Origin: Escherichia coli | Lineage (GTDB): Bacteria; Pseudomonadota; Gammaproteobacteria; Enterobacterales; Enterobacteriaceae | Assembly (NCBI RefSeq): GCF_003790525.1 | Contig: NZ_CP033635.1 | DNA: 64,000 nt | Reading direction: 5' to 3' (one strand) | In this document: positions 1 through 64,000 of the stretch, piece by piece | Numbering within the stretch: position 1 is the first letter of the stretch | Layout: every line of letters begins with the position of its first letter | Notes under the pieces: generated by a model | Database searches by the model: none | The model's input: only the letters and a program-made list of their open reading frames with translations | Told to the model about the DNA's origin: nothing | Translations under genes and position numbers: made by a program

Positions 1-21720: not shown

Positions 21721-24700
21721 TCAGCTAATCGTGATGCCTGCAGTGGCTTTCTTCATCACAACAACCAGCAAATCGCTGATACTTGCTGAGGGATACCAGC
21801 CATTTACCCACCATGCTGATACCGAAAACTCCAGTGTCATTACGCCACTGCCTGCAGGCATATCAATAACACCCGTGTATATCAGCGTATTATCCAGAGC
21901 CGTTCGGTTATAAATTTCAGCCCCGTTTTTCTTCACTATCAGGCGGCATGACGAATAAGGCTCCTTATCCTTCCGCGGATGTCTGGCCCCCCTGAAAGCC
22001 ACCGCTGGAATAACAATTTGCCGGTCAAACGGCTGATCGTCATAAACCCTGACGGTAATGGTCCCTGATGGCCACGTCTCCGGTGCACGGGAGTCACGGG
22101 GGAAAGCCTTACCCACTGTTTTAACGAGATCGCCTTCAATCTGGTTTGCAGACAGTTTTCCCAGAACCCGACAGTTCTCGTTAATCGTGACGTTGTTGAG
22201 CGAGCCCGAATTCGCATTCACGTTACCACTGATATCGACATTTTTCGCCGTCAGACGCCCGTCCGGTGTCAGGGAAAATGCCGGGGGATTGCCGGATGAG
22301 GTGATACTCACCGCAAACAGTCGCTTCATGAAAACATCATTCATGAACAGCTGATCACCCTGAGCCACAAACAAAGGTGTTGTATTGCCATTTTCCGGGT
22401 TAATCATCGCAATACGATCTGCCTGCATCAGGATCTGACTCTGAATTCCGTCAGACGTATTTTCGATTCCGGCACCAATACCTGCAATATAGAGACGTCC
22501 ATCCCGTGTCTGCTGCAGCTTCACAGCCCACATGCTGTTCAGGTTCCGGCGCGTGTCCTCCTGAACTTTCTGTATCTGCTCAATGCTGGCATTCCAGGAT
22601 CCCAGTTTTTTATCCGTGCTCTGTTTGATCTGACTTCCCTTATCATCAACATACTGTCTGATCTGCGCTATCTGTCGGCTGTTCTCCTCCGTGCTCCTGC
22701 TTACTGTCTGCCGGATTTCGCTTCCCATCCTGTCAACTTTTCTGTCAACTTCCGCAATGGCCATTGACTGTTCACCGCTCTTTTTCGCCACAACAGTACT
22801 TATTTGCGCACTTTTATCATCAACATACTGCCTGACCTGCGCTATCTGTCGGCTGTTCTCCTCCGTGCTCCTGCTCACTGTCTGCCGGATTTCACTGCTC
22901 ACGCTGTCAACTTTCCTGTCGACTTTCGCAATGGCCAGCGACTGTTCACCGCTCTTTTTCGCCACCAGTTCCGTTATGCTGTTTTCAGACGCCGTGATTT
23001 TTTTCGTCACCTCTGCGATATCACGCTCCGCACGCTGCCTCACATCTTTCTCCAGCTGCGTCATTTCGCGGTTAATCTCATTCTCCAGTTGCTCAACTTC
23101 AGTGCGCCGTGCAGAGGCATCAATGCGTTCATTGATCTCCCGTCCCAGATGCGTTTTATTTATCGCCCCCCTGAAAAAATTAAGGTAAGCGGCAGGATCA
23201 TTACTCGGTTGACCGACTGCCTCCACGAATGCCGATTTACCGACAGTGTTAACACTGCGGATATAAAAGTAATAATCATGGCCAGGTTTAATATTCTGGC
23301 CGGAGACAAGCCACTGACTTCCGGTACCAAGATAACGGGCTGTGGTTTCAACCTGCCTGATATCGGTAATCCGCTTTTCCGAAAACCAGAACTCAAACTG
23401 TACCGTCGGATCATAAACCGCAAGATGCGGCGTGGCGGTTATCTGAAAATAGCCCGGCGTCAGCTCAATCCGCGACGGCGCTGCCGGTGCGGCAATCCGG
23501 AACGATACCGACGCCGGGTCTCCCTGCTGCCCCCGGGAATTTACTGCCCGGACTGTCAGCCTGTAGTTCCCCGGCGCCAGCTGCCTGAAGCGGTATGTGG
23601 TTTCCGTCGTCCGGGCCGTGCTGACCAGCCGCTCACTGCCATCATCCGCGGCCACGGTCAGGCGAAGCAGGAAGCTCACGCCCTTCACCACCTTCGGCGT
23701 GTCCCAGCGGGCCAGTACCTGATACTCCCCGCTGTCTGCGGTGACTTCGACAGTCAGGTGCTGCACCGCTGGCGGCGTGACACCATTCACCGTGCCGCTC
23801 TGGTCGCCGTCAAAGTGTGCCCCGTTATCCACGATGGCCTCTTTTTCCGGTACATGCTGCACGGCAGTGATGGCATACGTGCCGTCGTCGTTCTCACGGA
23901 TACTCACGCAGCGGAACAGGCGCTGGCGCAGCGTCGGCAGCTTCAGCCCCCACACGCTGTACTCGGCAACGCCGTCAGGAACCCGGCTCACTTTTACCTT
24001 CACGCCGTCGGTGACGGACTGAACCTCCACGCTGACCGGATTGCCACTTCCGTCAACCAGGCTTATCAGCGTGGTACCGGAGGATGGCAGCTTGATTTCA
24101 CGGTCGAGCGTCAGCGTCCGGGTCTGGCTGTTCACCGTCAGCACACGACCACCGGTGCTGATACCGGCATAGTCATCATCACAGATTTCAATGACATCGC
24201 CCGGTACATGGCGAAGCCCTTCAGCACCCACGCTGAAATCCACGGTCTGCGTCTCCAGCAGTTCTGTTTTAATCAGCCACAGCCCGGCGCGGTGTGCCTG
24301 CCCCCGACTGGTACAACCAAAGGCATCCATCTTCGTGACATTACGACCGTAACGGGCAATGGCCTGCGTATCTTCAACAAGCTCTGTCGCCGTCTCCTGG
24401 CCGTTATCCGGGTCACTCCAGTTCACCTCAACGGCATTATGGCGGTCCTTCAGGGCGCTGAAGCTGTAGCGGAACGGCGCGCCATCATCCGGCATCACCA
24501 CATTACTGCGGTTATAGGTCCACACCTTATCCGACTGTCGGTCCTGCACGAACGTCAGCGTCTGCCCGTTCCATACCGGCATACAGCGCATCGCCGAGCA
24601 GAAATCACTGAGCACATCCCACGCCTTACGCTGCCTGGTCAGCCAGGCATTACAGGTGATGCGCGGCTCCGTGCCACCAGAGCCGTCCGGCACCGACTGG

Positions 24701-25626
24701 TCGCAGTACTGGCCGATGACATACAGCGCCCATTTGTCCACATCCGCTGCGCCAACACGTTTCCCCATGCCGTAGCGCGGGTGGGTCAGCATATCCCACA
24801 GACACCAGGCCGGGTTATCGCTGTATGCCGGTTTAAACGTTCCGTCCCAGATACCGCTGTATTGCCGCGTCTGCGGGTTATAATTCGACGGCACCTGCAG
24901 AATGCGCCCGCGAAAATGATAATTACGGCTCACCTGCTGGCTGCCGAACTGCTCCGAATCCACCTGCACACCGACCAGTGCCGTGTTCGGGTAGCACTGT
25001 TTCACATCGATGATTTCGGTGTATGACGACCAGAGCGTTTTGTTCTGCAGCTGGTCTGTGGTGCTGTCCGGCGTCATCCTGCGCATCCGGATACTGAACG
25101 GGCGCGGCGGCAGGTTACCCACCACCACCGAGGCCAGATACTGCGAGGTGGTTTTGCCCTTAATGGTGATGTCTTTTTCCGTTAACCAGCGGCCGTTACG
25201 CTGTATCTGAACCAGCAGGCGGACTTCCGACGGATTCCGGTCCCCCTTTGAGGTGGTTTCCACCAGTGCCTGCACACCGAAGGTCAGGCGCAGACGGTCG
25301 ATGTTTGCCGACGTGATGGTCCGGGTAATCGGCGTGTCGTACTTCACTTCCGTACCCAGCACCGTCTCGGAGCCGGAGGATTCAAATCCCTCCGGCGGTG
25401 TCTGCTCCTGCTCACCGGCACGGAACACCACCGTGACGCCGGAGATGTTGGTATTCCCCTCACTGTCCAGCACCGGCGTACCGTTCAGCAGCACGCTTTT
25501 TAATCCATCCACCGGTCCTTGTATCGGCCCTTCGCTGATGACATCGATCACACTCAGCAACTGCGTGGATTTCAGATTGTCCTTCGCTTCGCGCGGGGTA
25601 TGCCCCTTACTGCTGCCTTTACCCAT
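21721..25626 (-). CDS. central tail fibre / host specificity protein J
   Basis: 1301-aa; N-terminus [52 protein letters not shown] matches lambda J; contains an internal 58-aa duplication. Confidence 0.9.
22630..22980. repeat. two copies of a ~174-bp repeat inside J
   Basis: tatcatcaacatactg...ctgcgctatctgtcggctgttctcctccgtgctcctgct recurs at 22641 and 22815. Confidence 0.8.
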
Positions 25627-25686
25627 TCGTCATGCTCCATAAACGACAAAACCGCCCGGAGGCGGTTTCACATAAAACATTTTGCA

Positions 25687-26358
25687 TCAGCGACCAATCA
25701 CCACAACCCGGACGCCATCCCCCTCATCCGCTGTGCTGATCTCCTGCGAAATTACCCGTGACCCCACGCGCATTTCACCGTACAGAACGGGCAGAGCATT
25801 CCCCTGGGCAACCATGTTATCCAGTGAGGAGAAATAGGTGTTTTGTTTGCCGTTATCCGTTGTCTGTGTACGGGGAGTTCTGGCTTTCGGTGCCAGCATC
25901 TGCGCCACACCACCGAGCACCATACTGGCACCGAGAGAAAACAGGATGCCGGTCATACCACCGGCCCCAATGGCTGCCCCCCATGCTGCAAGGGTGGCTC
26001 CGGCGGTAAAGAATGATCCGGCAATGGCGGCAGCTCCCAGGACAATCTGGAATACGCCACCTGACTTGGCTCCGGCGACTCTGGGAACAATATGAATCAC
26101 AGCGCCGTCAGGCAGAGTCTCATGTAACTGCGCCGTTAACCCGCACGTGCTGACGTCCCGCCCGGCAATCCGTACCTGATACCAGCCGTCGCTCAGTTTC
26201 TGACGAAACGCCGGGAGCTGTGTGGCCAGCGCCCGAATGGCTTCAGCCCCCGTTTTCACACGAAGGTCGATGCGGCGGCCAAATCGTTGCAAATCCCCGT
26301 AAAGGCAGATGCGTGCCATGCCCGGTGACGCCAGAGGGAGTGTGTGCGTCGCTGCCAT
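25687..26358 (-). CDS. tail assembly protein I
   Basis: 223-aa MAATHTLPLASPGMARICLYGDLQRFGRRIDLRV..., lambda I-like. Confidence 0.9.
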   Translation of the reverse strand: MAATHTLPLASPGMARICLYGDLQRFGRRIDLRVKTGAEAIRALATQLPAFRQKLSDGWYQVRIAGRDVSTCGLTAQLHETLPDGAVIHIVPRVAGAKSGGVFQIVLGAAAIAGSFFTAGATLAAWGAAIGAGGMTGILFSLGASMVLGGVAQMLAPKARTPRTQTTDNGKQNTYFSSLDNMVAQGNALPVLYGEMRVGSRVISQEISTADEGDGVRVVVIGR

Positions 26359-26999
26359 TTGTCGGTATACCTCTCTCGTTTGCTCAGTTGTTCAGGAATA
26401 TGGTGCAGCAGCCCGCCGTCGCCGCAGTAAATGGCGGCATGATTCGGCACCGATGAACCAAAACAGCACAGCAGCACGTCGCCGGGCTGCGCCTCTGTCA
26501 GTGCGACACGGTAAAAACCAGTCGCCTCCATATTGTCAAGATAGAGATTCTGACCGTGACGCCACCAGTCATCCCCGCGATGAAAATCCGGCATCTCAAT
26601 CCCCGCCAGATGATAAGCATCCCGGAACAGCGTGTAACAGTCCGTCACCCCGTGCTCAAAACGCCGCCCGGTGAGATGCGGCACACAGCGGAACTTGTGA
26701 ATCGTCCCCCGGCAGACCAGCCACCACGGCAAATCACTCTGCACCTGCAGCCGCCGGTCGGCCTCACTCAGCCAGGGCAGACCACCGGGGTGGCTGTGGA
26801 CCAGCGCCACAATCTCACCCTGCATTTCTGCCCGCAGCCAGTCCTCCGGAGCCATCCGGAAATACGCCTCCGGCTCACCGGAGATATTCACGCAGGGAAA
26901 ATATCTTTCCCCCTCCGGCGTTCTCACCACGAAGCCGCACGACTCCGCTGGCGCACATCGCCGGGCGTGCGCCAGAATCGCTGATTCTGTCTCTGTCAT
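26256..26999 (-). CDS. tail assembly protein K (JAB/MPN + NlpC/P60)
   Basis: MTETESAILAHARRCAPAESCGFVV...HSHPGG motif; start taken at 26999 (ORF track start 27041 is probably too far upstream); 3' end overlaps I as in lambda. Confidence 0.85.
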   Translation of the reverse strand: MTETESAILAHARRCAPAESCGFVVRTPEGERYFPCVNISGEPEAYFRMAPEDWLRAEMQGEIVALVHSHPGGLPWLSEADRRLQVQSDLPWWLVCRGTIHKFRCVPHLTGRRFEHGVTDCYTLFRDAYHLAGIEMPDFHRGDDWWRHGQNLYLDNMEATGFYRVALTEAQPGDVLLCCFGSSVPNHAAIYCGDGGLLHHIPEQLSKRERYTDKWQRRTHSLWRHRAWHASAFTGICNDLAAASTFV

Positions 27000-27003
27000 G
27001 GAA

Positions 27004-27702
27004 TTACTGCGAAAGTTTGTGAATGGAAAGGAAGCCGCCAAAGTTGCCGACGTTATTGCGAAACTTACAGCCGCTCAGGCATTTGCTGCATTTATCCTTC
27101 GTGATATCGGACGTCGGCTGATCATATTCATCCGCGACCGCCGGACCGCTATAACCGCACTCATCGCCGCGATAGGTCCAGGTGCAGGTGTTGGCCAGCA
27201 TGATACGTCCCGGAAAAACAGCGCCGTCCGTTTCCGTCGGCGTGGCCAGTACAAAGGTCGCGCTGACCGCTGTCAAATCACTGCACTGCTCGATGCGCCA
27301 GCGGCTGATAACCTCCTGCTCCGGATCGGCGTCACTGTTTCCGTTGACGAAGTTCACCGCATCCAGAAAACGGGCATAAACTTTACGCCGGACCACCGTT
27401 CCGCCGACCAGACTCTGCATATCTTCCACCATACCGGTGACCATACCGTACAGGTTAGAAACCGTCAGCGTGGGGCGCGTACTGGTGCCTTTGCCATTCA
27501 GTTCAAAACCACTCCCCTGAATGGGATACGGCTGATACTGTCGCACCTGCCAGGTGACCGGCTCACCTTTTTCGTTCTGCTCATTACAGAAAAAATAACG
27601 TTCTCCACCGACCTCTGTCAGATCGATTTCCCAGAGCACCACGCTGGCCGACTGCTCCGCACGGGTGCATTCATTCAGTGTTTCCTGCCGGATATCCTGC
27701 AT
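27004..27702 (-). CDS. minor tail protein L
   Basis: 232-aa, lambda L-like, C-terminal Cys cluster. Confidence 0.9.
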   Translation of the reverse strand: MQDIRQETLNECTRAEQSASVVLWEIDLTEVGGERYFFCNEQNEKGEPVTWQVRQYQPYPIQGSGFELNGKGTSTRPTLTVSNLYGMVTGMVEDMQSLVGGTVVRRKVYARFLDAVNFVNGNSDADPEQEVISRWRIEQCSDLTAVSATFVLATPTETDGAVFPGRIMLANTCTWTYRGDECGYSGPAVADEYDQPTSDITKDKCSKCLSGCKFRNNVGNFGGFLSIHKLSQ

Positions 27703-28031
27703 CAGTTCACCACCTGTTCAAACTCTGCGCTGAACTCAACACGCAGCATACTGACCCGCGACGACCATTTTGCGCAGGTCACCTTTATCTGCCGCCACTC
27801 ATAAGGCGGCGTCCACAGAAAGGCCTTCCAGCCCCCGTGCTCAGCCAGAAACGACTCCAGCGCCGTGGCCTCCTCACGGGAGACAGACAGCGTCACGCTG
27901 TACGTTTTCAGGTCGGCATTCAGACCGGCAGGCGCTCGCTGGGAATAGCCATCACCAAAGCGCACTTTCCTGACGGAAGGGGCCGAAGCCACATCCATAC
28001 CGGGTTTCACTTTCCAGCGGAAGGTCTTCAT
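27702..28031 (-). CDS. minor tail protein M
   Basis: 109-aa, lambda M-like. Confidence 0.9.
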   Translation of the reverse strand: MKTFRWKVKPGMDVASAPSVRKVRFGDGYSQRAPAGLNADLKTYSVTLSVSREEATALESFLAEHGGWKAFLWTPPYEWRQIKVTCAKWSSRVSMLRVEFSAEFEQVVN

Positions 28032-30589
28032 CGTCCACCTCCGGAGAACAGGCCACCATCACGCATCTGTGTCTGAATTTCATCACGGGCACCCTTGCGG
28101 GCCATGTCATACACCGCCTTCAGAGCAGCCGGACCTATCTGCCCGTTCGTGCCGTCGTTGTTAATCACCACATGGTTATTCTGCTCAAACGTCCCGGACG
28201 CCTGCGACCGGCTGTCTGCCATGCTGCCCGGTGTACCGACATAACCGCCGGTGGCATAGCCGCGCATCAGCCGGTAGAGATTCCCCACGCCAATCCGGCT
28301 GGTTGCCTCCTTCGTGAAGACAAACTCACCACGGTGAACAATCCCCGCTGGCTCATATTTGCCGCCGGTTCCTGTGAATCCTCCGGTTGAAAAATGGAAT
28401 TTCGCCGCAGCGGCCTGAATGGCTGTACCGCCTGACACTGATGCGCCACCACCGGCAGCACCGCCAATGGCGCTGCCGATACTCCCGACAATCCCCACCA
28501 TTGCCTGCTTAAGCAGAATTTCTGTCATCATGGACAGCACGGAACGGGTGAAGCTGCGCCAGTTCTGCTCACTGCCGGTCAGCATCGCCGCCATATTCTG
28601 TGCAATTCCATCAAAGGTCTGCGTGGCTGCACTTTTAACCTGCGACATACTGTCCGTGGCGCTCTCTTCCCACTCACTCCAGCCGGACTTCAGGCCAGCC
28701 ATCCAGCTCCCGCGAAGCAGGTCTTCAGCCGCCCAGGTCTTTTTCTGCTCTGACATGACGTTATTCAGCGCCAGCGGATTATCGCCATACTGTTCCTTCA
28801 GACGCTGTTCTGTGGCTTCCCGCGCTGCCTGCCGGTCAGTCAGCCCCCGGTTTTTCGCATCAATGGCGGCCCGTTTTGCCCGTTGCTGCTGTGCGAATTT
28901 CTCCGCCTGCTGCGCCAGCGCGTTCAGGCGCTCCTGATACGTAACCTTGTCGCCAAGTGCAGCCAGCTGGCGTTTGTACTCCAGCGTCTCATCTTTATGC
29001 GCCAGCAGGGATTTCTCCTGTGCAGACAGCTGGCGACGTTGTGCCGCCTCCTCCAGTACCGCGAACTGACTCTCCGCCTTCCACAAATCCCGGCGCTGCT
29101 GGCTGATTTTCTCATTCGCTCCGGCATGCTTCTCCAGCATCCGGAGTTCTGCCTGAAGCGTCAGCAGGGCCGCATGAGCACTGTCTTCCTGACGATCGCC
29201 CGCAGACACCTTCACGCCGGACTGTTTCGGCTTTTTCAGCGTCGCTTCATAATCCTTTTTCGCCGCCGCCATCAGCGTGTTGTAATCTGCCTGCAGGATT
29301 TTCCCGTCTTTCAGTGCCTTGTTCAGTTCTTCCTGACGGGCGGTATATTTCTCCAGCGGCGTCTGCAGCCGTTCGTAAGCCTTCTGCGCCTCTTCGGTAT
29401 ATTTCAGCCGTGACGCTTCGGTATCGCTCTGCTGCTGCGCATTTTTGTCCTGTTGACTCTGCTGCTCAGCCTTCTTTCGGGCGGCCTCAAGCGCAAGACG
29501 GGCCTTTTCACGATCATCCCAGTAACGCGCCCGCGCTTCATCGTTAACAAAATAATCATCCTTGCGCAGATTCCAGATGTCGTCCGCTTTCTTAAACGCA
29601 GCCTCTGCCTTAATCAGCATCTCCTGAGCGGTATCAGGACGACCAATATCCAGCACCGCATCCCACATGGATTTGAATGCCCGCGCTGTCCTGTCTGCCC
29701 AGGTCTCCAGCGTGCCCATGTTCTCTTTCAGGCGGCGGGTCTGGTCATCAAACCCTTTCGTTGCGGCCTCGTTCGCCGCCTGCAATGCCCCTGCCTCATC
29801 GCCGGAACGCTGCAACTGAGCAACATACGCAATCTGCTCCGCCGTCACGTTATGGAACTGACGTGCCATCGCTGTCAGTCCCGACGTCGGGTCTGTGGTC
29901 AGCTTCCCGAAGGCTTCAGCGACCTTGTCCACCTCCACGCCGGATGCAGAGGAGAAACGCGCCACACTCTGGCTGATGGACGCAATCTGAGCCTCACCGC
30001 TTACCCCCGCCTTAACCAGTGCACTGAGTGACTCGCTGGTCTGGTTAAACGTCAGCCCTGCCGCCTGCCCGGCTCTGGACAGGACCAGCATACGATCTGC
30101 CGTCAGTCCCGCCTGATTGCCGGAAAGGACCAGCGTTTTGTTGAAATCGGACAGGGTTGAGTTGCCCTGATACCAGGCATACGCCAGCGCACCGGTTGCC
30201 ACCGCCAGCGAGGTGGCCCCGACCATCGGCAGGGTGATCGCACCGGCAAGCCCCCTGAACATGGGGATCATCCCGCCGAAGGAGTCCTTCACCTGACCAC
30301 CCTGTTGCAGCAGGATCAGCCACGGGTTCTGCCCGCCTGCAAGCTGCGTGGCCACGTCAGTGAACTGTGCAGGCAGCATACGCATGGCGGCTTTATACTG
30401 CCCGACGGAAATCCCCGCTTTCTGTGCAGCCAGCGCCTGTCGGCTCAGCGACTGTTCAACGACTGCCGCTGTTTTTTTCGCATCACTTTCCGTACCGGAA
30501 AAATGACGCCTGACTCTGGCCATCTGCTCGTCAAATCTGGCCGCATCCAGACTTAAATCAACGACCAGATCGCCTACCGGTTCAGCCAT
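28028..30589 (-). CDS. tail tape measure protein H
   Basis: 853-aa, coiled-coil rich, same length as lambda H. Confidence 0.9.
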   Translation of the reverse strand: MAEPVGDLVVDLSLDAARFDEQMARVRRHFSGTESDAKKTAAVVEQSLSRQALAAQKAGISVGQYKAAMRMLPAQFTDVATQLAGGQNPWLILLQQGGQVKDSFGGMIPMFRGLAGAITLPMVGATSLAVATGALAYAWYQGNSTLSDFNKTLVLSGNQAGLTADRMLVLSRAGQAAGLTFNQTSESLSALVKAGVSGEAQIASISQSVARFSSASGVEVDKVAEAFGKLTTDPTSGLTAMARQFHNVTAEQIAYVAQLQRSGDEAGALQAANEAATKGFDDQTRRLKENMGTLETWADRTARAFKSMWDAVLDIGRPDTAQEMLIKAEAAFKKADDIWNLRKDDYFVNDEARARYWDDREKARLALEAARKKAEQQSQQDKNAQQQSDTEASRLKYTEEAQKAYERLQTPLEKYTARQEELNKALKDGKILQADYNTLMAAAKKDYEATLKKPKQSGVKVSAGDRQEDSAHAALLTLQAELRMLEKHAGANEKISQQRRDLWKAESQFAVLEEAAQRRQLSAQEKSLLAHKDETLEYKRQLAALGDKVTYQERLNALAQQAEKFAQQQRAKRAAIDAKNRGLTDRQAAREATEQRLKEQYGDNPLALNNVMSEQKKTWAAEDLLRGSWMAGLKSGWSEWEESATDSMSQVKSAATQTFDGIAQNMAAMLTGSEQNWRSFTRSVLSMMTEILLKQAMVGIVGSIGSAIGGAAGGGASVSGGTAIQAAAAKFHFSTGGFTGTGGKYEPAGIVHRGEFVFTKEATSRIGVGNLYRLMRGYATGGYVGTPGSMADSRSQASGTFEQNNHVVINNDGTNGQIGPAALKAVYDMARKGARDEIQTQMRDGGLFSGGGR

Positions 30590-31016
30590 ACCGGACTCCT
30601 CCTGCGATCCCTTCTGATACTGTCATCAGCATTACGTCATCCTCCGTCATGTCCGCCACATCCGGGGATGCAGGGATAACTTCATTCCCGTCCGGGCCAA
30701 AGCGGACGCCTCCGGCAAGCCCTGCCGCTTTCTGCATCAGCACATCATCTTCAGGCTCTTCGTCAGCCTCGCGCCGGTTCAGCAGACTGAAATCCAGCGG
30801 ATGCATATCCGGATCGCTGAAAAACAGGCTGAGCACGGTGTACGTCAGCCCGGAAAAGTGCATATCCAGCAGAACATCATGAAAATAATGGGTACTGTAA
30901 AAGCGGTGCCAGTCGGCATACTCCGTGGATGACATCCCGGCAAGCATGGCACGCCAGTCGGGTCGCCCCATCTCACGCGCCAGTTTCAGGGCAAAACTCA
31001 GCTCACCGTCGAACAC
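30582..31016 (-). CDS. T reading frame of the G-T tail assembly chaperone, expressed by -1 frameshift from G
   Basis: ORF in the -1 frame relative to G, beginning immediately 3' of the slippery heptamer; lambda GT-like. Confidence 0.75.
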   Translation of the reverse strand: MFDGELSFALKLAREMGRPDWRAMLAGMSSTEYADWHRFYSTHYFHDVLLDMHFSGLTYTVLSLFFSDPDMHPLDFSLLNRREADEEPEDDVLMQKAAGLAGGVRFGPDGNEVIPASPDVADMTEDDVMLMTVSEGIAGGVRYG

Positions 31017-31420
31017 TTTCCCGCAGAAACAGGCTCTGCAGGCCCGGCGTCCTCTGTCTGTTCAGGGGTATTATTCACAACAAACTCATACATACCGGAC
31101 AGCCGGTACACCACGTTTTCAGCATGAGAAATTGCCTCCGTGGGCCAGGTGGTAAGCACTTCCTGCTCAATCTGTTTAACGGCTTCATTCATGGAAGGCT
31201 GCTTTGTCTTCTGCGGATGGTTATGCCACAGGGACATCGCCACCACAAAAGCGCCGGTTTTGATAAGGTCTGCCAAAGCAACCTGTCGGTTGCTGTCGGA
31301 GTCCGCCTGTTCTGCCTGTTGTTTCATCAGAAAAAGATGCTCAATACGCTGCAGGGCTGACAGTTCAGAAAGCGTGACGGTCACGCCGTTATGTTCAAAT
31401 GATTCGGTTTTCAGGAACAT
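30998..31420 (-). CDS. tail assembly chaperone G
   Basis: 140-aa MFLKTESFEHNGVTVTLSELSALQRIEHL..., lambda G-like. Confidence 0.9.
   Translation of the reverse strand: MFLKTESFEHNGVTVTLSELSALQRIEHLFLMKQQAEQADSDSNRQVALADLIKTGAFVVAMSLWHNHPQKTKQPSMNEAVKQIEQEVLTTWPTEAISHAENVVYRLSGMYEFVVNNTPEQTEDAGPAEPVSAGKCSTVS
31016..31022 (-). promoter_or_regulatory. programmed -1 ribosomal frameshift slippery heptamer GGGAAAG (G to G-T)
   Basis: Minus strand reads GCG GGA AAG TGT in the G frame, identical to the lambda G-T slip site, 6 codons before the G stop. Confidence 0.7.
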
Positions 31421-31435
31421 CGCTGACTCTCCGGA

Positions 31436-32176
31436 TTAACTGGCGGTGACGTTGATTTCTGCAACCGCAGCAAGTTCACCATTACCGGATACGACCGGAA
31501 TGTTGACCCTGCCTGCAGCAACGCCCTTCACGGTGATGGTCATACCACTGACCGACACGGTGGCTTTTGTTTTATCCGCAGACACCGCACGGAAGCTCTT
31601 GTCAGTTGCGCCTTCCGGCTGGAATGCCACGGTCAGCGTGGTGCTCTGCCCTTTCACCACCGAGGTGCTGGCAGGCGTCACGGTCATGCCGGTTGCCGCT
31701 GTTAGCGTGCTGCGATCTTCTGCCATCGACGGACGTCCCACGTTGGTGACTTTCACCGTGCGGGTGATCACTTCCTTCGCTGTCACCGCCTTACCGATGC
31801 TGCTGACCCAGCCGCGGAACACATCGACCGTGCCGTTCGGGAAGCGGATTTTATAGGCACGGGTATCACCTTCATTAAACCACGCCAGCAGCGCCTGCTG
31901 CCCCTGCTCTCCGGGCATCCACGCCAGCGTGAAGCTGGTATCTCCGGCGGATTTCTGCCCCTGTCCGGTCGCGGCCCAGTCCGAATCTTCATCATCGAGA
32001 TAACTGTCGTCATAGGGCTCAGCGGTCAGTTCGCCGGGCGTCAGGTCTTTAACTTTAGCCAGACGCGACCAGTCATTGTCTGAAAGCGGGTTCGCATAAG
32101 GGTCACCGTTCCCCTTATAAACCCACAGGGTGGTCCCGGCCCCTTTCACCGGTGCCAGAGGATTTGGTGTTGGCAT
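31436..32176 (-). CDS. major tail protein V (with C-terminal Ig-like domain)
   Basis: [22 protein letters not shown]... lambda V-like; start taken at 32176 rather than track start 32206. Confidence 0.9.
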
Positions 32177-32183
32177 ATCGTCC

Positions 32184-32579
32184 TCACATTTCATAGGTAA
32201 TGACATAAGTCAGATCGGCTGAACTCCACAGGCCCGCATCATCGTCGCGCCGGTAGTCATAGCCACTGGCCACCATACTGGTGATCAAATCTGACAGTGC
32301 CGGGATATCGCTCATCACCGGATAAATCCGGGACTCCATCCACGAATCCAGCTCTGAATCCGGCACCTGAGCAGGCAGGAAAACTTCAATATGCAGCTCC
32401 GCCTGCCAGGTATCGCTGTCCAGCTCTTCGCCCGTGTATTCAGCGCCGGTGAGATAAACGGCAACTGCCGGAAAATCCGCCTCATCAAAAACAGCGGGGC
32501 GACCATCAAAAAGCGTCGCCCCGGTGTCATGTTTTTCCAGTGCATCCAGTACGGCTGTACGGAGTTCAGTATTTTTCAT
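32184..32579 (-). CDS. tail terminator protein U
   Basis: 131-aa, lambda U-like. Confidence 0.9.
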
Positions 32580-33151
32580 CGCTTTATCACAATCCTCAGT
32601 TGTTGTTTCAGCGCATAGCTCAGTTCTTTTGGCAGACGTTCGCGTCGGATACGGTTAACGTTCTCATCAAAAGCCTGTTTCAGTGGGGCCGACATCGGAA
32701 TTTTCACCACCTGAATGGGAAGACGATTACGCTTTTTCCTTCCCTTATCGTCATTGCCCTTCGCATACCTGGCTTCTGGCAGACGTTGCATAACATGCCA
32801 GCGCCCATTATTCAGTCGCTGGATGAATGCCCGCTGATAACGATGCTGACCGGCTTTGAGTATGCTGTTCGGGCGATGACCAAGCATCCTGATCCCCAGC
32901 TTAATAGCAGGGAGATCACCTCGGTTAACGATAATTTTTGCATTCGGATTTCTGACCGTAGCCCGTTTCAGTCTGGATCGCTGTTTAACCAGTTTTCTCG
33001 GCACCCGGGTTTCACGGGCGACCTGAGACGAAGACTGATTAATCGCCGTTGTGGCCACGCGGTTAATGGCCATTGCTGACGCACCGGGCACCGCCGTTCT
33101 GCTGATACGACTGAGGTTTTCAACGGCCTGCTCAAGACCCTGTATGGCCAT
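32576..33151 (-). CDS. tail completion protein Z
   Basis: 191-aa, lambda Z-like. Confidence 0.9.
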   Translation of the reverse strand: MAIQGLEQAVENLSRISRTAVPGASAMAINRVATTAINQSSSQVARETRVPRKLVKQRSRLKRATVRNPNAKIIVNRGDLPAIKLGIRMLGHRPNSILKAGQHRYQRAFIQRLNNGRWHVMQRLPEARYAKGNDDKGRKKRNRLPIQVVKIPMSAPLKQAFDENVNRIRRERLPKELSYALKQQLRIVIKR

Positions 33152-33162
33152 ACATCCCCCTT

Positions 33163-33525
33163 TCAGCGACGACGGTTAACGGCAGGCGGCACGCCACGCC
33201 CAAGCCAGAGATGACAGCTTCCGCCATCATCCGGCGAAACCCGGTCTATCCAGAAGTTTTCCTCACCGATGGTCAGCGTGTCTCCACGCCGCAGTTGCCG
33301 CACATCATCAGTCCGGACAAACAGGGACGGGCTGGAGCCTTCAACGCGCACGCCCTGTCCGGCATAGCTGATATTTTCAGGGTCATCAAAAACACCACGT
33401 ATTACTGCGCCGGGCTGCTCACCGGATGTAATGGTGGCTGACGTTCCCATATGCCCGCGTATCGTTTCATCAGCCCGGGCAATGGCTGTATCAAAACCGT
33501 TATCCCTGATATTAATAACTTTCAT
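33163..33525 (-). CDS. head-tail joining protein FII
   Basis: ...DTAIARADETIRGHMGTSATITSGEQ... lambda FII-like; start probably at 33525. Confidence 0.85.
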   Translation of the reverse strand: MKVINIRDNGFDTAIARADETIRGHMGTSATITSGEQPGAVIRGVFDDPENISYAGQGVRVEGSSPSLFVRTDDVRQLRRGDTLTIGEENFWIDRVSPDDGGSCHLWLGRGVPPAVNRRR

Positions 33526-33874
33526 CTGTAACAAGCCCCTCCAGGACAAGTTCCGCAACATTCACTGGATCAACTCTGACAGTCATACCTGTAACAACAA
33601 TCTCCATATCACTGTCATCATGCGGATGTTTTCCCGCCACATGCAGGGTTTTGAGTACACGAACAGTGCTCATTTCATCCCCGCCAGTGGAGTAGCTATA
33701 CGTCATCAAATGCCTTTCGTTCTCATCACTCTCCTGGTTTTTGTCCTCTGCTTCCTCTTCCCATTCCGCCACCCGCTGCGCTATCTCTGCGGCACTCCCG
33801 GATATATCCGGCTCACGCCCCAGAATCCGGGCCAGTTCATCAAGCCGTTTCAGATTTTGCTCTTTCGTTGCCAT
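33512..33874 (-). CDS. DNA packaging protein FI-like (by position)
   Basis: Acidic ~120-aa protein between E and FII; weak sequence similarity to lambda FI; assignment by synteny. Confidence 0.55.
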   Translation of the reverse strand: MATKEQNLKRLDELARILGREPDISGSAAEIAQRVAEWEEEAEDKNQESDENERHLMTYSYSTGGDEMSTVRVLKTLHVAGKHPHDDSDMEIVVTGMTVRVDPVNVAELVLEGLVTDESY

Positions 33875-33925
33875 ATCAGGCCTCTGTGAAAAAAGACACG
33901 GGGGCATTTCGCCCCCGCTCACGGA

Positions 33926-34954
33926 TTATTTCACCTGTACCACCACAAACTCATCCGGGTCCGGCAACACCATCAGCGGCGCGGACTGCGTCATGGTAAA
34001 TTCACGGGCGGGATCCCCCACCGTCAGCCAGTGTTTCGGATAACGGGAAGAGGCCACCACGCCTTCAGACAACGCCTGTGCATCCTGAATGGCACCGTAA
34101 CAACGGATCCCATCTGCAGCAGTATTCCCCAGGACCAGCGTGCCGTCTGGCAGATAACGTTTTTCGGTACCGTCCTCTGCCACATAAGACGTTTTCGCCA
34201 CCACAATGGCCAGATCACCGTAATACCCTTTGAAAGACACCACCGCCCCCAGGTCTTTCACTGCCGTTTCGAGTTGCGAATTTGAACCGCGACGGGTATC
34301 CAGTTTTTCGCGGAACAGCTTAAAACCATTCAGCAGACGCCAGACGCTACCGTCCATGATGGCAATATTCACAAGGCCGCTGGCCTGGTCGCAGTAGAGG
34401 TCAATATCATGCGCAGGATCGAACGTGTCACGATCGTGCTCAGACCATTTTTTACCACTGGCCTGCGTAATGTTATTCGCCGGCGATCTGCCAAAATCGA
34501 CCTCAATTTTCTCGAACTGGTCTCCTTCCATGGTGTATTTGCCATACAGCACGGCATTTACCGCCTGCATTTCTTCCACCTGGACAATCGCGTACTCTTC
34601 CTGTTTGAGGTTATCGGTAATGATACGCAGACGGCGGTAAGCCGGATCGTTCAGTTGAGCCGGATCTTCACCAGGAAGGCGCTCAACCGCCTGCCGGGAA
34701 TTAAATTCGTGTTTCGGCTTGACGTAGCCCGGACGCAACACGCGGGTTTCACCACCACGATGACGCAGCACTTTTCCTTCAACAACCGGGGAGACATAGG
34801 CCGCCACCGGCGTTTTTCCGGTAATTTTGTCCAGCATCACCTCTTCGGTATGGAAATTCACCGTACGACGGAAAAACAGCTCCAGAAACAGCGCACGAAA
34901 TTTCACTTTTTGTTCGGTATAACCGAGTAACTGGCGGGTCGTAAACAATCCCAT
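33926..34954 (-). CDS. major capsid protein E
   Basis: 342-aa, lambda E-like (...EEMQAVNAVLYGKYTM...DPAREFTMTQSAPLMVLPDPDEFV). Confidence 0.9.
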   Translation of the reverse strand: MGLFTTRQLLGYTEQKVKFRALFLELFFRRTVNFHTEEVMLDKITGKTPVAAYVSPVVEGKVLRHRGGETRVLRPGYVKPKHEFNSRQAVERLPGEDPAQLNDPAYRRLRIITDNLKQEEYAIVQVEEMQAVNAVLYGKYTMEGDQFEKIEVDFGRSPANNITQASGKKWSEHDRDTFDPAHDIDLYCDQASGLVNIAIMDGSVWRLLNGFKLFREKLDTRRGSNSQLETAVKDLGAVVSFKGYYGDLAIVVAKTSYVAEDGTEKRYLPDGTLVLGNTAADGIRCYGAIQDAQALSEGVVASSRYPKHWLTVGDPAREFTMTQSAPLMVLPDPDEFVVVQVK

Positions 34955-35011
34955 AAATCAGTTCCTTTCATTCTGAAATCAGTCAGGCCACCGCGGTGGC
35001 CTGATAACGTG

Positions 35012-35359
35012 TTACGGCAGCGCCGCGTGACTCAGGACACTGCCGGCAAAGGCGTTGGCCTTTTTGTGTTCATCCACACTGTCAGGCCAGCGGATTGCCT
35101 CCGTCGCAAAAGTCCCCGACTTGTAATACGTCAGCACCGTCTCTGTGCCTTCAAGCGGCAGTACCAGTATGCCAACCGCACCTCCGGCTTTCTGTCCGTC
35201 CCAGACCACCAGTTTCCCGGTGGCTTCATCCAGCATCAGGGGCGTCAGTGCCGGTGTTGCCGAGGAAATCCCGCTGCTGCCTGTGGCGGTGTGAGCCGGA
35301 TCATTACCGGCAAAAATACGTACTTCCGCACGCTGTTCAGTGATGGTTTTCGTTACCAT
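35012..35359 (-). CDS. head decoration protein D
   Basis: 115-aa with NDPAHTATGSSG...FYKSGTF...AFAG, lambda D-like. Confidence 0.9.
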   Translation of the reverse strand: MVTKTITEQRAEVRIFAGNDPAHTATGSSGISSATPALTPLMLDEATGKLVVWDGQKAGGAVGILVLPLEGTETVLTYYKSGTFATEAIRWPDSVDEHKKANAFAGSVLSHAALP

Positions 35360-35395
35360 ATTGTCAAAACCTCATATTGATGGTCAGCACTGACT

Positions 35396-36901
35396 TCATG
35401 GCATGGCCATGAGCATTTTCACGTCCGCATCACCGTCTGCTGACGTCTGTGGCACGCCACCCTGTACCGCTGCCGGTGAATGGTTCGCCATGAAATGTTC
35501 AAACATGGCGGTTGTGGATGCAGAGACCGGTTCTGCCTTACCTGATCCCGCAGCCAGCACAGCCCGGGCGTTCTCCACGGTCATTCCCGGGCAGGCAGCC
35601 AGCTGTTCAGCCTGCGCCTCAGCCCCTTTTGCCTCATCCAGGGCCATGATCTGATCACGGAGTGATGGTCCGGCATCCGCCTGCGGTGAAGCTGCCAGGA
35701 TCGGGCGGGCTTTTTCCACCGTCATCTCCGGCATCGCCGCCAGCGTTGCCGCCAGTTGTTCACGACCTTTCGCCTCTTCACACGCCATAATGCGATCGGC
35801 TTCACTCTGCGCGGATGCCACCGGCTGCTGTGGTGCCGCCGCGGCCAGGATCTCCCGGGCCTGTTCAACGCTCATGCCCTGTTGTCCCGCCAGCATCGTG
35901 GCAAGCTGTTCACGTCCTTTCGCTTCCTTACTCGTCAGGATCCCCATCACTCGCTGGTTCTCCTGCGCGGCGGCTTCCGTTGCAGTTAATTGCGGCATAG
36001 TGCCTCCTGTATCATGTGTGTACAGCGCCGTGGTCATCACACTGATGGCATCCGACGCATTGACTAATTCATCCGCCAGCCCGGCCTCAATGCCGGACTG
36101 ACCTTCAAAAACGGCGGCCTCTGTTCCCGTGACCACATCCACAGACAGCCCGGTATACATCGCCACTTTTTCGGCAAACATCCGGTGTGCCGCATCAATG
36201 CGCTGCTGCATGTCCTGACGCACCTCTTCCGGTAAGGCTTCAAACTGATTGCCATCCACCTTGTGCGCCCCGGCATAAATCAGCGTGATATCCACACCGG
36301 CCTGCGCCAGATGACCGGCATAGCTGAGATGGCTCATCATCACGCCAATGGAGCCGATACGGGATGTCTGGGTAACCAGCCGTCGGGAGCAGGCCGACGC
36401 CAGCAGCATGGCTGCAGAACAGGCCGTGTCATTGCACAGTGCCCAGACCGGCTTCTGCTGACGGAGGCGGTAAATCATGTCAGCACAGTCAAACGCGCCT
36501 GCGGCCTGCCCGCCCGGACTGTCAATGTCCAGCAGTACGCCCCGGACAGCGGTGTCCGCCATTGCCTGCTGAAGACAGGCGACAATGCCGTCATAGCCTG
36601 TCATTCCGGAAAATGGCCGCATACCACCCAGCCGGTGCACCAGCATGCCGGTCACCGGCAGTACAGCAATACCGTTCACCACCCGGTAAACACGGGCCGG
36701 TCGTTTACCTCCGGCCATGTACTCGTCCGTTTCAGCCAGCATTCCGGGAGCATCAAGCTGTACCTGCTGTTGTGGTACCGAAAGACTTGCTGCCCCCATC
36801 TCGCGCCCGAGCGCGCAAAAGAAAACCCGCGCATAGGCGGGCTCCAGAAGCAGCGGTTCATTGAATGCTGCGGCAATAATGTGTGAAAGATTACGTCTCA
36901 C
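35396..36901 (-). CDS. head maturation protease C (S49 family) with nested scaffold (Nu3-like) region containing three 33-aa repeats
   Basis: 501-aa; ClpP/S49-like N-terminal part; repeats EAKGREQLA...VE.AR.ILAA x3. Confidence 0.85.
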   Translation of the reverse strand: MRRNLSHIIAAAFNEPLLLEPAYARVFFCALGREMGAASLSVPQQQVQLDAPGMLAETDEYMAGGKRPARVYRVVNGIAVLPVTGMLVHRLGGMRPFSGMTGYDGIVACLQQAMADTAVRGVLLDIDSPGGQAAGAFDCADMIYRLRQQKPVWALCNDTACSAAMLLASACSRRLVTQTSRIGSIGVMMSHLSYAGHLAQAGVDITLIYAGAHKVDGNQFEALPEEVRQDMQQRIDAAHRMFAEKVAMYTGLSVDVVTGTEAAVFEGQSGIEAGLADELVNASDAISVMTTALYTHDTGGTMPQLTATEAAAQENQRVMGILTSKEAKGREQLATMLAGQQGMSVEQAREILAAAAPQQPVASAQSEADRIMACEEAKGREQLAATLAAMPEMTVEKARPILAASPQADAGPSLRDQIMALDEAKGAEAQAEQLAACPGMTVENARAVLAAGSGKAEPVSASTTAMFEHFMANHSPAAVQGGVPQTSADGDADVKMLMAMP

Positions 36902-38483
36902 GTGGTGTTGTCTCCTCTTCCGGCCTGCGACTCGCCGCTATCTGCTGCTGATACGCCTGCGCTATCCACACCGGACGTGAGAGTCCGGCTTTTTCCCGCT
37001 CTGCAGATTCCCTGACCTGCTGGCGGAAAATGTCCTGATAATCCTCACCCATCAGCGCCAGCTCTTTCTCATACGTGCTCAGTCCGGCCTCAATGCGCAT
37101 CACCGATTCCTGGACCTCCTTGAGCCCGTCAATGGCCATTCTTCCGGCTCCAATCCACTCTGCCCGTGACCAGGATGAACGCGCCTGATAAAAATCAAAA
37201 CGCGCCCGTGGCGGACGAATAATCCCCCGCAGAAGAGCCTCTTCCAGCCAGCAGGAAAACATCTGCGTGGCCAGCCGGGCCGCAATAAATTTTCGCCGCC
37301 CCATAAAATAGCGCCACGACTCATTGGCGGAGGCGCGGGCACTTGAATAACTGACCTTCGAGTAATCACGGGACAACTGTTCGTAGGAAACGCCAAGACC
37401 GGCGGCGATATACCGCAGCAGCGCCTGTTCAAGCGCAGAAAATCCATTGTCTGAATCCTGCGCAGTCTGTAGTTTCAGATCATCACCGGGGAAAAGGTGC
37501 GGAATTTTGACACCGCCCAGTGTCACGTTATTCGTGTCATACCAGCTGGAGAACTTCTCCAGAATATTAATAAGCGGATTATCCTTCTGCCCCTGCGGCG
37601 CACCGGCGATATATTCAAAGGCCTTTTCGGTATCAAGTTCACTTTCAATCGTCGCTGCATACATCGCCTTCACTATGGCTGACTGAAGCTGTGTTGCCTG
37701 CAGGGAATCGAGCATTTTCAGCCGTTCCATGACGCTGTAAAACTGATTAGCCCCACGGGTCTGCCCGTCCTCAACCGGCTCGAAAATATGCAGCATGGCC
37801 GGACGCCCGGTGGGAAGTTCACGCGGGATCCGTTCCCATCGTCCACTACCAGAGAGCGGAAAATCATCCTCACAGATATGGTACGCAACGGCCCGTCCAT
37901 GCCGATCGACCTCCACCCCGGCCCGCAGAAAGCGGTTCCCCAAACCGTATCCTGGCGTGTCCACCCGTTTCGGACTCACGGCTTTAAAACGCGTACGAAA
38001 CAGCTGCGTAGTCTCCGCATCCCAGACCGGCTGCACAAAGATTTCGCCGTTAAACGCATGAACGCCCACGCCTTCCCGGATAAATTCCGTGAACGTGCGT
38101 TTTCCTTCCACGTCGATCTCGCCAGACATCCCTTCGGCGTATTCCGACCAGGCCGCCTCCACCTCATCGACAAAGCTTTTTGCTGCGGTCTCCCGCATCC
38201 CCAGCCAGCGCCAGTTCGGACGGTAGCTGATCAGAAACATATGCCCGACTATGTGATCCTTATGCAGGGCCACCGCATTAGCCGCTATTCCGTTATTGCG
38301 CACCAGATCATCTGCCCGGGCATTCCCCAGACGCAACGCGGGGAGCAGGGCCGCATCGACACTCTGCGCCGGTGGCAACCACTCCGCCATTTGCCCGCCA
38401 AATCCTGCGCCGCCCCCGTTGTAGCTGAGACTCTCACGAAGCGGAACGCCGTTCACATCAATCAGGACAGGCGTTCTTTTCAT
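36891..38483 (-). CDS. portal protein B
   Basis: 530-aa, lambda B-like. Confidence 0.9.
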   Translation of the reverse strand: MKRTPVLIDVNGVPLRESLSYNGGGAGFGGQMAEWLPPAQSVDAALLPALRLGNARADDLVRNNGIAANAVALHKDHIVGHMFLISYRPNWRWLGMRETAAKSFVDEVEAAWSEYAEGMSGEIDVEGKRTFTEFIREGVGVHAFNGEIFVQPVWDAETTQLFRTRFKAVSPKRVDTPGYGLGNRFLRAGVEVDRHGRAVAYHICEDDFPLSGSGRWERIPRELPTGRPAMLHIFEPVEDGQTRGANQFYSVMERLKMLDSLQATQLQSAIVKAMYAATIESELDTEKAFEYIAGAPQGQKDNPLINILEKFSSWYDTNNVTLGGVKIPHLFPGDDLKLQTAQDSDNGFSALEQALLRYIAAGLGVSYEQLSRDYSKVSYSSARASANESWRYFMGRRKFIAARLATQMFSCWLEEALLRGIIRPPRARFDFYQARSSWSRAEWIGAGRMAIDGLKEVQESVMRIEAGLSTYEKELALMGEDYQDIFRQQVRESAEREKAGLSRPVWIAQAYQQQIAASRRPEEETTPRET

Positions 38484-38686
38484 AACCTCACTCCCAGCGG
38501 ACGACGGCGACGTCGGGTTGTCCCCAGTACCGACTCCGCATCATTGATCGCCCGGTTAAGCTCATCCAGAGAAGCCGCCGTATATTCAATTCTGCGACCA
38601 TCTTTCTGGACAGACACCACCCGTTTACCGGTTAATAAATCAAGGCGCGCCTGACGCAGCGCCTGCAGTTCAGCGACTGTAACCAT
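38480..38686 (-). CDS. head-tail connector protein W
   Basis: 68-aa ...LTGKRVVSVQKDGRRIEYTA..., lambda W-like. Confidence 0.85.
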   Translation of the reverse strand: MVTVAELQALRQARLDLLTGKRVVSVQKDGRRIEYTAASLDELNRAINDAESVLGTTRRRRRPLGVRL

Positions 38687-40598
38687 TCACTCCTCCGGAC
38701 AGCTTCGCTGCCAGTTCTTTAAGGGTTGGCCGGGTCGTCTCTTCTTCCCGGGATTTTGCCAGTACAGCCAGATCAAGCTGCCAGCGTTGCACGGACACAC
38801 GTAATGCCGCGTAGGCATACACCAGGCAGTCCAGCGCTTCGTTACGCCGCTTTTTGTTATCCCACAGCAGACGCATCTTTCCTTTTTCCCACTTCTCCAC
38901 AAGCTCTTCCGCGACCAGTTGCTGCGCCTCTGTCTGCGAAAAAATCTCCGGATCATCAGGAAAACGAATGGCATACGACGTGGATTCATCCGCAGGCGTG
39001 GGAGCGGCTTTCATACGGGCATAGAGAATTTCTTTTGCGGTGTCCGTGCCCACTTCACACAGATACACGCCCCGCTGATTGCGGGTTTTTGGCATGGTGA
39101 TCACCGGCTTGCCATAGACAGATGCGCCTTTTACCGGCAACACCCGGAAAACACCGTGTTTTTTTGACCTCTGATAAACGATTTCTCCATCGATCCCCCC
39201 GATGTCCCAGCAGACACGGGAAATGGTCATTTCGGTTCCGTCTGCATGGCGGTATTTTTTGTTGATCGCCGCATCCACACGTAACAGCGTCTCTTCCTCA
39301 TCGGGACGTCCCATAATGATGATTTTATCCACCAGAAAGGCTTCCTCTCCCGGAGCCCATCCCCAGACATACATCTCAAAACGGTTTCGCTGCGAGTCAA
39401 TGCCCGCCGTCAGATAAACCACCCGGGCAGGCACCGCCGCCGTGTAACGCACAACCTTATCCATCAGTACCTGGTGATCGAGTTTTTCGCCCACGGCCTC
39501 TTCCCAGGTCTCGCCCAGCGTGGTGTTCACAAAGGTTTTCAGGCCGTTGGGATCTTTCAGTGCATCCAGCCAGTCATAGACAATCTGTACCCAGGTGGTG
39601 AACGGACTGTACGCCGTCCAGATATGGAAAGTGATGGAGCGCGGCGGCGGAATTTCATTATCCGCGGCGCTGAAAAACATCAGGCCGTCACGGGTCCACA
39701 TGCCCGTGTTTTCACAGATCCACCGCCCGTTACTCTGGTCAAGCTCAGACTGATGGATCACACAGCCATGATGCTCACAAAGGTAGAAAACGCTTTCGGG
39801 GCTGTCCTTCTCCCATTTAAGGCCAAAAGGCGTGGATTCATCGCCAAATTTCAGATACTGCTCCTCCCCACAGTGCGGGCAGGGCACATAAAAACGCATG
39901 AAATGTGCCGACTCGTTAGCGGCTTTTTCGATCTGGCAGGAGCCTTTGATTTTAGGCGTCGAGCCGCGAATGGATTTTGGCCATACAGAGCCCTCAATAC
40001 GCTTATCCCCCAGCAGGGTTGGCGAGCCCTCTTTTTCAACATCCGGTTCGAACGAGGAAAGCTCGTCATAGCAGACCACGTCCACGGATTTTTCACGGTA
40101 GTTTTTTGCTGCCGCACCACCCAGGCACCAGAAGCCCACACCCGATGAAAAGCGTTTCAGCGTGAGAGTATTGTCACGATGTTTACGCCCCAGCCATGGA
40201 GAAAGGTCTTTCAGGCATGGCACATCCCGAATCGTCGCCTCCACGTGAGACTTCATAAAATCTTCAGCGGCAGAATCCGTGGGCTGAAAAAGCAGACTGT
40301 TTCGGGATTTATGCTCAATAAAATACCCGACCACCCCCAGCAACATCTTTGTATAACCAATACGGGCAGATTTAATCAGGTTAACAGTGCGAATCAGATC
40401 GTTGCCCATACAGTTCATGATGGCGATCTGGAACGGCAGCGTTTTCCATTCTCCCTCACCATATGAAGATTCTTTAGGCAGATAATAATTTTGATCAGCC
40501 CATTCAACTGGCGTCACCGGCAATGCCCTTATCAGGGGCTGTAATGCTGTTGTGACAGCACTCATCATATTATTCAGTTGTTGCTCTGATATATTCAT
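38670..40598 (-). CDS. terminase large subunit A
   Basis: MNISEQQLNNMM...; Walker and nuclease motifs, lambda A-like; start taken at 40598. Confidence 0.9.
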   Translation of the reverse strand: MNISEQQLNNMMSAVTTALQPLIRALPVTPVEWADQNYYLPKESSYGEGEWKTLPFQIAIMNCMGNDLIRTVNLIKSARIGYTKMLLGVVGYFIEHKSRNSLLFQPTDSAAEDFMKSHVEATIRDVPCLKDLSPWLGRKHRDNTLTLKRFSSGVGFWCLGGAAAKNYREKSVDVVCYDELSSFEPDVEKEGSPTLLGDKRIEGSVWPKSIRGSTPKIKGSCQIEKAANESAHFMRFYVPCPHCGEEQYLKFGDESTPFGLKWEKDSPESVFYLCEHHGCVIHQSELDQSNGRWICENTGMWTRDGLMFFSAADNEIPPPRSITFHIWTAYSPFTTWVQIVYDWLDALKDPNGLKTFVNTTLGETWEEAVGEKLDHQVLMDKVVRYTAAVPARVVYLTAGIDSQRNRFEMYVWGWAPGEEAFLVDKIIIMGRPDEEETLLRVDAAINKKYRHADGTEMTISRVCWDIGGIDGEIVYQRSKKHGVFRVLPVKGASVYGKPVITMPKTRNQRGVYLCEVGTDTAKEILYARMKAAPTPADESTSYAIRFPDDPEIFSQTEAQQLVAEELVEKWEKGKMRLLWDNKKRRNEALDCLVYAYAALRVSVQRWQLDLAVLAKSREEETTRPTLKELAAKLSGGVNGYSR

Positions 40599-41079
40599 CG
40601 AGTAAATCCGGTAATTTATCCCCTGCCCGCGCACACTGATTTGCCCCCTTCGCAATAAGGGTTTTCAGATGGTCAAGATGGCGCGGTGTTAAATCAGGAA
40701 ACTGTCGTTGCATGGATAAAGGGATGGAATCAAGCGTACTGGATAACGCCATTGCCAGCTTGCTGAGGGCAAAAATACAGAACCCGGTGTCAATAAGTTT
40801 TCCTTTTGACACCTCATTTTTTAACTGCTGTGTAACAGCCTGTTCTGCTGTCAGTTCCCATCTGGCAATAAGCAATTTCTCCTCATAGTCGTCTTCGCTA
40901 TCGCCATCAGGCACATCGTTTTTACTTCTTCTCAGATACGATATGTAAAAATCACGCCAGGCATCCAGATCCAGTTGCCCTCGCTTATTCGATATCGGGG
41001 CACCCGGCAATTTCTGCAGTCTGCGAAGCTGGCGATCGGTCAGACTCAAATGCCTGGCAACTTCAGTCTGCGTAGCCAC
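40570..41079 (-). CDS. terminase small subunit Nu1
   Basis: 169-aa; C-terminal half resembles lambda Nu1 (...LSMQRQFPDLTPRHLDHLK...LLDEYI...). Confidence 0.8.
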   Translation of the reverse strand: MATQTEVARHLSLTDRQLRRLQKLPGAPISNKRGQLDLDAWRDFYISYLRRSKNDVPDGDSEDDYEEKLLIARWELTAEQAVTQQLKNEVSKGKLIDTGFCIFALSKLAMALSSTLDSIPLSMQRQFPDLTPRHLDHLKTLIAKGANQCARAGDKLPDLLDEYIRATTE

Positions 41080-41291
41080 TGTTCACCTCGCAAAAAATCT
41101 CCCCTCATGCGTTTTAAACATGCATCTTGCGAGCAACTTTATGCAAACGCACGCATATGTCCGGTTTGTTTGTACATTTTTTGCACATGTCCGGTTCGCA
41201 GAAAGCATGTTTTTATATTTTTCATATAGTTAACTTGCAGAGAAACCGGACATGGATCCCGGAAAATTTTCATAAATAGCGAAAACGCGCG

Positions 41292-41303
41292 AGGTCGACG
41301 CCC
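41292..41303. other. cos site (cosN cohesive-end sequence)
   Basis: ccggaaaattttcataaatagcgaaaacgcgcgaggtcgacgcccc is the reverse complement of the lambda left-end sequence with few mismatches; the 12-nt cohesive end maps to 41292-41303. Confidence 0.7.
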
Positions 41304-41502
41304 CGTAACGGGTCCACATGCCGGAAAGGACCCGCAAAATGATAATAATTATCATCTACATGTCACAACGTGCATCTACGCCATCAAACCACGTCAAATA
41401 ATAAATTATGACGCAGGTATCGTATTAATTGATCTGCATCAACTTAACGTAAAAACAACTTCAGACAATACAAATCAGCGACACTGAATACGGGGCAACC
41501 TC

Positions 41503-41697
41503 ATGTCAACGAAGAACAGAACCCGCAGAACAACAACCCGCAACATCCGCTTTCCTAACCAAATGATTGAACAAATTAACATCGCTCTTGAGCAAAAAGG
41601 GTCCGGGAATTTCTCAGCCTGGGTCATTGAAGCCTGCCGTCGGAGACTAACGTCAGAAAAGAGAGCATATACATCAATCCAAAGAGATGATGAATAA
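41503..41697 (+). CDS. YlcI-like small protein (DUF3950-type) next to cos
   Basis: 64-aa MSTKNRTRRTTTRNIRFPNQMIEQINIALEQKG...; same position as ylcI next to the Nu1 homologue in DLP12. Confidence 0.5.
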   Translation: MSTKNRTRRTTTRNIRFPNQMIEQINIALEQKGSGNFSAWVIEACRRRLTSEKRAYTSIQRDDE

Positions 41698-42057
41698 ACA
41701 TCCCGGTTTCTTCCACCATCGCACCGGAAAAGCGACTATGAGGGTAACCCTGCGTCTGTCAGCACAGTAAAACCCGGTGTGCATCGTTTTTGATTATTCC
41801 CGCACACTCGCGCAGAGGAGTTCCCCGTCGGGCTACGGTCATGGTTAATGCGGGAATACGGCGACGATGCAGCGCAGCTAAAAGGGTAATGGACGGATAG
41901 ACCGGTTTATTTCATTCTACAGGATTCTGAGTGTCCCCAACTCCCTCCAATCGTCTGAGCGCCACCTGTGTAGTTTTAATTTTCATCAATCCATTTAACT
42001 ATCGTTTAATTGTTGTCACATAGGATTCTGCCGTTTTTAACAATGCAGGATAATAAG

Positions 42058-42351
42058 ATGAAAAAAATGTTGTTTTCTGCCGCTCTGGCAATGCTTATTA
42101 CAGGATGTGCTCAACAGACGTTTACTGTTGGAAACAAACCTACAGCCGTAACACCAAAGGAAACCATCACCCATCATTTCTTCGTTTCGGGAATTGGGCA
42201 GAAGAAAACTGTCGATGCAGCAAAAATTTGTGGTGGTGCAGAAAATGTGGTTAAAACAGAAACCCAGCAAACATTCGTAAATGGATTGCTCGGTTTCATC
42301 ACTTTTGGCATTTATACTCCGCTGGAAGCGCGGGTGTATTGCTCAAAATAA
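42058..42351 (+). CDS. bor: Bor lipoprotein (serum resistance)
   Basis: MKKMLFSAALAMLITGCAQQT... lipobox; lambda Bor-like; preceded by AGGA. Confidence 0.85.
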   Translation: MKKMLFSAALAMLITGCAQQTFTVGNKPTAVTPKETITHHFFVSGIGQKKTVDAAKICGGAENVVKTETQQTFVNGLLGFITFGIYTPLEARVYCSK

Positions 42352-42382
42352 TTGCATGAGTTGCCCATTGATATGGGCAGCT

Positions 42383-42859
42383 CTATCTGCACTGCTCATT
42401 AATATACTTCTGGGTTCCTTCCAGTTGCTTCTGCATCGTCATCAACCGTTCTCTGAGGGTGAAATAATCCCGTTCAGCGGTGTCTGCCAGTCGGGGGCTG
42501 GTTGCATTATCCACGCCGGAGGCGGTGGTGGCTTCACGCACTGACTGACAGACTGCTTTGATGTGCAACCGACGACGACCTGCGGCAACATCATCACGCA
42601 GAACATCATTTTCAGCTTTCGCATCAGCTAACTCCTTCGTGTATTTTGCATCGAGCGCAGCAACATCACGCTGACGCTGCTGCATGTCAGCGATGGTGGC
42701 GATCGCCTGCTTCAGCTCACTGACTTTTTTATCGCGCTGCTCTTTGTAAGTGATGGCGTTATCGCGGTAATGATTGACCGCCCACGACAGGCAGACGATG
42801 ATGCAGATAACCAGAGCATAAATAATCGCGGCGACTCTGCTCACTGATCTATTCCCCAA
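42383..42859 (-). CDS. i-spanin Rz
   Basis: 158-aa, N-terminal TM plus coiled coil, lambda Rz-like. Confidence 0.85.
42442..42624 (-). CDS. o-spanin Rz1, embedded in Rz in the +1 frame
   Basis: 60-aa lipoprotein [23 protein letters not shown] with proline-rich PPPPPAW. Confidence 0.75.
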
Positions 42860-43374
42860 CAGGCTAATGCGCTTTCCTGGTCACGACGAATAACCTGTCC
42901 GTAGCAGTTATTTGAACGTGTGCGGCAATCACGCCCACCGTCCTTAATCCACCAGCGAATCGACTCACAGGCACCTTTACGATCACCGGCATTAAGCCGC
43001 TTATAAAACGTCGACGGGAAACACTTACCGGGGCCAATGTTATAGGGACAGAATGACGCTATACCCGCTTTCTGTGGTTCGGTCAGTGGTACTTTAATAT
43101 TGCGCTCCACCCATGCCAGCGCCTTATCACGCTCAATGGCATTAACCTGAGCGCATTTTTCCTTCGACAGCTTCATTCCCGGTATGACGGGCTTACCATC
43201 CACCATTGTGGCACCACGACAGATGGTCCATATACCGGAACCATCGCGGTATGCCGTTGTGTGGTTACCTTCTTTTTCATCCAGAAACTGGTCGAGAATA
43301 TCAGGCGCAGGCGCACCGACGGCAATCAGTGCCAGAACGGCAGCCGACAGGCCGTATCTGATTTTTGCGTTCAT
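42841..43374 (-). CDS. SAR endolysin (phage lysozyme)
   Basis: 177-aa; N-terminal hydrophobic SAR-like segment; E...D...T catalytic spacing ([22 protein letters not shown]). Confidence 0.85.
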
Positions 43375-43497
43375 GTATATTTATCAGGATCTAAAGGTTT
43401 ATAACCCTGGATATATCAGGTATATAATCCAGTACCAGCATGTCTCATAAACATACCCGTTCAGGAAAACCAAACGACAACAGATGAGGCTTCAGAA

Positions 43498-64000: not shown

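What the first reader, a model, noticed from the sequence alone, without database searches (positions are those of the whole stretch)
22630..22980. Internal 58-aa duplication in host-specificity protein J
J is 1301 aa, longer than the lambda J length I recall (about 1130 aa), and contains two tandem copies of a ~174-bp segment encoding KKSGEQS(L/M)AIA(K/E)VDRKVD...[20 protein letters not shown](V/I)RQYVDDK. This is a coiled-coil insertion within the central fibre that could change its geometry.
Basis: seen in the sequence. Interest (0 to 1): 0.35.

Follow-up and report, generated by a model that had tools for sequence, protein, structure and literature searches.

The report
Duplicated coiled-coil unit lengthens J fibre
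The tail-tip protein J of this lambda-like E. coli prophage has a real in-frame duplication of a 58-residue helical unit in the neck of its central fibre; close relatives carry one, two or three copies, so they form a natural series for testing what neck length does.

Summary
The minus-strand ORF 21721-25626 encodes a 1301-aa lambda J homologue. It holds two head-to-tail 174-bp (58-aa) units at 22792-22965 and 22618-22791, with 47 of 58 residues identical.

The units lie in the alpha-helical neck, lambda's "AHS", between the FNIII domains and the beta-prism fibre. This neck is about 227 aa here and about 53 aa in lambda. The duplication supplies only 58 of the 169 extra residues.

A divergent one-unit long neck is common, in 713 of 5426 complete E. 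coli genomes. The two-unit form is rare: 21 records, about 13 strains, and no sequenced phage isolate. Near-identical J genes carry exactly one unit (LH50-c) or three (AR_0085).

The neck has a 29-residue sequence repeat and a hydrophobic period of 3.62 residues. A 58-aa unit is therefore 16 helical turns and leaves the coiled-coil register intact. Each unit should add about 8.6 nm.

What the extra length does is inferred. It may give more reach, or a longer version of the receptor-triggered neck rearrangement. The F7-pyocin fold-switch motif is not enriched, and AlphaFold2 predicted only helix.

Verdict: a new variant of a known kind, of moderate interest.

The parts
21721..25626 (-). Gene for the tip attachment / host-specificity protein J (1301 aa plus stop).
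   Evidence: ORF list and translation. Pfam matches: FNIII-A_GpJ, Phage-tail_3, Ig_J, Ig_J_second, Phage_Tail_Tip and Ig_GpJ_C, all far above their cut-offs. Residues 1-838 are 92% identical to lambda J, PDB 8iyk.
23203..25626 (-). J residues 1-808: hub domains and FNIII/Ig domains, collinear with lambda J.
   Evidence: phmmer alignment to 8iyk_J, residues 1-838 to 1-838. Pfam domains end at residue 818.
22522..23202 (-). Neck, J residues 809-1035. It is the equivalent of lambda's alpha-helical segment (AHS, lambda 809-861), here about 227 aa of predicted continuous helix.
   Evidence: Alignments with lambda and the other neck classes. AlphaFold2 predicts helix for J 811-1032 in the monomer, and about 826-1026 in the linker-joined trimer with pLDDT 70-84. 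The hydrophobic period is 3.625 residues, P<0.002 against shuffles. The AHS definition is from PMC11101478.
22600..23112 (-). About 171 residues (aa 839-1009) with no counterpart in lambda J: the long-neck insertion.
   Evidence: phmmer and MAFFT alignments place lambda 838 opposite residue 838 and lambda 842-844 opposite residues 1012-1014.
23026..23091 (-). Two adjacent 11-residue units: [11 protein letters not shown] (aa 846-856) and [11 protein letters not shown] (aa 857-867). The divergent long-neck class has one such unit and AR_0085 has three.
   Evidence: Alignment A1 and the DNA comparison showing the flanking direct repeats CA(A/G)CTGGAGAA. Coordinates.
22792..22965 (-). 58-aa unit 1 (aa 888-945, [24 protein letters not shown]...SAQISTV). 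This is the unit that is absent from the LH50-c allele and duplicated again in AR_0085.
22618..22791 (-). 58-aa unit 2 (aa 946-1003, [24 protein letters not shown]...GSQIKQS). It is the orthologue of the only unit in LH50-c and of unit 3 in AR_0085.
22531..22617 (-). Degenerate further 29-residue period (aa 1004-1032, [29 protein letters not shown]). It corresponds to the lower AHS helix of lambda (841-861), which turns into beta-strands on receptor binding.
   Evidence: The 29-residue register table and offset self-similarity. Alignment to lambda 838-861. PMC11101478.
22201..22584 (-). Central straight fibre (beta-prism), Pfam Phage_Tail_Tip, aa 1015-1142.
   Evidence: Pfam PF09327, E 2e-28. 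Alignment to lambda gpJ fragments 8xcj and 8jvm. AlphaFold2 predicts strands from about residue 1036.
21724..22116 (-). C-terminal receptor-binding domain, aa 1171-1301.
   Evidence: Pfam PF12421, E 1e-35. The aligned C-terminal region (window aa 1012-1301 against lambda 841-1132) is 52% identical to lambda. The closest solved chain is 9wca 'A8 gpJ'. The receptor was not determined here.

Best explanation
Shown. The 174-bp repeat is a genuine in-frame tandem duplication of a 58-residue unit. It lies inside the alpha-helical neck of the J central tail fibre, the stretch between the FNIII domains and the beta-prism fibre that lambda workers call the AHS. The neck belongs to a long-neck module with a 29-residue sequence repeat and a hydrophobic period of about 3.62 residues (29 residues per 8 turns), with a core made mostly of Val and Ile. 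One unit is two such periods, which is 16.0 helical turns. Gaining or losing a unit therefore leaves the core register unchanged. Nearly identical J genes carry exactly one, two or three units, cut at the unit boundaries.

Inferred. The copy number changes by unequal homologous recombination or slippage between the repeats. By analogy with lambda, the neck is a parallel trimeric coiled coil. Each unit would add about 8.6 nm. The whole neck would be about 33 nm against about 8 nm in lambda, placing the beta-prism fibre and receptor-binding domain about 25 nm further from the tail tip. The most likely consequence is greater reach of the receptor-binding tip through O-antigen or capsule. A second consequence is a longer lever or stroke in the receptor-triggered neck rearrangement that opens the tail tip.
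For: Repeat and reading frame.
Position inside the AHS: lambda aligns to both sides of the insert, and the AHS is defined as lambda residues 809-861 in PMC11101478.
Helix: AlphaFold2 monomer and linker-joined trimer.
Periodicity:
- Self-similarity peaks at offsets 58, 29, 87 and 116.
- Offset 29 remains the top peak after unit 2 is deleted.
- The hydrophobic Fourier peak is at 3.62-3.625, P<0.002 against shuffles. It is also present in the divergent one-unit necks P0122 and P0009.
- Lambda and Stx-class necks peak near 3.48.
- 30 of the 64 core positions are Val or Ile.
Copy-number series:
- LH50-c J is 1243 aa and 98% identical. It lacks exactly unit 1, and its single unit differs from unit 2 by 1 nt.
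- The window and 21 complete-genome records have two units.
- AR_0085 has three, and its units 1 and 2 are identical over 174 nt. P0001, from another genome, also has three.
Purifying selection: 7 synonymous against 6 replacement differences in the 51-codon core, and an intact ORF.
Relevance of reach: lambda's fibre holds the tube about 17 nm from the surface (PMC12617516), and O-polysaccharide blocks J from reaching porins in Gifsy-1 (PMC12312913).
Against: No experiment or solved structure covers the units. The PDB sequence search matches only the lower neck and the fibre. The AlphaFold2 models have low to moderate confidence (mean pLDDT 52 and 58), and the joined-trimer packing is uninformative. 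The monomer model breaks the helix at KKSGEQS at the start of unit 2, so a hinge rather than a rigid rod is possible. The last 7 codons of the two units differ at 15 of 21 nt. The origin may therefore be misaligned recombination between two diverged alleles rather than a simple duplication. It cannot be told whether one unit or two is ancestral. No data here link neck length to host surface or to infectivity.
Confidence: 0.7

Rival explanations
1. The long neck is a metastable fold-switching spring of the F7-pyocin type. On receptor binding the whole coiled coil would convert into a beta-prism that stacks on the existing beta-prism fibre. [quoted passage not shown] Each 29-residue period would become one strand, and each 58-residue unit would add a strand pair and more stored energy.
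For: - The neck occupies the same position as the 163-residue switching coil of the F7 central fibre, directly upstream of beta-prism seed strands (PMC12874032; alignments).
- Lambda's own short neck partly converts to beta-strands on LamB binding (PMC11101478).
- The F7 switch has 5-6 strands in 163 residues, about 27-33 residues per strand, close to the 29-residue period here.
- AR_0085 joins three of these units to a short C-terminus of about 140 residues after the coil, the same size as in F7. Similarity of sequence was not tested.
- A 33-nm rod has to be moved aside or compacted before the tube can reach the membrane (inference).
Against: - The defining motif SxSxxMxxLxS is not enriched: 1 full match against 0.8-1.1 expected, and none in the one-unit homologues. 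Ala-rich 32-residue-repeat necks of distant J-like proteins do show periodic enrichment. The test has low power.
- AlphaFold2 gave only helix for the neck, with no beta-prism, in both runs. The alignments were shallow, and the paper reports that shallow alignments favour the coil.
- The authors state that lambda does not show the extensive switch.
Confidence: 0.2
2. The duplication is a tolerated, essentially neutral length polymorphism. Repeats in a fibrous rod recombine easily. Any change that keeps the register assembles normally, and neck length has no adaptive meaning.
For: - One, two and three units occur in near-identical J backgrounds.
- The same neck is joined to at least three different distal modules.
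- The two-unit form is rare, in 21 of 5426 genomes, compared with the one-unit long-neck class in 713 of 5426.
- Two neighbouring genes for trimeric fibres also carry tandem repeats.
Against: - The two units have persisted long enough to diverge by about 9% in the core, with a bias towards synonymous change.
- Four neck-length classes coexist in E. coli prophages, which suggests that length is a maintained variable.
- The neck is the element that transmits the receptor signal in lambda, so a four-fold length change is unlikely to have no effect.
Confidence: 0.25
3. The extra neck units are docking sites for side tail fibres, as on the coiled-coil shaft of F-type pyocins. More units would mean more or differently placed side fibres.
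For: In F2 and F7 pyocins the central-fibre coiled coil is the binding platform for the side fibres. A side-fibre gene lies immediately downstream of J.
Against: The side fibre here has the lambda-type 'prophage tail fibre N-terminal' domain, PF08400. From my recollection of lambda, not tested here, side fibres of this type attach at the tail tip rather than on the neck. The same Stf type follows J genes of every neck length examined. No sequence similarity links the neck and Stf.
Confidence: 0.07
4. The two copies are an assembly or sequencing artefact.
For: Draft assemblies frequently break inside this repeat. Many partial database proteins start or end in the conserved core of the unit. Two database proteins (P0121, P0124) carry odd extra internal duplications that may be artefacts.
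Against: The copies differ at 29 of 174 nt, so they cannot result from a collapsed or expanded identical repeat. The identical arrangement is found in 21 complete-genome records from about 13 strains.
Confidence: 0.02

Closest known systems
Lambda gpJ alpha-helical segment (AHS, residues 809-861), in cryo-EM structures 8xcj, 8xck, 8xcg and 8iyk.
   Same: Same protein family and same position, directly below the FNIII domains and above the beta-prism fibre. The flanking sequences are homologous: YL(N/D)FF(R/K)G...HLG(R/K)E above and NA S.(L/I)E(E/Q)..K...D....N(S/A)MWAVK below. In lambda this bundle flips and partly turns into beta-strands on LamB binding, which releases the FNIII clamp.
   Different: The neck is about 227 residues here and about 53 in lambda. 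About 171 residues are inserted between the upper and lower helices. The hydrophobic period is 3.62 here and about 3.5 in lambda. There is internal 29/58-residue repetition and variation in copy number.
One-unit long-neck J of phages PhiR49_2 and PhiR40_1 (PV340570, PV340560) and of prophages in 713 of 5426 complete E. coli genomes, for example strain 83972.
   Same: Same module order and same 3.62 period. It has a recognisable orthologue of the 58-residue unit (VAKKNEDQTLAIAQV...RQYVDKKGSEITST) and, in PhiR49_2, the same type of receptor-binding domain.
   Different: It has one 58-residue unit and one 11-residue unit, and J is 1232 aa. The whole neck region aligns at 41% protein identity, and the 58-residue unit itself differs at 28-32% of its core nucleotides. 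It is therefore a sister lineage, not the immediate parent.
Central fibre coiled-coil shaft of F-type pyocins (F7: PMC12874032; F2: bioRxiv 10.64898/2026.02.24.707460).
   Same: A J-like protein with a long trimeric coiled coil between the FNIII domains and a distal beta-prism. The length is comparable, 163-178 residues. The N-terminal 700 residues are homologous to J (PDB 25vf, E 5e-126).
   Different: The pyocin shaft has a heptad register with a stutter and the Ala-rich SxSxxMxxLxS motif. The neck here is rich in Ser, Glu, Arg and Gln, has a Val/Ile core, and shows no enrichment of the motif. The pyocin shaft carries the side fibres and ends in an adaptor for separate adhesins. The window's J ends in its own receptor-binding domain.
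Copy-number variation of intragenic repeats in other fibrous proteins, such as streptococcal M protein repeats and adenovirus fibre shaft repeats. This comparison is from my own knowledge and was not tested here.
   Same: In-frame repeats in a rod-like oligomer change in number by homologous recombination and so change the length of the rod.
   Different: The proteins, folds and organisms are unrelated. This is an analogy only.

Membership tests
Lambda-type tip attachment protein J (central tail fibre) | N-terminal hub region with FNIII-A and Phage-tail_3 domains | tested here: met
   PF24801 E 7e-40 and PF13550 E 3e-40. Residues 1-838 are 92% identical to lambda J.
Lambda-type tip attachment protein J (central tail fibre) | Two Ig/FNIII domains followed by the tail-tip fibre (beta-prism) and the C-terminal receptor-binding domain | tested here: met
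   PF24421, PF24489, PF09327 and PF12421 are all far above their cut-offs and in the lambda order.
Lambda-type tip attachment protein J (central tail fibre) | Gene order H-M-L-K-I-J followed by a side-fibre gene | tested here: met
   ORFs of 853, 109, 232, 261 and 223 aa lie upstream on the same strand. The near-identical locus in NRZ14408 is annotated tape measure, M, L, K (C40 peptidase), I and J. A gene for a protein with the Stf N-terminal domain lies downstream.
Lambda-type tip attachment protein J (central tail fibre) | Assembles as a trimer at the tail tip and binds an outer-membrane receptor | not testable with these tools
   Inferred from homology only.
Parallel trimeric alpha-helical coiled coil | Continuous helix | tested here: met
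   AlphaFold2 predicts helix for J 811-1032 in the monomer (pLDDT about 55, with one break at 946-952). In the joined trimer it predicts unbroken helix for about 826-1026 with pLDDT 70-84.
Parallel trimeric alpha-helical coiled coil | Regular hydrophobic core periodicity between 3.5 and 3.67 residues | tested here: met
   Fourier peak at 3.625, power 3.3 against a shuffle maximum of 0.77 +/- 0.22. The same peak appears in one-unit homologues.
Parallel trimeric alpha-helical coiled coil | Three parallel chains with knobs-into-holes packing | not testable with these tools
   No multimer prediction was available. The joined-trimer model matched only SMC-like antiparallel coils at E above 0.09. 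A parallel trimer is inferred from the lambda AHS structure and from the Val/Ile-rich core.
F7-pyocin-type fold-switching coiled coil | Coiled coil placed immediately before non-switching beta-prism seed strands of a J-like central fibre | tested here: met
   The neck ends at [22 protein letters not shown], the first strands of the fibre.
F7-pyocin-type fold-switching coiled coil | SxSxxMxxLxS motif once per prospective strand | tested here: not met
   One full match against 0.8-1.1 expected, and 11-14 four-of-five matches against 9-12 expected. Positive controls P0254 and P0225 were enriched, with 32-residue spacing. The residue classes are my own coding of the paper's description, and the test has low power.
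F7-pyocin-type fold-switching coiled coil | An alternative beta-prism conformation is predicted by AlphaFold sampling | tested here: inconclusive
   Two AlphaFold2 runs gave helix only. They used 18-row and 7-row alignments, a monomer or an artificial single-chain trimer, and neither CF-random nor AlphaFold3.
F7-pyocin-type fold-switching coiled coil | Coil-to-prism transition observed on target binding | not testable with these tools
   Needs cryo-EM or cryo-ET.
Copy-number-polymorphic intragenic tandem repeat | Head-to-tail in-frame copies | tested here: met
   Period 174 nt (58 codons) with no indels.
Copy-number-polymorphic intragenic tandem repeat | Close relatives differ by whole units at the same boundaries | tested here: met
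   LH50-c has 1 unit, the window, NRZ14408 and 20 other records have 2, and AR_0085 and P0001 have 3.

The most novel reading that the evidence does not exclude
The long neck of these E. coli J proteins is a modular, spring-loaded fold switch. Each 29-residue period would be one future beta-strand, and each 58-residue unit one strand pair. Unit number would then set both the reach of the fibre and the stroke or energy of a coil-to-prism contraction that pulls the tail tip to the outer membrane. This would extend the mechanism just described for F-type pyocins to lambda-like phages, with a different sequence code: Ser/Thr-rich with a Val/Ile core and a 29/8 period, in place of the Ala-rich heptad motif.
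Probability: 0.15. Interest if true: 0.7.

Novelty: new variant of a known kind. Interest (0 to 1): 0.38.

Why it matters
J is the textbook host-specificity protein. Its neck has recently been shown to be the element that rearranges when the receptor is bound. In F-type pyocins the equivalent coiled coil is proposed to be the energy store for membrane puncture.

E. coli prophages hold a series of neck lengths: about 55, 83, 156, 225 and 294 residues. Within one near-identical lineage there are exactly one, two or three 58-residue units, each a whole number of helical turns. This is a ready-made allelic series for asking what neck length does: reach through O-antigen or capsule, trigger mechanics, or nothing.

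There is also a practical side. Lambda-derived delivery particles are being engineered by swapping J C-termini (PMC11338833). Neck modules that add about 8.6 nm each while keeping the register would be a simple way to tune fibre length.

For annotation, draft assemblies break in this repeat, so copy number can be read only from complete genomes.

Tried and rejected
1. Linker-joined single-chain "trimer". Three copies of residues 805-1110 were joined by 30-residue Gly-Ser linkers, with a matching concatenated alignment. The neck was helical at higher confidence than in the monomer. The fibre part was disordered. Foldseek against the PDB returned only SMC-like antiparallel coils at E above 0.09. 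The model therefore says nothing about packing or about a beta-prism.

2. F7 motif scan. No enrichment was found. The test has low power and uses my own coding of the residue classes.

3. PDB sequence search with the neck alone. No solved relative covers the units. A weak resemblance to a phage short tail fibre coiled coil (9cuy, E 0.38) was rejected as chance.

4. P0121, which has an extra 29-residue duplication in the neck, was first taken as another length variant. I then set it aside, because the same protein has a second 29-residue duplication in the fibre, and P0124 has a 50-residue one. These look like assembly artefacts.

5. An apparent co-variation of the 11-residue and 58-residue unit numbers (1+1, 2+2, 3+3) was rejected. 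LH50-c has two 11-residue units with one 58-residue unit.

6. I tested whether the J neck is related to the coiled coil of the neighbouring YadA-anchor protein or to Stf. There is no similarity.

7. A literature search for a description of the PhiR49-type phages found nothing relevant. I found no paper in the held library that describes long-neck J variants.

8. The homologous-protein search returned almost only fragments of at most 392 aa. It was useful for variants but not for a census of full-length proteins.
Full report
**1. The observation**

Tandem Repeats Finder reports one array at window 22640-22965: period 174 bp, 1.9 copies, 91% matches, no indels, score 561. The repeat finder gives the same pair of copies, 174 nt apart.

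The array lies inside the minus-strand ORF 21721..25626, which encodes 1301 aa. It is in frame.
- Unit 1 is residues 888-945 (window 22792-22965).
- Unit 2 is residues 946-1003 (window 22618-22791).
- The units share 47 of 58 residues and differ at 29 of 174 nt.
- In the first 51 codons, 13 codons differ: 7 synonymous and 6 replacement, 14 nt in all.
- In the last 7 codons, 15 of 21 nt differ.

Its coordinates are a few bases off the true boundaries.

**2. What the protein is**

Pfam finds the full set of J domains in the lambda order:

| Domain | Residues |
|---|---|
| FNIII-A_GpJ | 86-207 |
| Phage-tail_3 | 330-496 |
| Ig_J | 610-714 |
| Ig_J_second | 716-818 |
| Phage_Tail_Tip | 1015-1142 |
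| Ig_GpJ_C | 1171-1301 |

Residues 1-838 align without gaps to lambda J residues 1-838 (PDB 8iyk) and are 92% identical. Residues 1013-1300 align to lambda 842-1131, and the C-terminal region is 52% identical. No Pfam J domain covers residues 819-1014.

The upstream ORFs have the sizes of lambda H, M, L, K and I. A near-identical locus in E. coli NRZ14408 is annotated in that way. The window therefore holds a lambda-like prophage tail module, and the gene is J.

**3. Where the repeat sits**

About 171 residues (839-1009) have no counterpart in lambda J. In lambda, residues 809-861 form the "AHS". This is a three-helix bundle under the FNIII domains and above the beta-prism fibre.

On LamB binding, the AHS flips by about 180 degrees. 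Its lower helix (841-861) becomes beta-strands on top of the fibre, and this releases the FNIII clamp (PMC11101478). The insertion lies between the upper and lower helices of this bundle. The neck is thus about 227 residues here, against about 53 in lambda. The duplication contributes 58 of the 169 extra residues.

**4. Structure of the neck**

AlphaFold2 on residues 805-1110 with an 18-row alignment gave a low-confidence model, mean pLDDT 52.
- Helix runs from residue 811 to 1032.
- There is one break at 946-952 (VAKKSGE, the start of unit 2).
- Strands begin at about residue 1036.

A single-chain construct of three copies joined by Gly-Ser linkers gave unbroken helix for about 826-1026 in all three copies, at pLDDT 70-84. 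The packing in that model is not informative, as section 8 explains.

Self-comparison of the neck peaks at offsets 58, 29, 87 and 116. With unit 2 removed, offset 29 is still the strongest, about 7 SD above shuffles. The neck is therefore built on an older 29-residue repeat with consensus V.....E.S..IA.V...VD.....I.Q..

The hydrophobic Fourier spectrum peaks at 3.625 residues, with power 3.3 against a shuffle maximum of 0.77 +/- 0.22, and has no power at 3.5.
- The same 3.62 peak is present with unit 2 deleted.
- It is also present in two divergent one-unit necks.
- The lambda and Stx-class necks peak near 3.48.
- Of the 64 in-phase positions, 30 are Val or Ile. From established coiled-coil knowledge, such a core suits a trimer.

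At 3.625 residues per turn, 29 residues are 8.0 turns, 58 are 16.0 and 11 are 3.03. At about 0.15 nm per residue, one unit adds about 8.6 nm. The whole neck would be about 33 nm, against about 8 nm in lambda. [quoted passage not shown]

**5. Relatives and copy number**

Neck length is measured here from the start of the neck segment at residue 805 (the conserved G(Q/R)xS) to N(S/A)MWAVK. It falls into classes:

| Class | Neck length (residues) |
|---|---|
| Lambda | 55 |
| Stx-phage class | 83 |
| One-unit long neck (phages PhiR49_2, PhiR40_1 and many prophages) | 156 |
| The window and NRZ14408 | 225 (156 + 58 + 11) |
| AR_0085 | 294 (225 + 58 + 11) |

Census in 5426 complete E. coli genomes:
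- The divergent one-unit class is in 713 genomes.
- The two-unit form, at 97-99.7% identity, is in 21 records. Judging by record lengths, these are about 13 distinct strains, many of them from poultry.
- AR_0085 has three units. Its units 1 and 2 are identical over all 174 nt, so the third copy is recent. It also has a third 11-residue unit, flanked by the direct repeat CA(A/G)CTGGAGAA.
- A second three-unit sequence, P0001, comes from another genome.
- Strain LH50-c carries a two-unit J in one prophage. In a second prophage it carries a J of 1243 aa that is 98% identical to the window's J. That J lacks exactly unit 1, and its single unit differs from unit 2 by 1 nt.

There is therefore a one/two/three-unit series in nearly the same gene.

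No record among 50,697 phage genomes holds the two-unit neck.

The same neck is joined to at least three distal modules:
- the window type;
- an A8-like type in NRZ14408;
- a short type in AR_0085, whose ending (...GWRLSRNGSLEINSG...RLGRL) I recall, untested, as resembling T1-like central fibres.

Many partial proteins from draft assemblies start or end inside the conserved core of the unit. Short-read contigs break there, so copy number cannot be read from them.

**6. Origin**

In the 153-nt core, units 1 and 2 differ by 9%. They differ from the PhiR49_2 unit by 28-32%. The second unit therefore arose after the split from that lineage and well before the present two-unit carriers diverged, which differ by 0-2 nt per unit.

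The strongly divergent last 7 codons fit misaligned recombination between diverged alleles at least as well as a simple duplication. Whether LH50-c lost a unit or the others gained one cannot be decided. Unequal homologous recombination or slippage between repeats is inferred, not shown.

**7. Function**

The shown part stops at anatomy. The likeliest mechanism is as follows. The neck is a parallel trimeric coiled coil, as in lambda. Unit number sets its length without disturbing register. This places the fibre and receptor-binding domain about 25 nm further out than in lambda.

Two consequences are plausible.
[quoted passage not shown] The carriers here are wild isolates.
- **Trigger mechanics.** The neck is the part that rearranges on receptor binding.

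A bolder reading comes from F-type pyocins. [quoted passage not shown] An independent F2 structure describes the shaft as metastable and as the platform for the side fibres. Position and length match.

The defining motif SxSxxMxxLxS, however, is not enriched here. It is enriched, with 32-residue spacing, in the Ala-rich necks of distant J-like proteins. AlphaFold2 gave no beta-prism. I give this reading about 0.15-0.2.

Other readings:
- A neutral polymorphism remains possible (0.25).
- A side-fibre docking role is unlikely, because the Stf has the lambda-type N-terminal domain.
- An assembly artefact is excluded by the 29 differences between the copies and by the 21 complete genomes.

**8. 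Limits**

- No multimer prediction was available.
- The joined-trimer model matched only SMC-like coils, at E above 0.09.
- No solved structure covers the units.
- The receptor was not identified. The nearest solved domain is the engineered A8 gpJ (9wca), an OmpC binder according to PMC11338833, but the window's domain is only moderately similar to it.
- I found no paper in the held library that describes long-neck J variants or this repeat. That does not prove that none exists.

**9. Verdict**

It is a new variant of a known kind: a register-preserving, copy-number-polymorphic extension of the J neck. Interest is moderate. Its main value is the natural one/two/three-unit series, located in the element now thought to trigger and perhaps power infection by non-contractile tails.

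Noticed in passing
window 17808-18364, inside ORF 17386..19002 (-): A 99-bp tandem repeat of 5.6 copies at 98% identity (33-aa units, ...[23 protein letters not shown]...). It lies in a 538-aa protein with a YadA-like membrane anchor, that is, a trimeric autotransporter adhesin carried at the end of the prophage. From memory it resembles the prophage-borne Eib immunoglobulin-binding proteins; this was not tested.
   Followed up: partly
window 20267-20414 and 20705-21197, inside ORF 19992..21662 (-): 45-bp repeats (3.3 and 11.3 copies) encode collagen-like Gly-X-Y triple-helix repeats (Pfam Collagen, E 4e-41) in the side tail fibre, which has the lambda-type N-terminal domain. Three consecutive genes for trimeric fibres (J, stf, adhesin) thus each carry in-frame tandem repeats.
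   Followed up: partly
L005 (E. coli LH50-c, NZ_CP100500 2037594-2041325) and the same genome at 2379406-2380401: One genome carries both a one-unit and a two-unit version of nearly the same J gene, in two prophages. This is a ready substrate for recombination between alleles.
   Followed up: partly
L002 (E. coli AR_0085, NZ_CP029741), locus 1133-5771: The three-unit J ends in a short, different C-terminus after [10 protein letters not shown]. From memory this ending resembles the adaptor C-terminus of T1-like central fibres; this was not tested. Two small ORFs of 74 and 220 aa follow, which may encode a separate receptor-binding protein. An IS66 element lies just downstream.
   Followed up: no
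NZ_CP158426 (NRZ14408) 4582771-4587999, hit H162: A second J gene in this strain is interrupted by an IS1414 (IS256-like) insertion.
   Followed up: no
Database proteins P0121 and P0124: Each has extra internal duplications. P0121 has two separate 29-aa duplications and P0124 has a 50-aa one. They look like assembly artefacts rather than real alleles. Many other database entries are contig-end fragments that break inside the 58-aa unit.
   Followed up: partly
window 22804..25026 (+): A 740-aa ORF runs antisense through most of J. It has no support as a gene and is presumably a by-product of J's codon usage.
   Followed up: no
window 13235-15883 and 16869..17324: The prophage end abuts aspS (class II aspartyl-tRNA synthetase domains) and an isochorismatase-family gene. 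The last phage-side ORF (151 aa) has a sigma-70 region 4 / HTH domain. The attachment site was not mapped.
   Followed up: no
Distant J-like proteins P0254 and P0225: Their necks consist of Ala-rich 32-residue repeats (…ADSAL.QRIDTV.A..G.NAAAI.AEQTARA…). They carry the F7-type motif at 32-residue spacing, so repeat-built necks are widespread in J-like central fibres.
   Followed up: partly

Follow-up and report, generated by a model that had tools for sequence, protein, structure and literature searches.

The window analysed here, a 64,000-nt stretch of an Escherichia coli genome (contig NZ_CP033635.1 of assembly GCF_003790525.1), contains a lambdoid prophage together with the chromosome on either side of it. 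The flanks are E. coli chromosome, positions 1-6000 being 100% identical to strain SMS-3-5 and others. The prophage itself, 44.9 kb in length, lies in yecE at about 15976-60828, a site that is uninterrupted in E. coli SMS-3-5, and it is bounded by an 11-bp direct repeat, TTAACTG(C/T)GTG, at 15965-15975 and 60829-60839. The integrase/excisionase end is ~95% identical to the matching end of the Stx2e phage phiP27. Despite a likeness to the Stx2e phage phi467, no stx genes were found in the prophage.

In addition to the features collected in Table 1, the prophage carries a CI-like repressor, a helicase and a full lambda/21-like head-tail module. The lysis cassette, which appears to be complete, and its surroundings comprise open reading frames at 42010-42351 on the plus strand and at 42383-42859, 42442-42624, 42841-43374 and 44032-44304 on the minus strand. 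In the late-operon leader, a complete IS5 element separates Q from the tRNA and lysis genes and could affect late-gene expression.

Table 1. Features of the yecE prophage and of its G-T region, in positions of the window
Feature	Position	Strand	Basis and remarks
Sigma-70 region-4 helix-turn-helix protein, small	16869-17324	minus	near left prophage end
538-aa coiled-coil protein (Eib-like trimeric autotransporter)	17386-19002	minus	YadA-like membrane anchor; near left prophage end
Gene H, tape measure protein, 853 aa	28028..30589	minus	PF06791 and PF09718; directly downstream of T
T segment, -1 frame, 144 codons plus stop (30582-30584)	30582..31016	minus	PF06223
Putative mRNA structure 3' of the slip site	30938..31008	minus	folding prediction
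Gene G, tail assembly chaperone, 140 aa, 15.5 kDa	30998..31420	minus	PF06894, E = 1.3e-57
Zone with G frame and -1 (T) frame both open, 64 nt	30998..31061	minus	heptamer inside
Slippery heptamer GGGAAAG, phase G GGA AAG	31022..31016	minus	Gly134-Lys135 of G
Gene V, major tail tube protein	31436..32206	minus	PF16461, E = 4.3e-69, plus Big_2; directly upstream of G
Lysis cassette, apparently complete (holin, endolysin, Rz with embedded Rz1)	within 42383-44304	minus	Bor-like lipoprotein on opposite strand
tRNA-Arg(UCU) and adjacent CAU-anticodon tRNA (Met, or lysidine-type Ile)	44720-44873	minus	
IS5, complete	45328-46523		326-aa DDE transposase; 16-bp terminal inverted repeats
OmpC/NmpC-type porin, 368 aa, cargo	46672-47778	plus	Porin_1, E = 8.8e-126; opposite to late genes
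Q antiterminator gene	47957-48379	minus	
Tyrosine integrase, P27-like, 437 aa	59497-60810	plus	Arm-DNA-bind_2 plus Phage_integrase; adjoins attR

Within the tail module, the minus-strand genes V, G, T and H follow one another in that order over 32206..28028, so that G and T lie between the genes for the tail tube and the tape measure. The assignments of G and T agree with the corresponding NCBIfam families, G scoring 203.7 bits against the equivalog TIGR01674 (cutoff 74.45) and T scoring 189.1 bits against TIGR01715 (cutoff 77.35); sequence search found no solved structure for either. The mechanically called V frame has 256 aa, compared with 741 nt (246 codons) in lambda V, and no Shine-Dalgarno sequence precedes its start (-2.2 kcal/mol). 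V probably begins at the ATG of MPTPNPL near 32176, 10 codons further in. The ATG of H overlaps the end of T (ATGGCTGA, 30582-30589 on the minus strand) and is served by a strong Shine-Dalgarno sequence inside T (AGGAGGAG, -10.3 kcal/mol at 7-nt spacing), exactly as in lambda. Because most ribosomes would stop at the end of G, ~410 nt upstream, initiation at H is expected to be largely independent of the translation of T.

The end of gene G, read 5' to 3' on the minus strand, is ...CCT GTT TCT GCG GGA AAG TGT TCG ACG GTG AGC TGA. The heptamer within it begins at index 398 of the gene in phase 2 and is the sole copy of GGGAAAG in G. Its AAG is followed by five sense codons and then by the G stop, TGA at 31000..30998; the first-pass annotation had placed the heptamer six codons before the stop, which holds when the stop is counted as the sixth codon and is one too many for the sense codons between them. 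The -1 frame is closed upstream as far as 31061 and is open from there to the TGA at 30584..30582, giving 144 codons between the heptamer and the T stop. The continuation of the -1 frame from the slip site into the T frame at 30582-31016, as that annotation had described it, was thus borne out, and its coordinates and description of the site are correct. The T frame of the ORF list opens at a GTG whose first base also ends the heptamer. This triplet is the first NTG past the last -1-frame stop, hence its appearance as the start of T in the list. Joining the two frames at the heptamer gives a predicted G-T fusion, complement(join(30582..31016,31016..31420)), of 279 aa and 31.1 kDa, in which base 31016 would be read twice and the junction would run ...AEPVSAGK/VFDGELSF..., the slash marking the change of frame.

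The whole arrangement is nearly that of phage lambda. Over 891 bp, the G-T region is 96.2% identical to positions 9681-10571 of lambda J02459, and a stretch of ~330 nt around the heptamer is an exact match in the pairwise alignment. The heptamer has the same bases at the same place, and the earlier statement that the lambda site G GGA AAG is kept exactly is therefore accurate. T is identical to lambda T at 144 of 144 amino acids, so that none of the three nucleotide differences changes a residue. G and its lambda counterpart agree at 90% of amino acids, the 14 differences being grouped in codons ~25-75 (31150-31350 in the window, minus strand), a clustering that suggests a recombinational mosaic within the gene. 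The lambda genes (G at 9711-10133 and T at 10115-10549 of J02459) and those described here have in common the heptamer, its codon position, its distance of five codons from the stop, the GT junction and the flanking V and H genes; the two differ in the apparently mosaic patch of G and in the nature of the element, which, unlike lambda itself, is a prophage in yecE with a P27-like integrase.

By number of copies, the heptamer is unremarkable. GGGAAAG occurs 10 times on the two strands of the window, compared with 7.78 +/- 2.9 copies expected from dinucleotide shuffles (28 of 100 shuffles reached 10), and since the bare motif is not enriched, its significance rests on phase, position and conservation. 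Phase and position set it apart clearly. The 109 mechanically called ORFs of 100 aa or more in the window (25,817 codons) hold 85 in-phase heptamers of the form XXXYYYZ, only five of which are followed by at least 100 open codons in the -1 frame. In four of those five, the supposed zero frame is a spurious ORF lying over a real gene and its stop is 56-61 codons away. Of the 85, the G-T site alone combines a place beside the stop of a real zero-frame gene with a -1 extension of 100 codons or more.

Conservation was followed in ten diverged phages from an annotated phage collection and in 173 loci added by three IMG/VR scans. All ten phages have an in-phase motif ending in A AAG, situated 2-5 codons before the G stop and followed by 107-146 codons in the -1 frame. 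The motif reads GGGAAAG in PhiR12_1 and Stx2a_2499, AAAAAAG in Stx1_1649, CP-1639 and Stx2_95, and GGAAAAG in N15, HK225, phi80, PhiR55_1 and Fels-1. Complete G homologues number 182, falling into four clades with 27-100% protein identity, and in 181 of them an in-phase N NNA AAG precedes the stop by 2-5 codons and is accompanied by a long -1 ORF (GGAAAAG in 95, GGGAAAG in 81, AAAAAAG in three, and GGCAAAG and AGAAAAG in one each). GGGAAAG stands at the same codon in 77 of 78 complete lambda-type G genes, the exception being a truncated G of 124 aa.

The same constraint is seen at finer scale. In an alignment of nine G proteins that are 27-90% identical, Lys135 is invariant and the rest of the C-terminus is variable. 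Among 63 distinct lambda-type G-T sequences, nucleotide diversity, ~0.20 immediately upstream, is down to 0.025 in the 30-nt stretch that holds the heptamer, the minimum of the entire G-T region, and a run of 13 nt that includes the heptamer (TCTGCGGGAAAGT) does not vary at all. Of 5426 complete E. coli genomes, 3701 have a match to the G-T region. Two of the IMG/VR loci appear to be decayed: IMGVR_UViG_2695420576_000005 encodes a 124-aa G without a slip site, and IMGVR_UViG_2874956758_000002 has an internal deletion early in T.

The site is almost certainly a programmed -1 ribosomal frameshift of the lambda type, belonging to the tail assembly chaperone genes G and T of a lambdoid prophage in E. 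coli yecE. The programmed shift that yields gpG and gpGT of lambda was described by Levin, Hendrix and Casjens in 1993, as cited in later papers (PMC5009743, PMC3296357), and the statements on lambda made here draw on three sources (PMC3296357, PMC5009743, PMC7618472); lambda is not mentioned in Sharma 2014 (PMC4066793). The slippery sequence of lambda G/GT is GGGAAAG, at which the zero frame is held ~96% of the time (PMC3296357), and G_GGA_AAG is highly shift-prone in E. coli (PMC5009743). Because the site and ~330 nt around it are identical to those of lambda, the same mechanism and a similar rate, ~4%, would be expected in this prophage, and by the same analogy its products would act as chaperones. 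The first-pass interpretation was supported: the slip site is real, and the phenomenon is one already known.

By this mechanism, most ribosomes would read GGA AAG, translate five further codons and terminate, producing gpG of 140 aa. A few percent would slip back by one base with tRNA-Gly and tRNA-Lys on GGA AAG, the two tRNAs re-pairing on GGG AAA. The sole tRNA-Lys of E. coli (anticodon mnm5s2UUU) pairs weakly with AAG. The codon entered after the slip would be GTG (Val), from which translation would proceed through T to yield the 279-aa gpGT. In lambda, the G:GT ratio is ~30:1 and critical, the G parts binding the tape measure protein and the T domain binding the tube protein (PMC5009743); both proteins serve as assembly chaperones and do not form part of the mature virion (PMC5009743, PMC3296357). 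By homology, the G part of gpG and gpGT would coat the tape measure protein H, while the T part of the rarer gpGT would recruit the tube protein V; a fixed ratio, again of about 30:1, would then allow correct polymerisation of the tail, with neither protein left in the virion.

These properties bear on how the fusion might be detected. As gpG and gpGT are absent from virions, mass spectrometry of virions, which the first-pass annotation had proposed, would give a false negative, and a lysate of induced cells is the right sample. Trypsin cleaves exactly at the junction lysine, so that the Glu-C peptide PVSAGKVFDGE would be more diagnostic.

A fusion protein could also arise if RNA polymerase, instead of the ribosome, slipped in the A run of the motif to produce an mRNA lacking one A. 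The motif does contain an A run, which in the one clade with AAAAAAG amounts to six A's, but the lambda-type site has just three. Three A's are too few for efficient transcriptional slippage. Across the clades, moreover, it is the in-phase A AAG context that is conserved and not the length of the run. The single tRNA-Lys(UUU) of the host reads both AAG and AAA, and loss of the thiolation of its U34 leads to more shifting and less phage (PMC3296357), a dependence that belongs to translation. Slippage by the polymerase is accordingly considered hardly credible as the source of the fusion.

Another rival reading makes T a gene in its own right, translated from the GTG at 31016. Such an arrangement is what many annotations depict: GenBank and RefSeq records of lambda itself (J02459, NC_001416) have a stand-alone T coding sequence of 144 aa starting at the GTG in place of a slippage join, as does the PGAP-annotated E. 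coli TUM1886 (NZ_CP128970). The GTG, however, lacks a Shine-Dalgarno sequence that could serve it: its strongest duplex with the anti-Shine-Dalgarno sequence is -4.3 kcal/mol at a spacing of 1 nt, whereas the values for G, H, Z and D lie between -6.3 and -10.7 kcal/mol at spacings of 3-8 nt. In the 20 nt before it (GAGCCTGTTTCTGCGGGAAA), pairing with the 16S anti-Shine-Dalgarno sequence is possible only through the GGGA of the heptamer, and a duplex as good is found at 35% of arbitrary NTG triplets in the module. Nor is the triplet conserved; it overlaps the heptamer, and other clades retaining the slip motif have GTC, GCC, GCA or GTT at its position. The T sequence has furthermore been described only within gpGT (PMC5009743, PMC3296357).

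Independent initiation at T is thus neither signalled nor conserved, and a separate T gene is regarded as highly improbable. From the missing Shine-Dalgarno sequence and the unconserved GTG it follows that T is expected only as part of the 279-aa G-T fusion, as the first-pass annotation had anticipated in treating the listed T start as an artefact of the ORF caller. The practical use of the finding lies in annotation: T should be entered as a ribosomal-slippage join with G, giving the 279-aa GT product. The stand-alone T persists in lambda's own records and in PGAP output for thousands of E. coli genomes.

As a slip site, the heptamer adds nothing new, being essentially the lambda form of the founding tail-chaperone frameshift. 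Homologous G and T genes at the same position are present in N15 (gene 14/gene 15), HK225, phi80 and Fels-1, where the motif also ends in A AAG at the aligned codon; the N15 record labels this homologous heptamer as a slippery sequence. In the N15 group the heptamer is G GAA AAG, which does not have the canonical X XXY YYZ form, and G is just 27-49% identical. For the Fels-1 and PhiR55_1 type, the distance from motif to G stop is two codons. More widely, a conserved tail-assembly-chaperone frameshift in long-tailed dsDNA phages was reported by Xu, Hendrix and Duda in 2004, as cited in PMC5009743 and PMC10274946. These phages, too, have two overlapping ORFs between the major tail and tape measure genes, and a low-efficiency shift fixes the ratio of the short to the extended chaperone. 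In other long-tailed phages the proteins often have no sequence relation and the shift may be -1, -2 or +1, whereas the site described here is of the founding lambda type.

The same host mechanism operates in E. coli dnaX (tau/gamma), in which tRNA-Lys(UUU) slips from AAG to AAA on the tandem heptamer A AAA AAG. In dnaX, an upstream Shine-Dalgarno-like element and a downstream stem-loop raise the efficiency to ~50%, and the shift truncates the protein. The G-T shift, in contrast, occurs at a few percent and extends the protein, and it is reported to lack stimulators (PMC5009743). A stimulator of the upstream dnaX type was ruled out for the prophage site, since no Shine-Dalgarno-like element is present ~10 nt upstream of the heptamer, where anti-Shine-Dalgarno pairing is again limited to the GGGA of the heptamer. 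No tRNA-Lys that might alter slippage was found in the prophage, whose tRNAs are the tRNA-Arg(UCU) and the CAU-anticodon tRNA.

Downstream of the heptamer, a structure was predicted in the mRNA. Its outer stem of 8 bp (31008..31001 paired with 30945..30938) would begin 7 nt past the heptamer and enclose two hairpins. For the 93 nt downstream of the heptamer, the minimum free energy structure equals the centroid at -38.7 kcal/mol (z = -2.25), a stability equalled or exceeded in 7% of arbitrary 93-nt windows of the late operon; when upstream sequence was included (121 nt), z was -1.17. Folded separately, PhiR12_1 (z = -3.4), Stx1_1649 (-2.3), N15 (-3.6) and phi80 (-3.6) were predicted to form a similar structure, as was, more weakly, one further locus (L152, z = -1.35); the fold was not predicted for the Fels-1/PhiR55_1 clade.

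Comparative data on this fold are suggestive. RNAalifold finds the outer stem unaided, and the 674-column alignment of 74 G-T sequences has no other stretch with a consensus structure. Pairing in the outer stem reaches 96% in a set of 53 distinct sequences and 100% in all 44 of those outside the Fels-1 clade, though columns 15, 16, 18 and 84 vary. The varying pairs are 16-84 (AU in 25, GC in 19, CG in three, broken in six), 18-82 and 21-79. The covariation score is 0.157, compared with 0.068 for shuffled sequences and 0.018-0.075 for slid partners, and ~2-3 compensatory events at the level of clades lie behind it. The stem region also encodes the most conserved part of T, and the low synonymous variation of the paired codons (CTG, GCG, GCC and CGY) is equally expected from E. 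coli codon preference. Because the covariation and synonymous-site signals are confounded by protein conservation and codon bias, the structure is not established, and the proposal that ~70 nt 3' of the slip site (31008..30938) form a conserved mRNA structure tuning the G:GT ratio is put forward as a speculative and rather unlikely one. If it were true, it would contradict the present view of the lambda G-T shift as one without stimulatory signals.

Whether the frameshift site is put to use depends on the state of the prophage. An intact site could be idle, a relic never translated, if the prophage were defective, the IS5 upstream of the late genes being one possible cause. With a complete IS5 between Q and the lysis and structural genes, late transcription is not guaranteed, and the two apparently decayed IMG/VR loci demonstrate that relatives with a truncated G or a deleted part of T do exist. 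Q-modified transcription, on the other hand, would normally be expected to pass through inserted DNA. Every head and tail ORF from Nu1 through J is full length, as are the integrase, the repressor, Q and the lysis cassette, and the element retains its flanking 11-bp att duplication. The restriction of the T differences from lambda to synonymous positions, together with the maintenance of the G frame, is consistent with recent purifying selection, and nothing in the sequence suggests decay of the tail module. An idle site is therefore considered distinctly unlikely, and with its slip site intact and its head, tail and lysis genes of full length, the yecE prophage may still be capable of building tails.

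What the first reader, a model, noticed from the sequence alone, without database searches (positions are those of the whole stretch)
41698..42057. 360-bp non-coding stretch between the YlcI-like gene and bor
No ORF of 60 aa or more on either strand in a region flanked by small accessory genes. It could hold a promoter for bor, a small RNA or a regulatory element. GC-rich hairpin-capable segments are visible (for example gcgggaatacggcgacgatgcagcgcagc).
Basis: inference. Interest (0 to 1): 0.25.

Follow-up and report, generated by a model that had tools for sequence, protein, structure and literature searches.

The report
Conserved phage hairpin plus iss promoter
The gene-free 360 bases upstream of the serum-resistance gene bor/iss hold two things: that gene's promoter region, already known from relatives, and an unannotated 175-base element shared by phage lambda, Shiga-toxin phages and most E. 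coli genomes, which folds into a conserved hairpin of unknown function.

Summary
In detail: 41698-42057 has no ORF of 60 aa or more lying inside it and is non-coding.

It has two unrelated parts.

(A) 41702-41875 is a conserved non-coding element.
- It occurs in lambda, DLP12, Stx phages, more than 100 IMG/VR prophage contigs and 3687 of 5426 complete E. coli genomes. It is unannotated and absent from Rfam.
- It is not specific to bor: 81 of 133 copies have no bor next to it.
- It marks the far edge of a cargo slot after the spanin gene Rz. In empty slots it starts about 16 nt after the Rz stop.
- Three covarying pairs, and wobble changes at 8 stem positions against 1, favour the - strand, which is the late-operon sense.
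- Its function is unknown. My best guess is a cis-acting processing or stability hairpin in late mRNA.

(B) 41876-42057 is the upstream region specific to bor/iss.
- The last ~70 nt are homologous to the PhoP-dependent borD promoter and leader.
- The PhoP box is degenerate here (9 of 12 bases).

No small RNA was found. The published sRNA HnrS lies next to the element in O157 prophages, does not overlap it, and is absent from this window.

Interest is modest: an ordinary promoter plus a widespread structured element that has not been described.

The parts
41503..41697 (+). ylcI-like gene (DUF3950), the left flank. One of several alternative left neighbours of the element.
   Evidence: Pfam PF13132, E = 2e-20. 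PGAP name YlcI/YnfO in near-identical genomes.
41702..41875 (-). Conserved non-coding element of lambdoid prophages. It sits at the distal boundary of the cargo slot after Rz.
   Evidence: Present in lambda, DLP12, Stx phages and IMG/VR contigs. Found in 3687 of 5426 complete E. coli genomes with nothing annotated under it. Both of its flanks vary between phages.
41780..41871 (-). Long hairpin. The outer stem pairs 41780-41787 with 41864-41871. The inner stem pairs 41795-41805 with 41848-41858. A conserved internal loop separates them and the apical region is variable.
   Evidence: z = -3.25. 98.2% of cells are paired on the - strand. Covarying pairs run C-G / U.G / U-A and C-G / U.G / G-C. 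On the + strand 92.1% of cells are paired, against 98.1% on the - strand for the same set. Covariance model R1 finds one copy in the window at 118.7 bits.
41702..41728 (.). Small hairpin (CCCGGT...ACCGGA) with the invariant loop motif GTTTCTTCC (41706-41714).
   Evidence: One pair covaries: G-C in 20 sequences and U-A in 26. The strand cannot be decided from wobble pairs. On its own the hairpin is not unusually stable (z about -1.1 to -1.5).
41729..41779 (.). Variable linker. It holds different short hairpins in different phage types and ends in the invariant ACCCGGTGTG.
   Evidence: Alignments A2 and A3.
41876..41989 (+). Spacer found only in the iss type. It is absent from lambda, DLP12 and Stx bor loci, and includes an indel-prone C-rich tract.
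   Evidence: Alignment A1. ColV plasmids share it at about 81% identity. The apparent internal duplication with the promoter is not significant (68 of 1000 shuffles).
41992..42008 (+). Degenerate PhoP-box homologue, CATTTAactatCGTTTA.
   Evidence: It aligns with the perfect box TGTTTAgggttTGTTTA of lambda and DLP12. It has 3 mismatches to the consensus and is therefore not among the matches with 2 or fewer mismatches.
42021..42026 (+). Candidate -10 hexamer TAGGAT, 12 nt after the box. It is the homologue of TACGAT in lambda and DLP12.
   Evidence: Lies in the conserved block CACATA(G/C)GATTCTGC. The assignment as -10 is an inference; no transcription start data are available.
42058..42351 (+). 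bor/iss lipoprotein gene, the right flank.
   Evidence: Pfam PF06291, E = 6e-31. PGAP name iss.

Best explanation
The stretch is a composite of two non-coding parts.

The left half (41702-41875) is a conserved island of lambdoid late regions. In its simplest arrangement it follows the stop codon of the spanin gene Rz by about 16 nt. Accessory 'moron' genes have been inserted between Rz and the island: bor/iss here; Rha, T5orf172, DUF4406 and others elsewhere. Other accessory genes sit on its far side: ylcI here, ybcV in lambda, hnrS in O157 prophages. The late operon runs on the - strand of the window and transcribes the island. Its core then forms a 92-nt two-stem hairpin with a conserved internal loop.

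I infer that this hairpin acts in cis on the late polycistronic mRNA, or on - strand cargo transcripts, as a processing or stability signal. Candidates are a double-strand-specific nuclease site or a 3'-protective hairpin. It would separate the fate of the lysis-plus-cargo segment from that of the packaging and head segment.

The right half (41876-42057) belongs to the bor/iss moron. It is an iss-type spacer followed by the homologue of the activator-dependent borD promoter (box remnant, 12-nt spacing, TAGGAT) and a leader of about 25 nt with its Shine-Dalgarno sequence.

Shown: the anatomy, the conservation, the slot architecture, the strand-asymmetric pairing and the promoter homology. Inferred: the nuclease or stability role, the transcription start, and which regulator acts on this degenerate box. 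The confidence given (0.5) is for the whole composite account; the anatomy alone I hold at about 0.85 and the specific processing/stability role of the hairpin at about 0.3.
For: Conservation and context
- Searches show the spread of the element. 81 of 133 copies have no bor next to them.
- Rz lies on the opposite strand 100-3200 nt to the right in 118 of 133 copies. Empty slots are seen.
- The cargo families differ between loci.

Hairpin
- z = -3.25. Paired cells: 98.1-98.2% on the - strand against 92.1% on the + strand.
- Three covarying pairs, two of them passing through G.U intermediates that exist only on the - strand.
- Eight stem positions vary through G.U on the - strand, against one on the + strand.
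- Unpaired columns show no transition bias (C/T 18 against A/G 15).
- A 9-nt deletion in the apical region leaves both stems intact.

Transcription in the late direction
- Established lambda biology: the pR' late transcript runs S-R-Rz across cos into Nu1-A.
- K-12 data show a bicyclomycin-sensitive 3' end on that strand about 170 nt beyond the DLP12 copy (PMC7815308 supplement).

Promoter
- Alignment. Perfect PhoP box in DLP12. borD is PhoP-regulated (PMC5740661). borD.5UTR is listed as a node in an Hfq RIL-seq-derived table (PMC8175672 supplement).
Against: - There is no direct evidence for cleavage, for a stability effect, or for any phenotype.
- The covariation rests on a few events among closely related, recombining phages. 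The tool's own caveat is that related sequences can beat every shuffle without any structure.
- The effective number of sequences in the covariance model is only 1.25.
- G.T pairs are also tolerated in single-stranded DNA, so a DNA-level role is not excluded.
- The whole 188-nt region is not unusually stable.
- The invariant loop GTTTCTTCC and the invariant ACCCGGTGTG are not explained by this model.
- For the promoter, the PhoP box has 3 mismatches, a level common by chance. The consensus scan finds no + strand promoter. I did not find a mapped transcription start for iss.
Confidence: 0.5

Rival explanations
1. The element has no RNA function. It is a homology 'linker' that homologous recombination keeps uniform, because it flanks a hot spot where lambdoid phages exchange cargo modules.
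For: Both flanks are mosaic junctions with many alternative neighbours. Mixed types occur, for example TCCGG with CAGGA, as expected from recombination inside the element. The element is restricted to Escherichia and Shigella phages.
Against: A neutral linker would not keep 98% of stem cells paired. It would not channel its substitutions into G.U on one strand (8 against 1) while unpaired columns show none of that asymmetry. It would not keep both stems across a 9-nt apical deletion. The two roles do not exclude each other.
Confidence: 0.2
2. The element works on the + strand. It would be the 3' UTR, a terminator or insulator, or a 3'-UTR-derived small RNA of the accessory genes to its left (ylcI, ybcV). 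It would stop them reading into bor and present the invariant loop UUUCUUCC as a pairing seed.
For: The genes to its left are on the + strand and end just before it. The + strand carries CGUUUUUGAUUAUU after an 8-bp CGCACCGG/CCGGUGUG pairing in the window type (read from the sequence). The loop motif GTTTCTTCC is invariant. The neighbouring position in O157 prophages holds a true Hfq sRNA, HnrS, on this strand.
Against: No terminator-like site is called there. The 8-bp pairing is broken in the commonest variant (CACAGG). The long hairpin has C.A mismatches on this strand (92.1% paired). Neither the Hfq-CRAC peak table for O157 (after correcting a coordinate offset of about 140 nt) nor the K-12 RIL-seq-derived table lists the element. 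The similarity to HnrS is at chance level. No promoter is conserved upstream, because the upstream sequence differs between phage types.
Confidence: 0.12
3. The element is a transcription terminator for unmodified RNA polymerase in the late direction. It would keep transcripts of - strand cargo genes out of the packaging genes in a lysogen.
For: Many cargo genes (Rha, T5orf172, DUF4406) are on the - strand, directly upstream of it in that direction. In K-12 a Rho-dependent (bicyclomycin-sensitive) 3' end lies about 170 nt beyond the element on that strand.
Against: The U-run after the hairpin starts 9 nt from the stem and is not conserved (UUUUU, UUUAG, GUUAC, UUAUU in different types). No terminator-like site is called. 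The downstream RNA is not C-rich and G-poor as a rut site would be (read from the sequence). The Term-seq table lists no 3' end inside the DLP12 copy.
Confidence: 0.1
4. The region encodes a small protein. Some phage records annotate an 81-aa ORF on the - strand or 36-37-aa ORFs on the + strand.
For: Automated annotations exist in Stx phage VT2phi_272 and in PhiR68_2. An ATG is invariant within ACGATGCAC.
Against: 1-nt indels between close relatives shift every frame. From the same ATG the ORF is 18, 27, 36 or 82 codons long in different types, with unrelated sequence after MHTGF. The variable sites are not concentrated at third codon positions (read from alignment A3). PGAP annotates nothing there.
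Confidence: 0.03

Closest known systems
borD (DLP12) and lambda bor promoter, a member of the PhoP/PhoQ Mg2+ regulon
   Same: It sits at the same position upstream of the same gene family. It shares the blocks GTTTAATT and CACATA(G/C)GATTCTGC and the 12-nt spacing from the box to a TA..AT hexamer.
   Different: The PhoP box is degenerate here (CATTTA-N5-CGTTTA, 9 of 12, against a perfect box in DLP12). The iss type also carries about 110 nt of extra spacer between the promoter and the conserved element.
RNase III processing hairpins of phage polycistronic mRNAs (T7 R1.1-type sites; lambda sib and N-leader sites)
   Same: It is a long two-stem hairpin with an internal loop, placed between gene blocks of a long phage transcript and just after the last gene of a cassette. 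This comparison rests on recalled knowledge of those sites.
   Different: Cleavage has not been shown. There is no sequence similarity and no Rfam family. The apical region is large (43 nt) and variable. Its position is the end of the lysis cassette, where I know of no described site.
HnrS (EcOnc10/11/12), the prophage sRNA that represses hha (bioRxiv 10.1101/2025.11.27.690950)
   Same: It lies in the same neighbourhood, between Rz and the terminase genes, on the strand opposite to the late genes. In Sakai Sp9 and Sp10 it ends about 12 nt from the element.
   Different: It is a separate 66-nt gene with its own promoter-like site and a canonical terminator. It is absent from this window and from the other loci examined. 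Its sequence similarity to the element is at chance level.
Moron boundaries of lambdoid phages (Juhala et al. 2000)
   Same: The element marks a fixed edge of a slot that accepts autonomous accessory genes, the classic moron bor among them.
   Different: Morons are defined by their own promoter and terminator. This is a conserved structured island that is not part of any one moron, and cargo sits on both of its sides.

Membership tests
PhoP-activated borD-type promoter | PhoP box (T/G)GTTTA-N5-(T/G)GTTTA | tested here: not met
   The window site CATTTAactatCGTTTA (41992-42008) has 3 mismatches and is not among the matches with 2 or fewer. DLP12 has a perfect box.
PhoP-activated borD-type promoter | Positional homology to the borD upstream region, with the box about 12 nt from a -10-like hexamer | tested here: met
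   Alignment A1 columns 347-420. Spacing is 12 nt to TAGGAT in the window and to TACGAT in DLP12.
PhoP-activated borD-type promoter | PhoP/PhoQ-dependent transcription | not testable with these tools
   Shown for borD in K-12 (PMC5740661). Unknown for this iss-type allele.
Any Rfam RNA family | Covariance-model match | tested here: not met
   In 40500-43500 the only matches are three chance-level ones outside the element, at E = 2.2-9.5. The related locus L007 gives nothing at E <= 1.
HnrS sRNA | Sequence homology to the 66-nt HnrS, including the CUUCU seed and the terminator | tested here: not met
   blastn-short finds HnrS only in the Sakai loci. Local alignment to the element is no better than shuffles (859/2000, 282/2000 and 1743/2000).
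Intrinsic (Rho-independent) terminator | GC-rich stem followed directly by a U-tract, conserved among copies | tested here: not met
   No site is called in the element on either strand. The U-run is 9 nt from the stem on the - strand and is not conserved.
RNase III-type processing hairpin | About two turns of near-continuous double-stranded RNA, often with an internal loop | tested here: inconclusive
   Stems of 8 bp and 11 bp are separated by a 5 x 7 nt internal loop. The shape is compatible but not diagnostic.
RNase III-type processing hairpin | rnc-dependent cleavage in vivo or in vitro | not testable with these tools
   The supplement of the K-12 RNase III cleavage map is not held, and the main text does not mention the locus.
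Protein-coding gene | A conserved reading frame | tested here: not met
   Frame-shifting indels separate close relatives, and ORF lengths differ from the same ATG.
Moron (bor/iss unit) | An accessory gene with its own promoter, on the strand opposite to the late operon | tested here: met
   bor is on + while Rz, R, Nu1 and A are on -. The promoter has a homologue. In K-12 the borD transcript has its own 3' end at 578444.

The most novel reading that the evidence does not exclude
The 175-nt island is an undescribed functional RNA of lambda-like phages, read in the late-operon sense. It would be a structured signal placed right after the lysis cassette. It could control how the late transcript is cut or stabilised, or recruit a host or phage factor through its conserved internal loop and the invariant GGAAGAAAC loop. 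In doing so it would define the site where morons such as bor/iss, Rha-type regulators and the sRNA gene hnrS can be inserted without harm. It would be a new cis-regulatory element in lambda itself.
Probability: 0.3. Interest if true: 0.55.

Novelty: new member of a known kind. Interest (0 to 1): 0.35.

Why it matters
bor/iss is a serum-resistance marker of extraintestinal and avian pathogenic E. coli. Its control region here has lost the clean PhoP box of the lambda/DLP12 allele, so the iss allele may be regulated differently.

The more general point is the element. A structured non-coding sequence present in about two thirds of complete E. coli genomes, and in phage lambda itself, appears to be unannotated. 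It sits exactly at the place where lambdoid phages load accessory and virulence cargo. If it acts on late mRNA, it adds a control point to one of the best-studied phages. It would also explain why cargo accumulates at this junction. If it is only a recombination linker, it is still a useful landmark for locating cargo slots in prophages.

Tried and rejected
1. Mapping the Hfq-CRAC peaks EcOnc10/11/12 onto the element. The raw coordinates seemed to hit its U-rich stretch. Calibrating on AgvB showed that the paper's coordinates are about 140 nt lower than those of NC_002695.2. The peaks are HnrS, which lies next to the element and does not overlap it.

2. Homology between the HnrS seed and the loop of the small hairpin. 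It is at chance level.

3. A tandem duplication of the promoter inside 41878-42057 (GGTTTATTTCATTCTACAGGATTCTG against CGTTTAATTGTTGTCACATAGGATTCTG). Not significant: 68 of 1000 shuffles score as high.

4. An intrinsic terminator on either strand. Not called and not conserved.

5. Small-protein readings. Rejected because of frame-shifting indels.

6. The - strand promoter-like site at 41762-41735. It lies in the variable linker, and the number of such sites is at the shuffle expectation (3 found, 2.0 expected).

7. A second copy, or related hairpins, elsewhere in the window. None.

8. The element outside Escherichia. An exact-pattern scan of 100,044 species genomes found it only in Escherichia, plus a few odd contigs from unrelated taxa and MAGs that I take to be contamination.

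9. Experimental support in K-12 data sets. The Term-seq, RIL-seq-derived and RNase III sources I could read contain nothing on the element itself.

10. Mutational strand bias as the cause of the wobble asymmetry. Not supported: unpaired columns show C/T 18 against A/G 15.

Full report
**Setting**

The window carries a lambdoid prophage whose late genes run on the - strand:
- endolysin R at 42841-43374
- spanin Rz at 42383-42859
- Nu1 at 40570-41079
- terminase A at 38670-40655

Two accessory genes lie on the + strand, and the finding is the 360 bases between them:
- a ylcI-like gene at 41503-41697 (DUF3950, E = 2e-20)
- bor/iss at 42058-42351 (Bor family, E = 6e-31)

PGAP calls the second gene iss in near-identical genomes.

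**Observation**

Only ORFs of 23-36 aa lie inside 41698-42057. At the right end, the TTG-extended frame of bor (from 42010) and a 77-aa ORF antisense to bor (from 42037) overlap it slightly. The stretch is therefore ORF-free as described.

It is non-coding by comparison as well. Close relatives differ by single-base indels and by a 9-nt deletion inside the best-conserved part.

Rfam has nothing for it. In 40500-43500 the only matches are three chance-level ones outside the element.

**The stretch is two things**

I aligned the window with lambda imm21, DLP12 of K-12, an Stx2 phage, a ColV-type plasmid and a close relative.
- A distal block, about 41702-41875, is shared by all of them. The plasmid has only its right two thirds.
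- A proximal block is specific to the bor/iss gene.

**The distal element is not about bor**

An exact-pattern scan of viral contigs returned 120 loci. Among 133 copies, 81 have no bor within 420 nt on the bor side.

Orientation is always the same. In 118 of 133 copies the spanin gene Rz lies on the opposite strand, 100-3200 nt to the right.

What lies between the element and Rz varies:
- Bor
- a Rha-family regulator
- a T5orf172/MUG113 protein
- a DUF4406 protein
- a 79-aa protein with no family

In three contigs, and in Sakai prophages Sp9 and Sp10, the slot is empty. There the element begins about 16 nt after the Rz stop codon.

The left neighbour also varies:
- ylcI in this window
- a ybcV-like gene in lambda and DLP12
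- the small terminase gene in Stx2 phages
- a small gene plus the sRNA gene hnrS in Sakai

So the element is a conserved island with cargo on both sides. It sits at the junction between the lysis and packaging modules.

By megablast it occurs in 3687 of 5426 complete E. coli genomes, in up to 7 places per genome, usually with nothing annotated under it. An exact-pattern scan of one genome for each of 100,044 species found it only in Escherichia, plus a few odd contigs from unrelated taxa and MAGs that I take to be contamination.

**Anatomy of the element**

The core is a 92-nt hairpin at 41780-41871.
- The outer stem pairs 41780-41787 with 41864-41871.
- The inner stem pairs 41795-41805 with 41848-41858.
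- A well-conserved internal loop separates them: CGCCG and AUCAAAA on the - strand.
- The apical region of 43 nt is variable.

On its own the hairpin is more stable than shuffled sequence. In the window z = -3.25 on the - strand and -2.44 on the + strand; the lambda copy gives z = -3.6. The whole 188 nt is not unusually stable.

To the left come three further parts:
- an invariant ACCCGGTGTG
- a linker that differs between phage types
- a small hairpin at 41702-41728, whose loop GTTTCTTCC is invariant

**Evidence that the pairing is selected, and on which strand**

Among 52 distinct copies, 92.1% of stem cells pair when read on the + strand and 98.1% when read on the - strand.

I then took 38 distinct hairpins, including more divergent Stx-phage and Sakai copies. 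On the - strand 98.2% of cells pair.

Three pairs covary:
- In the outer stem: C-G in this window's type, U.G in the commonest type, U-A in the Sp10 type.
- In the inner stem: C-G, U.G, and G-C in the lambda type.
- In the small hairpin: G-C in 20 sequences and U-A in 26.

The two intermediates in the long hairpin are standard wobble pairs only on the - strand.

Eight stem positions vary by a transition that gives G.U on the - strand. Only one, a terminal pair, varies the other way.

Unpaired columns show no comparable asymmetry: 18 C/T against 15 A/G polymorphic columns. A strand-biased mutation process is therefore an unlikely cause.

A 9-nt deletion in the apical region leaves both stems intact. 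The plasmid-borne copy, which lies outside any late operon, carries a bulge and a mismatch.

These points favour a structure read in the sense of the late operon. The caveats are real:
- The sequences are close relatives that recombine.
- The covarying events are few.
- The effective sequence number of the covariance model is 1.25.
- G.T pairs are also tolerated in single-stranded DNA.

**What the element is not**

- It is not an intrinsic terminator. No site is called. The U-run that follows the hairpin on the - strand starts 9 nt from the stem and is not conserved.
- It is not a protein-coding gene. Frames shift between relatives.
- It is not repeated elsewhere in the window.
- It is not the sRNA HnrS. 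At first the Hfq-binding peaks EcOnc10/11/12 of Tree et al. 2014 (PMC4104026, Table S2) seemed to fall on it. Calibrating on AgvB showed that the paper's coordinates are about 140 nt lower than those of NC_002695.2. The peaks correspond to a 66-nt gene with a promoter-like site and a canonical terminator, and that gene ends about 12 nt to the left of the element. It was named HnrS in a 2025 preprint, which reports that it represses hha. HnrS is absent from this window, and its resemblance to the invariant loop is at chance level.

**Most likely role of the element**

From established lambda biology, the pR' late transcript reads S-R-Rz and continues across cos into Nu1-A. The hairpin is therefore made in every late transcript, directly after the lysis cassette and its cargo.

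Its shape is two stems around a conserved internal loop. That is the shape of the double-strand-specific processing sites and protective 3' hairpins known from T7 and from lambda sib and the N leader. This comparison comes from memory and is not a test.

I therefore propose a cis-acting processing or stability signal that partitions the late mRNA. My confidence in that specific role is about 0.3.

Rival readings are:
- a recombination linker kept uniform by module exchange
- a 3' UTR, insulator or sRNA role on the + strand for the genes to the left
- a terminator for cargo transcripts in lysogens

K-12 data give only weak context. A bicyclomycin-sensitive 3' end lies about 170 nt beyond the DLP12 copy in the late direction, and no 3' end is listed inside it.

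**The proximal part**

41876-41989 is a spacer found in the iss type (this window, its close relatives and ColV plasmids). It is absent from lambda, DLP12 and Stx bor loci and contains an indel-prone C-rich tract.

The last ~70 nt align with the upstream region of lambda bor and of borD.
- In DLP12 that region has a perfect PhoP box, TGTTTAgggttTGTTTA. It lies 12 nt from TACGAT.
- borD is a PhoP-regulon gene (PMC5740661).
- The window has CATTTAactatCGTTTA (41992-42008), then 12 nt, then TAGGAT (42021-42026).
- That is 3 mismatches in the box, a level common by chance.
- No consensus sigma-70 promoter is found on the + strand. This fits an activator-dependent promoter but does not prove one.
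- A start near 42033 would give a leader of about 25 nt, with AGGA 7 nt before the ATG at 42058. This is inference.

**Verdict**

'Small RNA' is not supported. 'Regulatory element' points to something real, but it differs from what was imagined: a widespread, unannotated structured island of lambdoid late regions. It is independent of bor and is probably read on the opposite strand.

The promoter part is already known biology. The hairpin element appears undescribed: it is not in Rfam, not annotated, and I found no paper on it. Its function remains to be shown.

Noticed in passing
window 41338-41368: A near-perfect Fur-box-like palindrome (aTGATAATAATTATCATCt) lies between the cos region and ylcI. 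A promoter-like site on the - strand overlaps it (GTGACA-16-TATCAT, 10 of 12). The weak Rfam PrrF hit at 41238-41366 comes from this Fur-box/promoter-like part.
   Followed up: no
window about 41283-41296: A cosN-like sequence (GGGGCGTCGACCT when read on the - strand) lies just upstream of Nu1 in the late direction. The prophage therefore has a lambda-type cos about 400 nt from the element.
   Followed up: no
L132 6446-6512 (-) and L133 2148-2214 (-), Sakai Sp10 and Sp9: The sRNA gene hnrS (EcOnc11/12) sits directly beside the conserved element. The coordinates in Tree et al. 2014 are about 140 nt lower than in NC_002695.2, which can mislead any mapping of their peaks onto the current record.
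   Followed up: yes
L007 about 2235-2377 (-) and the same block in L029, L050, L012: Copies without bor share a second conserved non-coding block to the right of the element (GATGTGTCAGGCTTGAATACCTTTATCC...). It has two similar short hairpins and a GCC...GGCTTT(T)GT terminator-like end on the + strand. Rfam has nothing for it, and its folding z-score is only -1.3.
   Followed up: partly
window about 42455-42517 (+), antisense to Rz: In K-12 the borD transcript has a strong Term-seq 3' end 156 nt past the stop codon, inside rzpD/rzoD on the antisense strand (578444). The homologous sequence is present here. The bor/iss mRNA therefore probably overlaps the end of Rz/Rz1 in antisense.
   Followed up: partly
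window 42060-42135 (-): A weak Rfam hit (ES205, E = 2.2) is caused by a hairpin plus a U-run antisense to the bor signal-peptide codons (AAAAAAATG). It is probably chance.
   Followed up: no
window 42043 versus 42058: An upstream in-frame ATG at 42043 would give MQDNKMKKML..., 102 aa; this looks like the start used where relatives are annotated as Iss. It has no Shine-Dalgarno sequence. The ATG at 42058 (MKKML..., 97 aa, as in Bor) has AGGA 7 nt upstream and starts the lipoprotein signal peptide.
   Followed up: partly
L005 1501-1598 (ColV-type plasmid): The plasmid-borne iss keeps the long hairpin but lacks the left third of the element. Its hairpin carries a bulged C and a mismatch. This fits relaxed constraint once the sequence is outside a phage late operon.
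   Followed up: partly
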